A DNA stretch of 58,207 nt from a virus (Duplodnaviria; Caudoviricetes): IMG/VR virus record IMGVR_UViG_3300029267_000807, positions 1 to 58,207 of that record; one strand, 5' to 3'. Below the pieces are notes generated by a model. The model was not told where the DNA came from. It made no database searches and was given only the letters and a program-made list of their open reading frames with translations. Of the stretch, positions 1-58,207 are shown in pieces. The position numbers were made by a program, and so were the translations under genes. Numbering within the stretch: the stretch's first letter is position 1; every line of letters begins with the position of its first letter.

Positions 1-58
1 GCTTTGGGGCTGGACGAAGCCCCTTCATTGAAGGGACCCGTCCATGACAACGGTCTTT
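1..58. repeat. Terminal direct repeat (copy 1), circular assembly overlap
   Basis: Bases 1-58 are identical to 58150-58207. Confidence 0.95.
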
Positions 59-133
59 TTCTTGTCTATTCGATTCGCCTTTTGTTTCTCTTTGATTCCC
101 CGTCTTCCGTCGGTTGTCCAGGCCGACATGCAT

Positions 134-162
134 AGTATATCATCTTCCCCGATCGCTGTCAA
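134..162 (-). promoter_or_regulatory. Sigma70-type promoter reading across the origin into the replication operon
   Basis: Minus strand TTGACA-N17-TATACT with an extended -10 TG. Confidence 0.8.
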
Positions 163-331
163 CTTTTGAAGCAAGTTGACAGGACCCGACGATTACAGCC
201 GCACATGGCGCAACGATCAGGAACGTTATCATGGCCTTTCCCCGGTCCCGGGTCAGTTCCCAGTACAGCCATGCGGCGGCGGACGAAACAAGGATCGTAA
301 TGACAAGGTTTGCGATCAGCTTCGCTTTCAT
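140..331 (-). CDS. Small membrane protein (2 TM)
   Basis: MKAKLIANLVITILVSSAAAWLYW...AMITFLIVAPCAAVIVG; start overlaps upstream stop. Confidence 0.65.
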   Translation of the reverse strand: MKAKLIANLVITILVSSAAAWLYWELTRDRGKAMITFLIVAPCAAVIVGSCQLASKVDSDRGR

Positions 332-573
332 TCTCTCATTCCTTCCATAAGTCGCTCGAATTCCATGCGCTTGCGGGTCAGATCGGATCCGACGGCAAAC
401 GCAAGGATCGCAAGGTTCGCGATCTGTTGTGGATCCAGGCGGAACTTTGGGGAAGCCGCAACCGCATAGGTCCATGCGGCGATTTCTTCGGCTTCCCCCC
501 GGAATTCCTTTAGGACGTCTTCCAGCCGGGTTTCGGAAAAGCGTCTGAAGAAGTCCGGATCAAGCTTCGGCAT
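328..573 (-). CDS. Hypothetical protein
   Basis: MPKLDPDFF...; coupled to neighbouring genes. Confidence 0.6.
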   Translation of the reverse strand: MPKLDPDFFRRFSETRLEDVLKEFRGEAEEIAAWTYAVAASPKFRLDPQQIANLAILAFAVGSDLTRKRMEFERLMEGMRE

Positions 574-988
574 AGTGATCCCAGTCGACTTGTTCGCCCA
601 AGTCTTCGACCCAGTCGTCTTCCCCGAACGGGTCCAGGCGGGCGATTTCGTCTTCCATGCGGTCGACCCAGCATGTGCATTCCGCGGGCGGCGGCATTCC
701 TTCGGCGTCCAGGTTCCAGCCGCAACGGAAGCATTCGTCCCCTTCAGGGGAAACGGCAACGGACCCGCAACGGGGACAGCGACCCTTTTCGGCGCATTCC
801 GGACAGGGATCACAGTCGGTCAGCTTTCCGGGCGCAAGGGAAACCCCGGCTGGGCTGGGATCGTAAGAATAGCAGAACTGACCCCAACCTTCACAGTGTT
901 CACAGTGATCGGGCCATGCGATCGCGTAAGCTTCGCGCAAGGCTTCCCGGCGTTCCAGTTCGGCTTTGCATTCCAGCGAGTGATTCAC
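560..988 (-). CDS. Cys-rich zinc-finger protein (DnaJ-like CxxCxGxG)
   Basis: CEHCEGWG, CPECAEKG, CPRC, CFRC; AGAAAGG RBS. Confidence 0.75.
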   Translation of the reverse strand: MNHSLECKAELERREALREAYAIAWPDHCEHCEGWGQFCYSYDPSPAGVSLAPGKLTDCDPCPECAEKGRCPRCGSVAVSPEGDECFRCGWNLDAEGMPPPAECTCWVDRMEDEIARLDPFGEDDWVEDLGEQVDWDHYAEA

Positions 989-1000
989 GGCGCTTCCTTT

Positions 1001-1258
1001 CTAGGATAGCAAGGCGTATCCATGAAACAGGTCCCAGACAACGGGGACGCTGAAATCTGATCCGTCTTCGGTTGTGACAATGACAAGGCATTCGACCCGA
1101 TGGGGATTCAGGACCCGAACAAGCTTCCATTCGGTCGCGGTTACGTTCATGCCGGACTGTTCCCGGATCCCCTGTCCGGCGAAGCTTCGCATTTCCGCAA
1201 CGGCGCGGCGGGCGTCCAGGTCCGGGCTTGACTTTGTGTCCCCGCGACCCAGGGTCAT
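1001..1258 (-). CDS. Hypothetical protein
   Basis: Fills gap in operon; ATGA overlap with upstream gene. Confidence 0.6.
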   Translation of the reverse strand: MTLGRGDTKSSPDLDARRAVAEMRSFAGQGIREQSGMNVTATEWKLVRVLNPHRVECLVIVTTEDGSDFSVPVVWDLFHGYALLS

Positions 1259-1605
1259 GTCCCTGTCCCTTCGACTATGATCGCGGACGAAAAGTCCGAC
1301 AGGAAACAGCCGTCCGCCATGCGTTCGTGAATCACATTGACCCGGGCTTCGGCGTCTTCCAGCTTCAGCCCCTTACCGATCAGAACCTGGATAGCGGCGC
1401 GCGATCCGTGATACAGAAGGATTTCCGCCAGTCCCCGTTCGGAAAGCGGCGGGCTGGGCGGTCGCGGTAATCGCGCGTTACAGAATGGACAGGAATCGAT
1501 CGCGCTTGTCAGCCCGGGACCGAAACGAAGGACAACCCGTCCCGGTGTGACGTCCTGATTACATTCCGGACAGTGAACTTCCTTCAGCTTGACAGCCATT
1601 TTCAC
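1255..1605 (-). CDS. Zinc-ribbon protein
   Basis: CPEC...CPFC; AGAAAGG RBS. Confidence 0.7.
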   Translation of the reverse strand: MKMAVKLKEVHCPECNQDVTPGRVVLRFGPGLTSAIDSCPFCNARLPRPPSPPLSERGLAEILLYHGSRAAIQVLIGKGLKLEDAEARVNVIHERMADGCFLSDFSSAIIVEGTGT

Positions 1606-1612
1606 AACCTTT

Positions 1613-1816
1613 CTAGTAGGATTCCCCGGTCATGGTTCGCCCACAACCCGGGCATACCGATCGACCGTCCAGGTCATATCTTCCGCAAGTCGGGCATGGG
1701 CGGACCATTTCCCGGCGGGCGCGTTCTTCGGCGGCTTCCATAGGACAGCGATCGTCCGGTCCGGCGTTACAACCGAATTTCGAATTGAACTTACAACCCG
1801 AACAGCCCATTTTCAC
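1613..1816 (-). CDS. Small Cys-rich zinc-finger protein
   Basis: CSGC, CPTC, CPGC; RBS follows a hairpin. Confidence 0.65.
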   Translation of the reverse strand: MKMGCSGCKFNSKFGCNAGPDDRCPMEAAEERARREMVRPCPTCGRYDLDGRSVCPGCGRTMTGESY

Positions 1817-1825
1817 AACCTTTCT

Positions 1826-1845
1826 GGGGACCCTTGCGGGTCCCC
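1826..1845 (-). repeat. Intergenic GGGGACCC-GNAA-GGGTCCCC hairpin (other copies 2373-2392, 2742-2763, 9012-9031, 21763-21784, 45056-45077)
   Basis: Perfect 8-9 bp stem with GCAA/GAAA loop, mostly between a stop codon and the next RBS. Confidence 0.85.
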
Positions 1846-1850
1846 TTTCT

Positions 1851-2069
1851 TCAGCGGACCCAGGTTCCGCGGACCAACAAAGCCCGACAGTTCGGGCATT
1901 GAAAGGCCCCAACCCCGGGTCGATAGTAAGCGGTCCCCCCGCAAAGGCCACATGTGCGGGTCCCGGCGTCTTCGGCGTCCTGGGCTTCCAGGCGCGCTAA
2001 CGCGCGTTCCCCCGGGTCCGGTTCGGTCGAATGAAGGTTATTCCAGCGTTTCGCCCATGGGTTATTCAT
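1851..2069 (-). CDS. Zinc-ribbon protein
   Basis: CGLC...CPNC; GAAAGG RBS. Confidence 0.7.
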   Translation of the reverse strand: MNNPWAKRWNNLHSTEPDPGERALARLEAQDAEDAGTRTCGLCGGTAYYRPGVGAFQCPNCRALLVRGTWVR

Positions 2070-2082
2070 GACTTCAGTCCTT

Positions 2083-2355
2083 TCAGCGGCTTACCGGGCA
2101 AAAGTTGAACTGTCTGATCCAGCTTTTCAGCGGGCGAACGATTTCGCCGTCTTTGAAGAACCCCCCGAAGTCCCGATACGTTTGTTCCCCCCAGGTCGAC
2201 GATCGCGGCTTTCGGTCATGAACCTGGAACCGGGCTTCCCCGAAGGTTACGAAATAGGTCACGATCTTCCCCGGATTGTCCCGGCTGATTTCCCGGGCGG
2301 CGGCTTCCAGTTCTTTTATATTCTTTACGTCCGGGCGCGCGATCTGCTTCGGCAT
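2083..2355 (-). CDS. Hypothetical early protein
   Basis: 90 aa ORF with RBS after a hairpin. Confidence 0.7.
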   Translation of the reverse strand: MPKQIARPDVKNIKELEAAAREISRDNPGKIVTYFVTFGEARFQVHDRKPRSSTWGEQTYRDFGGFFKDGEIVRPLKSWIRQFNFCPVSR

Positions 2356-2402
2356 TTCCTGAATCCCTTCCTGGGGACCCTTGCGGGTCCCCCTTTCGAA
2401 TT

Positions 2403-2630
2403 CTAGCGGTCCCAGTCGACGACGCGTTCGCCGTGAACGACGACGATGTCGCCGATGTGATACGGATAGGGGATTTCAAGGCCGATGACCTTGACTTGAA
2501 CGTCGTTCCCGGGCATAACCCGAAGGACCCGGGCGCAAGCTTTCACGAATCCCCGTCCGGTCGCAAGTTCGACCGTGACAAGGTCCCCAGCCTGAAGGTC
2601 TTCCCGATTCCGGACTTCTGTCTTCCCCAT
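2403..2630 (-). CDS. Small beta-rich (SH3/KOW-like) protein
   Basis: DLQAGDLVTV...HIGDIVVV; first gene after promoter 2685-2713. Confidence 0.6.
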   Translation of the reverse strand: MGKTEVRNREDLQAGDLVTVELATGRGFVKACARVLRVMPGNDVQVKVIGLEIPYPYHIGDIVVVHGERVVDWDR

Positions 2631-2684
2631 TTTCGGACCCCTTTCCGGGCTTTCGCCCCTATGAATCCCCCCAGCCACGTCCTT

Positions 2685-2770
2685 ATTATAGCATAGTTCT
2701 AGACACTTGTCAAGGGGGATTCACATGACTTTCACGTAAAAGGGGGACCCTTTCGGGTCCCCCTGGGGGA
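2685..2770 (-). promoter_or_regulatory. Repeated terminator+promoter cassette A
   Basis: Hairpin+T run, CGTGAA..GTGAATCCCCC, TTGACA(2708-2713)-N17-TATAAT(2685-2690). Confidence 0.9.
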
Positions 2771-2772
2771 CT

Positions 2773-3306
2773 TCAGTGTTTCCAGCCCCCGATTTCGACC
2801 CGCCAAATGGATCCGGCGGCTTGAAATATGATATATCCATGCATTTGAAGGTGAACCAGGATCCGGAAAATCTTGTTGATATCGTCGTTCGTGCTATGCT
2901 TGTTCCCGGCTTCCCAGACGTCGAACGTCCGCCAGCGGCGATCGGCGGTTATGCTATAGCCCGAACGGTCGCGGACGATCGGTTCGACCATTTTCCAAAG
3001 GGCTTCGGTTGGCATACAGTGAACGAAGTCAAAGTCCCCGTATGGCTTGAAGTACAGGCGATCCGGCGATTCGATCCAGGTTTCCGGGACCTTGACAAGT
3101 TCGTCCCCGCGGGCTTCGTATCGGGTTATGTTCCGTCCCCAGTCCAGGACGTTCCAGGCGATCGCCCATTCCTGAACCTGTTTCGAATAGCGGCGGCGAT
3201 CGATCGGGCGAATCGAACCCATGGCGCGCTTTTCCAGAAGGCGAACGATCTGTTCGATTTCGCCGTCTGTGAAATTGTAAACTGAAAATCTGTTTCCGGT
3301 TTGCAT
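2773..3306 (-). CDS. Hypothetical early protein
   Basis: MQTGNRFS...; sole gene between cassettes B and A. Confidence 0.75.
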   Translation of the reverse strand: MQTGNRFSVYNFTDGEIEQIVRLLEKRAMGSIRPIDRRRYSKQVQEWAIAWNVLDWGRNITRYEARGDELVKVPETWIESPDRLYFKPYGDFDFVHCMPTEALWKMVEPIVRDRSGYSITADRRWRTFDVWEAGNKHSTNDDINKIFRILVHLQMHGYIIFQAAGSIWRVEIGGWKH

Positions 3307-3343
3307 CGGGCTTCCTTTCGACTGTATCCCCCCGGACAACTAC

Positions 3344-3396
3344 AGTATAGCATATTGCTATGACTTTGTCAAGGGGGATTCACGAAAGGTTCACGA
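3344..3396 (-). promoter_or_regulatory. Repeated promoter cassette B
   Basis: CGTGAA-N5-CGTGAATCCCCC-TTGACA-N17-TATACT. Confidence 0.9.
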
Positions 3397-4251
3397 ATCG
3401 AATTCGTGAAAGACGACGTCCCGAATGCCCCGGGAAAGTTCCCCGGAATCGATCAGCTTCTGGACGTCTTTGATCAGGTTGTGAAGGGTCCATGCCATGT
3501 CTTCGAATCCGGCTGAACAGTCGCGACAGTGATTCGGCGCAAGTGTTCCCCCACAAAGGGGACAGGGGGGAAGCAAGTTCGCGTTTGGGTCCGGTTTCTT
3601 GACGTCGGGAAGTTCTGGCGGCGCGTCGTCTTTCGGGTTGTATTTCGTCTTTGCGGCGATCAAGTCGGCGTCGTTTCGCGCGTCCTTCGGATCGGCCCAG
3701 TCTAGTTCAACCTGTTCCGGAAGGGACAAAGCCGCGACCTTTTCGTTCGCGCGGACGAAATGATAGAAGACATTCGACGAACCCAGAAGGGGGACTTCGA
3801 TCGCGGTTCCGATCAGTTCTTCCCCGGCGCGCTGTCTTTCGATCAGGGAAAGGTAAAAGTCCTGTTTTTCCGGGTCCAGGTTGGCAACATGCTTATGGTA
3901 AGTCCATTTTATGACCGACGGGTCCCGGCGAACCCATTTCGGGACATGCTTCGCGACATGCTTGTATTTCGTTACAGCGTCGTATTCATGCCCAGTGAAT
4001 TCCATGGCGTTCGCATGTTCGTCCCCGAAGGCTTCGCCCATGATCATCCAGTCCCCGACGACCCAGGGCATGGTTTCGATCATTCGCATAAGGGACTGTC
4101 CGAATGCTTCCCATTCTTCCAGGCTGGGCGGGCGATCGGCTTCCAACCCGATCGGCGTGATATGAAACGGGTTTTCAACCTCTTCGGACTTGTCGAACTG
4201 GGCTTCCAGGGACTGAAGTTCGACGGCTTCGGTTGCGGTCAGTGGTTCCAT
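3391..4251 (-). CDS. LmbU-like DNA-binding protein with C-terminal zinc finger
   Basis: EEWEAFG...WVVGDW...YKHVA...RR...WTYHKHVA pattern; CPLC/CRDC. Confidence 0.6.
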   Translation of the reverse strand: MEPLTATEAVELQSLEAQFDKSEEVENPFHITPIGLEADRPPSLEEWEAFGQSLMRMIETMPWVVGDWMIMGEAFGDEHANAMEFTGHEYDAVTKYKHVAKHVPKWVRRDPSVIKWTYHKHVANLDPEKQDFYLSLIERQRAGEELIGTAIEVPLLGSSNVFYHFVRANEKVAALSLPEQVELDWADPKDARNDADLIAAKTKYNPKDDAPPELPDVKKPDPNANLLPPCPLCGGTLAPNHCRDCSAGFEDMAWTLHNLIKDVQKLIDSGELSRGIRDVVFHEFDS

Positions 4252-4589
4252 GTAAGGGCTTCCTTTGACAACAGGTCTTCGACGGCGATATAGAATTCCA
4301 GCCAGCTTGACGCGACAATGTATCGGTTGCTATAGCAGAACAGCGGGCGGTTCATTTCGAACCATTCCATTTGTGATTCGGTTCGCTTCCCCGTTGGGGA
4401 CTTGGCTTCGAACCAAATGAGGATCGGCGTGGATCGTCCGTCATGGGCTGGGACCCCGAACAGAAGATCCGGGACCCCAGTCAGTCCGGACGGCATGCGG
4501 CGGCGGTCGCTAAAGTCGGCGACAACGATCCAGCCGCAACGTTCGACAACGGTTTCTTTCACGAATGCGCGGAATTCAGCCTCAGTCAT
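4239..4589 (-). CDS. VRR-NUC (PD-(D/E)xK) nuclease
   Basis: GVPDL...WFEAKSPTGKRTESQMEW. Confidence 0.85.
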   Translation of the reverse strand: MTEAEFRAFVKETVVERCGWIVVADFSDRRRMPSGLTGVPDLLFGVPAHDGRSTPILIWFEAKSPTGKRTESQMEWFEMNRPLFCYSNRYIVASSWLEFYIAVEDLLSKEALTWNH

Positions 4590-5316
4590 CTTCCAGCCCC
4601 AGGTTTTCTTTCAGCGCGCGAAGCGTTTCATGGTCTTGCCATTTGTGGCAACGTTCCGCGAATTCCGTCAACAGCCGACAACAGCCGTCCAGATCCAGTT
4701 CTTCGAAGGCTTCGAATTCGGGACACATGCCGGGACAGGTCGACCCGCCATGACGAAGGCAAACCCAGCCGTTTATGATCGACTTACAGTTCGGCGGTTC
4801 TTTGTGCATGTCCGCGACGAAAGCCGCCATGTTCGCTTGCTGTTCCCGGATCCGGGTTTCGATTTCTTCATGGGTTGGCGCTGGGATTTCGTCAAGGGCT
4901 TTCTTCAGGGCTTCCCAGTCCCCTTGATCGAATTCGATCTTGACGTCGACGTCGATATACTGGGCATTTACTTCTTTTCGCGCGTCTTCGATCGGGACAA
5001 GATACGACTTCTGTTCTTCCCTGTCGACAACGATCGCATGGGTCGCGAAGTTGTCGGACGTCCCGATCGCTTCCTTATGGACCTTCGACAGTCGACAGGC
5101 GCGTTTCAGGGCGCTTTCGTTTCTCGGGTCCGCCAACAGGAACAAAAAGCTTTGCCAGTCGGCCCCGCATACGGAAACAAGCCCGTCTTCGAAAACGGTT
5201 TCGTCCCCGGCGGGCGTCCAGTACAGCATGACAAGCCTGGACGATCCTTCATATCCCAGGGCTTTCCAAAAACTGACAGGGACCCTAAACCCGGGCATTC
5301 GGACGGCGTTCTTCAT
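4582..5316 (-). CDS. Hypothetical protein with Cys-rich C-terminus
   Basis: ORF with AGAAAGG RBS, overlapping neighbours. Confidence 0.7.
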   Translation of the reverse strand: MKNAVRMPGFRVPVSFWKALGYEGSSRLVMLYWTPAGDETVFEDGLVSVCGADWQSFLFLLADPRNESALKRACRLSKVHKEAIGTSDNFATHAIVVDREEQKSYLVPIEDARKEVNAQYIDVDVKIEFDQGDWEALKKALDEIPAPTHEEIETRIREQQANMAAFVADMHKEPPNCKSIINGWVCLRHGGSTCPGMCPEFEAFEELDLDGCCRLLTEFAERCHKWQDHETLRALKENLGLEDD

Positions 5317-5504
5317 GACGCTTCCTTTCTGGCGGTCAGCCAAAGAATGAACGGAACGGTTACGATCGCGGCGATTACCATGAAGGTCATTCGCGCGGCT
5401 GGGTCCTGAATGTTCAGGATATCCATGGTCGCGGATATGATGATCCCCATGGCGAAGGTTGCGGCGATCCCGGCGATTCCAAGTCGTGCTATTGCGTTTT
5501 TCAT
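5313..5504 (-). CDS. Small membrane protein (2 TM)
   Basis: Two hydrophobic helices; RBS. Confidence 0.7.
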   Translation of the reverse strand: MKNAIARLGIAGIAATFAMGIIISATMDILNIQDPAARMTFMVIAAIVTVPFILWLTARKEAS

Positions 5505-5516
5505 GCTGTTCCCTTT

Positions 5517-5900
5517 CTAGAATGGAATGCTGTTGTCTTCGACGAATCCGGCGGGCTGAAGCGGCGAATGTTCGTAAACGGCGATTTCAAGGGCATGGTC
5601 CCCGGAACAGATCGGGCAAAGCTTCCGGCTTTCCCCCCGGGACTTTAGAACGAATTCCAGGGACTGATCGACATTGTCCCATGTGCGGGCGATTTCGAAC
5701 GTGATCCCCTGGGCTTCGGCGGCGGCGGTCAGCGCGGATCCATGACCATTCAAATGCTGGGCGAATCGCGCGTCGACCGGGCGTTCCGTAAATCCGATGT
5801 AATGCCGACAATGCTTGTATGGACGGCTGAAGTGTAGAAGGTAAACCGTCCCCGGCTTGTCAGCCCAGTTTATGTCAGCCTTGCGGAATTTCGACGGCAT
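5517..5900 (-). CDS. GIY-YIG family endonuclease
   Basis: GTVYLLH...HYIGFT...RFAQHLNG...E; C-terminal CPIC. Confidence 0.85.
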   Translation of the reverse strand: MPSKFRKADINWADKPGTVYLLHFSRPYKHCRHYIGFTERPVDARFAQHLNGHGSALTAAAEAQGITFEIARTWDNVDQSLEFVLKSRGESRKLCPICSGDHALEIAVYEHSPLQPAGFVEDNSIPF

Positions 5901-6087
5901 TGTCTGACCCTTTCGTCTTATGAACGATCATGTCCGGGCGGACCCAGGACCCGATCGTTCTAGTCTCTTCGACCGTGTAAACCCCAAAGCCCAACAATTC
6001 CGGATCCCAGTAAACGACGCAAGGGACCCCGCGGGCTTCGGCTTCCTGGACGGCTTCGCGAAAGGTCGCGGAAACAAGCTGGGTCAT
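5875..6087 (-). CDS. Hypothetical protein
   Basis: 70 aa coupled ORF. Confidence 0.6.
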   Translation of the reverse strand: MTQLVSATFREAVQEAEARGVPCVVYWDPELLGFGVYTVEETRTIGSWVRPDMIVHKTKGSDNAVEIPQG

Positions 6088-6338
6088 GATCGCCGAACCT
6101 GTTCAGCGATCGCGACCGTCTTCCCCGCATAGGTCAGCATGTGGACCTTGCGTTCGGCGACTTCCATGGGGAATCCGACGACCCGGGTCCCCATATAATC
6201 GCGAATCGGGCATTCCAGCCAGCGGGCGACCTTTTCGGCGTCTTCAGCGAAGGTTTCCAGGAAGCGACCGTCCGAAACGAACAGGACGTCGGACCGGACA
6301 TTTACGCGAACCTGAAGCCATTGTTCCAAAGCTTTCAT
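6084..6338 (-). CDS. Stand-alone MutS domain I (mismatch-recognition) protein
   Basis: VLFVSDGRFLETFAEDAEKVARWL...VVGFP...LTYAGKTVAIAEQ matches the MutS N-terminal pattern (GDFYELF.EDA...GFP...G.KVAI.EQ). Confidence 0.8.
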   Translation of the reverse strand: MKALEQWLQVRVNVRSDVLFVSDGRFLETFAEDAEKVARWLECPIRDYMGTRVVGFPMEVAERKVHMLTYAGKTVAIAEQVRRS

Positions 6339-6339
6339 G

Positions 6340-6513
6340 CTAGTATCGGACCCTTTCTTCCGTCCCGGGCGAATCTTCCCATTCGTAAAAGTCGATTTCT
6401 TCCCCGGCTTCGTTCAGGACGGCGATCCCGTAATGGCATGTTTCAAGCGTAAAGTCGATCGACGGGAATCTTCGGCGGGCTTCCTGTTCGACGTATCGGA
6501 AGAAATCGTTCAT
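6340..6513 (-). CDS. Hypothetical protein
   Basis: MNDFFRYVE...; ATGA overlap. Confidence 0.55.
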   Translation of the reverse strand: MNDFFRYVEQEARRRFPSIDFTLETCHYGIAVLNEAGEEIDFYEWEDSPGTEERVRY

Positions 6514-6842
6514 GCCCAGACGTCCCGATCGTCGGAAAGTTCGGGTCCGTTTACCGCAAAGGCCCCGGCGCTTGTCTGTCGAACATAGCAAAGCCGGAAA
6601 TGCGGCTTCCCGAACATGGCGGGCCATTCCGCGGAAATCCAGGAAACATGCGGGCGAAAATTCGGCTCGGACGTATCGCCGAACTGTCGAAAGTCGACCG
6701 GGCGAATCGTCGGATCCGCGTATCCCCGGACCCGGACCCCCAGGACGAACAGCCCGTTCGGAAGCCGATCCAGGGCTTCGCGAACCTGGGCGCGGATCTG
6801 TTCCTTCTGTTCCTTCGTGGCTTCGGGTGGATAGACAAGCAT
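6510..6842 (-). CDS. Hypothetical protein
   Basis: MLVYPPEAT...; GGAAAGG RBS after promoter. Confidence 0.7.
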   Translation of the reverse strand: MLVYPPEATKEQKEQIRAQVREALDRLPNGLFVLGVRVRGYADPTIRPVDFRQFGDTSEPNFRPHVSWISAEWPAMFGKPHFRLCYVRQTSAGAFAVNGPELSDDRDVWA

Positions 6843-6867
6843 TTCGTTTCCTTTCCGGGCTGTCCCC

Positions 6868-6896
6868 ATTGTATCATAGGGGACAGCCCCTGTCAA
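6868..6896 (-). promoter_or_regulatory. Promoter with inverted repeat around the -10 box
   Basis: TTGACA-N17-TACAAT; gggctgtcccc...ggggacagccc IR at 6857-6889. Confidence 0.8.
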
Positions 6897-6913
6897 TTTC
6901 CCCTGGGGGAAGA

Positions 6914-7312
6914 TTACAATTCGACCTTTTCCCCGTTCTCTTCGACCCAGTCGGCGGACAGTTCAAGCGTATCTTCCCCCCCGGTCATCATATAGAACTG
7001 AATCCGGCTGAAGGTGTCGAATGCGGCGTCGTGAAACGTGAAGTCGTGAACCTGTTCCGGCGTCCAGGTTTCCCGAATCGCTTCCTGGGCGGCTTTCATG
7101 CGGTCCCATTGATCCTTCTGGGTTTCTTCTGAACACTGGCTGATTACGAATGCGGCTGAACGGGCGGCGGCTTTCGCGTCGACCCCTTCCCGGTCCTGTT
7201 CCGTAAAGCTTACGGCGATTGAAACGATTTCCTGGACCCAGGCGATCGCGACCCGGTCATAACCCTGTTTCGCGGCTTCGTATGCCCTTGCTGTCAAGCT
7301 TTTGTAGTCCAT
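6914..7312 (-). CDS. Hypothetical early protein
   Basis: MDYKSLTARAY...; RBS; follows cassette C. Confidence 0.75.
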   Translation of the reverse strand: MDYKSLTARAYEAAKQGYDRVAIAWVQEIVSIAVSFTEQDREGVDAKAAARSAAFVISQCSEETQKDQWDRMKAAQEAIRETWTPEQVHDFTFHDAAFDTFSRIQFYMMTGGEDTLELSADWVEENGEKVEL

Positions 7313-7356
7313 TTTCAGTCCCTTTCTTTGTCTGAATTCCCCCGCGCGACAACTAC

Positions 7357-7450
7357 AGTATAGCATAGTTCTAGAATCTTGTCAAGGGGGATTCACGTCA
7401 ATTTCACGTAAAGGGGGGACGAATCCGAAGATTCGTCCCCCTGGGGGGAA
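7357..7450 (-). promoter_or_regulatory. Repeated terminator+promoter cassette C
   Basis: GGGGACGAATC hairpin+T run, CGTGAA repeats, TTGACA-N17-TATACT. Confidence 0.9.
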
Positions 7451-7451
7451 T

Positions 7452-7664
7452 TCAGGAAAAGATCGGAAGCTTGCGGCGTTCGCAAGTCGGGCAAAGCGTA
7501 CAACCTTCGGGGATTTCGTCGACGCGGACCCAGCCCGGGTCCCGGGTTGCCTGTCCCCCGCAAAGGGACTTGGGGAAGGGGAACGGGCGGCGATCGAAGT
7601 TGTCCTTCGTGATCAAGTGAACCTTCGATCCGGTCGCGGTCTTGACGTAATAGTATCCTTCCAT
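7452..7664 (-). CDS. Small Zn-binding protein
   Basis: KVHL...LCG...CPTC; AGAAAGG RBS. Confidence 0.7.
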   Translation of the reverse strand: MEGYYYVKTATGSKVHLITKDNFDRRPFPFPKSLCGGQATRDPGWVRVDEIPEGCTLCPTCERRKLPIFS

Positions 7665-7677
7665 GGACCCGTCCTTT

Positions 7678-7914
7678 CTATAGGGCATGTTCGTCCCCGG
7701 CGCATTGTTCACAAAAGCTTTCTGGATATGCGACGAACGATTCAGCCGTTTTCCGGGTCCTATGGTTACAAAGGGACCCATGGACCGTGCAAAGCGTTAC
7801 CCAGCGTCCCCCGGCTGAATCAAAGACGCATTCGGGCGCGGACGTATCGATCAAGGCGACCCGGGTCCCGGTCCGGCGATTCTTTCGAATGTAAACGATC
7901 CCGTCTTCGGTCAT
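7678..7914 (-). CDS. Small Zn-binding protein
   Basis: WVTLCTVHG...FCEQC. Confidence 0.7.
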   Translation of the reverse strand: MTEDGIVYIRKNRRTGTRVALIDTSAPECVFDSAGGRWVTLCTVHGSLCNHRTRKTAESFVAYPESFCEQCAGDEHAL

Positions 7915-8126
7915 GACAGTCCGTCCAGGCGGGCATAAAACGGGCGATTCAGTTCGGTCATGCGGTCCTTCAGTTCGACGATATCGCTTCGGGGACCGAC
8001 ACAAACAAGCTGTCGAACTTCAGTGAACAGCCCTTCCGGATATGCGACAGGCGTCGAATACTTTAGTCGGATTCGATATAGCCCGTAAACGGATCCCTTT
8101 GGCGCGGCGTCCCATTTCGGCTTCAT
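7911..8126 (-). CDS. Hypothetical protein
   Basis: Coupled 71 aa ORF. Confidence 0.6.
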   Translation of the reverse strand: MKPKWDAAPKGSVYGLYRIRLKYSTPVAYPEGLFTEVRQLVCVGPRSDIVELKDRMTELNRPFYARLDGLS

Positions 8127-8587
8127 TCGGATTCTTCCCTTCGTTCGGAAAACGCGCGGCTGATCGCGGCTTTCTTCCGGCTGTCCGCGGGCTTGATCGT
8201 TCCGTCTTCCAGCAAAAAGAACTGTCTTCCGTACACTTCACCTTCAGTCCAGGCGTTGAATTCTTCGGCGATTCCGAACCGGGCGAAGGCTTCCAGGAAC
8301 CGGGCGCGGCGTCGTTCGGGTAAATGCCCAGTCGTCGTCTTCCCGGTCCGAAACAGCTTCCCGTCATGCATGAAGGTTTGCGGAATCGCGGCGGCATTCC
8401 CCAGCCGATCGATCCGGTTTTCCTGTTCCTGGACGATTTCGCGTCCCCTTTCGATCGCATCGTCCCAACCCGGGCGTCCTTCGGAAAATAGTTCCATGCC
8501 GCGAACTAGCGTTTCGATAAGGCGAACAGGAACCGAAACCTTGCGGGCTTCCCAGGCTTTCCATTGAAGATCGTTCCAGTCCTTCAC
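8123..8587 (-). CDS. Hypothetical protein
   Basis: 154 aa ORF with RBS. Confidence 0.7.
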   Translation of the reverse strand: MKDWNDLQWKAWEARKVSVPVRLIETLVRGMELFSEGRPGWDDAIERGREIVQEQENRIDRLGNAAAIPQTFMHDGKLFRTGKTTTGHLPERRRARFLEAFARFGIAEEFNAWTEGEVYGRQFFLLEDGTIKPADSRKKAAISRAFSERREESE

Positions 8588-8599
8588 GTTGTTCCCCTT

Positions 8600-8995
8600 T
8601 CAGTCTCTGATCGCATAGGCGATCCATTCCGGATCCGAATCCCAGCGCGCGGACAGGCGGCGGGCTTTGCGCGGGTCATGCCGGACCAACAGGACGCGAC
8701 CTAGGAACTTGACTTCCCCGATCCAGTCGCATCGTTCGCGGCGGACATTCCAGACGGTCCGGTTCAGCGTCCGCGACCCGTTCGATTCCCGGTTGAATTG
8801 CCAGAAAGCGACGTCCCCAGTAATCAGGACCCTTTGTTCCGACAGGCGGTCGACGTCTTCGACTTCCAGCCGGACCCATTCCCCGGCGTCTTCCCGGGTA
8901 AACTGTCGACAATGGCGAAGATGGTTTCGGGCGGAATCGCTGTTCAGGTATTCCCCGACGATTTCTTGATTCGTTCGAACCCGATACAACTTCAT
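8600..8995 (-). CDS. Hypothetical protein
   Basis: 131 aa ORF; hairpin+RBS upstream. Confidence 0.7.
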   Translation of the reverse strand: MKLYRVRTNQEIVGEYLNSDSARNHLRHCRQFTREDAGEWVRLEVEDVDRLSEQRVLITGDVAFWQFNRESNGSRTLNRTVWNVRRERCDWIGEVKFLGRVLLVRHDPRKARRLSARWDSDPEWIAYAIRD

Positions 8996-9041
8996 TTCTG
9001 GGTCCTTTCTGGGGGACCCTTGCGGGTCCCCCTTTGGGGTT

Positions 9042-9389
9042 CTAGTATCCCTGGGCTTTCCGGCGGGCGATTTCGGCTTCCGCGACCTTCGCGGCTTCCT
9101 GGGCGATTTCGCGAACCCGACAATGTTTGCACTTGCGGCAACGCTGAACCTTGCAAGGCAAGTGTTCGGCGGCGACGGCGCCTTCGATATATTCGCGCAT
9201 CTTCCAGACGACCATGTCCTGGACCCCGGCGGCTTTCGCGGCGACTTCTAGTCCCCACTCCATGCCCCGGTTGAAGTCCATTGTCGAACTGTGAACGGCG
9301 CGCGATTCCTTCGCCGTCAACCCGTAAATGGACATTTCCGCCAGCTTTGCTAGAACTTCCGCGCGTTCTTTCTTGTTCAGCATTTTCAT
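9042..9389 (-). CDS. Hypothetical early protein with Cys cluster
   Basis: CKVQRCRKCKHC; first gene after cassette D. Confidence 0.7.
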   Translation of the reverse strand: MKMLNKKERAEVLAKLAEMSIYGLTAKESRAVHSSTMDFNRGMEWGLEVAAKAAGVQDMVVWKMREYIEGAVAAEHLPCKVQRCRKCKHCRVREIAQEAAKVAEAEIARRKAQGY

Positions 9390-9433
9390 TCCCTTTCTTG
9401 TTTGTCCCCCCGAATCCGTCCGCGTACAGCTAT

Positions 9434-9487
9434 AGTATAGCATAGTTCTAGAATCTTGTCAAGGGGCATTCACGTCAATTTCACGGA
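9434..9487 (-). promoter_or_regulatory. Repeated promoter cassette D
   Basis: Near-identical to cassette C; TTGACA-N17-TATACT. Confidence 0.9.
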
Positions 9488-9514
9488 TCTTTTGAAATTG
9501 AACAATTCCCGGGA

Positions 9515-9547
9515 CAAGTACAATTTGAGGGTCCGGAATTGTACTTG
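9515..9547. promoter_or_regulatory. 11-bp inverted repeat between divergent promoters (operator or packaging site candidate)
   Basis: caagtacaatt-N11-aattgtacttg. Confidence 0.5.
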
Positions 9548-9557
9548 CTTTGAAAAC

Positions 9558-9586
9558 TTGACGACGGGTCCCGGGCATGATATACT
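9558..9586 (+). promoter_or_regulatory. Rightward promoter for the packaging/morphogenesis arm
   Basis: TTGACG-N17-TATACT with extended -10 TG. Confidence 0.8.
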
Positions 9587-9773
9587 GAAGTCGCATCGGG
9601 GATCTTTCGGGCGGATCCCTTGTGAACTCTCCTAAAGGGGACCCGGGTTCCGGTCCCGGGTCCCCCCACCAAAGAAAAGAAAGGGTCCCCCTGTCGGCGA
9701 AGGTATCGTCATGGTTTCCATGGCGGAAGTAAACCGACAAGCGGGGACCCTTCACTTATGAAAGGAACTGAAC

Positions 9774-10040
9774 ATGACAAAGCATGTTGAAAAACTCGGG
9801 ACAAGGCGAATTCAGCCCGAACCCCCCAACAGCCCAGCCAAAGGGGAACAGATCGAAATCAAGTCGTTTATGGCTGAAGGTCGATCCTGGGTTGGAATTC
9901 AGCTTGACAGCCCGACAAGCTTCATGATCTTTACCCCAGAACAGTCGCGGCGGATCGCGATCGCCCTTCGCAAGCATGCGGACCGGGCGGACAAGCTATT
10001 CCCCCAGGGGAAAAGAAAGCGGCGGAAGCGTCGACCGTGA
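9774..10040 (+). CDS. Hypothetical protein
   Basis: GAAAGGAACTGAAC RBS; basic C-terminus. Confidence 0.7.
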   Translation: MTKHVEKLGTRRIQPEPPNSPAKGEQIEIKSFMAEGRSWVGIQLDSPTSFMIFTPEQSRRIAIALRKHADRADKLFPQGKRKRRKRRP

Positions 10041-10080
10041 ACATTTACAATGCTGTTATGGACGCAAGGGAAGGGAACCC

Positions 10081-10272
10081 ATGCCCAGGCGAAACGGCAA
10101 GATCAGGGACTTTGAAAGGCGGCATACAAACAATGATGGGCGGCGACAGATTCGAAATGGGAAAACCGTGAAGGACTGTCGGCGTATCGCGCGAAGACTG
10201 AACGTTCCCTTTGTCGAAGGTTGCGGCTGGATTTCGACCGCGGGGAAGCGTTTCCGAAGAAAGGGAAGATAA
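10081..10272 (+). CDS. Small basic hypothetical protein
   Basis: MPRRNGK...; RBS; stop overlaps next start. Confidence 0.5.
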   Translation: MPRRNGKIRDFERRHTNNDGRRQIRNGKTVKDCRRIARRLNVPFVEGCGWISTAGKRFRRKGR

Positions 10273-10604
10273 TGTTTTACGAAGCGGACGTGCATGGGGA
10301 AGACGTTTGCGTCGTTTCCCCGGACGGCGAACGAATCGTCTTTCATGACGAATGGAAGCCGGACGCGATCGCGGTTTGTCGGATCCCGATCGACGTTTCC
10401 GGGCTGAAGATTCAGCTTCTGGATCTTGTCGAACATGCGGCGATCGTTGCCAGTCGGCTGTATGAAGACGGACCCGAACTTCGAACGGGTCCGGTCGCGC
10501 TGGGCGGGCTGACAAAGACAAAGGTCGCGAATGCCATGCTGGAAGCCGGGATCCCGGAAGGCGTCTGGAAGATCGCGACGTCGGAACCGGAAGGGGAATC
10601 ATGA
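10272..10604 (+). CDS. Hypothetical protein
   Basis: MFYEADVHG... Confidence 0.65.
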   Translation: MFYEADVHGEDVCVVSPDGERIVFHDEWKPDAIAVCRIPIDVSGLKIQLLDLVEHAAIVASRLYEDGPELRTGPVALGGLTKTKVANAMLEAGIPEGVWKIATSEPEGES

Positions 10605-11095
10605 AGACGTCCAGGCGGAACTTCCTGAAATCGGTTCTGGCGCTTGCGGTTACGGGGACGGTTCAGCCCAAGAAACTATGGACGGGCTGGGGACCCAGCC
10701 CCGTTTACGGCGCGATTCAGACGGCGCGAACGGAAGTAAAGATCGCGGACGAATGGATCGATATCGGCGGGCTGGGCGGCTTCGGGGACCCCTTCTGGAA
10801 TCTCGGGAAGGCGGCGCGCGACTTTGGGATCGAATGCCAAAAGCTTGTCGAAATCATTCATGCGACGAACGAAACGCTTCAGGATAATTTTCCCTATGTT
10901 CCGGAAGGCGTCGACATATCCCCCGGAAAGCGGGTTGTCGTTCCTGTCCTTCGATCGATTCAGGCGACGTCCCTGTCGGACTGGGAAAATATCGCGCTGA
11001 ACGAACCTGTCTTCGACTATATAACCCTGGAATTCCGGCGCATGGTTCCGGAAACAGGGGTTCCTTATCGGACCCATAGAAAGGATTCGGAATGA
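10601..11095 (+). CDS. Protein with twin-arginine (Tat) signal
   Basis: MKTSRRNFLKSVLALAVTG. Confidence 0.7.
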   Translation: MKTSRRNFLKSVLALAVTGTVQPKKLWTGWGPSPVYGAIQTARTEVKIADEWIDIGGLGGFGDPFWNLGKAARDFGIECQKLVEIIHATNETLQDNFPYVPEGVDISPGKRVVVPVLRSIQATSLSDWENIALNEPVFDYITLEFRRMVPETGVPYRTHRKDSE

Positions 11096-11583
11096 ACTTC
11101 GAACGGCTTGACGAAATCGCCGAACAGCTTGAAGAAATCGCGCGCGAAATCCGGCGCTTGAAACGGGAACGGGCGAACGAAGAAAGCAAAGACGTCCTAT
11201 TTCTGGCGGCGGCGATTCAGGGGGAAGGGGCTGGGCTATTCAGCGACCGGGTAAGGGTTGGGCGCTGGATCGCCCATACAGCGATCAACCTGTTCGAAGC
11301 CCCATGGCAAAACGGGCGCTGGGCTTCTGTCGCGGACGTCGTTCGGGATCGGTTCCATGGACATGCCGGGATCGGCGCACCTGATCCGTGGGCGATCGAT
11401 ATCGCGCGGTTGGCGCTGGGGGAACATGACATAACGGGCGGCGCGCTTGCCATGCTGTCCGGGAACGATCTTCGGAATCGCGGTTGGCCCCAGCGATACG
11501 ATATCATGCTGAGGGAATTTCACGGCCCCCAGGGACATTCGCTGTTCTTTTACGGAACCTGGGCGAAGGAATGGGACGCATGA
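11092..11583 (+). CDS. SleB/CwlJ-like (Hydrolase_2) cell wall hydrolase with N-terminal coiled coil
   Basis: LAAAIQGE (candidate catalytic Glu)...DITGGALAM...GHSLFFY. Confidence 0.65.
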   Translation: MNFERLDEIAEQLEEIAREIRRLKRERANEESKDVLFLAAAIQGEGAGLFSDRVRVGRWIAHTAINLFEAPWQNGRWASVADVVRDRFHGHAGIGAPDPWAIDIARLALGEHDITGGALAMLSGNDLRNRGWPQRYDIMLREFHGPQGHSLFFYGTWAKEWDA

Positions 11584-11822
11584 TCGAATACGGAATATCC
11601 CTTTTCGGCGCACAACATGCGACCCAGGACGAAAAGATCGATTACATGCTTTCCCGGGTCCTGTCCGGAAATTCGGCGATCGCGAACGACGGAACCATTC
11701 TGGCGCGGTTCAACAGTGAAGCGGGGAACATTCCCGAAGTGATTTCGATCGTTCAGGAAAAGTTCCCCATGGTCCGGGCGTATCGTTTGGATTCGGGCCG
11801 TTGGGTTCCATACAGCGGGTAG
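11580..11822 (+). CDS. Hypothetical protein
   Basis: ATGA-coupled ORF. Confidence 0.6.
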   Translation: MIEYGISLFGAQHATQDEKIDYMLSRVLSGNSAIANDGTILARFNSEAGNIPEVISIVQEKFPMVRAYRLDSGRWVPYSG

Positions 11823-11835
11823 AAAGGAACTGAAC

Positions 11836-12096
11836 ATGGACAACTATGCATTGAATGTCGCGGACATGTCGGGCGTCGTTCAAGGGCGCTTTGGCATGGC
11901 GTTCCAGATCCTGTTCGGCGGAAAGATATCGGATCGGACGGTCGAAGTCGAACCCGGGAAGGTCGACGGCATGGGCGTTCTGCTGAAGGTCCCGGACGAA
12001 CAGGCGGCGGCAACGATCGAAGTCATGCGGGCGCGGATTCCGCGGCATGTCCTTCGGGCATATCGGCGGACGGGGAACACCTGGACGCGGATCTAG
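11836..12096 (+). CDS. Hypothetical protein
   Basis: AGAAAGGAACTGAAC RBS. Confidence 0.7.
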   Translation: MDNYALNVADMSGVVQGRFGMAFQILFGGKISDRTVEVEPGKVDGMGVLLKVPDEQAAATIEVMRARIPRHVLRAYRRTGNTWTRI

Positions 12097-12104
12097 GGGG
12101 AACT

Positions 12105-12584
12105 ATGGCGGACAGCTTGACAAAGGCGGAACGGGAACGGCTTGAAGCCGAATACGCTGTCGATCCAGACGATCGGCGGTTCTGGGGGGGAAACAAGGGG
12201 AACCGGGCGACCGCGGACGAAATCGATCGGCGGGTCATGATCGCCTATAAGATGATCCTGGACGGGCATGCGAAGCCGGACGTTGTAAACTTTCTTGCGG
12301 AACACCTTCCCGTAAACCGTCGTCAGTGTTATAACTACTATGCCAAAGCTGAAGAAGAAATCAAGAAACAGTCGAATGCTAGAAAGGCGGACGCATTATC
12401 AGAAGCGTTATTGTCAAGGCGAATCCTTCGCGCGCAAGCGGGCGACATTGAAACAAAGCTGGCGATTCTGAAGGACGAAGCCCGACTTCTGGGGCTGTAC
12501 GATCAGCCCGAAGGCGGCGACGGGTCCGGCGGCGGGCTTGCGGCGCTTCTGGATTCCGACGAACTGATCATCATAAAACACTGA
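12105..12584 (+). CDS. terS: Probable terminase small subunit (HTH)
   Basis: Helical HTH-like protein ending EARLLGL, upstream of TerL. Confidence 0.6.
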   Translation: MADSLTKAERERLEAEYAVDPDDRRFWGGNKGNRATADEIDRRVMIAYKMILDGHAKPDVVNFLAEHLPVNRRQCYNYYAKAEEEIKKQSNARKADALSEALLSRRILRAQAGDIETKLAILKDEARLLGLYDQPEGGDGSGGGLAALLDSDELIIIKH

Positions 12585-12595
12585 AAGGGCGCGGA

Positions 12596-13219
12596 ATGAA
12601 GCCGGAATTTTCAGCCCCGGGCGTTCGACTGTATAAAGGGAACTGTCTGGACGTCCTTCGCGGGTTCAGCGAACGGATCGACATTACGGTCGCGGATCCC
12701 CCTTACGGTTGCGGAAAGGCGGACTGGGATTATACGTTTCCGACGGCATGGTATTCGTTGGTCCGGGCGTTGTCCCGAACGGTTGTTGTCATAACGGGAT
12801 CGTCGGGACTTTATGACAGCGTCCCCCTGGTTGGCGACAACTTTGTCGACGTGATCGCGGCATGGAACAAAAACGGCATGACGCGCGGTCCCCTGGGATA
12901 TGGGAACTGGCTTGCGGCGGTTATTACGGGCGAAAAGCCGCGAATGGGACAGAATTTCTTTTCCTTCGCTGTTTCAGGCGATAAGCCCGATCATCCTACG
13001 CCAAAGCCCCTGGAATATATGATCAAGCTGATCAAACGGGTATCGAACGAAGGCGACGTTATCCTGGATCCGTTCATGGGTTCGGGGACTTGCGGCGTTG
13101 CTTGCGTAAAGACCGGACGGGACTTTGTCGGGATCGAACTGAAGCCCGAATACTTTGACATGTCATGCGGTCGAATTGCGGACGCGATTCGGACCGGGCG
13201 TCAACTAGCGTTTGTATAA
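12596..13219 (+). CDS. N4-cytosine/N6-adenine DNA methyltransferase (beta class)
   Basis: DPPY...HPTPKP...DPFMGSGT...GIE. Confidence 0.9.
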   Translation: MKPEFSAPGVRLYKGNCLDVLRGFSERIDITVADPPYGCGKADWDYTFPTAWYSLVRALSRTVVVITGSSGLYDSVPLVGDNFVDVIAAWNKNGMTRGPLGYGNWLAAVITGEKPRMGQNFFSFAVSGDKPDHPTPKPLEYMIKLIKRVSNEGDVILDPFMGSGTCGVACVKTGRDFVGIELKPEYFDMSCGRIADAIRTGRQLAFV

Positions 13220-14622
13220 TGCCAGAAGTCCATGTGTTTGGGAAGATCGAAACCGAAGAACAGCTTCGGGACTTTGTGTTCCAGGCGTTCGGCGTCCGGG
13301 TTCCGGACGTCCGGGTTTGCGAAGACCATACAACCCCATGGCGCGCGTTCGCGGACGCGTATTTCGCAAGGTCCCCGAACGCTGTCTGGAAGGCTTCGCG
13401 CGGTTTCGGCGGAAAGTCTTTCCTTCTGGCGCTGTTGGCGCTGACCGAAGCCCTAACACTGAAATGTAATGTAAACGTCTTGGGCGGGTCCGGCGAACAG
13501 TCCGATCGGGTCCTGGAATATACGTCCGATTTCTGGCATGCCGGGACCGTATCCCATTACCTTGTCGGCGAAGTCAAGCATGAAACCCGGCTGATCTTTG
13601 GGAATCACATTCGATCGCTTATGGCGTCTTCCCGATCGGTTCGCGGTCCGCATCCCCAGCGGCTTCGGCTTGACGAATGCGACGAAATGGACGAATCGAT
13701 CCTGAACGCGGCGCTGGGGCAAACCATGCGAAAGCCCGGGCTGGACGTCCGTCCTCAGAACGTCATGTCTTCGACGCATCATTACGCGGACGAAACGTTC
13801 ACAAAGATTCTCCATAGGGCGAATCAGGAAGGTTGGCCCATATACGAATGGTGCTATCGGGAAAATCTTCAGCCCCATGGATGGCTGGACCCCCTGGACG
13901 TCGAAGAAAAGAAGGCGACTGTCACGTCCGCCATGTGGCTTGCGGAATATGAACTTCAGGACCCGGCCCCCGGGTCCCGGGCGATCAACGTCGACATGGT
14001 CGCGAAAATGTTCGATCGGTCCCTGGGCGAATATCGCGGGTCCCCGGGCGAATATATCGAAATCGAACCCCCCTGGATCACATGCCGGGAATGCGGCTGG
14101 GTTGGGTTCCAGAACGGCGATCGCTGTTCGAAATGCGGGTCGACAAAGATCCGGGTTTCCGGGCGATACGGAACGGGCGCGGACTGGGCGCGAAAACAGG
14201 ACTGGACGGTCATCATTACATGGCGCTGGGACGTGAAACCCTTCCGGCTTGTCGCATTCGAACGGATCGGGCGGTTGCCATGGCCCAAGATGATCGAACG
14301 GCTGAACGTTCGGCATAAGCGTTACCCAGGCGGCGCGGCGCATGACGCGACAGGCGTCGGGGACGTCGTTCGCGATTACCTGTCGACGTCTGTAAAGGAC
14401 GTGATCATGGTTGGCGCGCGGCGTTCGGACATGCTGACCGAATATATCGCGGCGATCGAGCGCGGGGACTTTGTCTGTCCCCATATCGACTTCATGGAAG
14501 CCGAACATAGACTGGCTTCGGTTGACGACGTCTTTCGATCGGGGACGTCGTTTCACCTTCCGGACAGCATATCAGCGGGCGCGCTGGGGCTGTACGGGAA
14601 GACGGGAATCCTGATCGGATAG
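13219..14622 (+). CDS. terL: Terminase large subunit
   Basis: Walker A ASRGFGGKS, Walker B LRLDECDE, nuclease GADWA...D...HDATGVG...D; CxxC...CxxC insertion. Confidence 0.9.
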   Translation: MPEVHVFGKIETEEQLRDFVFQAFGVRVPDVRVCEDHTTPWRAFADAYFARSPNAVWKASRGFGGKSFLLALLALTEALTLKCNVNVLGGSGEQSDRVLEYTSDFWHAGTVSHYLVGEVKHETRLIFGNHIRSLMASSRSVRGPHPQRLRLDECDEMDESILNAALGQTMRKPGLDVRPQNVMSSTHHYADETFTKILHRANQEGWPIYEWCYRENLQPHGWLDPLDVEEKKATVTSAMWLAEYELQDPAPGSRAINVDMVAKMFDRSLGEYRGSPGEYIEIEPPWITCRECGWVGFQNGDRCSKCGSTKIRVSGRYGTGADWARKQDWTVIITWRWDVKPFRLVAFERIGRLPWPKMIERLNVRHKRYPGGAAHDATGVGDVVRDYLSTSVKDVIMVGARRSDMLTEYIAAIERGDFVCPHIDFMEAEHRLASVDDVFRSGTSFHLPDSISAGALGLYGKTGILIG

Positions 14623-14635
14623 AAAGGAACAGATC

Positions 14636-14875
14636 ATGGGAAAGGCAAAGATGCGCGTATCGCTTGCGTTTGTTCGGTCCATGCTACACATGCCGGAAGA
14701 CGCGAAGATCGTCGGCGTATTCATGGACTTGACGGATCATGCGAACGGGCGCATGACCATGTTGGTCGAAAGCCCGGAACTTCCGGAACACCTTCCCGGG
14801 AATGAACCTGTCTGGGTCGATCCGTCAATTACGTCACATGGGAACGGGGAATTTGACTGGGACTGGAACCTATAG
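14636..14875 (+). CDS. Hypothetical protein
   Basis: AGAAAGG RBS. Confidence 0.7.
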   Translation: MGKAKMRVSLAFVRSMLHMPEDAKIVGVFMDLTDHANGRMTMLVESPELPEHLPGNEPVWVDPSITSHGNGEFDWDWNL

Positions 14876-14888
14876 AAAGGAAGGGACC

Positions 14889-15341
14889 ATGTTCGGAACA
14901 AGGGACGTTTACTGGGCATGCCGGGACAGCATTCGGGACGCGTTCGTCCTATGGTTAGAAGCTGAACGGGACCCGGCGAATGACGGCGTTTTCTACACCC
15001 GGGAAGAAGTCGATCAGGTCCCGGCTGAAGTGATCGCGGAAGGTTGCGCGAACTTTTTCGGGTCCCTTCTGGAAGAGGTCCCCGGAATCATCGTTCGCGA
15101 CCTTCCCCCGGAAGAAATAACCTATTCGTTCGAACTTCGGGACTTGAAGGAAATCTTCTGGAACTGGGAATGTCGGCGTCGACAGGACCCGGATCGGTTC
15201 TGGGACAACAGCGAAATGGCGAAGGCGGACCCGGACGAATATGCGGAACTGGCGACCGCGGCATTCTTCAGAACTTGGGAAAGGTTGCGCGGTCCGGGAC
15301 GCTTTCCCGGTCTTCCCCCCGGGGAAATCTTGACGGGTTGA
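14889..15341 (+). CDS. Hypothetical protein with two-fold internal repeat
   Basis: MFGTRDVYW...; halves resemble each other. Confidence 0.65.
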   Translation: MFGTRDVYWACRDSIRDAFVLWLEAERDPANDGVFYTREEVDQVPAEVIAEGCANFFGSLLEEVPGIIVRDLPPEEITYSFELRDLKEIFWNWECRRRQDPDRFWDNSEMAKADPDEYAELATAAFFRTWERLRGPGRFPGLPPGEILTG

Positions 15342-15358
15342 CAGAACCATGGTAAAAT
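15330..15358 (+). promoter_or_regulatory. Promoter upstream of portal
   Basis: TTGACG-N17-TAAAAT. Confidence 0.6.
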
Positions 15359-15448
15359 GAAAGCTGACCGGGCCGAATCGCGCGAAGCGGACAGATATCA
15401 CCCGGATCGCGAATATGCGATCCGGGCGTTTGTGTTATAGGGGACTTC

Positions 15449-16801
15449 ATGACCTTCGCGGAACGAATCAAAGCGGCATGGCGGGCATTGACGTTCGATT
15501 CCCCCGTCAAGTCGACAGCCCCATTGTTCTTTCCTTCGTATCGAACCGGGCGTCCTTTGTGGACGCTTTATGATTATGCGTCATTTGTGAACGAAGGGTT
15601 CAGTCTAAACGCGTTGATCTATGGCGCGATCATGTACAAAGCGCGGGCGCTTACTTCGGCCCCCTTGAAGGCGTACACTGGGGACATGGACGCGCGCGAA
15701 GAGGTCGACCCTAACGATCCTTTGGCCTTGTTGGTCAGTCGACCGAACGAACACCAAAGCATGATCGAATTCCAACAGCAAGCAACCGTTTACCTGAACA
15801 TAAGCGGAAACAACTACACTTACTTGAAGCGGGTCGCGGGCGACGAAATCGAAGCCATGTATAACCTTCGACCGGACCGGATCAAGATCGTTCCGGGCGA
15901 ACGGGACATAAAGGGATATCGCTACATTCCGGAAGGCGCGACATGGGAAGAGGGCATGCCGATCCTTCCCAAAGACATGATCCATGTCAAGTTCACGAAC
16001 CCCCTGGACCCCTTGGAAGGCATGGGACCCGGGCTGTCCCCCATTTCAGCCCTTGCGCGGAATGGCGACGTCGACAATGCCGTTTCATATTTCCTGAAGA
16101 ACCTGTTCGACCGCGGTCTTATGCAAAACGTATTTATAAAGTATTCGGTCCCCTTGACGGACGAACTGATATCGTCGGCAAAGGAACGTTGGCGCGAAGC
16201 TTACGGTGGATCCCAGGAAGGTTGGCTTGATCCGGTTGTCCTGGGCGAAGAAGGGGAAGTGAAGGCACTGGGATATCAGTTCGATCAACTTGGCTTCGAC
16301 GGGATCGACAGTCGGAATGAAACGCGGATCCTGGGTCCCTTCGGCGTCCCCCCGATCTTGATCGGGTCCCGGGTTGGGCTGGACCGGGCGACATACAGCA
16401 ATTATCAGGAAGCCCGTCAAGCGTTCTGGGAAGACACATTCGTCCCGGAACTTCGGCTTTTTGAAGTTGATTACGCGTATCACCTGAACAGTCCGGATCG
16501 GGACGTCTGGGTCGCGTTCGATATGACGGAAGTCCCGGCGCTAAAGTCGGACGTCGTTCCTTTAGTGAACGCGGCGCACCAACTATGGACCATGGGCGTT
16601 CCGGCGCTGTCGGCGCTGGGCGCGGTTGGGCTGAACGTTGGGGACATTCCGGGCGGCGACGTTTCCTATTTGCCCCTGGGACTTGTCCCGTCCGGGCGAC
16701 TGGGAAGCGAACAGGCGGATCAAAGTTCTTCGGCGGCAACGGCTGAAGAAGAAGATCGGGACAAAGGCACCTTACCAACAGGTAAAAAAAAAGACGTCTG
16801 A
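15449..16801 (+). CDS. Portal protein (HK97 family)
   Basis: LLVSRPN, GNNY, LRPDR, GLSPI, FGVPPILIG, ATYSNY motifs. Confidence 0.92.
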   Translation: MTFAERIKAAWRALTFDSPVKSTAPLFFPSYRTGRPLWTLYDYASFVNEGFSLNALIYGAIMYKARALTSAPLKAYTGDMDAREEVDPNDPLALLVSRPNEHQSMIEFQQQATVYLNISGNNYTYLKRVAGDEIEAMYNLRPDRIKIVPGERDIKGYRYIPEGATWEEGMPILPKDMIHVKFTNPLDPLEGMGPGLSPISALARNGDVDNAVSYFLKNLFDRGLMQNVFIKYSVPLTDELISSAKERWREAYGGSQEGWLDPVVLGEEGEVKALGYQFDQLGFDGIDSRNETRILGPFGVPPILIGSRVGLDRATYSNYQEARQAFWEDTFVPELRLFEVDYAYHLNSPDRDVWVAFDMTEVPALKSDVVPLVNAAHQLWTMGVPALSALGAVGLNVGDIPGGDVSYLPLGLVPSGRLGSEQADQSSSAATAEEEDRDKGTLPTGKKKDV

Positions 16802-18564
16802 AGTATCGTCGGCTGACAGGAAGGCGGCGGGCGGCTTATGGCAAGTCGATCGATAGGATCGCGACGAAATACGAACCCGCGTTCGCAAAGTCCGCGACCG
16901 AAGCGTTCGAAGCCGATCGGCGCGCTGTTCTGGCGGCGGTTTCCAAAGCAAAGGCGGACGCATTCGCCCAGAAGCAAAGCGTAAACTATGAACAGATCAA
17001 GATCGACTGGGACGATTACTTCCGGATTCAGGGCGAAGCGGGGATCAACTGGCGGAAATCGTTCATGCCCCAGGTCCGGGCGCTGTTTACGGACGTTGCA
17101 GACTTTCAGGCGGCGGCGCTGGGCATGCGGTTCGACGTGGCGAACATGCTGGCTTCCGAATGGGTTCAACAGTATCACATGGTCTTTGCCCAGCCAGCTA
17201 TGGACACAACGATCGCGGACCTTCAGAGCCTGATCGCCCAGGCGCAAAACAACGGCTGGACGATCGACGAAATATCGAAGCAGATCGACGCGACGTTCGA
17301 CTATTACTTGATCGGGGAAGAAGCCGGGAAAATCTGGCGCGAAATCATGACCGATCAAGAATTCCAGTGGTTCTTTGATCGGAAGCCGCGACCCCGGCGC
17401 GACTTGATCGCGCGGACCGAAACCATGCGGGCGTCGAATGCCGGGACGTATAACCTGTATATGGAAAGCGGCGAAGTCGAACTGAAGGAATGGTTGGCGG
17501 CACATGACAGGCGAACCCGGGACACACATGTCCAGGCGGACGCGACGTATCGCGAAGGCGGGTCGATCGGTCCGATTCCCATGAATGAACCCTTTATCGT
17601 CGGCGGGTTCCAAATGATGTATCCCCTTGACGGGTCCATGGGCGCGGACATTCGGGAAATGGCGAACTGTCGCTGTACTATGGCCCCAGTTCTTTACGAA
17701 TTCGAAGAAGAGGAACCCCAGCCGGAACAGGTCAGTCAACCGACATTCGAAGAGGTCCGGGACAGTCTGGCGCGGATTCGACAGGTTTCGACCGAAGTCA
17801 TCGGGGACCTTACGCGCGAACTTGAAGAATTGCGCGCGCGATCGAATGCGCGATATGACGAATGGATTCAGGGGGAACAGGCGGGCTTTTCGGAAGGACT
17901 TCGCGGCATTCTGAAGGATAATTACCTTCAGGCTTCCCAGGAAGCTTCAGCCGTCTGGACGCGTCTTCAGGAAGTTCGAAAGATGGCAAAGGAACAAATG
18001 CATGACGCGATTCGGATCCCGGCGGATCAGCGATCGGACTTTGAATTCACAACCCGAATTCGGAAGGCGGATCATCGGCGAACCCGGGTTCAGACGGTGG
18101 CGGAATGGCTGAACACAGTTGTTTCAAGGGACGTTCAGCCGGACCGGGTTACAGTGTATAATACGACGGACGATCGCGCATTTCACATGGGCGGCGGAAA
18201 GAAGTCCGGGATCCATATTTCGAAACATGCTGGGGAAACGACGATCGCGCATGAATGGGGTCATCGGATCGAATACGATAACCCGGACATTCAGGAAAAG
18301 CGGGCGAAGTTCTACGAACGACGAACCGCGGGCGAAGCCGAAGAAAGGCTAAAAGACGTTACAAGCCTGAATTACGACGACTGGGAAGTCACGAAGAAAG
18401 ACGACTTCATTGATCCTTATATCGGGAAGGTTTATCGCGGGCGCGCATCGTCTTCAGAAGTGATCAGCATGGGCATACAGTATCTTTATGACGATCCGGC
18501 GGAATTCGCGGAAAAGGACCCGGACATGTTCGACTTTGTTTTAGGCGTAATCAGGGGACAATGA
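16786..18564 (+). CDS. MuF/gp7-like head morphogenesis protein with C-terminal HExxH metallopeptidase-like extension (first ATG 17065; frame open from 16786)
   Basis: IARTETMRA, KEWLAAHDRRTRDTH, NCRC; then AHEWGH and EVISMG. Confidence 0.85.
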   Translation, partial: KKRRLKYRRLTGRRRAAYGKSIDRIATKYEPAFAKSATEAFEADRRAVLAAVSKAKADAFAQKQSVNYEQIKIDWDDYFRIQGEAGINWRKSFMPQVRALFTDVADFQAAALGMRFDVANMLASEWVQQYHMVFAQPAMDTTIADLQSLIAQAQNNGWTIDEISKQIDATFDYYLIGEEAGKIWREIMTDQEFQWFFDRKPRPRRDLIARTETMRASNAGTYNLYMESGEVELKEWLAAHDRRTRDTHVQADATYREGGSIGPIPMNEPFIVGGFQMMYPLDGSMGADIREMANCRCTMAPVLYEFEEEEPQPEQVSQPTFEEVRDSLARIRQVSTEVIGDLTRELEELRARSNARYDEWIQGEQAGFSEGLRGILKDNYLQASQEASAVWTRLQEVRKMAKEQMHDAIRIPADQRSDFEFTTRIRKADHRRTRVQTVAEWLNTVVSRDVQPDRVTVYNTTDDRAFHMGGGKKSGIHISKHAGETTIAHEWGHRIEYDNPDIQEKRAKFYERRTAGEAEERLKDVTSLNYDDWEVTKKDDFIDPYIGKVYRGRASSSEVISMGIQYLYDDPAEFAEKDPDMFDFVLGVIRGQ

Positions 18565-18791
18565 TCAAGGTCGACTTTGATCTTTTGGGGGAATACGTAT
18601 TTGACGGCGACTGGACAGGTCCAGAAGCGGATTTCCTGATCGTCCTGAACGCGTACACGAATCAGGAAGGACCCAGTCCGGCGGATCCGGATCCGTTGCT
18701 TCATGAAGCGGAACGGGTTATTGAATTGATCGGCTTCGGCGAAATCGTCGAATACGAAAAGCCGGAAGGCGTCGAAGGGCGCGTTTACTGA
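18561..18791 (+). CDS. Small acidic protein, candidate immunity for the MuF toxin
   Basis: ATGA-coupled to MuF; 76 aa, acidic. Confidence 0.55.
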   Translation: MIKVDFDLLGEYVFDGDWTGPEADFLIVLNAYTNQEGPSPADPDPLLHEAERVIELIGFGEIVEYEKPEGVEGRVY

Positions 18792-19003
18792 AAATGGTAA
18801 ACGGACTGTCCCAGGGCGAAGGAATGCGGGCGACCTTTCAGGACTTGCCAAAGCCGGGTCAGGCTGGGCGCATGTCGCAAGCGGGCATATCGGGATCGGG
18901 AATAGGTTCCCCGGCGCGTCCGGCGCATTATCACGACGTCGGCGATTCCGGTTTCCCAGTCGCATGAAACGGTTACGATTCGGCGGGCATTGTCGGCGGG
19001 CAT
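18785..19003 (-). CDS. Moron-like basic protein on the opposite strand
   Basis: MPADNARRIV...; own AGAAAGG RBS and promoter. Confidence 0.7.
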   Translation of the reverse strand: MPADNARRIVTVSCDWETGIADVVIMRRTRRGTYSRSRYARLRHAPSLTRLWQVLKGRPHSFALGQSVYHFQ

Positions 19004-19039
19004 GCTTTGTCCTTTCTGAATCGGGCGATTATTGTCTAT

Positions 19040-19068
19040 AGTATAGCACGGGCGGCGGCGGCTGTCAA
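19040..19068 (-). promoter_or_regulatory. Promoter of moron gene
   Basis: TTGACA-N17-TATACT, same -10 context (TGCTATACTATAG) as cassettes D/E. Confidence 0.85.
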
Positions 19069-19092
19069 GCATTATGAAAGAAGGGGACGGAC

Positions 19093-19278
19093 ATGCGAAA
19101 TACGGTTGAATTTGAATCGCCGGAAGAAGAAGCCTATTGTCCGGCTTGCGGGCGGCGGCTTCATGTTGAACCGCTACGGCTGGGGCTGAACAGGCGCGAA
19201 GTCCGGAAATGTCCCTATTGCGCGGAAAAGATAACATTTGTCCGGCGCTGGGCTGTCGGACCAACAGAACACAAATAG
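19093..19278 (+). CDS. Zinc-ribbon protein
   Basis: CPAC...CPYC; RBS. Confidence 0.6.
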   Translation: MRNTVEFESPEEEAYCPACGRRLHVEPLRLGLNRREVRKCPYCAEKITFVRRWAVGPTEHK

Positions 19279-19290
19279 GGGGATACACCC

Positions 19291-20397
19291 ATGGGCGCGA
19301 AAGAACATAAAACGGTTGACGGGCTGATTACGGAAATTGACGAAACCCAGGGCATTGTCAGGGCGATTTTCGCCGTCATGGGTAACGTCGACAGCGGCGG
19401 CGATCGCATTCACCCGGGCGCATTCACAAAGACCTTCGCGGAACGCGGGTCCCGGGTCCGGATCCTGGATCATCACAACACCTTCAGCGTCCGGGACGCG
19501 ATCGCGAAGCCCCTTCGACTTCGGGAAATCGGCGCGTCTGAACTTCCCCCGGAAGTCTTGTCAAAGTTCCCCGAAGCGACGGGCGGCGCGGAACTGACTT
19601 CGAAATTCATGCTTGACGACGACGCGTCCATGGCAATTTTCCGGCGGATCAAAGAAGGCGTTGTGAATGAATGGTCCTTCGGATATGACCCCCTGGACTT
19701 TGACTATTCGAAGGAAGAGGTCGACGGACAGGAAGTGACGGTCCGGAACTTGCGGACTTTGCGGCTTTGGGAAGTATCCCCCGTCCTATGGGGAATGAAC
19801 GAAGCGACGTCGACGACGGGCGTCAAAGATGACAACCCAGACGCTGAAGACAAGGCGACCGAAGAGAAACCATGGGACGTCTTTGTCGAAGGCGATCAGT
19901 ATTGCGTTTACAAGATCAATGAGGATGGGGAAGCCGTTGGGGAAAGCCTGGGCTGTCATGATACGGAAGACGAAGCGGTCGAACAGATTCAAGCCCTATA
20001 CGCGGCTGAAGAAAACGCAAAGACCCTTGTCCCCATTTTCCAGGCGGCATGGGCGGCTGAACAGGACTTGAAGCGGCTGGGCGAACTTGTCCAGGCGGCA
20101 AAAGAAGGGCGCGTTTTATCGGCGCGGAACGGAACGCGGATCGCGAATGCCGTTCTAGCGTTGGTCGAACTTTTGGAAGACGCTGGGATCGACGTCCCCG
20201 GACTTTCGGCTTCGGTCGAAGAAGAAGAGGAAGACGATCCCGGAAAGTTGGCGGCGGATTCACCTTTCAAGGGAAAGGCCGATTCAGCCGAACAGCATGA
20301 CGACGTCGGTCGGGCCGAAGATGATTCACCTTCCGAAGCGGACATGTTGACGCGGATCAACCTGTTGGAAGCAGAACTAAAAATCATAGGAGTATAA
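19291..20397 (+). CDS. HK97-type prohead protease with C-terminal scaffold-like extension
   Basis: GNVDSGGDRIHPGAF, LDHH, WSFGY, LWEVSPVLWGMN; GRVLSARN. Confidence 0.92.
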   Translation: MGAKEHKTVDGLITEIDETQGIVRAIFAVMGNVDSGGDRIHPGAFTKTFAERGSRVRILDHHNTFSVRDAIAKPLRLREIGASELPPEVLSKFPEATGGAELTSKFMLDDDASMAIFRRIKEGVVNEWSFGYDPLDFDYSKEEVDGQEVTVRNLRTLRLWEVSPVLWGMNEATSTTGVKDDNPDAEDKATEEKPWDVFVEGDQYCVYKINEDGEAVGESLGCHDTEDEAVEQIQALYAAEENAKTLVPIFQAAWAAEQDLKRLGELVQAAKEGRVLSARNGTRIANAVLALVELLEDAGIDVPGLSASVEEEEEDDPGKLAADSPFKGKADSAEQHDDVGRAEDDSPSEADMLTRINLLEAELKIIGV

Positions 20398-20399
20398 CC

Positions 20400-21740
20400 A
20401 TGGCTGAACAAATGATGATCGTGGGCGATCGCGTCGACGAACTTCGGAACGAAGGTCAGAAGCTGATTCACGACGCGAAGGAAATCTTTCTGAACGAAAA
20501 GGCGGACGCGCAAGATCGGGAAAAGGCAACCCGCATGCTGGCGCGGGTCGACGAAATCAAGGGCGAAATCGACAGCCTTGTCCAGATCGCCGAATCGGAA
20601 CAGGCCCTTATGGGGACCGCGAAGGTCGAAAATCGCGGCGGCGATCGTCCGGCAAAGCAGATCGGTTCGCTGGGTCGGCTGTTGGTCGAAGTGTTCAACG
20701 CTGAATTTGGGCGCGGCAAGTCGGTTCACCCTGGGCTGAAGCGTTGGCGCGACGCGGAAGAACCCGCGGTCGACGAAACGAAGATCGGCTGGGTTGAACC
20801 CGGCGACAGCAAAGACCTTCTGGAATCCGTTGGCGCGTCCGGCGGATATCTTGTCCCAGTACAGCAAGGCGAAAGCCTGTTGGTTCACCCGGGCGGAACG
20901 GACAGCGTCGTTACCCCGCGGGCAACCGTGATCCCGATGCGGCGTCGACAGATCCAGCTTCCGGCGCTGAATCAGGGCGCGACGACAGCCGGACAGCCCC
21001 ACTGGTTTGGCGGGATCATCGCCAAATGGACCGAAGAAGCGGCTGAAAAGGACGAAACCCAGCCGTCCTTCAGGCGGATCAACCTGACCGCATTCAAGCT
21101 CGCTTTATATACTGAAGCGGGCGACGAATTGCTTATGGACAATGCCGTTTCGCTGGAAGCGTTCCTGAATTCGGCATTCGGCGGCGCGATCGACTGGTAT
21201 AAAGAACATGCCTATATCCAGGGGACGGGCGCTGGACAGCCACAGGGGATTATCCCCGCACCTGGGACGATCACGATTCCCCCGGCGGCGATCGGCGCGA
21301 TCGCGGTTTCGGACTTTGCGGACATGCTGGAAGCCTTTGTCGGGCGTTCCCCGATCTGGATGATGTCGCGACAGTGGATGTCTGACTTGATTCAGTTGAA
21401 CGGTCCGGCTGGGAATCCGTCCTATGTCTTCATGCCGTCGGCGCGCGACGGCGTCCCCAGTTCGCTGTTCGGGTATCCTGTTTTCTTCAGCGAACACATG
21501 CCGCAACCCGGCGAAGTGGGATCCGTGGCGCTTTGCGACTGGTCGAAATACCTGATCGGGGACCGACAGGCGGTTACGGTTGACGCTTCGAAGCACTTCC
21601 GGTTCCAGAACGACTTGACGGCATGGCGCGCTGTTTCTCGGGTTGGCGGGCGACCGTGGCTGGATCTTCCGTTGACGTACAGCGACGGAACGACCCAGGT
21701 TTCGCCGTTCGTGATCCTGGGAATTCACCCGACTTCATAA
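20400..21740 (+). CDS. Major capsid protein (HK97 fold, delta domain)
   Basis: GGYLVP, WTEE, GTGAGQPQGI, LFGYPV, FQNDLTAWR; AGGAG RBS. Confidence 0.95.
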   Translation: MAEQMMIVGDRVDELRNEGQKLIHDAKEIFLNEKADAQDREKATRMLARVDEIKGEIDSLVQIAESEQALMGTAKVENRGGDRPAKQIGSLGRLLVEVFNAEFGRGKSVHPGLKRWRDAEEPAVDETKIGWVEPGDSKDLLESVGASGGYLVPVQQGESLLVHPGGTDSVVTPRATVIPMRRRQIQLPALNQGATTAGQPHWFGGIIAKWTEEAAEKDETQPSFRRINLTAFKLALYTEAGDELLMDNAVSLEAFLNSAFGGAIDWYKEHAYIQGTGAGQPQGIIPAPGTITIPPAAIGAIAVSDFADMLEAFVGRSPIWMMSRQWMSDLIQLNGPAGNPSYVFMPSARDGVPSSLFGYPVFFSEHMPQPGEVGSVALCDWSKYLIGDRQAVTVDASKHFRFQNDLTAWRAVSRVGGRPWLDLPLTYSDGTTQVSPFVILGIHPTS

Positions 21741-21802
21741 GCTGACATAAGTCGGCTGTAGTGGGGGACCCGAAAGGGTCCCCCAGCATAGGAGAAACAA
21801 TC

Positions 21803-22240
21803 ATGGATTTCTGCGAACGTTTCAGCGAAGGTTATGAACTGTTGGCGGTCGAACATGCCGACAGCCTGACAGCGGGCGCGCATGCGTTGGGTCCCGTTAC
21901 CGCGGGCGATCACGATCGGTTCGTGCTAGTGATCGACGTCGGGGAAATGGCCCAGGGCGCGACCTTGGATGCTGTCATTCGCGAATGCACAAACGCGGCT
22001 GGGTCGAACATGGCGGATATCGTCGGGAAGGCGATTACCCAGCTTACCCAGGCGGGCGGCGACGGGAACGAAGTCGTTCTGATCGAACTTCGCGGGGAAG
22101 AACTGACCCCCGGTTACGACTTCATTTCCCCCCTGATCACGGTTGCGAACGATGCGGTCGAATACAGCGCGACCCTTTGGGGCTTTGTCGCTGGTTATGA
22201 ACCTGTCGCCACAACCCTGATCAGCGAAATCGTTGACTAG
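21803..22240 (+). CDS. Probable capsid decoration/cement protein
   Basis: Beta-rich protein directly after MCP with AGGAG RBS. Confidence 0.6.
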   Translation: MDFCERFSEGYELLAVEHADSLTAGAHALGPVTAGDHDRFVLVIDVGEMAQGATLDAVIRECTNAAGSNMADIVGKAITQLTQAGGDGNEVVLIELRGEELTPGYDFISPLITVANDAVEYSATLWGFVAGYEPVATTLISEIVD

Positions 22241-22251
22241 ATCCGGCTGAA

Positions 22252-22317
22252 GGAAGTCCAGGACCCGTCCCCGGGCATTCCCCCAGGGGAAACGGGGCGG
22301 GTTCCGGCTTCCTTCCG
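22252..22317 (+). terminator. Long stem-loop between decoration gene and glycosylation cluster (attenuator/processing site)
   Basis: gaaggaagtc..gacccgtcccc / ggggcgggtt..ggcttccttc; no U-tract. Confidence 0.45.
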
Positions 22318-22328
22318 AAAGGGATACA

Positions 22329-23012
22329 ATGTCTGTCTTTGTCTGGGTCCGGCTTTTGACCGCGAAATACCTGAAAGACGAACATGCGCGAATGCAAAAG
22401 CATGAAGCCCGGGAATGGGTCCAGGTTGGCAAACATGACGCGCGCGTTATGCTTGCGGCTGGGGAATGCGAAATCCCCCGGAGTGATATTCGGAATCAGG
22501 TCGCGGACTGGGGAAATTCGGGCGTCGTAATCGTCGACCCGGCGGACCCGGAATCGGCAAAGAACTTTGTCGACGGAACATGGGACGGCATGGGCGTCCA
22601 GGCTGGGACCCTGTTTTCCGGGCGTCCCTATGGTTCAACCTTGTTCTGGGACCCGAACGTTTCGCTTCGCCGTGAACTTATGCCAGTCGGCTTTCATAGG
22701 GTTCAGCATGGTTGGCAAGTTGCATGTCCCCTATGGCGATATAAGGCCCTTGCGTTACACCTGGGATCAGACGACGAAAAGAAACGGACCCTGGACGTTG
22801 TCCAGGACTTGCGCGTCCCGGTCTATAACCCCGGGCTGTTGTATGTCGCGCGCTGTCCCCAAACGGACGAACTGTTCAGCGTCTGGGAAGAAGAGCATAA
22901 GGAAGGCGACGATCGGCGGCTGTCCTTTTTGCGGGCTGTTTTCCGAACCCGTCCGATCCTTTGTGCGCTTCCTGTTACCTGGACAGCGGGTCCCCGCTAT
23001 ACGGAAGAATAG
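22329..23012 (+). CDS. Degenerate GT-A glycosyltransferase-like protein with small N-terminal domain
   Basis: YNPGLLYV...W...D..LSFLRAV...LPVTW parallels neighbouring GTs; LFWDPNV where DxD is expected. Confidence 0.6.
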   Translation: MSVFVWVRLLTAKYLKDEHARMQKHEAREWVQVGKHDARVMLAAGECEIPRSDIRNQVADWGNSGVVIVDPADPESAKNFVDGTWDGMGVQAGTLFSGRPYGSTLFWDPNVSLRRELMPVGFHRVQHGWQVACPLWRYKALALHLGSDDEKKRTLDVVQDLRVPVYNPGLLYVARCPQTDELFSVWEEEHKEGDDRRLSFLRAVFRTRPILCALPVTWTAGPRYTEE

Positions 23013-23024
23013 AAAGGCTGAACC

Positions 23025-23636
23025 TTGACAACCCGCGGCGCGGTATATATCGCTTACGGGTCCCGGGCGCTTTCGGAATACTGGGAAGCGTCCCAAAGCC
23101 TGAAGAGACACATGCCGGATCTTCCGATCGCCATGATCGGATCTGATTCGGCGGAACTGGGGGACATGTCCGGCTTTACAGACGTCCAAAAATCGCGTTG
23201 GGCGAAAGTCAACCTGGACAAGCTGTCCCCCTTTGACCATACGCTATACCTGGACGCGGATACTCGGGTTTACGGGGACTTGTCGGCGGGCTTTGACATT
23301 CTGAACAAGGGCTGGGACATGGCGCTTGTCACGTCGGAAAATCAGGGCGCGCGGCTGTTGTGGCATGTGTCCCCGGAAGACAAAGAAGCGACCTTGAAGA
23401 AGGCGGGCGCTTACGACGTGCTACAAATACAATGCGGCGTCATGTTCTTCCGAAAGTCGATCCGGACCGTACAGTTCTTCAGTGTTTGGCGGCGCGAATG
23501 GCTTTGCTTTCGGGGACAGGATCAGGGCGCATTTCTTCGGGCGCTGATCGAAGCCCCCATTCGGCTTTGGCTTCTGGGCAAACCCTGGAATGGCGGCGGC
23601 ATTATCGCGCATTTGTTCGGGCGGGCGCGCGCATGA
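23025..23636 (+). CDS. GT-A (GT8-like) glycosyltransferase
   Basis: SPFDHTLYLDADT, CGVMFFRK, DQGAFLRAL, WN. Confidence 0.85.
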   Translation: MTTRGAVYIAYGSRALSEYWEASQSLKRHMPDLPIAMIGSDSAELGDMSGFTDVQKSRWAKVNLDKLSPFDHTLYLDADTRVYGDLSAGFDILNKGWDMALVTSENQGARLLWHVSPEDKEATLKKAGAYDVLQIQCGVMFFRKSIRTVQFFSVWRREWLCFRGQDQGAFLRALIEAPIRLWLLGKPWNGGGIIAHLFGRARA

Positions 23637-23779
23637 AGGCGGCGGATCCATTGTTGGCCTTGTTCGCTTTGTTGGTCGCGTTGTTAGGGTTGGCGACGGG
23701 CGGAAACGCGATCTTGTTCGGGTTCGTCTGGACATTGGTCTTTGGCTGGGCGATTATGGAACTGAAGGGACCGTCATGA
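23633..23779 (+). CDS. Small membrane protein
   Basis: MKAADPLLALFALLVALLGLA...; coupled on both sides. Confidence 0.55.
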   Translation: MKAADPLLALFALLVALLGLATGGNAILFGFVWTLVFGWAIMELKGPS

Positions 23780-25446
23780 AGGTGCATATCGTATGCCGGA
23801 ACTGGACCGACGATCGGGTTATCCCCCGATTCGCGCGTTACCTTATGGACGCGTTCGGCTGGAAGGCGTCTGATCGTCCGGATCCGTCCGCGGATCTGAA
23901 TTACTGGCTGGGATACTTCGAATATCAGAAGGCCCCGCGGTTCGACGCGACCCCGACGGTCGCTTACCTGACACATCTTGAAGACGCGGACGCGGCGGAA
24001 TCGGCAAAGGTTCGGCTGTTCCATGCGGCGGCAAAGAATTCAACCCTTCGCGTCTGTATGAACGAACAGACAAGGGCGCTCATTGAACCCCTTTACGGGA
24101 AGACGTTTGTTTTCCCCCTTCCCCTGGAAACCGATCGCTTTGTCATTGTCCCCCAGCCCAGCGGAACGCTTCCGGTCGCGGGCTTTTCCGGCTTCCGATA
24201 CAAAAGCGGGCGCAAGGGGGAAGAACTGGCTTCGGCGCTTGTCCGGGACTTTCAGGGGGAAGCCCAGTTCAAGGCGTCCGGTCGCGGTTGGCCTTGCCCC
24301 ACAAAGAAATACACCTGGGACGGAATGCCAGCATTTTATCAGTCCCTGAACGTCTTTGTCTGTACGTCGACGGTCGAAGGCGGACCCATGACAACCCTGG
24401 AAGCCTTATCATGCGGCGTCCCGGTTGTGATCCCGGTTGGGGTTGGGATCCATGACAACATTCCCGACGTCCATGGGATATATCGCTATACCGCGGGCGA
24501 TTACAAAAGCCTGAAGCGGGCATTCGGGAAGGCTCTGGGCGGCTTCGATACGGTCGACCGGGAAGCCCTTCGGGAAGCGACAAAGCCGCATGCGGTCGAA
24601 GCCTGGGTCGACGCGAACCGGGAAGCATTCGAAGGGTTCCTTCATGACAAGCCCCAGCTTCAGGCGATCGATTCGTCCGATGGGCGGCGCGGGATCTACA
24701 TGGTCGCGTTTGGGGACCCAGCCCGGGACGCGGCAAAGATCGCGATCAAGACGATCCGGGCGAATCTTCCCGGGATCCCGGTCGCGTTATGTTCAGATCG
24801 GAAGCTGGGTCCGGAACATATCCTGATCAAGCAACCGGACAAAGATATAGGCGGGCGGATCGCAAAGCTGAAGGCTTACGACTTTGCCCCGGCGGAATGG
24901 GAATCGGTCCTATACCTGGATGCGGACATTGAAGTCGTTCATGCCGACGTCGAACAGTATTTCCGATGGCTTGACATGGGCTGGGAATTCATAATCTGCA
25001 AAGACGCGCATCTTCATGATACCCTGGACGATTTCCAAAGGTCGAACAATCGCGAAGAATACGTGAAGACGATCCAGAAGATCGGGACCGCGGAAAGTCT
25101 TCAGATCAACGGTGGGGTTTGGGGATTCCGGCGCTGTCGGGCGGCGAAGGCGTTCATGGACCGATGGTTCGACGAATGGAACAAATATCAGGGACGCGAT
25201 CAGGGCGCTTTGATCCGGGCGCTATACTCTGATCCGATCCGGGTCCTATGGCTGGGGAACGAATGGAATACCCTGATCACCCTGAAGGGAAAGGAATATC
25301 CCCCCGGGAAGAAGGGATCGGCGGGCGTCCTTCACTTTGTTGGGCGGGCGCGGCGCTGGACCGGACAGGTCCCGGAAGGATACGGACTGACCGACAAGGT
25401 CGCATGGGACATGGTCGACGATTACATGAGAAAGCATGGACAGTGA
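23776..25446 (+). CDS. Bifunctional glycosyltransferase: GT-B (GT4-like) + GT-A (GT8-like)
   Basis: EGGPMTTLEALSCGVPVV then LYLDADI, NGGVWGF, DQGALIRAL, EWN. Confidence 0.88.
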   Translation: MKVHIVCRNWTDDRVIPRFARYLMDAFGWKASDRPDPSADLNYWLGYFEYQKAPRFDATPTVAYLTHLEDADAAESAKVRLFHAAAKNSTLRVCMNEQTRALIEPLYGKTFVFPLPLETDRFVIVPQPSGTLPVAGFSGFRYKSGRKGEELASALVRDFQGEAQFKASGRGWPCPTKKYTWDGMPAFYQSLNVFVCTSTVEGGPMTTLEALSCGVPVVIPVGVGIHDNIPDVHGIYRYTAGDYKSLKRAFGKALGGFDTVDREALREATKPHAVEAWVDANREAFEGFLHDKPQLQAIDSSDGRRGIYMVAFGDPARDAAKIAIKTIRANLPGIPVALCSDRKLGPEHILIKQPDKDIGGRIAKLKAYDFAPAEWESVLYLDADIEVVHADVEQYFRWLDMGWEFIICKDAHLHDTLDDFQRSNNREEYVKTIQKIGTAESLQINGGVWGFRRCRAAKAFMDRWFDEWNKYQGRDQGALIRALYSDPIRVLWLGNEWNTLITLKGKEYPPGKKGSAGVLHFVGRARRWTGQVPEGYGLTDKVAWDMVDDYMRKHGQ

Positions 25447-25578
25447 ACGCGCGCGCGCGGGCGGCGGAAATCGTAAACGATCTTTGTCAACGGCTGGGCT
25501 TGCGATACGATCGCGATATCGAACAGGTCGAAGCCCGAATCGCGGAACACTTGGCGCGGGCATACAGAAAGGGCATAC

Positions 25579-26049
25579 ATGAATCTGAACCTGGGCGCGG
25601 GGAACCGAATCCTGGACGATTCGATCAACCATGACATAACCCGACATTCGAAGGCGATCGACGTGGCATGGGACTTGAACGACCTACCATGGCCTTGGGA
25701 AGACGGACAGTTCGCGCGCGTTTACGCGTTTTCGGTCCTGGAACACCTTTACCATAATCTGCTTACGTCCATGGACGAAATCTGGCGGATTACGGAACTT
25801 GGCGGGCTTTGCGTCGTCAAGCTTCCTTTCTGGAAGGCGAACGTTACCTGGGAAGACTTGACGCACATTCACAAAGTCGGACCCGGGATCATGGACCAAC
25901 TGGACCCGACAACCCAGCGGGGAAGGGATTACGGCTTCTATACCCCGTACAAATGGCATGTCCTGAAGCGTTGGGCGAACAAAAAGAAGCGTCCGACGTC
26001 CTTTTACTGGAACCTGATCAAAAAGCCGGAAGGTTGGGACGGAACATGA
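25579..26049 (+). CDS. Class I SAM-dependent methyltransferase
   Basis: LNLGAG, DLNDLPWPWED, SVLEHL, EIWRI...GG, DLTH. Confidence 0.85.
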   Translation: MNLNLGAGNRILDDSINHDITRHSKAIDVAWDLNDLPWPWEDGQFARVYAFSVLEHLYHNLLTSMDEIWRITELGGLCVVKLPFWKANVTWEDLTHIHKVGPGIMDQLDPTTQRGRDYGFYTPYKWHVLKRWANKKKRPTSFYWNLIKKPEGWDGT

Positions 26050-26744
26050 AGGCGGTCATTGTCGCGACCCAGCGGTCGGGCGGGCTATACCTTGCGGGCT
26101 GTCTGTCGAACCATCGGGACATACACTGTCCCCGGGAAGAACCTCTTCGGCCCCAGGCGACATGGATTCAGCATATCGGGAAACGTCCGGTCCGGATCCT
26201 GGACCTTGTCCTAACAGAACCCTATTACAAGGTCGCGGCTTGTCGGCTGACCTATGATCAGGCACTACACCCGGGCGTCATGGAATACCTTGTCAATAAC
26301 GAAGTCAAGATCCTTCACTTGACGCGGGCGATTATGCCAACTGTGACAAGCGTCCTTCTGGCGAAACAGGAAATCCGGGACGGGGTTCCGCGGCATGTCT
26401 TTGACGGGTCCTTTGTGGACAATGAAGTCCTGGACGCGACCCCGGCGGACGTTGCCAACCGGATCAAGCGGCTGAACCAACAGCGGCGCGCGTTCCTTCG
26501 CGGCGTACAACAGAACTGCGAAATTCTTGAAGTCCGATACGAAGACATAACCCAACAGGCGAATGGATATATTCCCCTGGGGGAAACAAAGCGGATCTGT
26601 CAATTCCTGGACGTCATTCGCCGTCCTTTGTACGCGGGCAACCGGAAAATGCACAAACGGGCGATCGAAACCTATTACACCAACTGGAAGGAAGTCGCGA
26701 AGATGCTGAAGCGGAATGACTGGGCGGATCTATGGCGCGAATAG
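26046..26744 (+). CDS. Sulfotransferase (Stf0-like)
   Basis: 5'-PSB TQRSGG, LSNH, ILHLTR, VRYEDI. Confidence 0.8.
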   Translation: MKAVIVATQRSGGLYLAGCLSNHRDIHCPREEPLRPQATWIQHIGKRPVRILDLVLTEPYYKVAACRLTYDQALHPGVMEYLVNNEVKILHLTRAIMPTVTSVLLAKQEIRDGVPRHVFDGSFVDNEVLDATPADVANRIKRLNQQRRAFLRGVQQNCEILEVRYEDITQQANGYIPLGETKRICQFLDVIRRPLYAGNRKMHKRAIETYYTNWKEVAKMLKRNDWADLWRE

Positions 26745-27538
26745 ACAATGACGAAACCAAAAATATCGCGACCCCGTTTTTGATTCTGGCGCATGTCCGG
26801 ACAGGGGGGACCTTTTGCGCCCATGCGCTGTCGAATCACCCTTCGGTCTTTTGCGATCGCGGCGAAGTCATGCATCATGCGTCGATCTGGCGCAAGGCAA
26901 AGATCAAGCCGGATCGACTTATGGTCATGCTTTGGAATCAGACGGGTTATTTCGCGTCCGGCTTTCGGCTGATCTATCGACAGGCGTTCCATGAAAAAGT
27001 CTGGCCCACAGTCCAGAAGGTTCAGCCTAAAATCATACACCTTCAGCGGCGATCGCTTTTGCGACAGGCGTTGTCCTATGCTTACCAACAGCAAGTCCGC
27101 GGGCGCAACCTGGATTATCACCCGGTCCATAGCTTCAGGGAACGCGACGTCCCCCAGGCGACCATGGATCTTGATTATGCGGCATACGCTGTCGCGCGGA
27201 TCGCAAGCGAACGGAAGCGGGGACATGATCGGCTGAAGAAAGAATTCGACGGCGAATATATTGAAGTATTCTATGAAGACATGGTCCGCGGCGCGGCTGG
27301 GGGATCGGCCCAGGAAATGAATCCCCGGGAACGCGCGCGCGTCTGTCAGTTCCTGGGCGTCGACAATATCCCCCTTCCGGTCGACTTGAAACGCGAATTC
27401 CCCGTTCCCCTTTGGGAAATGTTCGGGAACTGGACGGCGCTTCGGGAACGGTTGGCGCGCGAAGGCTGGGGATACAGCGTCGAACAGGAAGAGAATTCAT
27501 GGACCCAGGTTGACGGGCGCTGGGTCCTGGGGGAATAA
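26732..27538 (+). CDS. Sulfotransferase (Stf0-like)
   Basis: HVRTGGT, LSNHP, IIHLQRRSLLRQALS (3'-PB), VFYEDM, CQFLGV. Confidence 0.85.
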   Translation: MARIDNDETKNIATPFLILAHVRTGGTFCAHALSNHPSVFCDRGEVMHHASIWRKAKIKPDRLMVMLWNQTGYFASGFRLIYRQAFHEKVWPTVQKVQPKIIHLQRRSLLRQALSYAYQQQVRGRNLDYHPVHSFRERDVPQATMDLDYAAYAVARIASERKRGHDRLKKEFDGEYIEVFYEDMVRGAAGGSAQEMNPRERARVCQFLGVDNIPLPVDLKREFPVPLWEMFGNWTALRERLAREGWGYSVEQEENSWTQVDGRWVLGE

Positions 27539-27540
27539 TG

Positions 27541-27569
27541 TTGATAGAACGGCTGTTCTAGTGTATAAT
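27541..27569 (+). promoter_or_regulatory. Internal promoter
   Basis: TTGATA-N17-TATAAT with an IR in the spacer. Confidence 0.65.
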
Positions 27570-27613
27570 GGTCATATAGCGATCAACCCCAGGACGGGGA
27601 AGGGGAAGGCAAC

Positions 27614-28069
27614 ATGGCGGACATTGTAAGGACCCAGGAACGCGGCGTTCCAAACGACATGGAATCGCGATATCGCGATCAGGAAGACGGGACGCATGCC
27701 CTTGTCGGGACGGCGCGAATTGAACGGCGAAAGGTTGTCGAATCAGTCACGATCCCGAACGGTCAGTCGCTGACAAGTCGCTGGATCGACATGCGATACT
27801 GGGCGGGCATGTGCATTCAGTTCCCGGAAGCTATGACCGGGACCCATTTCCAACTATACGGGCGCATGGAATCGACCGACGTCGAAGAGAAAGCGATCTG
27901 GGATACGCTGGGCGTCCTTCTGACCCAGCCGATCCAAAACGGGATCGTTATCGTGAACGCGGACATTTTCTCGGTCCCGTATGTCAAGATCCAGTCCTGT
28001 TCAGCGGCGGACGGAACCCCGCAAGCTGAAGCGGCTGAACGGACCCTGAAGGTTTCCAAAGCCCCATAG
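27614..28069 (+). CDS. Probable virion structural protein
   Basis: VTIPNGQSL...QAEAAERTL beta-rich pattern; position in structural arm. Confidence 0.55.
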   Translation: MADIVRTQERGVPNDMESRYRDQEDGTHALVGTARIERRKVVESVTIPNGQSLTSRWIDMRYWAGMCIQFPEAMTGTHFQLYGRMESTDVEEKAIWDTLGVLLTQPIQNGIVIVNADIFSVPYVKIQSCSAADGTPQAEAAERTLKVSKAP

Positions 28070-28077
28070 GGGGATAT

Positions 28078-31000
28078 ATGGCGCGCGTTTCAAGGGACAG
28101 CCAGTTTCTACACCCGACAGGCGGACAGCCGACGTTCGTCTTTGATCCGGATCTTGTCACGTTTACACCCGCCATGGACAAGCGGATCAGCCCCGGCCCC
28201 TTCTATACAGCCCCTATCGTACAGGGCAAATGGGATGGGACGGGTACCCCTGGCGTTGTGACGTTCCCCCGTGGCGATCAGGTGGGGAATGCGACAGAAG
28301 TCAGGTATGCCAACTTTGATCCATATCAGGGATCCATCGTCTTTTGGATCACGCCAGAATGGGACGGGGATGATGGGATTGAGCATATAGTTTTGCGCCC
28401 AGATTTGGGTGCCATCCAAATTTATAAGACAACCTCAGGTTATCTTCGCGGTTTGTTTAGGACAAGCGGCGGGACGATTGTAGATGCCAATGTAGATGTG
28501 ACGGCTTGGGTCGCGGGGAACACGTACTGCATTGTGTTTAGCTGGGACGTAAAGAACACGGTAGACGGAACAAACTATGTAAGGTTATCCGTAAACAATG
28601 CCCATTCCTATGGTGGTCCAGAGGGCGACGGAACGGCAGAGGACACCGCATCTGTCATTAATTTTGGGCAGGGTTCGGATTTGAAGGCTTCTGATGCTAT
28701 CATCGAAGGCTTGACGGTCTATCGCCGTGTCCTGACCGATGACAACGGTTACGGCACCTTGCCCCAGACAGGCAACCCCTACCAACTACCGTCAACCGAC
28801 GAACTGACCGAAATCTACAATGCGGGATCAGGGCGTGATCCTACTGAAGTCACAGGCTCAGAAGATGTCTGCTTTTGTCTCCCTACCGACAGTACAGCCG
28901 AAGCCTTGACAACCGGAACAGGCGAAGCATGGTCTTGGCCTTGGGGCGATAACTTGCCAGACGTGCATGGCATGTGGGATGGCGGCTTGCCTGGAACGGA
29001 TTATGCGGTTGAATTCAACGGGACAAGTACCCTGATCAACTGCGGATCAGGCGCAACCCTGGATGATATACCCAGCGGTGGTGAGATTACGGTCGGGGTT
29101 TGGGTGCGGATTGATTCAGCGTCAACAGTTCCCCGTATTATCACGAAAGGCCCTTTTGGAAGCGGTTGGCAATTATGGGTAAACGCAAGCGGACAGGTGC
29201 GGTTTACTGTATGGTGCGCTGACGGTGCGGCGTCGTCATGGTACACGACGAAAAGCATAGATGATGGCAAATTTCATTATGTCGTTGGATATTACAACGA
29301 TACTACAAAGCGATCCTATACAGCAGTGGACGGGGACTGGTCTTCTCATGCAACAGGCTCAGGCGCATATGAGGCAGATGCGGCCTATGATCTTATCATA
29401 GGATCTAACGAAGCGGGCGGCGCCCAGGATCTTGACGGCGCTATCGCTTGGGCGGCTATTTGGGACGACGATCACCATACAGCCGGAACGGACTTTATAC
29501 CCCCACGTACAGCCCCAACCCCAGGCGGCAACCTAGTCGAATGCTGGCACATGGACGAAGGGACAGGCGCGACAGCGGCGGCACAAGTCACAAGCCCAGG
29601 GAACGATGGGACGATCACGGACGGCGCATGGTCATCGATCTGGGAACAGGACGGAAGCCCCGTCATTCCGTACAGCCTGGAGTTTGACGGGGCGGCAACG
29701 GTTGTCAACTGCGGATCGGCGGCTGACATTGACGACGTTCCCGATGGCGGCGCGATCACGGTTGAGGCATGGGTGCGTCTTGGTGCTTCTGGCGATCATA
29801 CAGTTCTGTCGAAACAGCCTTCCGGCGCTGGATGGGCGTTGTACTTTTCAGCGGCGGGCTTTTTGATTTTTCGGGCAGAGTATGATACGACGGACGCCTT
29901 TGTGTCCGTAGGGAACGATTGGGCGGACGGGCGGTATCATCATGTTGTGGGAACCTATGACGAAGGGGGAGATCGGCTAGCGCGGCTTTGGATAGATGGG
30001 CTTTTAGTTCGTACTGCGGCGGCGGCTTCTGCTGGCAATTATGTGTCCGATGCGGCGGCAAGTCTTTATATCGGTCGCAACGCTTATGGTGCTTCGGGGT
30101 TTTATGATGGCGGCATAGCTTGGGCGCGCATCTCTGACAGCATTCGCTACACTGGCACCTTCGTTCCCCCTGATCGCCTAAACCCGCCAGCGGTTGACGG
30201 GAACACCTTGCGTCAATTCAACTTCAGGGACGGCGCGGGTGCAACCCTGACCGATGCAACGGGAACGGCAAACGGCACGATCACCTTTGGGGATGGATAC
30301 TGGAACACAACCCCGGACATGGCGATCGACGAACCTGGGGCAAGGGTCTACAATGGCGGATACAATGTCGGCGTCGACGCGGCTGGGGAAGGGGTTTACA
30401 TTGAACAGGCGGTTACGGCTGGGGACGATTACGTCGTCTTTCCTGTTCTGGCGATCGATCAGGACGGGCGGGCGCGACCCAGGATTCGCATTCGGGACGT
30501 AACAGGCGCGGCGGACGTTGTAACATTCAACGGCCCTATGCTGTACGGGACGCATGCGGGCGCGAATAATCAGGCGACCTTACAGCCGACGTCCCCCCGA
30601 TGGATCGCGGACGCGTTGATCGGCGCGACGGTCTACAATATCACGGACGGGTCTTCGGCGACCATTACGGACAATAGCGAAGGCGTTGTCACGGCGAACC
30701 TTGCGGGCGGAACGGACAATGACTGGGATACAAACGATGTGTTCCTGATTCGCTTTGACGAACCCTACTGCTTACACCCATGGGCGGAAACGTTCTGTTT
30801 CAAGGTTCCGGCGGGTTGCGCGACCCTTCGGGTCTTTGTCGAAAACATAAACGCGGAAGGCGTAATACAGATTCACCAACTGCAAGTATTACCCAACCTG
30901 TTGGCGAATGGCGATCATGAAAGTCTACAGGGCGTCAACCCTGAATTGATCACGGGATGGGCAAATCTCAACCTTGATCCAGGCGATACGCAAGCGTCAA

Positions 31001-31881
31001 GCGGTGGCGGCGGGATCATACACTCGGGCGCAGAAGCGTTACAGTGGAATGTTGGCGCAAGCAACGAGTATATGGATGTGGACATAGCAGGGGAAGCGGC
31101 TGGGAAATTTTACATGGGCGGGCTGTGGTATTATGGGGATGGCTCAGAACCTGTGTTGGGCGGATCGACAAGTGGGGATAGAATGAGGTTTCAGGTTGGA
31201 ACAGGCAACGCCTTGGAACCTAGTGAGTTGGCACAATGGAAAGTGGTTTGGAATGTCTTTCAGTGTGTAGGGACACCCGTAAAATGCATGTTGTACGCGC
31301 ATAGCGGGGCGGCGGGCTCGCGATATACGGATGATACGTGGTTGATCGAACTTGATCCCGTTACCCTGACCGTTACCCCCGCAAGCGAAGCCAACAGCGC
31401 GGAAGCGACGGGGCTTCGGGTTGACGGGCGCGACGATTGTCAACAGCCGATCCCAGCCGGATACTTTGCCCCGTCCTTCGGTTCGATTATGTTCAACTGG
31501 ACCCCGCGGCATGATGACAGCGACGTGATCGACTGGGGGAACGCGACCCCGCATGTGTTCTGGGCGGCGGGTCCGATCGCAAATTACATTGAACTGTACT
31601 GGACCGCGGCGGACAACCTTCGGCTTGAAGTCCAGGTCGGCGGAATCGCATCTTCGGCGGACTGGGCGACAGGCGGCGGCGCGATTGTCGCGGGAACAAC
31701 CTATGCTGTCCGGGTCTTTTACACTGGGGTTTCAATATATCTTTATGTCGACGGCGTTTTGAGAATTACGGTTTCCCCCGCGGCTGGGATCGACTTTACG
31801 GGCGATATCCCCCAGGGCATGTTCTGGGGATCGAACGCAACCCCGGCCCAGCATGTCGACGCAACGTTCGCGCGACCATAG
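28078..31881 (+). CDS. Large LamG/concanavalin-like multi-domain virion fibre or adhesin
   Basis: Repeated EF.G...INCGS...ITV..WVR...DG.(F/Y)H.VVG units. Confidence 0.8.
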   Translation: MARVSRDSQFLHPTGGQPTFVFDPDLVTFTPAMDKRISPGPFYTAPIVQGKWDGTGTPGVVTFPRGDQVGNATEVRYANFDPYQGSIVFWITPEWDGDDGIEHIVLRPDLGAIQIYKTTSGYLRGLFRTSGGTIVDANVDVTAWVAGNTYCIVFSWDVKNTVDGTNYVRLSVNNAHSYGGPEGDGTAEDTASVINFGQGSDLKASDAIIEGLTVYRRVLTDDNGYGTLPQTGNPYQLPSTDELTEIYNAGSGRDPTEVTGSEDVCFCLPTDSTAEALTTGTGEAWSWPWGDNLPDVHGMWDGGLPGTDYAVEFNGTSTLINCGSGATLDDIPSGGEITVGVWVRIDSASTVPRIITKGPFGSGWQLWVNASGQVRFTVWCADGAASSWYTTKSIDDGKFHYVVGYYNDTTKRSYTAVDGDWSSHATGSGAYEADAAYDLIIGSNEAGGAQDLDGAIAWAAIWDDDHHTAGTDFIPPRTAPTPGGNLVECWHMDEGTGATAAAQVTSPGNDGTITDGAWSSIWEQDGSPVIPYSLEFDGAATVVNCGSAADIDDVPDGGAITVEAWVRLGASGDHTVLSKQPSGAGWALYFSAAGFLIFRAEYDTTDAFVSVGNDWADGRYHHVVGTYDEGGDRLARLWIDGLLVRTAAAASAGNYVSDAAASLYIGRNAYGASGFYDGGIAWARISDSIRYTGTFVPPDRLNPPAVDGNTLRQFNFRDGAGATLTDATGTANGTITFGDGYWNTTPDMAIDEPGARVYNGGYNVGVDAAGEGVYIEQAVTAGDDYVVFPVLAIDQDGRARPRIRIRDVTGAADVVTFNGPMLYGTHAGANNQATLQPTSPRWIADALIGATVYNITDGSSATITDNSEGVVTANLAGGTDNDWDTNDVFLIRFDEPYCLHPWAETFCFKVPAGCATLRVFVENINAEGVIQIHQLQVLPNLLANGDHESLQGVNPELITGWANLNLDPGDTQASSGGGGIIHSGAEALQWNVGASNEYMDVDIAGEAAGKFYMGGLWYYGDGSEPVLGGSTSGDRMRFQVGTGNALEPSELAQWKVVWNVFQCVGTPVKCMLYAHSGAAGSRYTDDTWLIELDPVTLTVTPASEANSAEATGLRVDGRDDCQQPIPAGYFAPSFGSIMFNWTPRHDDSDVIDWGNATPHVFWAAGPIANYIELYWTAADNLRLEVQVGGIASSADWATGGGAIVAGTTYAVRVFYTGVSIYLYVDGVLRITVSPAAGIDFTGDIPQGMFWGSNATPAQHVDATFARP

Positions 31882-31890
31882 GAGAATATC

Positions 31891-32283
31891 ATGGCGGACT
31901 ATGTCAAAAGGTACAGGCTTTCCCGATCGCCGACGGCGCGGAACGACGGTTCTGGGCATGTCGATCATGACATTTACGCGATCGCGGCGGTTCAAGGGTC
32001 CGACGAATGGTTTGTCATTCCCGGGCGGCACAAAACGGTTAGCGTCCCGGCGGCGGATCTGTCCGCGGCGCTGGCTTCGGGGACGAATTCCCAGAAGGTC
32101 CAGGCATACAAAAACCTTTTGGCGGCAAACCTGAATACGATTCCCGAACCGATTACGGGCTGGGGACTGAACGAACTTGAAATGCTTCTGGACAATAACG
32201 ACGCGGCTTCGGCGGCGGCGGCTGAAGCAGACGCGTTCGTCCAAACGGTCGCGGGATCGTATCCTGTCGATTTCAACATGTAA
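31891..32283 (+). CDS. Hypothetical virion protein
   Basis: AGGAG RBS; structural arm. Confidence 0.65.
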   Translation: MADYVKRYRLSRSPTARNDGSGHVDHDIYAIAAVQGSDEWFVIPGRHKTVSVPAADLSAALASGTNSQKVQAYKNLLAANLNTIPEPITGWGLNELEMLLDNNDAASAAAAEADAFVQTVAGSYPVDFNM

Positions 32284-32292
32284 GGGGTTGTC

Positions 32293-32940
32293 ATGTCTGA
32301 TTACTGTTCAACAGCCGAAGTCAAAAATCAGATCGAAAAGGAAGGCGCGGACGCGGATATTGCGATCGCAAAGCTTGTAACAGCGGCTTCCCGGACGATC
32401 GACGGCTTTTGTAATCGTCCCGACAACTATTTTCTGGCGGCTGAAGCGACGAAATACTATTTCGGGACCGGACAGCCATGGTTACGGGTCGACGAATGCG
32501 TTTCGATTTCGGCGGTTTACCTGAAAGACGCCATGACCGATACGACGTATGAAACCCTGTCGAACCCGTCAACCCCCTGGGCTGGGGACGGCGATTATTT
32601 CCCGGGGAATGGGGATCATCGGCGACCCCAGCTAAAGACCCCATATAACCTTCTGTTCCTGGATCCGAATGGGGACTATTCGATCTGGACAAAGGGGGAC
32701 ATAAAGTTCAGGCTGTTTACTGTCAAGCTGACCGCGGACTTTGGCGGTTATGCGGCGGTCCCGGCGGACATAAAGGAAGCCGCGATCATGCAAACGGCGC
32801 GTTGGTGGAAGAGATTACAAGGCGGCATGGCGGATTCGCTGGCTTCGATCGAACTGGGACAGCCGACATTCCTTCAGGAACTGGATCCCGACGTGAAAAT
32901 GATCCTGATCCTGGGTCGACATGTGAACCCGGCGGTTTAG
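32293..32940 (+). CDS. Head-tail connector (gp6/gp15-like)
   Basis: YCSTAEVK, AASRTIDGFCNR, VPADIKEAAI. Confidence 0.85.
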   Translation: MSDYCSTAEVKNQIEKEGADADIAIAKLVTAASRTIDGFCNRPDNYFLAAEATKYYFGTGQPWLRVDECVSISAVYLKDAMTDTTYETLSNPSTPWAGDGDYFPGNGDHRRPQLKTPYNLLFLDPNGDYSIWTKGDIKFRLFTVKLTADFGGYAAVPADIKEAAIMQTARWWKRLQGGMADSLASIELGQPTFLQELDPDVKMILILGRHVNPAV

Positions 32941-32941
32941 A

Positions 32942-33457
32942 ATGAAACGCGGGTTCAACATGAAGGCCCATATAAAGGGGCTGAAGGAAACCCAGAAGAA
33001 GCTTGAACAGGTCGCGCGCGACTTGGGCGGCGCGGGTCAGGTTCCAGGGCGTCAATTACAGTCCGCGGTCGCGCGGTCCATGCTATATGTCGAAGGGAAG
33101 GCAAAGAAGAAGGTCCCGGTCGATCGCGGGCGGCTTCGCGCAAGCATCACGCCTAAAGTCGAACAGCCGAACCATACAACGATCCGCGGCATTGTTGGAT
33201 CAAATGTGAAATATGCCCCATATCAGGAATTTGGGACCCGTCCATTCTGGCCCCCATGGGAACCGATTTATCGCTGGGCGCTTCGCGTTGTCCAGGGGGA
33301 CCGGAAGGCGGCGGGCGCGCTGGCATATAAGGCGCGGCTGTCGATCGCGAAACGCGGAATCAAGGCAAAGAAATACTTTCAAGAAGCGTTCGACGAAAGC
33401 CAGTCCAGGATCAAACGTGAAATCGATCGGGCTGTCAAGGCGATTACGTCAAGGTAA
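32942..33457 (+). CDS. HK97 gp10-like neck protein
   Basis: VPVDRGRLRASI...VGSNVKYAPYQEFGT. Confidence 0.88.
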   Translation: MKRGFNMKAHIKGLKETQKKLEQVARDLGGAGQVPGRQLQSAVARSMLYVEGKAKKKVPVDRGRLRASITPKVEQPNHTTIRGIVGSNVKYAPYQEFGTRPFWPPWEPIYRWALRVVQGDRKAAGALAYKARLSIAKRGIKAKKYFQEAFDESQSRIKREIDRAVKAITSR

Positions 33458-33463
33458 GGGGAC

Positions 33464-33928
33464 ATGGCGCTAACGATCGGACAGGCGGTTACAGCGGTTC
33501 ACGACGCGTTCGTCGGCTTGACGGTTGGCGGCGATCCCTTTTACCTTCAGGATTACGACGAACTGAAGGAAGGGATTCATGACCTTCCGACGATCCAGTT
33601 TTACCCCGAAACGCTTGAAGTTGACGCGCGGACAGAAACCGATACGCATACGCTGAACAAGTCGGTCCGGGTCCATAGGTTAGTTGTCCGCATGGACGTT
33701 TACGCGGACAGGCGGAATCATCTTGACGAAAACATGGAACGGCTTGTCGACGTCTGGGACGCTGTAGAAGACGAACTGGAAGCGGAAGCGGGCTGTCCGG
33801 CGTTCGGCGTCGAAACGATTCGAAGCGTACACTGGACATGCGAACGGGTCATTTTCGATTACACCAACACTTCCCCGGCAACCGAATACGCGGGGATCCG
33901 ATACGAACTAGAACTGGAAATCTTCTAA
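33464..33928 (+). CDS. Probable tail terminator
   Basis: Size and position after gp10-like gene. Confidence 0.6.
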   Translation: MALTIGQAVTAVHDAFVGLTVGGDPFYLQDYDELKEGIHDLPTIQFYPETLEVDARTETDTHTLNKSVRVHRLVVRMDVYADRRNHLDENMERLVDVWDAVEDELEAEAGCPAFGVETIRSVHWTCERVIFDYTNTSPATEYAGIRYELELEIF

Positions 33929-34279
33929 ATGGACGAACTTTATATCGTTCTGAAGAACCTGGATTACAAAGGCGGGATCGTCCCAAAGGGAACGGTCATG
34001 TTCCTGGACCTTCCCCGGGAAAACCTGGACATTCTTGTCAACGTCGGCGCGATATCGCCCTTCGGGACCCCACCTTTTGACGTTCTTCCAGGTTGGCGAT
34101 ATCGGGCGAAGCGGCTGAAGAGAAACGGAATCACGGTTACAACGTTCCTTTATCGGAACGATCAGGACTTGGCGCATGCGCTGTCCCTACCGACGGAACT
34201 TGTTCGGCGTTGGCGGCGCGAACTAAAGACGGCTTTAGGCGTTGATCCAGACATTTCCCCCAGGGGAAAATCTGGATGA
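33929..34279 (+). CDS. Hypothetical virion-associated protein
   Basis: YIVLKNL...G.V...L..GAI N-terminal motif. Confidence 0.55.
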   Translation: MDELYIVLKNLDYKGGIVPKGTVMFLDLPRENLDILVNVGAISPFGTPPFDVLPGWRYRAKRLKRNGITVTTFLYRNDQDLAHALSLPTELVRRWRRELKTALGVDPDISPRGKSG

Positions 34280-34324
34280 TGTAATCAGAATTCGGGTCCG
34301 GCGGACCCATAGGAGCAAAGGAAA

Positions 34325-34786
34325 ATGCAAACAAGCGAAGCTGTAGCGTTGGGTTGCGGAAAGCTGGAAATTGACGTCGGTTGCAACGGCGTCTGGGTCG
34401 ACATTTCCGGTTCTTCGACGTCCCTGGACCCGATTTCCCAGGATCGCATGACAGGGGAAACGTACACCCTGGATGGCATGCGACCGATCATTCGCGGCGG
34501 AAAGAAACAGCCCTTTGAAGCCGTTGTGACGATCGTATATACGGAAGTCGCGGGCGAAGCCTGGGAAACGATCGAAGACGCATGGGACGCGGCGACTTGC
34601 GACCCCATGGTTTGCTTGCGTTGGTCCCCGAAAGGCGGCGCGGTTGGGGAAAAGCAGTATCGGATCCCGAATGGGATTCTGACCCAGATCACCTTCCCCA
34701 ACATGGACGCATCGGCGGGCGGACCGATCGCGGCGGGCTTTGTTGTTCGCGCGGGTTACGTCGAACCGACGGTCATTTCTAGCTAG
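34325..34786 (+). CDS. Major tail tube protein
   Basis: WVDISG, LRWSPKGG; position before chaperones. Confidence 0.75.
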   Translation: MQTSEAVALGCGKLEIDVGCNGVWVDISGSSTSLDPISQDRMTGETYTLDGMRPIIRGGKKQPFEAVVTIVYTEVAGEAWETIEDAWDAATCDPMVCLRWSPKGGAVGEKQYRIPNGILTQITFPNMDASAGGPIAAGFVVRAGYVEPTVISS

Positions 34787-34800
34787 AAGAAAGGCGTACA

Positions 34801-35115
34801 ATGCCAAAAAGAAAGCAGACGGTCCAGGCATGGACCCGGGAAGCCCAGGGCGCGGATTCATGGGTTGAATTCGTCCCTGTCACAGTTGAAGAAAGCCTGG
34901 GGCTTGTCCCGAATTCCATGCGATCGGAAGACGAAACGCGGCTTGACGAACTTCGAAATCGCGTTTTGCGCTGGAACTGGGTCGACGTCGAAGGGAACCC
35001 CCTTCCCCAGCCGGAAGAGGATCCAGACGTATGGAATTCATGTACAGCCGCGGAACTGGCGATCCTGTCGCGGATCGTCCTGGGCATGCCAACAGCGGAC
35101 GAACTAAAAAACTGA
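34801..35115 (+). CDS. Tail assembly chaperone (G-like)
   Basis: WNWVDVEGNPLPQP; ends at slippery A AAA AAC. Confidence 0.8.
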   Translation: MPKRKQTVQAWTREAQGADSWVEFVPVTVEESLGLVPNSMRSEDETRLDELRNRVLRWNWVDVEGNPLPQPEEDPDVWNSCTAAELAILSRIVLGMPTADELKN

Positions 35116-35324
35116 AGGGCCGTTTCTGGGACTTTATGAATCGCCCAGACGTTCATGAACCCCCGGCGGAATGGCTTTTGTTGTCATTCTGTCGGCTATA
35201 CCCAGGAACGACCCCCGGTCAGATCCGAAAGGAAGCCTGGGAACCCGTATCCATGCATGCGCGAATGGCGAACTGGGAAGCGGAATTTATGGAATTCCGA
35301 AGGAAACTGAATGCCAGAACGTAA
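35106..35324 (+). CDS. Tail assembly chaperone -1 frameshift extension (GT-like)
   Basis: A-AAA-AAC at 35106-35112; -1 frame open to 35324. Confidence 0.75.
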   Translation, partial: KKLKGRFWDFMNRPDVHEPPAEWLLLSFCRLYPGTTPGQIRKEAWEPVSMHARMANWEAEFMEFRRKLNART

Positions 35325-37641
35325 TCGCGTTCAAGTTGACATCGTCGTCAAAACCGAAGGCGGAAAAATTGTCGCTGAACTGAGCGATACGATGGGCGAC
35401 GTCGGCGAACAATTTGAAAAGGTCGCGGAAAAGGGATCGAAATTCCAGTCCGCCATGGACAGCATAACGCGCGGCGTCTTTGAACGCGCGGGGCAAATGG
35501 CGACGGAATTCGTCATGCAAATCCCCAAAATGACCGCGGAACTGTTCAAGCTGGGAACGCAAAGCGAAGCGACAGCCCTTCGGTTCGAACGGTTCGCGGG
35601 CGGCGCGGACCGGGCGGAAATGTTCCTTCAGGCGTTCCAGGACGCGACGGACGGAACCGTTTCGCGCATGGCTTCCATGCAAGGCGCGTCGAAGCTGTTA
35701 CAAATGGGGCTTGTCGAAACGTCCGACGAAATGGGGACGGTTGCGGCGATCGCGACAAAGCTGGGCGATCAAACCATGTCCGCGGGCGATCGGATCGGGG
35801 ACTTTGCGGCGCTGTTGGCGAATCAGTCGATCCCCCGGCTTGACAACTTTGGAATTTCGTCGGGTCGCGTTCGCGCGCGGATCGAAGAACTTCAGGCGTC
35901 GATCGAAGGGCTGTCCCGGGAAGAAGCGTTCAAGATCGCCGTGATCGAAGAAGGGAACAAGGCCCTTCAGATCCTGGGCGATACGACGGATACAGCGGCT
36001 GTAAAAATAGACAAGCTAAAAGCCGCGACCGACGACGCGAAAGAAGGACTGGGGCTTTTGCTTCTGGGCGTCGTCGAAAATACAGGTGGGGTTGACGATC
36101 TGGCGGCGCGGATCCGGAACATTCCGACGGCGCTTCAGCAAGTCGTTATCATGGCGGGCGCGACCTATGACGGTTTGGCGGCGCTGAACAAGCTGAAGAA
36201 CCCGTTCGAAGCGTTCAATAACAGCATGAAACGCGGCGCGGCGTCCATGGTTGACTGGAACCATGAAAGCGAACTGTCCCGTTATCGTCAATATCACTTG
36301 AACGAAGCGGTCGAAGACGGCGCGAAGGAAATCCAGCGTATTTCGTATATGGCTGAAGACGCTTCCGTTTCGCATGGCGACTATGCGCGATCGACTGAAG
36401 ATATCGAAAAGGCGATCGAACGCGCGACCCCGGCGGTTGAAGCTTTCACGAAAGCCCAGGAAGAAGCGAAGGCGGAAGTCGAACGCGTAAACGCCATGAT
36501 GCAAAGACAAGCTGAAGCGGCGTTCGGGTTGGCCCAGGAATGGCATGGGTTCGAAGAGGATCGGACAAAAACAGCCGAAGACTTTGCTGAAGAACGGGAA
36601 GAAATCGAAGCCGCATATCTTGAACAGGTCGCGACCCTTCAGGAAAGGGGAAAGACAACCTATTATCGGATCGACGAAGACGCAAAGCGGCGTCAACTTG
36701 CCATAACAGAAGCCCGGATTCAGGAAGCCCTAGAACAGCAAGCGGAATTCAATGAAGAAACGTCGACCCTGGATCGGCTTCGTATGGAAGAACGGATCGC
36801 AAACCTTCAGAGTGAAGCCCATGAACAGCGGTCGATCCTAGAACGATCCTATGACGGCATGATCGCGGTCGCTGGGGAAAATACGGACAAGCTGATCGCG
36901 GAAGCCCAGCGGGATCGGGACGAATCGATCGCGGCGCTGGAAGAGAAAGCCGCGGCACAAGAAAAGATTCAGCGCGAAAACTTTGGACGCATGCTGTTGG
37001 ATACGGCGACCCGGTTCGCCGAAATGCGCGGAATCCCAGCCGAAGAAACGCTTCGCATGCAAACGGAAATCAGCAAACAATATGGGCTGATCGACGAAAA
37101 GACGGCTGACAGCGCGAATCAATGGATTACGGCGCTTGACAAATGGGCGGACGGCGCAACGGTCGATCTAGGAAAGGTCGCGGAACGGTTGGGCGGCTTT
37201 GGCGATACAATGGATACGGAAACCGAAGACTGGGAATCCCAGCTTGAAGAGTTTTCGACGAACGCGCGCGGCGAATTCCAGGACTATGAAGCTTCGATCG
37301 CGGCGGCGGTTGGAACGACGGCGTCCCTTCGGGACGCGATCAACGAACTTCAGTCGAAGGAAATCACGATCACGACCCGGATCAAACAAATAAAGGACGT
37401 CGTTTCAGAGTATTCCCCGGGCGCGACCATTCCGGACATTTCAGCCCAGCATGGATTCGCTGGCATTGTCGGACCGGGCTTTGGCGGGCCGATCCGGATT
37501 ACAGCGGGCGAAGGGAATCAGCCGGAACGGGTAACAGTTCAGCCCGTCAACAATTACACCATGAATGTATCGACCCGGGCGACGTCCCCGGCGGTTCAAC
37601 AGGACTTCCGAATTATGGAAGCTTTAGGGCGAAGGGCATAA
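35311..37641 (+). CDS. Tape measure protein
   Basis: 776 aa helical Ala/Glu-rich; LDNFGI; after chaperones. Confidence 0.88.
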   Translation: MPERNRVQVDIVVKTEGGKIVAELSDTMGDVGEQFEKVAEKGSKFQSAMDSITRGVFERAGQMATEFVMQIPKMTAELFKLGTQSEATALRFERFAGGADRAEMFLQAFQDATDGTVSRMASMQGASKLLQMGLVETSDEMGTVAAIATKLGDQTMSAGDRIGDFAALLANQSIPRLDNFGISSGRVRARIEELQASIEGLSREEAFKIAVIEEGNKALQILGDTTDTAAVKIDKLKAATDDAKEGLGLLLLGVVENTGGVDDLAARIRNIPTALQQVVIMAGATYDGLAALNKLKNPFEAFNNSMKRGAASMVDWNHESELSRYRQYHLNEAVEDGAKEIQRISYMAEDASVSHGDYARSTEDIEKAIERATPAVEAFTKAQEEAKAEVERVNAMMQRQAEAAFGLAQEWHGFEEDRTKTAEDFAEEREEIEAAYLEQVATLQERGKTTYYRIDEDAKRRQLAITEARIQEALEQQAEFNEETSTLDRLRMEERIANLQSEAHEQRSILERSYDGMIAVAGENTDKLIAEAQRDRDESIAALEEKAAAQEKIQRENFGRMLLDTATRFAEMRGIPAEETLRMQTEISKQYGLIDEKTADSANQWITALDKWADGATVDLGKVAERLGGFGDTMDTETEDWESQLEEFSTNARGEFQDYEASIAAAVGTTASLRDAINELQSKEITITTRIKQIKDVVSEYSPGATIPDISAQHGFAGIVGPGFGGPIRITAGEGNQPERVTVQPVNNYTMNVSTRATSPAVQQDFRIMEALGRRA

Positions 37642-37644
37642 AGC

Positions 37645-40152
37645 ATGGGATACTGGAAGATCGTCGTTCCCGAAGAAGGGTTCAACAAAGTTTTGTCCCC
37701 CAGCGGCGAAACGGGGAACATTCCGACATATTTCACGGCATACAACGGCGCGGTTGCGGTAAGTCGCTATTCCCTGGACGCCTTTCGTGGCTTTCAGTGT
37801 TATCAGATCAACACAAACGGCGTAAATCAGGGTGTTACGCTGAACCTGTCGACCCTTGCGAATGCCGATCACTATATTACCTTTGCGCTGAAGAATCCCC
37901 CCAGCGGAAACCCGGCGTCCCCGGGCGTTCAAGCATATATGAACGGCGCGGCACCAACATGGGAAAACCCACAACTGCTTTATACGGGCTTTGACGGCGA
38001 CTGGCATTTGTACGGGGTTCCCTATGTCGCGGCGAAAGCGAACGGCGCGGGCTTTCTGACCTTCCGGACAACTGTCGGCGGAAACATTTACTGGTATCTT
38101 GATCGGGTTCAGGTCGAACAAAAAAACTACTGGACAACGTACATGGACGGCGATCAGCCGGGTTGTGAATGGGAAGGCTTTGCCCATGCCAGTGTAACGC
38201 GGCGATCGGCGCTGTCCCGGGCTGGGGGAAGGGTCCGGGATCTGTCGGAAGTGTATCATTTCGATATCGAATCCATGGACGGCGCGGGGCTTCCCCCTAA
38301 CGAAATACGGTCCTTCGAATTCGCCCTTTCCCCAGGCGGCGACGTCCCCCAGATCCGCGATACCATGCGACCCTTTACCTTGACGGGCGTTTTGGAAGAC
38401 CCCGGGTCCTGGAACAGCCTGGAAGACGTCCGATTGATCCGAAGGGACTTGATCGAAATTCTGAAGGGCGATTCGTTCCCCCTGAACCTGGGACGTCCCC
38501 AGCCCGTTCGTTTATGGTACACTGAAGGATCGGATTATCCCCCGCGTTACATCGATCTTCATTATGAAGAAGGGCTTCGGTTGGCTGTCCATGGGACCTT
38601 CCCTTGTTCGGAAGTTCTGGCGCTTCGTTTTCTGGCTGAAGACCCCTATTTCTACGAAATAAAGGACTTTGCGCGATCGCTTTCCAGGCGCGAAACGCTG
38701 TTGAACACCCAGCTTGTCTATGGGCGGATCAAAGACGGCGAAATTTGGTCGAACCTGGGTCCCCCGAATGCCGCGGGGACCTATACGTCGATCAACGCGA
38801 TCGTCTTTGGCCCAGACGGGAAGCTTTATGTCGGCGGAAACTTTACCTTTTTTGACGCGATCCTGGGCGCTGATTACTTGTGTCGATATGATTTTCAAGC
38901 CGCAACATGGGACCTTGTCGGTCCGGCGGGTTCAGTAAATGGAATCGTCGACGCGTTGGCGGTCGGACCAAACGGGCTGATCTATATCGGCGGACAGTTC
39001 ACGAACCTGGGCGGCGCGAACGGGGACAGCTTTTCAAGCTATGACCCCGCGACAAATACTTATGCCGCGGTTGGCGACATAACAGGCGCGGGCGTTGCAA
39101 CGCTGACAACCGTAAACGATATAGACTTTGCCAGCAACGGCGACATTTGGATCGTCGGGAACTTTCTGAACGTTGGCGCGAACCCGTCCGCGGACTATAT
39201 CGCGCGATACGACTATTCTGTCGGCGGCTGGAATACCCCGTTCGGCGCGGCACCTGCGACCGCGACCATGTATGCTTGCGTTGTCGATTCCGACGACTAT
39301 GTCTGGGTTGCGGGATCCGCGGCGAACCTGGGCGGGCTGGGCGCGAACGGGAACTATATCGCGAAGATATTTCAGGGCGTCATGTATCAAGCGGTCCCGG
39401 GCGGCGCGAACAGCGTTGTAAATGCGTTGGAACTGGGGGACGATCAATCGGTTTATGCGGGCGGAAACTTCACGACGCTGGGCGGAAATACGGCATGTAA
39501 TTACATCGGGCGCATTCTGGCGGGTCAGGCGTTCGATCTGGATTCTGGAACAAACGGGCGGGTTTGGAACATTCACAAGGCCCCCGACGGTATGCTTTTT
39601 GTGTCCGGCGTCTTTTCGGCGGCGGGCGTTTTGTCTGTCGATCGGGCGGCGGCATGGAACGGGTTTACATGGGTCCATGTCCCGGTTTACCGCGGCGCGG
39701 GGACGGTCTACGAAATGACAACCGGAATTCCGGACCCGACAACTAGCGAACGTTATGATCTGTTTTTCGGCGGAACCCAGACGGGGACCGTTTACGCGGG
39801 TAGCAGAACGGCGATCACATATCCTGGGACCCAGGCGACAAGGCCCCTATTTCGTTTCTACGATCCAACAGGGAACGCGGACTTGTATCTTTTCCGGAAT
39901 GAAACGCTGGGCGCGGACCTTTACATGGACTATAGGGTCAGAAATGCCGAAGATTTCCGCGTCGATCTTCGACCCGGGAAAGTGTTAGTCTACAGCGAAT
40001 TTGCTGGAAGGAAACCCGGCGCGATCCTTCCCGGAAGCGATATCGAAGAGTTTAGAGTTATCCCCGGGGAAAACATAATCAGCATGTTTACCCCGCACTC
40101 TTCCGGGTCCCCCTTTATCAGCATGCCGATCTGCTATGGAAGTGTTGACTAA
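37645..40152 (+). CDS. Distal tail (Dit-like) protein with inserted carbohydrate-binding/beta-propeller region
   Basis: FLAEDPYF; repeated LYVGGNFT/IYIGGQFT blades; PGEN near C-terminus. Confidence 0.75.
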   Translation: MGYWKIVVPEEGFNKVLSPSGETGNIPTYFTAYNGAVAVSRYSLDAFRGFQCYQINTNGVNQGVTLNLSTLANADHYITFALKNPPSGNPASPGVQAYMNGAAPTWENPQLLYTGFDGDWHLYGVPYVAAKANGAGFLTFRTTVGGNIYWYLDRVQVEQKNYWTTYMDGDQPGCEWEGFAHASVTRRSALSRAGGRVRDLSEVYHFDIESMDGAGLPPNEIRSFEFALSPGGDVPQIRDTMRPFTLTGVLEDPGSWNSLEDVRLIRRDLIEILKGDSFPLNLGRPQPVRLWYTEGSDYPPRYIDLHYEEGLRLAVHGTFPCSEVLALRFLAEDPYFYEIKDFARSLSRRETLLNTQLVYGRIKDGEIWSNLGPPNAAGTYTSINAIVFGPDGKLYVGGNFTFFDAILGADYLCRYDFQAATWDLVGPAGSVNGIVDALAVGPNGLIYIGGQFTNLGGANGDSFSSYDPATNTYAAVGDITGAGVATLTTVNDIDFASNGDIWIVGNFLNVGANPSADYIARYDYSVGGWNTPFGAAPATATMYACVVDSDDYVWVAGSAANLGGLGANGNYIAKIFQGVMYQAVPGGANSVVNALELGDDQSVYAGGNFTTLGGNTACNYIGRILAGQAFDLDSGTNGRVWNIHKAPDGMLFVSGVFSAAGVLSVDRAAAWNGFTWVHVPVYRGAGTVYEMTTGIPDPTTSERYDLFFGGTQTGTVYAGSRTAITYPGTQATRPLFRFYDPTGNADLYLFRNETLGADLYMDYRVRNAEDFRVDLRPGKVLVYSEFAGRKPGAILPGSDIEEFRVIPGENIISMFTPHSSGSPFISMPICYGSVD

Positions 40153-41241
40153 ATGGGAATTGACGTCCGGATCTATGATGACAAGGGGACCCCGGCATAT
40201 CAGATCGGCGACTTCTTTCGGCTGGAAGCCGTCCGGGTCCTGGGGGACGTCGGCGGCTGTCGGCTGTCCATTCCGGAAGGAAAATACAAAGTCGGGGATT
40301 TTCGGCGCGACATGATGATCGCGTTCACGTATGAAGTAAGCGGTTTCGGGACAAGTTGGGTCTTTCTATTGCGCGAACTGGGACGCATTCCGGGCATGAT
40401 TCTTCTGGACGGGGACAGCCCCCTTTGTATCGCTGAAGATCGGATCGTTGCTTACCCAGCCCATACAGCCCAAACGGAAAAGACGGATCAGGCGGACGAT
40501 ATCATGCGGGCGGTCATGCGCGAAAACCTGGGCGCGTCGGCGACGTCCAGCCGCGACCGATCGTCATATCTAACGATCGGCGGCGACTTGGCGCAAGGCC
40601 CGAATGTTTCCAAAAGCTTCGCATGGCAAAGCGTTTTGACTGTTCTTCAGGACTTACGGGGACAGGCGTTGATCAAGGGAACGAAGATTTACTTTGATCT
40701 TGTCCCGGTCTTTAGCGGACAGAACGTTCGCTTTCGGTTCGACACATATCTAAATCAACCCGGCGTTGATCGGACAACGGGATCCCAGAAGCTTGTATTT
40801 TCCGAAGAACGCGGAAACCTGATCGATCCATCGGTTTGGTACACTTGGCGACAGCGTCCGACTTATGCTTATGCGTTGGGACAGGGCGAAGGGGAAGATC
40901 GAACCCAACAGGAAGCCGCGGCGACGGGCGCTTCGGACAGCGTCTGGGCGCGGGTTGAAACGTATGTCGACGCGCGCATGTCGGAAACGGACGCGGCGGT
41001 TCTGGCTGAAGCCGAACGGGAACTGGCAAGTCGGGGACCCATTGTCCGATTCGAAGGCGGCGCGGTCGATACGGACGGATCGCGTTTTGCGGTCGACTGG
41101 AACTTTGGCGATCGGGTAATTGCGGAATACAATGAAACCGAATACGAATGCCTGATCGATACGGTTCATATCGATCTTCAGGCGGGCGAACCGATCGCGG
41201 TTTCGGCAAGGCTTGTATATGAAGGGCTGATCGGATCATGA
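40153..41241 (+). CDS. Tail hub/minor tail protein (Gp37-like)
   Basis: YALGQGEGEDR, VDWNFGDRV. Confidence 0.75.
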   Translation: MGIDVRIYDDKGTPAYQIGDFFRLEAVRVLGDVGGCRLSIPEGKYKVGDFRRDMMIAFTYEVSGFGTSWVFLLRELGRIPGMILLDGDSPLCIAEDRIVAYPAHTAQTEKTDQADDIMRAVMRENLGASATSSRDRSSYLTIGGDLAQGPNVSKSFAWQSVLTVLQDLRGQALIKGTKIYFDLVPVFSGQNVRFRFDTYLNQPGVDRTTGSQKLVFSEERGNLIDPSVWYTWRQRPTYAYALGQGEGEDRTQQEAAATGASDSVWARVETYVDARMSETDAAVLAEAERELASRGPIVRFEGGAVDTDGSRFAVDWNFGDRVIAEYNETEYECLIDTVHIDLQAGEPIAVSARLVYEGLIGS

Positions 41242-42050
41242 TGGGCGAAAGGACAGCGGCGCGAATCGCGTCGATCAACAAAGACATTCAGCGCGGCGGA
41301 AAGGCTGAAATTCTCCATAGGGATCAGCATGCATGGGCGCATTCGATCAGCATGGCCCTTGCGTTCCCCGGGCTTCGCGGGCTTTGGCCCATGTCGCTTG
41401 TTTCGGCGGGCGGAATCGCGGAACCGATCGCGGGGAATGCCGGACAGCTATCCTATAACGGGAACCCACAATATGGAAACGACGGCTTTGCCCCCTATAT
41501 CGATCTGGACGGCGCGGGCGATTATCTTTCTCATATTGATTCGGTCGAATTCGACATTCGCGCGAACGAAGCCTATATGGAAAACCCCGGGTTGACGGTT
41601 GGCTGTTTCATGTACCCCGGCGATACGGCGAACTTTCAGGGCATTTTTTCAAAGTGGGGCGGCGCTGGGGGACGGTCTTATCTCCTTTATGCCGCGGGGA
41701 ACGTTGCTGGGGATCCGGTTCGATTCAATATAAGCGACGACGGGACAAATTCGGATCCAGTATCGTCGGTTAGCGGGTATTCGGCAAATACATGGCATTT
41801 CGTTTGTGCGCGGTTCGACGATTCGGACGCGGGGAATGAGCTTGCCATTTGGCTGAATGACGAAAAGACGACGGCTGGGACAGCCCGGAACAGCATTTTC
41901 AACAGTGGTTCAGCGGTTTCGGTTGGGTCGCTGGGCGCGGCGTCGTATTTTACCGGGCGGTTGTCCCTTGTCTTTCTTGTCGCGTCCGCGGTTCCAGACG
42001 CATTGATCGGCGCATTTTACCAACAGGCGCGCGCGGTTTACAGCATATAG
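41238..42050 (+). CDS. LamG-domain tail tip protein
   Basis: LDGAGDYL, NTWHFVCARF, FTGRL. Confidence 0.75.
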   Translation: MMGERTAARIASINKDIQRGGKAEILHRDQHAWAHSISMALAFPGLRGLWPMSLVSAGGIAEPIAGNAGQLSYNGNPQYGNDGFAPYIDLDGAGDYLSHIDSVEFDIRANEAYMENPGLTVGCFMYPGDTANFQGIFSKWGGAGGRSYLLYAAGNVAGDPVRFNISDDGTNSDPVSSVSGYSANTWHFVCARFDDSDAGNELAIWLNDEKTTAGTARNSIFNSGSAVSVGSLGAASYFTGRLSLVFLVASAVPDALIGAFYQQARAVYSI

Positions 42051-42062
42051 AAAGGATAGAAC

Positions 42063-43739
42063 ATGTTGTCCAGGTTTGTGAACGGCATTCACGACGAAGG
42101 CGATCCGGCGCTGTTCAACCGGACGGGCGGAACGATATTGCTTCCCCGGGCGGTTGGGCATGATCCGAACGACATGGGCGGGATCGGGGATATCAGCCCC
42201 TGGGACGGCTTGACGGTCGCGGTCCGGATTCAGCATGCATGGGGGACGCATGGCGGTTGCATAGCACCGGAACGCTTCATGGGGGACTTTGTTCGGCGCG
42301 TTGGGAATTATGCAAAGGCGTCCCCGGGCGTTCATGTCTGGATCATCGGGAACGAACCGAACGTCGACTGGGAACGTCCCGAAGGCTTCCCGATCCTTCC
42401 CCGATTCTATGCTGAAACCGTCCAGGCTTGCGCGGGCGCGATCCGGGCGAACCCAGGACATATTGACGATATCGTGATCCCGGGACCGACAGGGCCATGG
42501 AATAATCAGACGTTCTATGAAACGAACCCGCGCGGGGACTGGGTTCAGTATCTTCAGGACGTTTACCTATTTCTTCAGGAATGGGGATTCGACATTCAGG
42601 CGACGGCGATCCATACGTACACCCATGGGGCGTCCCCGCGGCTTGTTTACGTCGATCGACCGATGGATCCCCCCTTCGAAGATCGACAGTTCGAATTCAG
42701 GGCGTTCGAAGATTACGCGCGCATGTTCGTTCGGATCGGGCTGGGGGACGTCCCCATGTTGATTACGGAAACCGATCAGAACGAACCCTGGGTCGCGAAC
42801 GGTTGGATCAATGAAGCCTATACCTTTGTCGAAGCCTGGAACTTGGCTGAACGGAAGCCGACAATCGGGTCCCTGATCTTGTATCGCTGGGACCATGACA
42901 AGTTCGAAATCGTCCGGAAGCCGGACGTTATAGAAGAAATCAGAAGCGTATTTTCCAGGGGAATAACCTGGAAGAAAGGGGATCAGGAAATGCCGGAAGA
43001 ATGGAAGACGGTTTATGGAACGTCGTTCGACCCCCCTGAAGGCTGGGTTTATCAGAACGGGATCAGCGAACTAGAAGTCCCTGGGGACGGCTGGGTCGCG
43101 GAATGGTATGAAGATCCAGCCGAAGGGAAGTTCGACCGTCCAGAAATCAAGCCAAAGATCCGGGACGGTCAGACGAATCAACCGGAAGTCCGGACCGAAC
43201 CGCGGTCGCTGTCGATCGGGACGGCGTTCGCGTCCCATAGGGCATGCGTCCGGAAGCGGCTTGTCGGCGTCAAAGCCGGACAACAGATCCGGGCGTTCTG
43301 TTGGGTCATGGGCGTTTCGCATCATAACGACGGATCCATAGGCGGCGGGCTGGGACAGGTCCTGGGCGTTGTCGCGGACGGGGAAGACTTTCTTTCCGGG
43401 TCCTATGGATCATGGTATTCGTCGGACGATTCGTCATGGGCGGAACGAACCTGGGTTCAGATCCACTATGAAGGCCCAGCCCCTTCCGACAACCCATGGA
43501 TCGTCCTTCGATCGGACGCGCGCGAAGCGTATGAAGCCCAGTACAGCCATTATGACGATCTTTCGGTCGAAGTTTTGGGCGAATCCAGCCCAGGACCCGG
43601 ACCCGGTCCTTCCCCTGGGGGAACACTGTATGATCATATTGACGCTGTTCGGGCGGCGCTGGAAGAGGTCGACGATCGGCTTCGGGAACTGGAAGACTTT
43701 GTGGTTTCCGGTTCCAGGACTTGTCTTTTGGTCGAATAG
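42063..43739 (+). CDS. Putative endolysin: clan GH-A-like TIM barrel plus C-terminal CBM-like domain
   Basis: WIIGNEPN (acid/base), AIHTY, LITETD (nucleophile); lysis-cassette position. Confidence 0.65.
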   Translation: MLSRFVNGIHDEGDPALFNRTGGTILLPRAVGHDPNDMGGIGDISPWDGLTVAVRIQHAWGTHGGCIAPERFMGDFVRRVGNYAKASPGVHVWIIGNEPNVDWERPEGFPILPRFYAETVQACAGAIRANPGHIDDIVIPGPTGPWNNQTFYETNPRGDWVQYLQDVYLFLQEWGFDIQATAIHTYTHGASPRLVYVDRPMDPPFEDRQFEFRAFEDYARMFVRIGLGDVPMLITETDQNEPWVANGWINEAYTFVEAWNLAERKPTIGSLILYRWDHDKFEIVRKPDVIEEIRSVFSRGITWKKGDQEMPEEWKTVYGTSFDPPEGWVYQNGISELEVPGDGWVAEWYEDPAEGKFDRPEIKPKIRDGQTNQPEVRTEPRSLSIGTAFASHRACVRKRLVGVKAGQQIRAFCWVMGVSHHNDGSIGGGLGQVLGVVADGEDFLSGSYGSWYSSDDSSWAERTWVQIHYEGPAPSDNPWIVLRSDAREAYEAQYSHYDDLSVEVLGESSPGPGPGPSPGGTLYDHIDAVRAALEEVDDRLRELEDFVVSGSRTCLLVE

Positions 43740-43747
43740 GGGATACT

Positions 43748-44101
43748 ATGGGGATCACAAACCAACAGATCGCCGAAAGCGTTCAGGACGCCATTCGTCA
43801 AATGGGGGAAACTGTCGATCACGCCATGACTGAAATCGCAAAGATCGCGCAAGCGTTCAGCGAAGCCCAGGATCGACGGGCTGAAATATATGAACGAACC
43901 ATGGCGAAGCTTTCGGCTGAAAACCGCGCGGACCATGAAGAGTTCAGGAAGGCGATCGCGGAAATGTCGGTTTGTGTTCAACTGCTTCAGGCGAATCAGG
44001 CGCGGCATGATGACAACTGGAAGCGGGCATGGGCGATCTTGCTGGCTGTCATCATTATTCCGGTTGGCGCGGCGATTGTTTCTTTGGTCCTTCATGTATG
44101 A
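43748..44101 (+). CDS. Coiled-coil protein with C-terminal TM (lysis accessory)
   Basis: Coiled coil then AWAILLAVIIIPVGAAIVSLVL. Confidence 0.7.
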   Translation: MGITNQQIAESVQDAIRQMGETVDHAMTEIAKIAQAFSEAQDRRAEIYERTMAKLSAENRADHEEFRKAIAEMSVCVQLLQANQARHDDNWKRAWAILLAVIIIPVGAAIVSLVLHV

Positions 44102-44120
44102 AGGGAAAGGGGAATTTGGT

Positions 44121-44432
44121 ATGTTGGAAATGATGATCGGACCCGTTCAGGTAGTTTTGTTGGTCCTGGGCATTGTCGAAGCCGCGAAGCGGTTCGGCGT
44201 GAATGGGAAGGCGTCGGAAGCCTTGGCGCTGGGGATCGGCGTTGTCCTGTTCGGGGTTGCGTCCGCGATCGAAGCGGGCTTGATCCCGGACGCGGCGGTT
44301 ATGTATATCATAATCGCGGCGCGCGCGATCGCGGGCGCTTTGGCGGCGACGGGCTATTACGACTTGGGAAAGAAGATTCTTCGACAGGCGGCGGTTTCGA
44401 TCGCGGGCGTTCCGCGGGTCATGCGGAAGTAA
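44121..44432 (+). CDS. Holin
   Basis: Three hydrophobic segments; LAATGYYDLGK; last gene of the arm. Confidence 0.75.
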   Translation: MLEMMIGPVQVVLLVLGIVEAAKRFGVNGKASEALALGIGVVLFGVASAIEAGLIPDAAVMYIIIAARAIAGALAATGYYDLGKKILRQAAVSIAGVPRVMRK

Positions 44433-44451
44433 AGACAATTCAGGGGGATCG

Positions 44452-44485
44452 AAGACGGGGACCCGGCAACGGATCCCCGTCTTTC
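44452..44485. terminator. Terminator at the strand convergence
   Basis: aagacgggga...tccccgtctttc. Confidence 0.7.
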
Positions 44486-44497
44486 GCGTTCTGGGCG

Positions 44498-44743
44498 CTA
44501 TATCGCTGGACCGCGAAGGTTGTACGGGAATTCCTGATTATAGCGCGCGCGGCGGTCCTGAAAGCTGATCGCGACGTCGGCGGACAGTTCGAACATGGTT
44601 TCTTCGTCGATCGGGTCCCGGACCCCGAATTCGATCAAGGCGTCTTCGGCAAGCTGGGTTGCGTTGACAAGATCGGTCTTCGGGTCGACGAATTCTTCGA
44701 CAACTTCGCGCATGTAGGCGCGGACTTCGGTTTTGTTCAGCAT
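44498..44743 (-). CDS. Hypothetical early protein
   Basis: MLNKTEVRAY...; RBS. Confidence 0.65.
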   Translation of the reverse strand: MLNKTEVRAYMREVVEEFVDPKTDLVNATQLAEDALIEFGVRDPIDEETMFELSADVAISFQDRRARYNQEFPYNLRGPAI

Positions 44744-44757
44744 CTTGTTTGCCCCTT

Positions 44758-45039
44758 TCAGGCGATCGGAACGTATTCGCGGCGAATCCAACCCGCGGCG
44801 TTCTGGGCTTCGACCCGGAACCCCTTCGGGGATTCTACAAAGGACAGGTCCCGGGCGACCCCTTCGTCTTCCCATTCCTGGATCTTTCCCATGCATTCCC
44901 GACAAAGCGTTTCATGGTGCAAGCCCATGGACGTTGTGAAGGTTGCTTCGAATCTGGCGACCCGGTTACAACGCTTCCCGTTTCTGTACTCCATACAAAG
45001 GGCTTTCCCGGCTTTGTTCGTCAGCGTTTGGCGCGGCAT
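44758..45039 (-). CDS. Zn-binding hypothetical protein
   Basis: C...C...CREC; hairpin+RBS. Confidence 0.65.
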   Translation of the reverse strand: MPRQTLTNKAGKALCMEYRNGKRCNRVARFEATFTTSMGLHHETLCRECMGKIQEWEDEGVARDLSFVESPKGFRVEAQNAAGWIRREYVPIA

Positions 45040-45085
45040 GTTCTGTCCCCTTCTAGGGGGACCCTTTCGGGTCCCCCTTCGATTC

Positions 45086-45409
45086 CTAGTCCATTTCCCG
45101 GCGAAGAATGTCCAGGTAATACCTATACGCGACTTGATCGACTGGGCTTCGCGGGTTCGAAAGCCCGGTCAGCATCTTGACCCGAATCAGTTCTGAGCGG
45201 CTTTGGGGGACCTTGATTCCGGCTTCGTCGAACCCCCAGGTTGTGACCTTCAGCCAGTCTTTCCCGTCCCGTTCCAAGTCCAGGGTGAAAACCTGTTCCG
45301 CGTTCCAGCCGTCCGGAACTTTGCCCATGTCCCGGCGATATGACCGGGCGCTTTTGCTTCTGATAAGGTGGTTTGTGGCTTCTTTTGTCGCTTGCTTCAG
45401 GGTCTTCAT
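45086..45409 (-). CDS. Hypothetical early protein
   Basis: First gene after cassette E. Confidence 0.7.
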   Translation of the reverse strand: MKTLKQATKEATNHLIRSKSARSYRRDMGKVPDGWNAEQVFTLDLERDGKDWLKVTTWGFDEAGIKVPQSRSELIRVKMLTGLSNPRSPVDQVAYRYYLDILRREMD

Positions 45410-45448
45410 TTCGTTTCCCTTTCTGTCTGTATCCCCCCGGACAGCTAT

Positions 45449-45533
45449 AGTATAGCATAGTTCTAGAATCTTGTCAAGGGGGATTCACGACGAATTCACG
45501 TAAAAAGGGGACGAATTCGGAAATTCGTCCCCT
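45449..45533 (-). promoter_or_regulatory. Repeated terminator+promoter cassette E
   Basis: GGGGACGAATT hairpin+T5, CGTGAA repeats, TTGACA-N17-TATACT. Confidence 0.9.
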
Positions 45534-45561
45534 ATTCGAACCCGGGTTAGACTATTTTCGT

Positions 45562-47028
45562 TCAGACTTCGTCCCCCCATGCCCAGCCCGGGAACGCGTC
45601 GTTCAGCCCCGGGACAACAGGACGGGCTTCGAACCTCTTCCCGTCAAAGAACGCGACCCCGTCCCGAATCGGGATCAGGCTGTATCCATAGTCGACCGTT
45701 CCGTCAAAGTCCAGGATCAACAGCCCCTGTTGCCATTGTTGCTTTGTGGTTTTCCCCGGGACCCGTCCGTCAATATGGCATGTACAGCCGGGACAGACGG
45801 CTTCGATCGTCCTGGGTCCGTCCCTATAGAACATGGTCCGTCCCTGGACTTCCCGACGGTGAATGTGTCCGAAGATTTCGACGGCGTCCGAATCCCATGC
45901 CATGGCCTTTGCGGTTCGCCCAGGCGCGCGGGCTTTGGGACCATGTCGAAGAACGACGGCTTCATTGATCCAGTCGTCGTCGTCGGGATATCCCCCGATC
46001 CATTCAATCCCCAGGCTGTCCAGCCCCAGGGCTTTTTGTATCGTCAACAGCCCCGGTCCTTCTGGCGCGTCCGCGGACTTCAGATCGTAGGCCCATGCCA
46101 TGCGCTTGACGATCGCGTCGACCCAGCGAACTTCGTGATTTCCTTCGTGGCATGTGATCTTTGCCCCGGGAAATGCGGACCGGAATCGGGAAAGATGGTA
46201 ATGGGCTTCGTAAACCGCGGGCTGGGTCAGGAACTGATATTCGGGCGATCGGACGAAATGATCGGTTGTGTCCGTCCAGTCGTTCAAATCCCCCAAGAAA
46301 TCAACCCGGGAAACCCGGGCAACCTGGGCGATTTGTAGCGCAAGGTCCAGGACCCGGCGATCGTGAAGGGGGACAAGCCGCATGGTCTTCATGCTTTCGC
46401 GCGCGAAGCCTATATGGGCGTCCGCGATCACGATCGACCTTCCTTCGGCGACTTGGGGTTCTGGCGGTTCGGGCGCGGGGACTTGGGCGGTTACAGCCTT
46501 GATCATCGGGCGGACTTCGATCGGGTCCTTTCGCACAAAGCGACAGGAAACCGAATACAGCGTTATCGTTTCCAGCCCCTGTTTCTTGACGTATCCTTCG
46601 ATTATTTTTCCTTCGGACCATACAAGATCGGCGCGTTCTTTCTTTGCCCAGCCGTCCCAGGTTTTGAATTCGGGCTGAAGCGGGTCCCAGACGTTCAGAT
46701 CGATCGAACAGGCTTCGATCAGTTCGTCCAGGGTTTTGATCTGGGGACCGATGACAGAAGCTTCGGCATAGTTTCCCTGTTCGGTAAACCGGGCTTGCAT
46801 GGGATTCGGTTCGTTCGGCTTTGGATCAACAAATCCGGGCGGCGGTTCGGGCTTTGGCAATTTCTTCATGGACTGTCGGCGTTCGGCATAATTGCGAAGC
46901 CTGTTCCGTATTCGATACGAAGCGTCGAATCCGAAGAACCCAGCCAGTTCGCTGTACGTAAACTTTCCGCCATGCGCGACAGCGTTCCGGAATGCCCATT
47001 CAAGATGTATGTCTGGAACGTCGGACAT
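45562..47028 (-). CDS. Calcineurin-like metallophosphoesterase with N-terminal HTH-like region
   Basis: DAH, GDLND, GNHE, HG, GHIH. Confidence 0.88.
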   Translation of the reverse strand: MSDVPDIHLEWAFRNAVAHGGKFTYSELAGFFGFDASYRIRNRLRNYAERRQSMKKLPKPEPPPGFVDPKPNEPNPMQARFTEQGNYAEASVIGPQIKTLDELIEACSIDLNVWDPLQPEFKTWDGWAKKERADLVWSEGKIIEGYVKKQGLETITLYSVSCRFVRKDPIEVRPMIKAVTAQVPAPEPPEPQVAEGRSIVIADAHIGFARESMKTMRLVPLHDRRVLDLALQIAQVARVSRVDFLGDLNDWTDTTDHFVRSPEYQFLTQPAVYEAHYHLSRFRSAFPGAKITCHEGNHEVRWVDAIVKRMAWAYDLKSADAPEGPGLLTIQKALGLDSLGIEWIGGYPDDDDWINEAVVLRHGPKARAPGRTAKAMAWDSDAVEIFGHIHRREVQGRTMFYRDGPRTIEAVCPGCTCHIDGRVPGKTTKQQWQQGLLILDFDGTVDYGYSLIPIRDGVAFFDGKRFEARPVVPGLNDAFPGWAWGDEV

Positions 47029-47074
47029 ATAACCCCCTATGATGGATCCTAAAAGGTTTGTTCCATTATAGCAC

Positions 47075-47106
47075 AAAGCCGCGACCCGGGAAAGGATCGC
47101 GGCTTT
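47075..47106 (-). terminator. Hairpin terminator adjoining an extended -10 (TGCTATAAT, 47065-47073)
   Basis: aaagccgcga...tcgcggcttt. Confidence 0.6.
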
Positions 47107-47125
47107 GTATCGTCTGGATCACGTT

Positions 47126-47671
47126 CTACAGATCGGCGTCAAGTTCTTGTGCCAGTTCGATCATGTCCCGAAGGTAAAGGTATTCAAGGCGTCCCGGCTT
47201 CATGGACGGGCGCTGGGCGACCCATTCCAGAAAATCCATGGCGCGCGTTTCCCAGCCGCTTCGTTCTTTGGGCGCTTGATCGATGATCGGTCCGATGACT
47301 TCTTGAACGGCTTTGATAGTTGCGGATAGATACGCGTCTGAATGTCCAGGATTTACGTCCAGATCGGCGAGCGTATGGATCAGGTTCTGAAGGTTCAGCG
47401 TCCAGGCGTTCCGCGGATCGTCGTCGATCTTTGGAAGTTCTGTTTCGCCAGCTTCCCCGACGATCGGCTTACTGAAGATCGGAAGATCCCCGGCGCATGC
47501 CATGTCCAGGATCAGATCGACGGCTTCGGTCAGCATTCCGCGGACGATATCCTTCTGGCATTTCCCATGCGCGATCATTCGCTGGCATTCGTCCCGGCGC
47601 TTTTCGGCGAATTTGGGCATGGTCGCGATACAGCCGTCACATGTGATCGCGCGAAGAAGTTCTTCAGCCAT
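47126..47671 (-). CDS. Hypothetical protein
   Basis: 181 aa ORF. Confidence 0.65.
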   Translation of the reverse strand: MAEELLRAITCDGCIATMPKFAEKRRDECQRMIAHGKCQKDIVRGMLTEAVDLILDMACAGDLPIFSKPIVGEAGETELPKIDDDPRNAWTLNLQNLIHTLADLDVNPGHSDAYLSATIKAVQEVIGPIIDQAPKERSGWETRAMDFLEWVAQRPSMKPGRLEYLYLRDMIELAQELDADL

Positions 47672-47870
47672 TGTCTTTTCCTTCCTGTTCGGCGGTCAGT
47701 TCCCGGGCGCGTTCCAGAAGGGCTTTCCGGTCCATGGTCCCGAAGGTCGCTTCGTACAGCATGCCGATCCCCAGGGTCAGGATTTCGCGGACCGTAAAGT
47801 CCCCTTCCGTCTGAAGCCGTTCCTTTTGAGCATAAGTGTTATTCGAAACGCGGGTCCCAAGCTGTTTCAT
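47664..47870 (-). CDS. Ribbon-helix-helix-like DNA-binding protein
   Basis: QLGTRVS strand followed by two helices. Confidence 0.5.
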   Translation of the reverse strand: MKQLGTRVSNNTYAQKERLQTEGDFTVREILTLGIGMLYEATFGTMDRKALLERARELTAEQEGKDNG

Positions 47871-47886
47871 GTTCGTTTCCTTTCTT

Positions 47887-48195
47887 CTATATGTTCGGCG
47901 TTGGTCTTGGCGGCGGCGGCTTGTCCTTTCGGATAATCGGAAAGTATCCCTTCAGTTCCAGATCGGCGGCTTCGTTCGGCGGAAACGGGCGCTGTTCGTC
48001 ACATAGGGCTTCACATTCGACCGGGTCCTTTCCCGATTCGACGCATTCCAGAATACAGGCAAAGGACGGATCCGTGATCGGCGGCGATATGGGCGACTGG
48101 CTGAACGCTGGAACCCCACCAAAGGCGGCGATCATGGCCCAAAGGAACAGGGCGAATAGGGTCAGGATCGCAAGCCCGATCAGAAAGCGTTTCAT
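47887..48195 (-). CDS. Secreted/membrane protein
   Basis: Signal peptide MKRFLIGLAIL...; C-terminal YFPIIRK+Pro-rich tail resembling the Chloroflexota YLPLI motif. Confidence 0.7.
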   Translation of the reverse strand: MKRFLIGLAILTLFALFLWAMIAAFGGVPAFSQSPISPPITDPSFACILECVESGKDPVECEALCDEQRPFPPNEAADLELKGYFPIIRKDKPPPPRPTPNI

Positions 48196-48758
48196 GTCAG
48201 CCCCCAGCCCAGCCGCGGAACGTCGGACGATTCCGGCGCGACGTACACAAAGGACTTTGGGTTTTGCCCAAGTTCCAGCCGGACATAGTTCCCGGACAGG
48301 ATATCCATGGCGATCGTATAGGCGATCGCACTCTTCGCGACCGGGTGTTTCCCGTTTGTCTGAACGTTTCGCCCTTTGTTGAATGCGACGTCCCGGACGT
48401 ATCGAAGGACGTATCGATCCAGATCGGGGATTTCGATCCAGCCCCGGGACGCAAAGACCCCGGAATCGCTGTCCAGGCGTCCGATCGACGGGCATTCCGC
48501 AAGTTGGCGCATTCGCGCGCGCAAAGCCGCGACAACGGCCCCGATCATCGGATCGTTCGGGTCCCTGGGCGAACGGGTCGCGTATCCCCGAAAGATATAT
48601 TCCCCGTCCCGGATTTCGGCGATCGTTTCTTCGGCGGTCCGGGATCGAACGAACAAGATCCTGATCCGGTCTTCCATGTCGTTTGCCCTTTCTTCGATCT
48701 TGCATAGGTTCAGGGGGATATCATCACCTTGCAAATAGCTTTCGTAAAAGTCGGCCAT
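48192..48758 (-). CDS. Hypothetical protein
   Basis: MADFYESY...; RBS. Confidence 0.65.
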   Translation of the reverse strand: MADFYESYLQGDDIPLNLCKIEERANDMEDRIRILFVRSRTAEETIAEIRDGEYIFRGYATRSPRDPNDPMIGAVVAALRARMRQLAECPSIGRLDSDSGVFASRGWIEIPDLDRYVLRYVRDVAFNKGRNVQTNGKHPVAKSAIAYTIAMDILSGNYVRLELGQNPKSFVYVAPESSDVPRLGWGLT

Positions 48759-48759
48759 G

Positions 48760-49098
48760 CTAGTTCCCTTCCGGCGGAACGAAATCGACCCATAGTAGAA
48801 CTTTCCCGAATCCGGCGTCGACCATGAACGACGCGATCGCAAGCCCCAGGTCTTTCAGGTTTTCGCGGACGGCGACCAAATATCCCTCTTCGTCCTGGGT
48901 TATTTCGCATTCCCATGCATTCGTCTTCTGTCCTTCCTTCATGACCCGAACGCATACGCGATAACGTTCCCAGTCATGAACGACTTCCGGCGAACTGAAC
49001 CCATGCAACGGAATATCAGTCCCCAGCGATTCACGAACCGCATGCGCGACGTTCCGAAGATGCACGTTTTTGCTGAACAAAACTTCGACTTGCCCCAT
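48760..49098 (-). CDS. Hypothetical protein
   Basis: AGAAAGG RBS downstream of promoter. Confidence 0.65.
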   Translation of the reverse strand: MGQVEVLFSKNVHLRNVAHAVRESLGTDIPLHGFSSPEVVHDWERYRVCVRVMKEGQKTNAWECEITQDEEGYLVAVRENLKDLGLAIASFMVDAGFGKVLLWVDFVPPEGN

Positions 49099-49148
49099 GA
49101 CATTGTCCTTTCTTTTGGCTTTCGGGCGGATTTGATTCGCACATGTTC

Positions 49149-49177
49149 ATTATAGCAAATTGAACGACGCTTGTCAA
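49149..49177 (-). promoter_or_regulatory. Sigma70-type promoter
   Basis: TTGACA-N17-TATAAT. Confidence 0.85.
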
Positions 49178-49183
49178 ATTATG

Positions 49184-49396
49184 TCAGTAAAGCCCCTTCA
49201 GCCCAGCCCGGGCGATCATCGTATCGCACATGGGATCCTCTTCCGAACAACCTTCGGTTTCACAACAGGAACCCGCGGCGATATCGACCAAAGCCGCGAT
49301 CATGGAAACAAGGCGTCGGGCGCGGTCTTTGGCATTCAATTCGGCGAATTCTTTCGCGATCTGTTCTGTCTTCCAGCCATAGATCGATTCTGGCAT
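49184..49396 (-). CDS. Hypothetical protein
   Basis: 70 aa with Cys cluster. Confidence 0.55.
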   Translation of the reverse strand: MPESIYGWKTEQIAKEFAELNAKDRARRLVSMIAALVDIAAGSCCETEGCSEEDPMCDTMIARAGLKGLY

Positions 49397-49397
49397 G

Positions 49398-50186
49398 TTA
49401 TGTCTTCCTGTCTGTCTGCTGTCTGTCTGTCCTGGGGGCTGTCATGACAGCCATGTCAGTCCCCGGGTAGTGTAGGGGGGACCGGGCGTAATGCCGGACC
49501 CAGGCTTTCCCGGTTGGGGACAGTTCCGGCGTTTCGCGTTCCCCGACGGCGTCGACCCAGCCGCGATCCCGGAAGCGGTCGAACATGGTTTCCCAGTCGG
49601 ACGGGTTGACTTTGTGTCGGCGAATCGCTTCTGTCTGGGAAAAGTTTCGTCCTTCGTTCACGACGGCTGAACAGAACTTCTTCCAGGCGCGCGCGTCTTT
49701 CAGTGTAGGATGATCATGAATGGACTGTCCCTGTCCAGTGTCAAGGGACCCTTCGACCTTCCAGACAACTTCCCGGACAACTTCGCGCGGTTCGGCGACC
49801 GGGCGATTGTCCTTCCATGGCATGTGGCGCGCATCGTCCCAGGTAATCGGCGCGTCCGGATCGGATACGTCAACCTGGGCGAATGGCGCGGGCCAATTCG
49901 GGTTCTTTAGCTTCGGGACGAAATACCAAAGAATCGCGGCGGCGGGCGCAACGATCCAGGGAACCCCGAACAACAGAAACAGGGGAATGTAAACCCAGCC
50001 CGTCAAGGCGTCCCAGTAATTTCGGAACCCGGCGATCCATGTCCAGACAGCCGTTATCAGGACCCAGCAAACCCCGATCGCAAGATCCGCGAACTTTGCG
50101 ATCAGAAAGGCGACCCGGACCGAATTCGAAATTTCGTCCCCGGCATGCCGGGTAATTTCGACTTCCCCGCGGCTTCCCCAGGTCAT
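49398..50186 (-). CDS. Membrane protein with C-terminal winged-helix-like domain
   Basis: Two TM segments; FRDRGWV...ELSPTGKAWVR. Confidence 0.65.
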   Translation of the reverse strand: MTWGSRGEVEITRHAGDEISNSVRVAFLIAKFADLAIGVCWVLITAVWTWIAGFRNYWDALTGWVYIPLFLLFGVPWIVAPAAAILWYFVPKLKNPNWPAPFAQVDVSDPDAPITWDDARHMPWKDNRPVAEPREVVREVVWKVEGSLDTGQGQSIHDHPTLKDARAWKKFCSAVVNEGRNFSQTEAIRRHKVNPSDWETMFDRFRDRGWVDAVGERETPELSPTGKAWVRHYARSPLHYPGTDMAVMTAPRTDRQQTDRKT

Positions 50187-50443
50187 TCGATCAGCCCGTC
50201 CCGGACGGCTTTGTTCTGTCCCTTCAGGACCCGGAACCCCAGAAACAGCCCCCCGACTTTCGCCGAACAGGTAAGGCTTTCGTCGATCCGATGGATCTTT
50301 TCGATCTTCGTTCGGACCCGGGTCCCCCCGGCTTTGGCTTGCGTCTGGGGATCATAGATCCGGGCGATCACGGCTTGCCCTTCCTGAAGGCTTGACGTTT
50401 TCCATGTTAGTTCAACCGCATGCGGCTTCGTTACCATGTCCAT
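50183..50443 (-). CDS. Hypothetical protein
   Basis: Coupled ORF. Confidence 0.55.
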   Translation of the reverse strand: MDMVTKPHAVELTWKTSSLQEGQAVIARIYDPQTQAKAGGTRVRTKIEKIHRIDESLTCSAKVGGLFLGFRVLKGQNKAVRDGLIE

Positions 50444-51375
50444 TCGTCCTGTTCCCAGTCCGGCGGATCTTCTTCGGCGGGCGGCGGATCTTTCTTTTGT
50501 GGCGGATCCAGCGGGATCGGTTCAGTGTTCATTCGTGGGCGGTTTGCGGCGTTGATCATTCCAGCCGTCCATGAAAAGTACGTTTCCAGCGGCGGCGGCG
50601 CGCGATCCATCCATGATGTGTCGGCTTTGGGAACCCGGTCCAGGCATTCCTTTACAGTCGGAAAGCGGCGTCCGGGATCGGCGAATGCCTTTTCCCAGGC
50701 TTCGCCAGTGAACCGATCTGTTTCAGGGGGGACAACCTCTTCGCCGATCGTCCATGCCGGGATCCATGGGTATTTCGAAATGGACCCGGACTTTGTCAGC
50801 CATGAAAGCTGTCCCTGGGCTTTCAGCGCGCGGTAAACGCGAAGGGTCGCTTCGGCGTCCTGAACGACGTATTCCAGGACCTTTCTTTGTTCTTCGGCGC
50901 TGAACCGCCACATGTCCGGCGCAAGGTCCCCATGCATTCCTTCGGTTTTTCCTTCGACGGACAGCCCGTCCGCGGCGGCTTGAAGGCTGATCGGGAACCC
51001 TTTCTGAACCCGGATCAGGAACATAAGATCGATGTGGTTCATAGCAAGGATCCCGATCTTCTGTTCCAGCCCCCGATCCCCCCCAGCCGCGAACGCAAGG
51101 GCGCGAAAGTCGAAGGACAGCCCGTTCCAGGTTACGATCGGGATCTTCTGAACAGCTTGAAGGTCCCAAAGGTAATTGACAAGATCGCCGATCGCTTCCG
51201 GCGACATGGCGAACGCAAAGTCGAACCCCGGACCCGGCATGTCCGGGTCAGCCCAGAAGCGGCTTTCGCCGTCCTGAAGGGCTGTCCCGGCGCATGAAAT
51301 GTCAAGCCCCCGTTCCCAGTGAAACCCTTCCGGAAGTTCTTCCGAAATTTCCAGATCGAACGCGCAAACCTTCAT
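50431..51375 (-). CDS. RNase H-like/DnaQ-type 3'-5' exonuclease
   Basis: AFDLE, TWNGLSFDF, HIDL, YVVQDA (Exo I-III). Confidence 0.85.
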   Translation of the reverse strand: MKVCAFDLEISEELPEGFHWERGLDISCAGTALQDGESRFWADPDMPGPGFDFAFAMSPEAIGDLVNYLWDLQAVQKIPIVTWNGLSFDFRALAFAAGGDRGLEQKIGILAMNHIDLMFLIRVQKGFPISLQAAADGLSVEGKTEGMHGDLAPDMWRFSAEEQRKVLEYVVQDAEATLRVYRALKAQGQLSWLTKSGSISKYPWIPAWTIGEEVVPPETDRFTGEAWEKAFADPGRRFPTVKECLDRVPKADTSWMDRAPPPLETYFSWTAGMINAANRPRMNTEPIPLDPPQKKDPPPAEEDPPDWEQDEWTW

Positions 51376-51438
51376 GTCCTGTCCTTTCTTTCTTACGCGG
51401 ATCGCCGTTTGTGACAACCCGGGCATTCGCGTAAGATT

Positions 51439-52014
51439 TTAGAATGGTATATCGCCGTCTTCTACAAAGCCGACGGGTTCTTCGGTCCCATTTTCGGCGG
51501 ATTCGTTTTCCTGGGCGCTGTCCGCGTCTTCCCCCAGGGGAAGATACTGTTCCAGGTTCCCGGCGACCCGGATCCCCGGGTTGACAACCTGTCGACCGAC
51601 TTCTTCGGGAACGACCCCGGCGTCGATCAGCTTTTTGAATGCGCGTTCGTCAAGCTTTAGGGCCATATCCTTTTCTTTCGCCCAGCGGAACGCGGCGTCC
51701 TGATCGATTTCATAGACATGCCGTTCGACAACCGACACAACTTCATGGGTCTTTTCCCCGGTCAGCCGGAATAGGTCTTCTATAACGATCTGGATCTTTC
51801 CGCGAAGAGTATCGATCCGGGCCTTCCCTTGCGCGACGTCCCCCTTCCAGCGTTCGATCTTGTCCCAGATCCCGTCCCGTTTCAGGATCCGTTCGGCTGT
51901 TTCCTGGGCGTCCGCCAGCATGACGGCGCTGTCTTCCAGGTCTTGTTCAGCCTTTGCCAACTGTCCCAAAAGGCGGACAAGCTTCCGATTCGAAATCGTT
52001 ACAAAGTCGCTCAT
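51439..52014 (-). CDS. Gam/Gp157-like coiled-coil protein
   Basis: Coiled coil, LKLDERAFKK; acidic DDIPF-like tail (DGDIPF); next to ERF. Confidence 0.5.
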   Translation of the reverse strand: MSDFVTISNRKLVRLLGQLAKAEQDLEDSAVMLADAQETAERILKRDGIWDKIERWKGDVAQGKARIDTLRGKIQIVIEDLFRLTGEKTHEVVSVVERHVYEIDQDAAFRWAKEKDMALKLDERAFKKLIDAGVVPEEVGRQVVNPGIRVAGNLEQYLPLGEDADSAQENESAENGTEEPVGFVEDGDIPF

Positions 52015-52883
52015 TCTAGTTTACCTTTCAGCCAGTCGACCCCGGCGTTCAACTGTTCGGCGGTCATGTCCTGAAGGTTGGGTTTTCCCTTTTCGTTCAG
52101 AGCCCGATTGATCGCGGTTACACCCCTCAGGTCCGGGTAAACCGTTTCCATAAGTTCCTGGAACTGGGCGCGAAGCAGTCCGACGTTGTCCCCGGCGGGC
52201 GTGGGCGATTTCTGATCTGTCATGCCCAAATGGGCGCGAATCGCCTTTATATCGTCCGGGCGGTCTTCCGGCTTGACGTTGTCCAGGATCCATTTTAGGT
52301 ATTTCGGGTCCTTTTCCGCGACTTCGGCGACAGTCTTCGCGTTCGGCGGGCCATGCTTTCCGAACGTCATGACGTACAGCCCGGGCTTTCCGGCGGGCGG
52401 CTTCTGGGTCTTTGTCGGCGTCGTCTTTGGCTGTCTGCTTCCCGGCTGGGTCCCGGCTGAACCGTCGGCGTCGTCTTCCCCCGTCGGGATCAGAAACGTT
52501 TTGATCAGCCCGTATTTTACACCTGCGGTAAGGGCCTTGTTTGCCCCCTTGTCCTGTTGATCGTCGGCTTCCCCGATCCATCGGACCGTGAACGATTCGC
52601 CGGATTCGGCGTCCGCGAAGGTCGCGTCGATCCCGACGATCGTCTTGATCGTATCGTTCCCCCGGGAAGACGTCCGGGTTTCCTGTCGGAAGTCGGCAAC
52701 GGACACAAAGAACGCGATCCCATGTTCGGCGAACTGATTCCGGACCGATTCCAGAACGTCCGCGTCCAGGACGTAATCATAATTGAAATGCGGGTTCCGT
52801 CCGCGTTTGGGGATTCGTTCGATCGACTTCAGGATCAGGGCCATTTTTGCGAATAGGGATTTCGGGCTGTTCTGTTCAGACAT
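52011..52883 (-). CDS. ERF-family single-strand annealing protein with inserted FGKH domain
   Basis: IPKRGRNPHFNYDY, DKGANKALT..KY.L...F.IPTGEDDAD; MTFGKH...DPKYLKW. Confidence 0.88.
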   Translation of the reverse strand: MSEQNSPKSLFAKMALILKSIERIPKRGRNPHFNYDYVLDADVLESVRNQFAEHGIAFFVSVADFRQETRTSSRGNDTIKTIVGIDATFADAESGESFTVRWIGEADDQQDKGANKALTAGVKYGLIKTFLIPTGEDDADGSAGTQPGSRQPKTTPTKTQKPPAGKPGLYVMTFGKHGPPNAKTVAEVAEKDPKYLKWILDNVKPEDRPDDIKAIRAHLGMTDQKSPTPAGDNVGLLRAQFQELMETVYPDLRGVTAINRALNEKGKPNLQDMTAEQLNAGVDWLKGKLE

Positions 52884-53058
52884 TTCGGGCGTCCTTTCTT
52901 TGGTGGGGGGACCCGGCTTCGGGCGCGGGTCCCCCTGTCGGTTTCTGTTGACGTTCGGCGCTTGCTACATGTCGACCGTCCTTTCAGCGTCTGGCGAATA
53001 CGTCCCCGGGCTTTCCCCGGGCGCTTTCATTTCGGACCGTCCTTTCGTTCGCATGCGT

Positions 53059-53087
53059 ATTATAGCACAATGAACGGACGCTGTCAA
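53059..53087 (-). promoter_or_regulatory. Sigma70-type promoter of recombination operon
   Basis: TTGACA-N17-TATAAT. Confidence 0.85.
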
Positions 53088-53090
53088 GTT

Positions 53091-53540
53091 CTATATGCTA
53101 GATCCATGGTATTCCAGGAACCCTTTTAGGGGATGGGACCCGGGAAGGAAGGGAAGGGACTTCAGCCAGTCAAGGTATTGAAGCCCGTACACATGGAACA
53201 TGCTTTCGGCGATTTCCAACATGGGCGGTTCGATCGCGGTTTCATGATGGTTCGCGCAAAGCAGAACGCAATTGAACGGCGTATGAATCAGGACCCGAAG
53301 CGGCTTCGCCCAACCCTGGACAGCCGATCGGCGGATCGCTTCATGGATATAGAATCCCTTCGGCGAACAGTCCGCGGACGTTACCCAACACCGTCCGTCC
53401 CGAAGCTTCAGGAAGGGGAAAAGCTGAACCCAGCGATGGGCATTCAGATCGTCCCCGACGTCCGGGAACCCGATCGCCAACTGTCGATCCCCTTCCGGCT
53501 TCCAGGCTTTCACTTCCATTCCATGTGCCATGTTAGTCAT
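53091..53540 (-). CDS. HNH-like endonuclease
   Basis: RDGRC...IHE...NCVLLCANHH. Confidence 0.65.
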   Translation of the reverse strand: MTNMAHGMEVKAWKPEGDRQLAIGFPDVGDDLNAHRWVQLFPFLKLRDGRCWVTSADCSPKGFYIHEAIRRSAVQGWAKPLRVLIHTPFNCVLLCANHHETAIEPPMLEIAESMFHVYGLQYLDWLKSLPFLPGSHPLKGFLEYHGSSI

Positions 53541-53551
53541 GCGGCTTCCTT

Positions 53552-53761
53552 TCAGATTCTAGGGTTCTGTCGACCGTGAACCGGGCATTCCAAAGCAAAG
53601 ATCCCGGCTTTCCATTTCCATACGGCCCCGGCGCATTTCGGGCATAGGATCATGGTCATTCGGCCCAGTTCATTCCAGCGGACCGGATCCCCGGGCTGTC
53701 CACAACAATAGCAGGGCTTCACTTTGGGAATCAGGTTCAGGAAGTCGGCTTGTTCAGGCAT
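53552..53761 (-). CDS. Zinc-finger protein
   Basis: CYCC, CPKC, CPVH. Confidence 0.55.
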   Translation of the reverse strand: MPEQADFLNLIPKVKPCYCCGQPGDPVRWNELGRMTMILCPKCAGAVWKWKAGIFALECPVHGRQNPRI

Positions 53762-53958
53762 GCGATTACTTTCTTCATGACAATTGCTTCCAGCGCGGGG
53801 ACCTCTTCCGGCTTCGGTTCGCGCATGCATGGAAGCTTGACAGGGTCCTGGGGCATTCCCCCGATTTCGATCGCAAAGATGGCGCGCGGCGGTCCGTCAT
53901 ATCCCAGCCAACCCGCATAATCGACCCCGACTTCGACTTCAGCCTTTGCTTTCTTCAT
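53737..53958 (-). CDS. Hypothetical protein
   Basis: Coupled ORF with RBS. Confidence 0.55.
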   Translation of the reverse strand: MKKAKAEVEVGVDYAGWLGYDGPPRAIFAIEIGGMPQDPVKLPCMREPKPEEVPALEAIVMKKVIACLNKPTS

Positions 53959-54359
53959 GGTTTCCCTTCCCATAGGTCGCATATCAGTTCAGCCATTTCG
54001 ATTTCGGTCCGAATAGTTCCCGGGTCGCGTCCGCATGTAAACTTATCGGCGCATTCCTGGATCCATTCGCAATTCAGGCAAGATCGGCGCGGGCGGAACC
54101 GAAGGTTGATCGGCTTGTGTAATCCGACTTGATCTTCATGTTCGATTCGGCAAATACGAAGCGACAACAGTTCCCGGACGAATTGTTCCCAGGAAAAGTC
54201 CTGGATCGGCGCGTCCTTCCGGTCCAGGCGGGTCATGTGAAACATGTGCGTTCGATAGATCAGAAACAGGCTTCGTTCAGCCTGTTCCCCGTACAGGGCG
54301 CGGTAATGGCGGCGGAATTCTTCGATCATGCTTTCGCTTGCGGCTTGTTCGATTTTCAT
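53955..54359 (-). CDS. Hypothetical protein with Cys cluster
   Basis: CLNCEW...C...CDLW. Confidence 0.6.
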   Translation of the reverse strand: MKIEQAASESMIEEFRRHYRALYGEQAERSLFLIYRTHMFHMTRLDRKDAPIQDFSWEQFVRELLSLRICRIEHEDQVGLHKPINLRFRPRRSCLNCEWIQECADKFTCGRDPGTIRTEIEMAELICDLWEGKP

Positions 54360-54360
54360 G

Positions 54361-55083
54361 TCAGATCCTTTCGTCAAGCAATTCCAACAGTTCGGAAACC
54401 CGCGGTTCTTTTGCTTTACCGATATAGGGAATCGAATCGCGCATGTCGATCCCGTCTTGTCCCGGGACTTCGTTCCCCAGCGTTACCCAGCCTGGGCGCA
54501 TGCGGCGGGCGTACAGTTCACAGTATCTTTGCCCCGGATACGCGGCTTCTAGGTATTCATGAACGTTGTCGGGCTTTTCGGAATGGTCCCCCGGGATCGT
54601 AAAGAAAACCTGGGGAAACATTTTCACTTCAGGAAGCGGCGGCTTCCCCTTCTTCCCCAGGACAACAAGTTCAGCGTTCGAAGCCGTGTAATGCCCCGGG
54701 CGCTTATGGATTCCGCGGACCAACAGATCATGAAGGTTCCGGCGCTGAATCAGATCCGCGACGAACAGCGGTTGGGACCGAACTTCGTTCAGGAATCCTT
54801 TTGTCAGCTTGATCCAGACGAATTCCAGCGTTATGGGCGTACAGCCCCAGGCTTCCAGGACGGGTCCGGCGTCGAAGAAATGGGGACCCGTTGTCCATAA
54901 GTGAACGAAACAGTCGTCGGCCATGATTTCCGGGACTGGCATGGAACAGATTTCGTCAAGCCCCGATAGGTTATAATGTCCTTCAGCCCCGTTCCCGAAC
55001 TTTGTCCGGGTCCCCCCGAACCCTTCGTTCAGGCGTTGGTTATAATGCCAGTTCGGATCGGCGATTATATGATCGAACTTCAT
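54361..55083 (-). CDS. MT-A70 family adenine methyltransferase
   Basis: IADPNW, LWTT, FVWIK, HSEKP, ELYAR, GWVTLGNE. Confidence 0.9.
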   Translation of the reverse strand: MKFDHIIADPNWHYNQRLNEGFGGTRTKFGNGAEGHYNLSGLDEICSMPVPEIMADDCFVHLWTTGPHFFDAGPVLEAWGCTPITLEFVWIKLTKGFLNEVRSQPLFVADLIQRRNLHDLLVRGIHKRPGHYTASNAELVVLGKKGKPPLPEVKMFPQVFFTIPGDHSEKPDNVHEYLEAAYPGQRYCELYARRMRPGWVTLGNEVPGQDGIDMRDSIPYIGKAKEPRVSELLELLDERI

Positions 55084-55349
55084 GCCGGGTCCTTTCCCGA
55101 TACGCTGAACAGCCGTCCCGTATTATGGACCGCGGGCGGGTCCGTTTCTTCGTATTCCGTAATTGCCATTTTCGCCATGGAATCAATTATGATCGGGTCC
55201 CCGGCTTCGACAAGGTCGAACAGGTCCCAGGATACGATACAGATTACTGTACATGACCCCTTCGGTCCATGCATCGTGAACTTGGCGCGCGGGCTTCGAC
55301 CATACACCAAAGATTCTATGACTTCATATCCTTCGTAACAGGCGATCAT
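55080..55349 (-). CDS. Hypothetical protein
   Basis: ATGA-coupled ORF. Confidence 0.5.
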   Translation of the reverse strand: MIACYEGYEVIESLVYGRSPRAKFTMHGPKGSCTVICIVSWDLFDLVEAGDPIIIDSMAKMAITEYEETDPPAVHNTGRLFSVSGKDPA

Positions 55350-55537
55350 ATTGTTTCGCCCAGAACGTCCATGGCGCGCGCGATCGCGGCGTCTTCCAGC
55401 TTTTCCCATGGCGCGTCGATCTGAACGTCTTCGCCGTCAACATGAACGTATAGCAAATGTTCCCCGGTCGCGACACAATAGCTCAAATTCCAGCCGTCTT
55501 CTACAGGATGGATCGCGGACAACTTTGCTGTTACCAT
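55346..55537 (-). CDS. Hypothetical protein
   Basis: 63 aa coupled ORF. Confidence 0.55.
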   Translation of the reverse strand: MVTAKLSAIHPVEDGWNLSYCVATGEHLLYVHVDGEDVQIDAPWEKLEDAAIARAMDVLGETI

Positions 55538-56943
55538 GGTAGGTCTTCACTTCCTTTCGGCGGCGGGCTGTCCATGATCGGCGGTCCCGAATCCATAAAC
55601 CGGAAGCGGTCCCCTTCGAATCGAAGTGAACAGGACCCCGTTTTCCCCAGTGTATTTTTGTCGGCGCGAAGGGTCGCGCTGGGTCCCCGGTCCCCTTCCC
55701 GAATGTCATATTCGGGCATGTCCTTTGTCGCGCGCTGTCGGTCTAGCATGAACATGACGTTCGCCTTGTCTTCCAGTTCCCCCGTATCGCGGATATCGTC
55801 GGACGTTTTGATTTTCTTGTCCCGGCTTCCTTTGGAAAACTGGGACCCGATCACGTATGGAATTCCCAACTGTTCAGCGGACGATTTCAGAAGTTCGATC
55901 GCGTCCCCTAAAGCCTGGGCGCGTACAGCCCCATGCTCATAGTCCAGGCGAAGCTTTTGAAGGTAATCGACAATGACAATGTCGCAAAGCCCCTTACTGT
56001 GAAGGGTCCGGGCGGTCCGGGCGATCCGGGCGGCGGACCAGCGGGGACTATGAACATACGTGATCCCCCCGGCCCAGGGCTTCATGCTGTCGATCGCCTT
56101 TAGCGCGGCGTCCGGCATATCCCCGCGTTCTAGGGCTTCCATAGGGACCCCGGAATGTCGACAGGTCCGGCGGTCGACCATGATCGCATGGTTCAGTTCC
56201 AAATGAAAGAAGGCGACCCGGATCCCCTGTTTCGCCCAGTGTTCCGCGGCTTGTTCCATGAACGACGTCTTTCCAACCCCCGGTTCAGCCGCGATCGCGC
56301 AAAGCGTCCCGGCGCGAAGATGCGAAACAAGGTGTTTTACACCCTTCCATGGGAAGTCGATCCAGAATTGTTCACCCTCTTCCCGGGCGATTTCGTCGGC
56401 TTTGCGTTCAAGCTGAAGGTCGACGAACAGGGACAGTGATTCCAGCCAGTACAGAATCGCGTCGTCATGGGACCCTTCCGGGCGAATGCTGTCAAGCCAG
56501 CGGCGGGCTTTCCCGAACAGTTCGTCAAGTTCTTCGCGGTCCTCATAAGCGGCTTTGGCGATCTGTCCAGCAACCCGGACCATTCTTCGAAGGGTCGACA
56601 GCCTGTTCACGATCCGGGCATGTTCGCGCACATGCATGGCGCTGGGCGTCTTCCCTATGATCCATGTCATGTACGCGACCCCGCGACCCCCGGGATCCGT
56701 CCCCAGTTCCTTCAGATCGTCCCCCATTTCGTCGGCGATAATCTGAACGTCGGTCCGGGACTGTTGATCGTGAAGTCGCTTCAGGGCTTCGAACAGGCGG
56801 GCATGACCTTCGACGTGAAAGTCTTCGGCGGATACGATTTCCAAAGCCTTACCGATCGCGTCGGGATCGATCAGCATGTCCCCCAACAGGGCTTGTTCCA
56901 TAGGGACGTTGATCAGCTTTTCGGACGGTTTTACTGCTTCCAT
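55531..56943 (-). CDS. dnaB: DnaB-like replicative helicase
   Basis: EQALLG, AEPGVGKT, FHLE, IVDYLQ, SQF, DIRDTGELEDKAN, KN. Confidence 0.92.
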   Translation of the reverse strand: MEAVKPSEKLINVPMEQALLGDMLIDPDAIGKALEIVSAEDFHVEGHARLFEALKRLHDQQSRTDVQIIADEMGDDLKELGTDPGGRGVAYMTWIIGKTPSAMHVREHARIVNRLSTLRRMVRVAGQIAKAAYEDREELDELFGKARRWLDSIRPEGSHDDAILYWLESLSLFVDLQLERKADEIAREEGEQFWIDFPWKGVKHLVSHLRAGTLCAIAAEPGVGKTSFMEQAAEHWAKQGIRVAFFHLELNHAIMVDRRTCRHSGVPMEALERGDMPDAALKAIDSMKPWAGGITYVHSPRWSAARIARTARTLHSKGLCDIVIVDYLQKLRLDYEHGAVRAQALGDAIELLKSSAEQLGIPYVIGSQFSKGSRDKKIKTSDDIRDTGELEDKANVMFMLDRQRATKDMPEYDIREGDRGPSATLRADKNTLGKTGSCSLRFEGDRFRFMDSGPPIMDSPPPKGSEDLPW

Positions 56944-58082
56944 TCGGGCGATTCCTTCCAGTCTACAGAATGCGTTTCCGGATCCAACAGGTCCCCGTTC
57001 CTATTGTACCATAGATCCCCCCGTTTCTGAAGCCCCATTTCGGCGGCAAGTTCGGCGACCTTGTCTTCAGGAAGGACGTACAAAGCCGGAAGCCATGAAA
57101 CCCAGAAGTCCAGGCGTTCCCCGGCTGTCATTTCCCAGGGGTTTCCCTGAATGAAGCGGCGCGGCGTCGACGGTCGCGCAAGTTCGGCGCGAAGGACGTC
57201 AATAAAGCGGGTTTGGCGCGGCGTAATCAGTTCTTCGGGCTTGTATATGCGATCCGGGTCCAGTCGATAGATCGCTTCCGCGATATCCCCGGGTTCGTAA
57301 ACGTCCCCATAGTGATCCTGAAGGGTCCGGGCGATATCCCCCTTCTGTTTCCCCGGGACCGTCCCCCAGTCCAGGGACGGCGCGAAATCAACAAACGCGA
57401 CAGCGGCTTTCAGCCATGGCGACGTCGACGTCTTCCGGCGGGCGCGTTGTGGCGGTCGCTTGATTACGCGTCCATGCGGGTCCCGGATCCGGAAGGGCTG
57501 TCCGCAACCTTCGCATTCAGCCGCGGAATTCTTCAGGAAGCGGATTCCAAAGACTTCCCCGCAATTCTGGCATTCGATTTCGCTGTCTGTTTCGTCGACC
57601 ATGTCGTATTCTTGAACTTCCCCCGAAGGGGGATCGGACGCGCGCGGCGAAGCCGCGTATAATTTGTGATCTGTTTCTTTTCTATACTGTTTCTTTTGTA
57701 GCATCGGGTTTTCCGGCGGCGGGTTATCCATCGGCGGATTTCCCGACTGTGGTTCGATCGGTTCTAGAACGTGATTATGGGGGTTGTCACAAGGATCTTC
57801 GTAAACGTCCCAGATCATGCCGTCAAATGTTCCGTCTTCGGCATGCGACCGCGCGCGATACACATGCCCGGCGTCTTCCAGTTCCTGAATTCCCGTTCGC
57901 AAGGCGTCCTTTCCGTCCGGCGCGCGCTTTTCCAGATCCGAAACCCGGAATGTCCAGTCTTCGGGCATGGACAGCATATAGACAAGGATCCCGCGGGCTT
58001 TCCAGGACAGGGCGCGGTTTTGAATCGTTTCGTTCCAGACGGGCGTATAGCGATCGCGGTTATGTTTGCGGATTCTGGGCAT
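56931..58082 (-). CDS. Phage replication initiator (N-terminal wHTH, central Zn ribbon)
   Basis: LSWKARGILVYMLS.P.DW...G.DALRTGIQELEDAG; CQNC/CEGC; upstream of DnaB. Confidence 0.8.
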   Translation of the reverse strand: MPRIRKHNRDRYTPVWNETIQNRALSWKARGILVYMLSMPEDWTFRVSDLEKRAPDGKDALRTGIQELEDAGHVYRARSHAEDGTFDGMIWDVYEDPCDNPHNHVLEPIEPQSGNPPMDNPPPENPMLQKKQYRKETDHKLYAASPRASDPPSGEVQEYDMVDETDSEIECQNCGEVFGIRFLKNSAAECEGCGQPFRIRDPHGRVIKRPPQRARRKTSTSPWLKAAVAFVDFAPSLDWGTVPGKQKGDIARTLQDHYGDVYEPGDIAEAIYRLDPDRIYKPEELITPRQTRFIDVLRAELARPSTPRRFIQGNPWEMTAGERLDFWVSWLPALYVLPEDKVAELAAEMGLQKRGDLWYNRNGDLLDPETHSVDWKESPEWKQ

Positions 58083-58107
58083 GTGGTTTCCTTTCCCCTG
58101 GGGGAAC

Positions 58108-58207
58108 AAAAAAGACCATTGTCATGGACTTGTCCCCGCGAAACAAAAGGCTTTGGGGCTGGACGAAGCCCCTTCATTGAAGGGACCCGTCCATGACAAC
58201 GGTCTTT
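58108..58207 (-). ncRNA. Candidate structured leader RNA (continues into 1-~128)
   Basis: 21-bp closing stem (58109-58129 with 40-60), inner hairpins, U-tract. Confidence 0.5.
58150..58207. repeat. Terminal direct repeat (copy 2)
   Basis: Identical to 1-58. Confidence 0.95.

What the first reader, a model, noticed from the sequence alone, without database searches (positions are those of the whole stretch)
16781..17067. Probable -1 recoding at an A9 tract fusing portal to MuF
Seen: the portal ends GGT AAA AAA AAA GAC GTC TGA (A9 at 16784-16792, unusual in this GC-rich genome). The -1 frame has TAA at 16783-16785, opens exactly at the A tract and runs without a stop to 18564. Its first ATG comes 93 codons later (17065), and I see no GTG/TTG start in the protein-like stretch before it (KYEPAFAKSATEAFEADRRAVLAAV...). 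Established: A-AAA-AAA is a -1 slippery heptamer, A9 runs cause polymerase slippage, and natural portal-MuF fusions exist. Inference: recoding makes a minority of portal subunits carry MuF plus its peptidase, fixing their stoichiometry at the DNA-exit vertex. I know of no described programmed frameshift at this junction.
Basis: partly seen in the sequence, partly recalled or inferred. Interest (0 to 1): 0.8.

Follow-up and report, generated by a model that had tools for sequence, protein, structure and literature searches.

The report
Conserved frameshift site joining portal and MuF
In this uncultivated phage the portal gene ends at a run of nine A's and the next head protein (MuF) continues one base back with no start codon, an arrangement kept in many distant relatives, so it is most likely a programmed frameshift that tethers MuF to a fraction of the portal subunits.

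Summary
The portal ORF (15449-16801) ends GGT AAA AAA AAA GAC GTC TGA. The -1 frame opens at TAA 16783-85 and stays open to 18564. Its first ATG/GTG/TTG is 17065.

MuF homology to in-frame portal-MuF fusion proteins starts within about 6-9 codons of the tract. So about 90 start-less codons are coding.

I classified 100 unique portal-MuF junctions from public viral and metagenome contigs:
- 21 have an A tract (18 A9, 3 A7) with MuF in the -1 frame. In 18 of the 21 no start codon lies within 23 codons.
- These 21 sit in several separate clades whose portals are 45-56% identical to this one.
- 3 others carry classic heptamers (C_CCA_AAA, C_CCT_TTC) at the same junction.
- 59 are in-frame fusions.

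Other evidence:
- The start-less stretch evolves mainly by synonymous change.
- Lys codons elsewhere are mostly AAG.
- Contigs of 4 of 4 sequencing runs show A9 with no indel.

Best reading (0.8): programmed -1 recoding, by ribosomal frameshift and/or RNA-polymerase slippage. It would give a 450-aa portal plus a minor 1038-aa portal-MuF fusion.

No RNA or protein data exist. Eight literature searches found no description of this site.

The parts
15449..16801 (+). Portal gene, the zero frame. It encodes 450 aa ending ...TLPTGKKKDV*.
   Evidence: ORF list and translation. Pfam Phage_portal 1.1e-44 over residues 57-384. phrog_12 and phrog_2662 portal. TIGR01537 portal_HK97 8.5e-28, below its cut-off.
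16783..16793 (+). Recoding signal T-A9-G. The A9 run is 16784-16792, read AAA AAA AAA in the portal frame.
   Evidence: Sequence. It is the only A/T run of 8 or more in the window. The same motif sits at the junction in 18 of the 21 A-tract/-1 junctions; the other 3 have A7. The 5' neighbour is T in all 18 A9 cases.
16786..16792 (+). In-phase slippery heptamer A_AAA_AAA (X_XXY_YYZ with AAA AAA as portal codons). A tandem -1 slip here makes AGA 16792-94 the next codon.
   Evidence: Phase derived. The heptamer scan in the portal frame finds it.
16783..16785 (+). TAA stop in the -1 frame, formed by the T plus the first two A's. It closes the MuF frame immediately upstream of the tract.
   Evidence: Sequence. 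Together with the portal stop it leaves a 16-nt window (16786-16801) in which the frame change must occur.
16799..16801 (+). Portal stop TGA, two codons after the tract. It overlaps CTG 16798-16800, a Leu codon of the MuF frame.
   Evidence: Five of the ten other A-tract junctions inspected by eye place the portal stop on a Leu-Thr of the MuF N-terminus (TTGAC L005, CTAAC L017 and L010, TTAAC L092 and L101) and L116 has CTGAC.
16792..17064 (+). Start-less N-terminal part of MuF in the -1 frame: 91 codons, RRLKYRRLTGRRRAAYGKSIDRIATKYEPAF...
   Evidence: No ATG/GTG/TTG. It aligns to the linker and MuF N-terminus of the in-frame fusions P0005, P0006, P0007 and P0009. phrog_2468 matches from residue 22. 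Window versus L001: 3 synonymous and 1 non-synonymous change.
16786..18564 (+). Whole MuF open frame (-1 relative to portal), 592 codons. The predicted trans-frame product is portal 1-448 plus MuF-frame residues 3-592, 1038 aa.
   Evidence: Translation. Pfam Phage_Mu_F over residues 146-299, i.e. 17221-17682. The fusion length is my arithmetic.
17065..18564 (+). MuF as public gene callers call it (499 aa from ATG 17065). This is probably a truncated call.
   Evidence: P0003, 499 aa, 100% identical to the query over 84% of it. ORF list.
18046..18561 (+). C-terminal extension domain of MuF with HEWGH (18250-18264). Possibly a zincin-like metallopeptidase cargo domain.
   Evidence: H, E, G and H are invariant in 5 aligned sequences. 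AlphaFold2 model pLDDT 81.6. Foldseek against PDB gives no hit at E<=0.001; the best weak hits are zinc metalloproteases. No Pfam family. The same ~105-aa module occurs in 19 phage records.
13165..14622 (+). Context: terminase large subunit.
   Evidence: phrog_2, 4.8e-10.
19291..21740 (+). Context: head maturation protease (19291-20397) and major head protein (20400-21740).
   Evidence: phrog_80 2.1e-31 and phrog_10 4.2e-45. No + strand promoter-like or terminator-like site between 15427 and 18045.

Best explanation
The portal and MuF genes of this HK97-like phage are decoded as one recoded unit.

Most ribosomes read the portal frame through GGT AAA AAA AAA and stop two codons later. This gives the 450-aa portal.

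A fraction reaches the -1 frame at the T-A9-G tract by one of two routes:
- Tandem -1 slippage of the lysine tRNAs on the in-phase heptamer A_AAA_AAA (16786-16792).
- RNA polymerase adding one A in the run, which puts MuF in frame on that mRNA.

Both routes give a 1038-aa portal-MuF fusion.

The fusion co-assembles into the portal dodecamer. A set fraction of portal subunits then carries MuF, with its C-terminal HExxH cargo domain, inside the capsid at the DNA-exit vertex. The phage's own prohead protease may later release it.

Shown here: the anatomy, the homology across the junction, the conservation of tract and offset, and purifying selection on the start-less stretch.

Inferred: that the shift happens, its efficiency, which of the two routes dominates (I put it at about even), and the role in stoichiometry.
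For: 1. Anatomy. The frame change is confined to 16786-16801 (16 nt), which holds only the tract.

2. Coding without a start. phrog_2468 matches the -1 frame from residue 22. Four in-frame portal-MuF fusion proteins align from about residue 6-9. The portal aligns to their N-terminal halves at 38-46% identity.

3. Conservation. Of 100 unique junctions (143 of 251 sequences had both hits), 21 have an A tract with MuF in -1: 18 A9 and 3 A7.
- The portals of these 21 are 45-56% identical to the window's, apart from its own near-identical clade (L001, L002).
- In 18 of the 21 the first ATG/GTG/TTG lies 23 or more codons after the tract.
- In 19 of the 21 the portal-frame stop follows within 1-9.3 codons.
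- Two further tract loci (L105, L109) are cut by contig ends.

4. Phylogeny. On a 50-row MuF tree the A9/-1 state needs 5 changes, and starred branches force at least 4. It is interspersed with in-frame fusions.

5. Other slip signals at the same junction. L093 has an in-phase C_CCA_AAA. L096 and L112 have C_CCT_TTC. All three have a -1 offset and no start before the homology. All A7 tracts are in the one phase that gives A_AAA_AAA.

6. Selection on the nucleotides. Lys codons elsewhere in the two genes are mostly AAG (window 11 AAA: 31 AAG; 17 loci 176: 300). The tract is all AAA.

7. Purifying selection in the -1 frame of the start-less stretch.
- L092 versus L116: 19 synonymous against 9 non-synonymous codon changes.
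- L010 versus L202: 12 against 0.

8. Not an assembly slip. Contigs of 4 of 4 runs show no indel. L001 and L002, from two other metagenomes, have A9.

9. Where MuF is a separate gene, it has an ordinary start just after the portal stop. L196 has GGAGG followed by ATG. L117 has GTG two bases after the stop.

10. Biology. Passages of Jamet et al. [quoted passage not shown] A low-efficiency shift would reproduce that number.
Against: - There is no direct evidence. No RNA run holds the sequence, only assembled contigs were available, and there is no proteomics.
- No stimulatory RNA structure was found. Folds of 90 nt downstream and 45 nt upstream in 10 lineages give z-scores from -1.54 to +1.33.
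- By composition alone an A9 run in 58 kb is not improbable.
- 59 of the 100 junctions are in-frame fusions, 50 without a tract. A sub-stoichiometric fusion is therefore not a general requirement.
- Near-identical strains differ in frame. L014 has A10 (in frame) and L017 has A9, at 98.4% identity. L222 has a 1-nt insertion about 70 nt upstream of the same A9 as L225, at 99.88% identity. So variation at the DNA level, or assembly error, also occurs at this junction.
- Three of the 21 (L005, L091, L174) have a TTG 2-4 codons after the tract that could serve as a start.
- Recoded junctions are associated with long MuF (11 of 25 against 1 of 43; Fisher p=2.7e-5). Phylogenetically independent pairs do not reach significance (median p 0.5).
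Confidence: 0.8

Rival explanations
1. MuF is made as a separate protein. Initiation or termination-reinitiation would occur at a non-canonical codon next to the portal stop, for example CTG 16798-16800, which overlaps TGA 16799-16801 as CTGA. Alternatively a truncated MuF would start at ATG 17065.
For: - CTGA resembles the ATGA stop-start overlaps of coupled genes.
- L005, L091 and L174 have TTGA at the equivalent place, and L116 has CTGA.
- Public gene callers start MuF at ATG 17065 (P0003).
Against: - The codon at the stop overlap is not kept as a start. It is TTA in L092 and L101 and CTA in L017 and L010, which cannot initiate.
- 18 of 21 tract lineages have no ATG/GTG/TTG for 23-91 codons.
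- The only Shine-Dalgarno-like bases near CTG 16798 are AGG at 16780-82, 15 nt upstream (the usual spacing is recalled).
- Residues upstream of ATG 17065 are homologous to fusion proteins and are under purifying selection.
- This reading does not explain why an all-AAA tract is kept in genomes that prefer AAG.
Confidence: 0.07
2. The tract is a hypermutable DNA switch (phase variation). A9 genomes would make portal only, with MuF off. A10 genomes would make only the fusion. The population would carry both.
For: - L014 (A10, in frame) and L017 (A9) are 98.4% identical.
- L064 also has an in-frame A10, and L212 an in-frame A8.
- Poly-A runs are known to slip in replication (passage of Antonov et al. 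2013, PMC3711429).
Against: - Of junctions with a 9-10 nt tract, 18 are A9/-1 and 2 are A10 in frame.
- 4 of 4 runs give A9 for this phage.
- The A9/-1 state is inherited across lineages that have diverged to about 82-84% nucleotide identity (L092, L101, L116) while MuF stays intact and constrained.
- Non-homopolymer heptamers at the same junction cannot act as DNA switches.
- Replication slippage is too rare to supply a mixed portal ring within one infected cell. This last point is inference.
Confidence: 0.07
3. The arrangement is an artefact or decay. Either a homopolymer sequencing or assembly error hides a plain in-frame fusion (true A10), or a frameshift mutation has inactivated MuF in a defective phage.
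For: - Homopolymers are error-prone.
- The closest non-clade homologues are in-frame fusions.
- One close pair of strains differs by A9 against A10.
Against: - A9 was assembled independently in the window, in L001 and L002, and in contigs of 4 runs from 3 studies. One of those is a variant with 28 substitutions.
- 18 A9 junctions in diverged lineages share the same offset.
- MuF has no stops over 592 codons.
- The start-less stretch changes mostly synonymously.
Confidence: 0.03

Closest known systems
Tail assembly chaperone G/GT -1 frameshift of tailed phages (Xu, Hendrix and Duda 2004; seen here only as a citation in PMC7302621 and PMC7911831)
   Same: It is a conserved programmed -1 shift near the end of a phage structural ORF. 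It yields a major short product and a minor C-terminally extended one from overlapping frames, and it is kept across very diverged phages.
   Different: The genes differ: portal and MuF in the head module, not the tail chaperones. The signal here is mostly a fixed T-A9-G run. Half of the relatives have a plain in-frame fusion instead.
dnaX tau/gamma: A_AAA_AAG ribosomal frameshift in E. coli, and transcriptional slippage on a run of 9 A's in Thermus thermophilus (passages of PMC3711429)
   Same: The same slippery sequences (A-rich heptamer, A9 run). Two products with a common N-terminus appear in a set ratio. Ribosomal and transcriptional routes are used by different lineages for the same outcome.
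   Different: In dnaX the shift makes the shorter product; here it makes the longer one. The in-frame A9/A10 relatives L011-L014 could work the dnaX way. I found no stimulatory hairpin or internal Shine-Dalgarno element.
Gag-Pol type frameshift fusions of retroviruses and totiviruses (passages of the Atkins et al. 2016 review, PMC5009743)
   Same: A minor protein is fused by frameshifting to a structural protein. It is therefore built into the particle at a fixed low copy number and may later be released by a protease.
   Different: This is a bacterial virus with a dsDNA genome. The carrier is the portal and not the capsid protein. The analogy concerns logic, not ancestry.
In-frame portal-MuF fusion genes, e.g. 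Microbacterium phage clusters EA3, EA5, EA8 and EB (passages of PMC7302621); phrog_2662
   Same: The same two domains in the same order, joined by a linker. phrog_2662 (717 positions) matches the window's portal at profile positions 37-441 and its MuF at 622-711. P0005, P0006, P0007 and P0009 align across the junction.
   Different: In the window the two halves lie in different frames, so a single polypeptide requires recoding.
MuF polymorphic toxins / long MuF proteins (Jamet et al. 2017, PMC5576092; passages)
   Same: An N-terminal MuF domain encoded directly after the portal gene, followed by a variable C-terminal extension. Jamet et al. report that 20% of their putative MuF toxins carry a metallopeptidase domain.
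   Different: 'Frameshift' does not occur in that paper's main text. The C-terminal domain here matches no Pfam family, and its peptidase fold is only weakly indicated.

Membership tests
Programmed -1 ribosomal frameshift site (X_XXY_YYZ type) | Slippery heptamer in phase with the upstream frame | tested here: met
   A_AAA_AAA at 16786-16792, with AAA AAA as portal codons.
Programmed -1 ribosomal frameshift site (X_XXY_YYZ type) | The downstream ORF is in the -1 frame, overlaps the end of the upstream ORF, and lacks its own start | tested here: met
   The overlap window is 16786-16801. The first ATG/GTG/TTG is 93 codons into the frame.
Programmed -1 ribosomal frameshift site (X_XXY_YYZ type) | Site and offset are conserved in diverged relatives | tested here: met
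   21 of 100 unique junctions have an A tract with MuF in -1. Three more have in-phase C_CCA_AAA or C_CCT_TTC.
Programmed -1 ribosomal frameshift site (X_XXY_YYZ type) | Stimulatory element: a downstream hairpin or pseudoknot, or an upstream Shine-Dalgarno-like element | tested here: not met
   20 folds from 10 lineages gave z-scores from -1.54 to +1.33 and no shared structure. Stimulators are usual, not obligatory. This last point is recalled.
Programmed -1 ribosomal frameshift site (X_XXY_YYZ type) | A trans-frame protein is observed | not testable with these tools
   No proteomic data were available.
Programmed transcriptional slippage (realignment) site | Homopolymer run long enough for RNA-polymerase slippage (A runs above 7 per the passage of PMC3711429) | tested here: met
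   A9 in the window and in 18 of the 21 tract junctions.
Programmed transcriptional slippage (realignment) site | Run length is kept irrespective of codon phase | tested here: met
   T-A9-G occurs in two codon phases (11 rows in phase 0, 10 in phase 2, A7 rows included). It also occurs in in-frame variants.
Programmed transcriptional slippage (realignment) site | mRNA population is heterogeneous in run length | not testable with these tools
   No RNA holder is listed among the 7 runs.
Phage portal protein (PF04860, HK97 type) | Match above the Pfam gathering score | tested here: met
   153.4 bits against a cut-off of 39.1.
MuF / SPP1 gp7 head morphogenesis protein (PF04233) | Match above the Pfam gathering score, and a position directly after the portal gene | tested here: met
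   45.7 bits against a cut-off of 29.6. The gene order is TerL, portal, MuF, protease, major head protein.
Portal-MuF fusion protein | Both domains lie in one uninterrupted ORF | tested here: not met
   The two halves are in different frames. A single chain needs recoding.
MuF polymorphic toxin | A recognisable toxin or enzyme domain C-terminal to MuF | tested here: inconclusive
   HExGH is invariant in 5 sequences. No Pfam hit. Foldseek gives 0 hits at E<=0.001, and the best weak hits are zinc proteases.
Phase-variable (contingency) homopolymer locus | Tract length is polymorphic within or between close populations | tested here: inconclusive
   This phage shows A9 in 4 of 4 runs, but only in contigs. 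Another clade has A10 against A9 at 98.4% identity.

The most novel reading that the evidence does not exclude
The portal-MuF linker of a large group of uncultivated HK97-like phages is a recurrent recoding hotspot. At least three different -1 signals (T-A9-G or A7, C_CCA_AAA, C_CCU_UUC), and possibly a +1 site at CCC_U, have been fixed at the same junction in separate clades. The result is a phage counterpart of Gag-Pol: a set minority of portal subunits carries the ejected MuF cargo protein, which here ends in a zincin-like domain. In relatives where the A9/A10 tract is in frame, the same tract may work in reverse: the fusion is the default product and slippage yields free portal.
Probability: 0.55. 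Interest if true: 0.85.

Novelty: new variant of a known kind. Interest (0 to 1): 0.78.

Why it matters
The tail-chaperone G/GT shift is the one frameshift widely recognised as conserved across tailed phages. A second conserved recoding site, in the head module, would matter in three ways.

1. Annotation. Public gene calls start this MuF at ATG 17065, 93 codons into the open frame (P0003). Other start-less relatives probably suffer similar truncated calls.

2. Mechanism. It offers a genetic explanation for how a portal-bound internal protein reaches a low, fixed copy number. [quoted passage not shown]

3. A natural experiment. Fused, frameshifted and separate gene states, and several different slip signals, all occur in one protein family. 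That allows a study of how recoding sites arise and are lost.

It also bears on how phages load C-terminal cargo or toxin-like domains for delivery with the DNA.

Tried and rejected
- RNA evidence: no RNA holder is listed among the 7 runs found.
- Cultured relatives:
  - blastn of the region against 50,697 phage records found no match.
  - tblastn of the MuF frame found 19 records, all matching only residues 482-590.
  - So no isolate with this junction is at hand.
- Genome collection: one relative only, L170, an Aggregatilineales MAG with an in-frame fusion.
- Stimulatory RNA structure: looked for upstream and downstream in 10 lineages and not found.
- Promoter or terminator between the two genes: none on the + strand between 15427 and 18045.
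- PDB sequence search with the MuF frame: 0 hits.
- Pfam on the C-terminal 283 aa: only a sub-threshold ParD match, which I disregard.
- Cluster look-up of P0006 and P0001 gave no names or hosts.
- Long-MuF association: significant by Fisher's test but not by independent pairs. I keep it as a lead only.
- L229 was first scored as a C_CCA_AAA case. I dropped it as ambiguous, because a portal-like C-terminal motif and possible starts lie in the MuF frame upstream.
- L222 was scored 'in frame'. It carries the same A9 as L225 plus a 1-nt insertion upstream.
- The A7 run at 38120 lies inside an 835-codon ORF with no frame change, so it is unrelated.
- Sharma et al. 2011 (PMC3199440) is not held.
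- Supplementary tables of the GeneTack study (PMC3711429) are closed. They could list a portal cluster that I could not see. Its main text has 0 occurrences of 'portal'.


Full report
**The observation**

The window is a 58,207-base contig and is the whole assembly held. Its GC content is about 0.56.

The ORF 15449-16801 encodes a 450-aa protein that matches Pfam Phage_portal (1.1e-44). In its frame the end reads GGT AAA AAA AAA GAC GTC TGA. The A9 run is at 16784-16792 and the stop at 16799-16801.

One base back, TAA at 16783-85 closes the -1 frame. That frame is then open from 16786 to the stop ending at 18564. Its first ATG, GTG or TTG is ATG 17065, 93 codons in. The frame matches Pfam Phage_Mu_F.

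Every coordinate in the finding is right.

The A9 run is the only A/T run of 8 or more in the window. However, dinucleotide shuffles expect 5.6 A8 matches. The run is therefore notable for where it lies, not for existing.

**Is the start-less stretch coding?**

Yes.

- phrog_2468 (head morphogenesis) matches the -1 frame from residue 22. phrog_2662, a 717-position 'portal' profile, matches the portal with its first part and MuF with its last part.
- A search of 5.8 billion proteins with the -1 frame found 10 proteins.
  - One is the window's own gene call (P0003, 499 aa from ATG 17065).
  - Its clade mate is P0004.
  - Four of the next hits carry both the portal and MuF Pfam domains (P0005, P0006, P0007, P0009; 717-823 aa).
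- These fusions align with the window's portal over their first halves at 38-46% identity. They align with the -1 frame from about its residue 6-9 onward.
- Coding sequence therefore begins within a few codons of the tract. There the only near-start codons are CTG.

**Is the A9 an error?**

- Two viral contigs from other metagenomes (L001, L002; portal 99% identical, MuF C-terminal part diverged) have the same A9 and the same frames.
- Seven sequencing runs hold the stretch, none of them RNA.
- Contigs of 4 of 4 runs laid (3 studies, two possibly the source) cover 16300-17300 with no gap. One is a strain with 28 substitutions.
- Only contigs were available, so rare length variants cannot be judged.

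**Relatives**

I fetched 250 loci: viral contigs, metagenome contigs and one genome contig.

Of the 251 sequences including the window, 143 had both a portal hit and a MuF hit on one strand. After removing identical junctions, 100 remained. They fall into these classes:

| Class | Count |
|---|---|
| In-frame fusion without an A run of 7 or more | 50 |
| In-frame fusion with such a run | 9 |
| MuF in the -1 frame with an A run at the frame change | 21 |
| MuF in -1 without an A run | 9 |
| MuF in +1 | 7 |
| Same frame with a stop between (distant portals, own starts) | 4 |

Details of the 21:
- 18 have A9 and 3 have A7.
- The base before every A9 is T. The base after the tract is G in 19 of 21.
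- The portal-frame stop follows 1-9.3 codons later in 19 of 21.
- The first ATG/GTG/TTG of the MuF frame lies 23-91 codons downstream in 18 of 21. L005, L091 and L174 have a TTG 2-4 codons after the tract.
- The portals of the 18 outside the window's own clade are 45-56% identical to the window's.
- Two more loci (L105 with A9, L109 with A7) show the same picture but are cut by the contig end.

On a MuF-domain tree of 50 rows the A9/-1 state needs 5 changes, of which well-supported branches force at least 4. It sits among in-frame fusions. On the 83-row tree it needs 12 changes. The state was therefore either gained repeatedly or kept for a long time and lost repeatedly. Either history implies selection.

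**Nucleotide-level selection**

- In these genomes lysine is mostly AAG outside the tract: window 11 AAA to 31 AAG, L092 4 to 27, and 176 to 300 over 17 loci. Yet the tract is always all-A.
- In each of the 14 tabulated loci with an A9 or A10 junction tract, that tract is the only A/T run of 8 or more in the locus.
- In the stretch between the tract and the first possible start, changes between related lineages fall mainly on third codon positions of the MuF frame:
  - L092 versus L116: 6, 4 and 25 differences by codon position; 19 synonymous against 9 non-synonymous codons.
  - L010 versus L202: 12 synonymous, 0 non-synonymous.
  - Window versus L001: 3 synonymous, 1 non-synonymous.
- That stretch is translated.

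**The start-codon rival**

The window's portal stop overlaps a CTG (CTGA). L005, L091 and L174 have TTGA there.

In most of the junctions I inspected, the stop sits on or beside a Leu codon near the start of the MuF frame. In five of them (L005, L017, L010, L092, L101) it lies on a Leu-Thr pair; L116 also reads CTGAC. In L092 and L101 that Leu is TTA, and in L017 and L010 it is CTA. Those codons cannot initiate.

Where MuF is clearly a separate gene, an ordinary signal is present. L196 has GGAGG followed by ATG. L117 has GTG two bases after the stop.

No promoter-like or terminator-like site separates the two genes in the window.

**Ribosome or RNA polymerase?**

The sequence cannot decide.

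For the ribosome:
- The heptamer A_AAA_AAA is in phase.
- All A7 tracts (L010/L202, L221, L109) are in the single phase that gives that heptamer.
- Three junctions without any homopolymer have in-phase classic heptamers, a -1 offset and no start: C_CCA_AAA in L093, and C_CCT_TTC in L096 and L112.

For the polymerase:
- A length of exactly nine is strongly preferred.
- T-A9-G is kept in two codon phases, and also in in-frame variants (L011-L013).
- No stimulatory structure was found.
- A9 is the run used for transcriptional slippage in Thermus dnaX (passage of PMC3711429).

I expect both routes to contribute on A9.

**What it would do**

A tandem -1 slip on 16786-16792, or an extra A in the mRNA, gives portal residues 1-448 followed by MuF-frame residues 3-592. 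That is 1038 aa.

The gene order is terminase, portal, MuF, prohead protease, major head protein.

From passages of Jamet et al. 2017 (PMC5576092):
- muf genes lie directly after portal genes.
- A fifth of putative MuF toxins carry a metallopeptidase domain.

A shift of roughly one in ten would place about one MuF per portal ring. That figure is my inference.

The window's MuF has a 280-aa C-terminal extension.
- Its last 172 residues give a confident model (pLDDT 81.6).
- They carry an invariant HExGH.
- Only weak fold matches were found, none at E<=0.001. They are mostly zinc metalloproteases.
- There is no Pfam family.
- The same module ends structural proteins in 19 phage records.

MuF of 450 aa or more occurs in 11 of 25 recoded junctions against 1 of 43 plain fusions (Fisher p=2.7e-5). 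With phylogenetically independent pairs the trend is not significant (median p 0.5). The idea that large cargo favours a sub-stoichiometric fusion is only a lead.

**Evidence against, and open points**

- There is no transcript or protein evidence.
- Half of the relatives are constitutive fusions, so a full ring of fused subunits is viable in this family.
- L014 (A10, in frame) and L017 (A9) are 98.4% identical.
- L222 differs from L225 (99.88% identical) by one inserted C about 70 nt upstream of the same A9, which also restores the frame.
- These pairs show either real variation at the DNA level or assembly errors. They keep a phase-variation reading alive at low probability.
- Why T always precedes the A9 is unexplained.

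**Prior knowledge**

In-frame portal-MuF fusions are described for Microbacterium phages (passages of PMC7302621).

Eight full-text searches found no paper describing a frameshift or slippage between portal and MuF.
- Passages of two candidate hits concerned other genes.
- The first 300,000 characters of the Atkins et al. 2016 review have 0 occurrences of 'portal' or 'MuF'.
- The main text of Antonov et al. 2013 has 0 occurrences of 'portal'.
- Supplements were closed and Sharma et al. 2011 is not held. Priority therefore cannot be fully excluded.

**Verdict**

The mechanism (ribosomal or transcriptional), the efficiency and the stoichiometric role remain to be shown.

Noticed in passing
L008:2934-3010, L180:3860-3940, L021:2960-3010: Three relatives (portals 50-52% identical) have MuF in the +1 frame with no homopolymer. 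In L008 and L180 the change lies at CGT CCC TTT CG, where Pro-Phe reads the same in both frames. L021 has CCC TTC at the same place. This may be a +1 shift on a CCC_U proline codon, or these may be indel errors.
   Followed up: partly
L008:2943-2953, L096:1871-1881, L112:1450-1460: The 11-mer CCCTTTCGTGG sits at the portal-MuF junction in three unique loci out of 250 fetched (a fourth match, L182, is the same contig as L008). MuF is -1 relative to the CCT TTC codons in L096 and L112, but in phase with them in L008.
   Followed up: partly
L014:2998-3007 versus L017:2999-3007; L222 versus L225 (about 70 nt upstream of the tract): Near-identical strains differ in frame state. One pair is A10 (in frame) against A9, at 98.4% identity. 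In the other pair a single extra C upstream of an unchanged A9 restores the frame, at 99.88% identity.
   Followed up: partly
L011:2996-3004, L012:408-416, L013:821-829: In-frame fusions that still carry an A9 tract. In L012 and L013 a shift in either direction would end within 9-22 codons. The +1 frame ends at the TGA in the Leu-Thr codons in L012, and at a TGA in the Leu-Ser codons in L013. This would give a portal-only product, a possible reverse use of the same tract.
   Followed up: partly
window 18046-18561 (HEWGH at 18250-18264): The C-terminal ~105 aa of MuF form a module shared at 41-45% identity with proteins of Planktothrix phage PaV-LD, a Flavobacterium phage, 13 Streptococcus pyogenes prophage records and Bacillus phage vB_BboS-125. 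HExGH is invariant in 5 aligned sequences. The fold is weakly zincin-like.
   Followed up: partly
All 18 A9/-1 junctions: The base 5' of the A9 run is always T, whatever the codon phase. In phase 0 it creates TAA in the -1 frame. In phase 2 it does not. I have no explanation.
   Followed up: no
window 12596-13219: A DNA methyltransferase-like ORF (phrog_67, 2.3e-44) lies directly upstream of the terminase and overlaps its start by 55 nt.
   Followed up: no
window 38120-38126: The only other A7 run of the window lies inside an 835-codon ORF (37645-40152) with no frame change nearby.
   Followed up: yes
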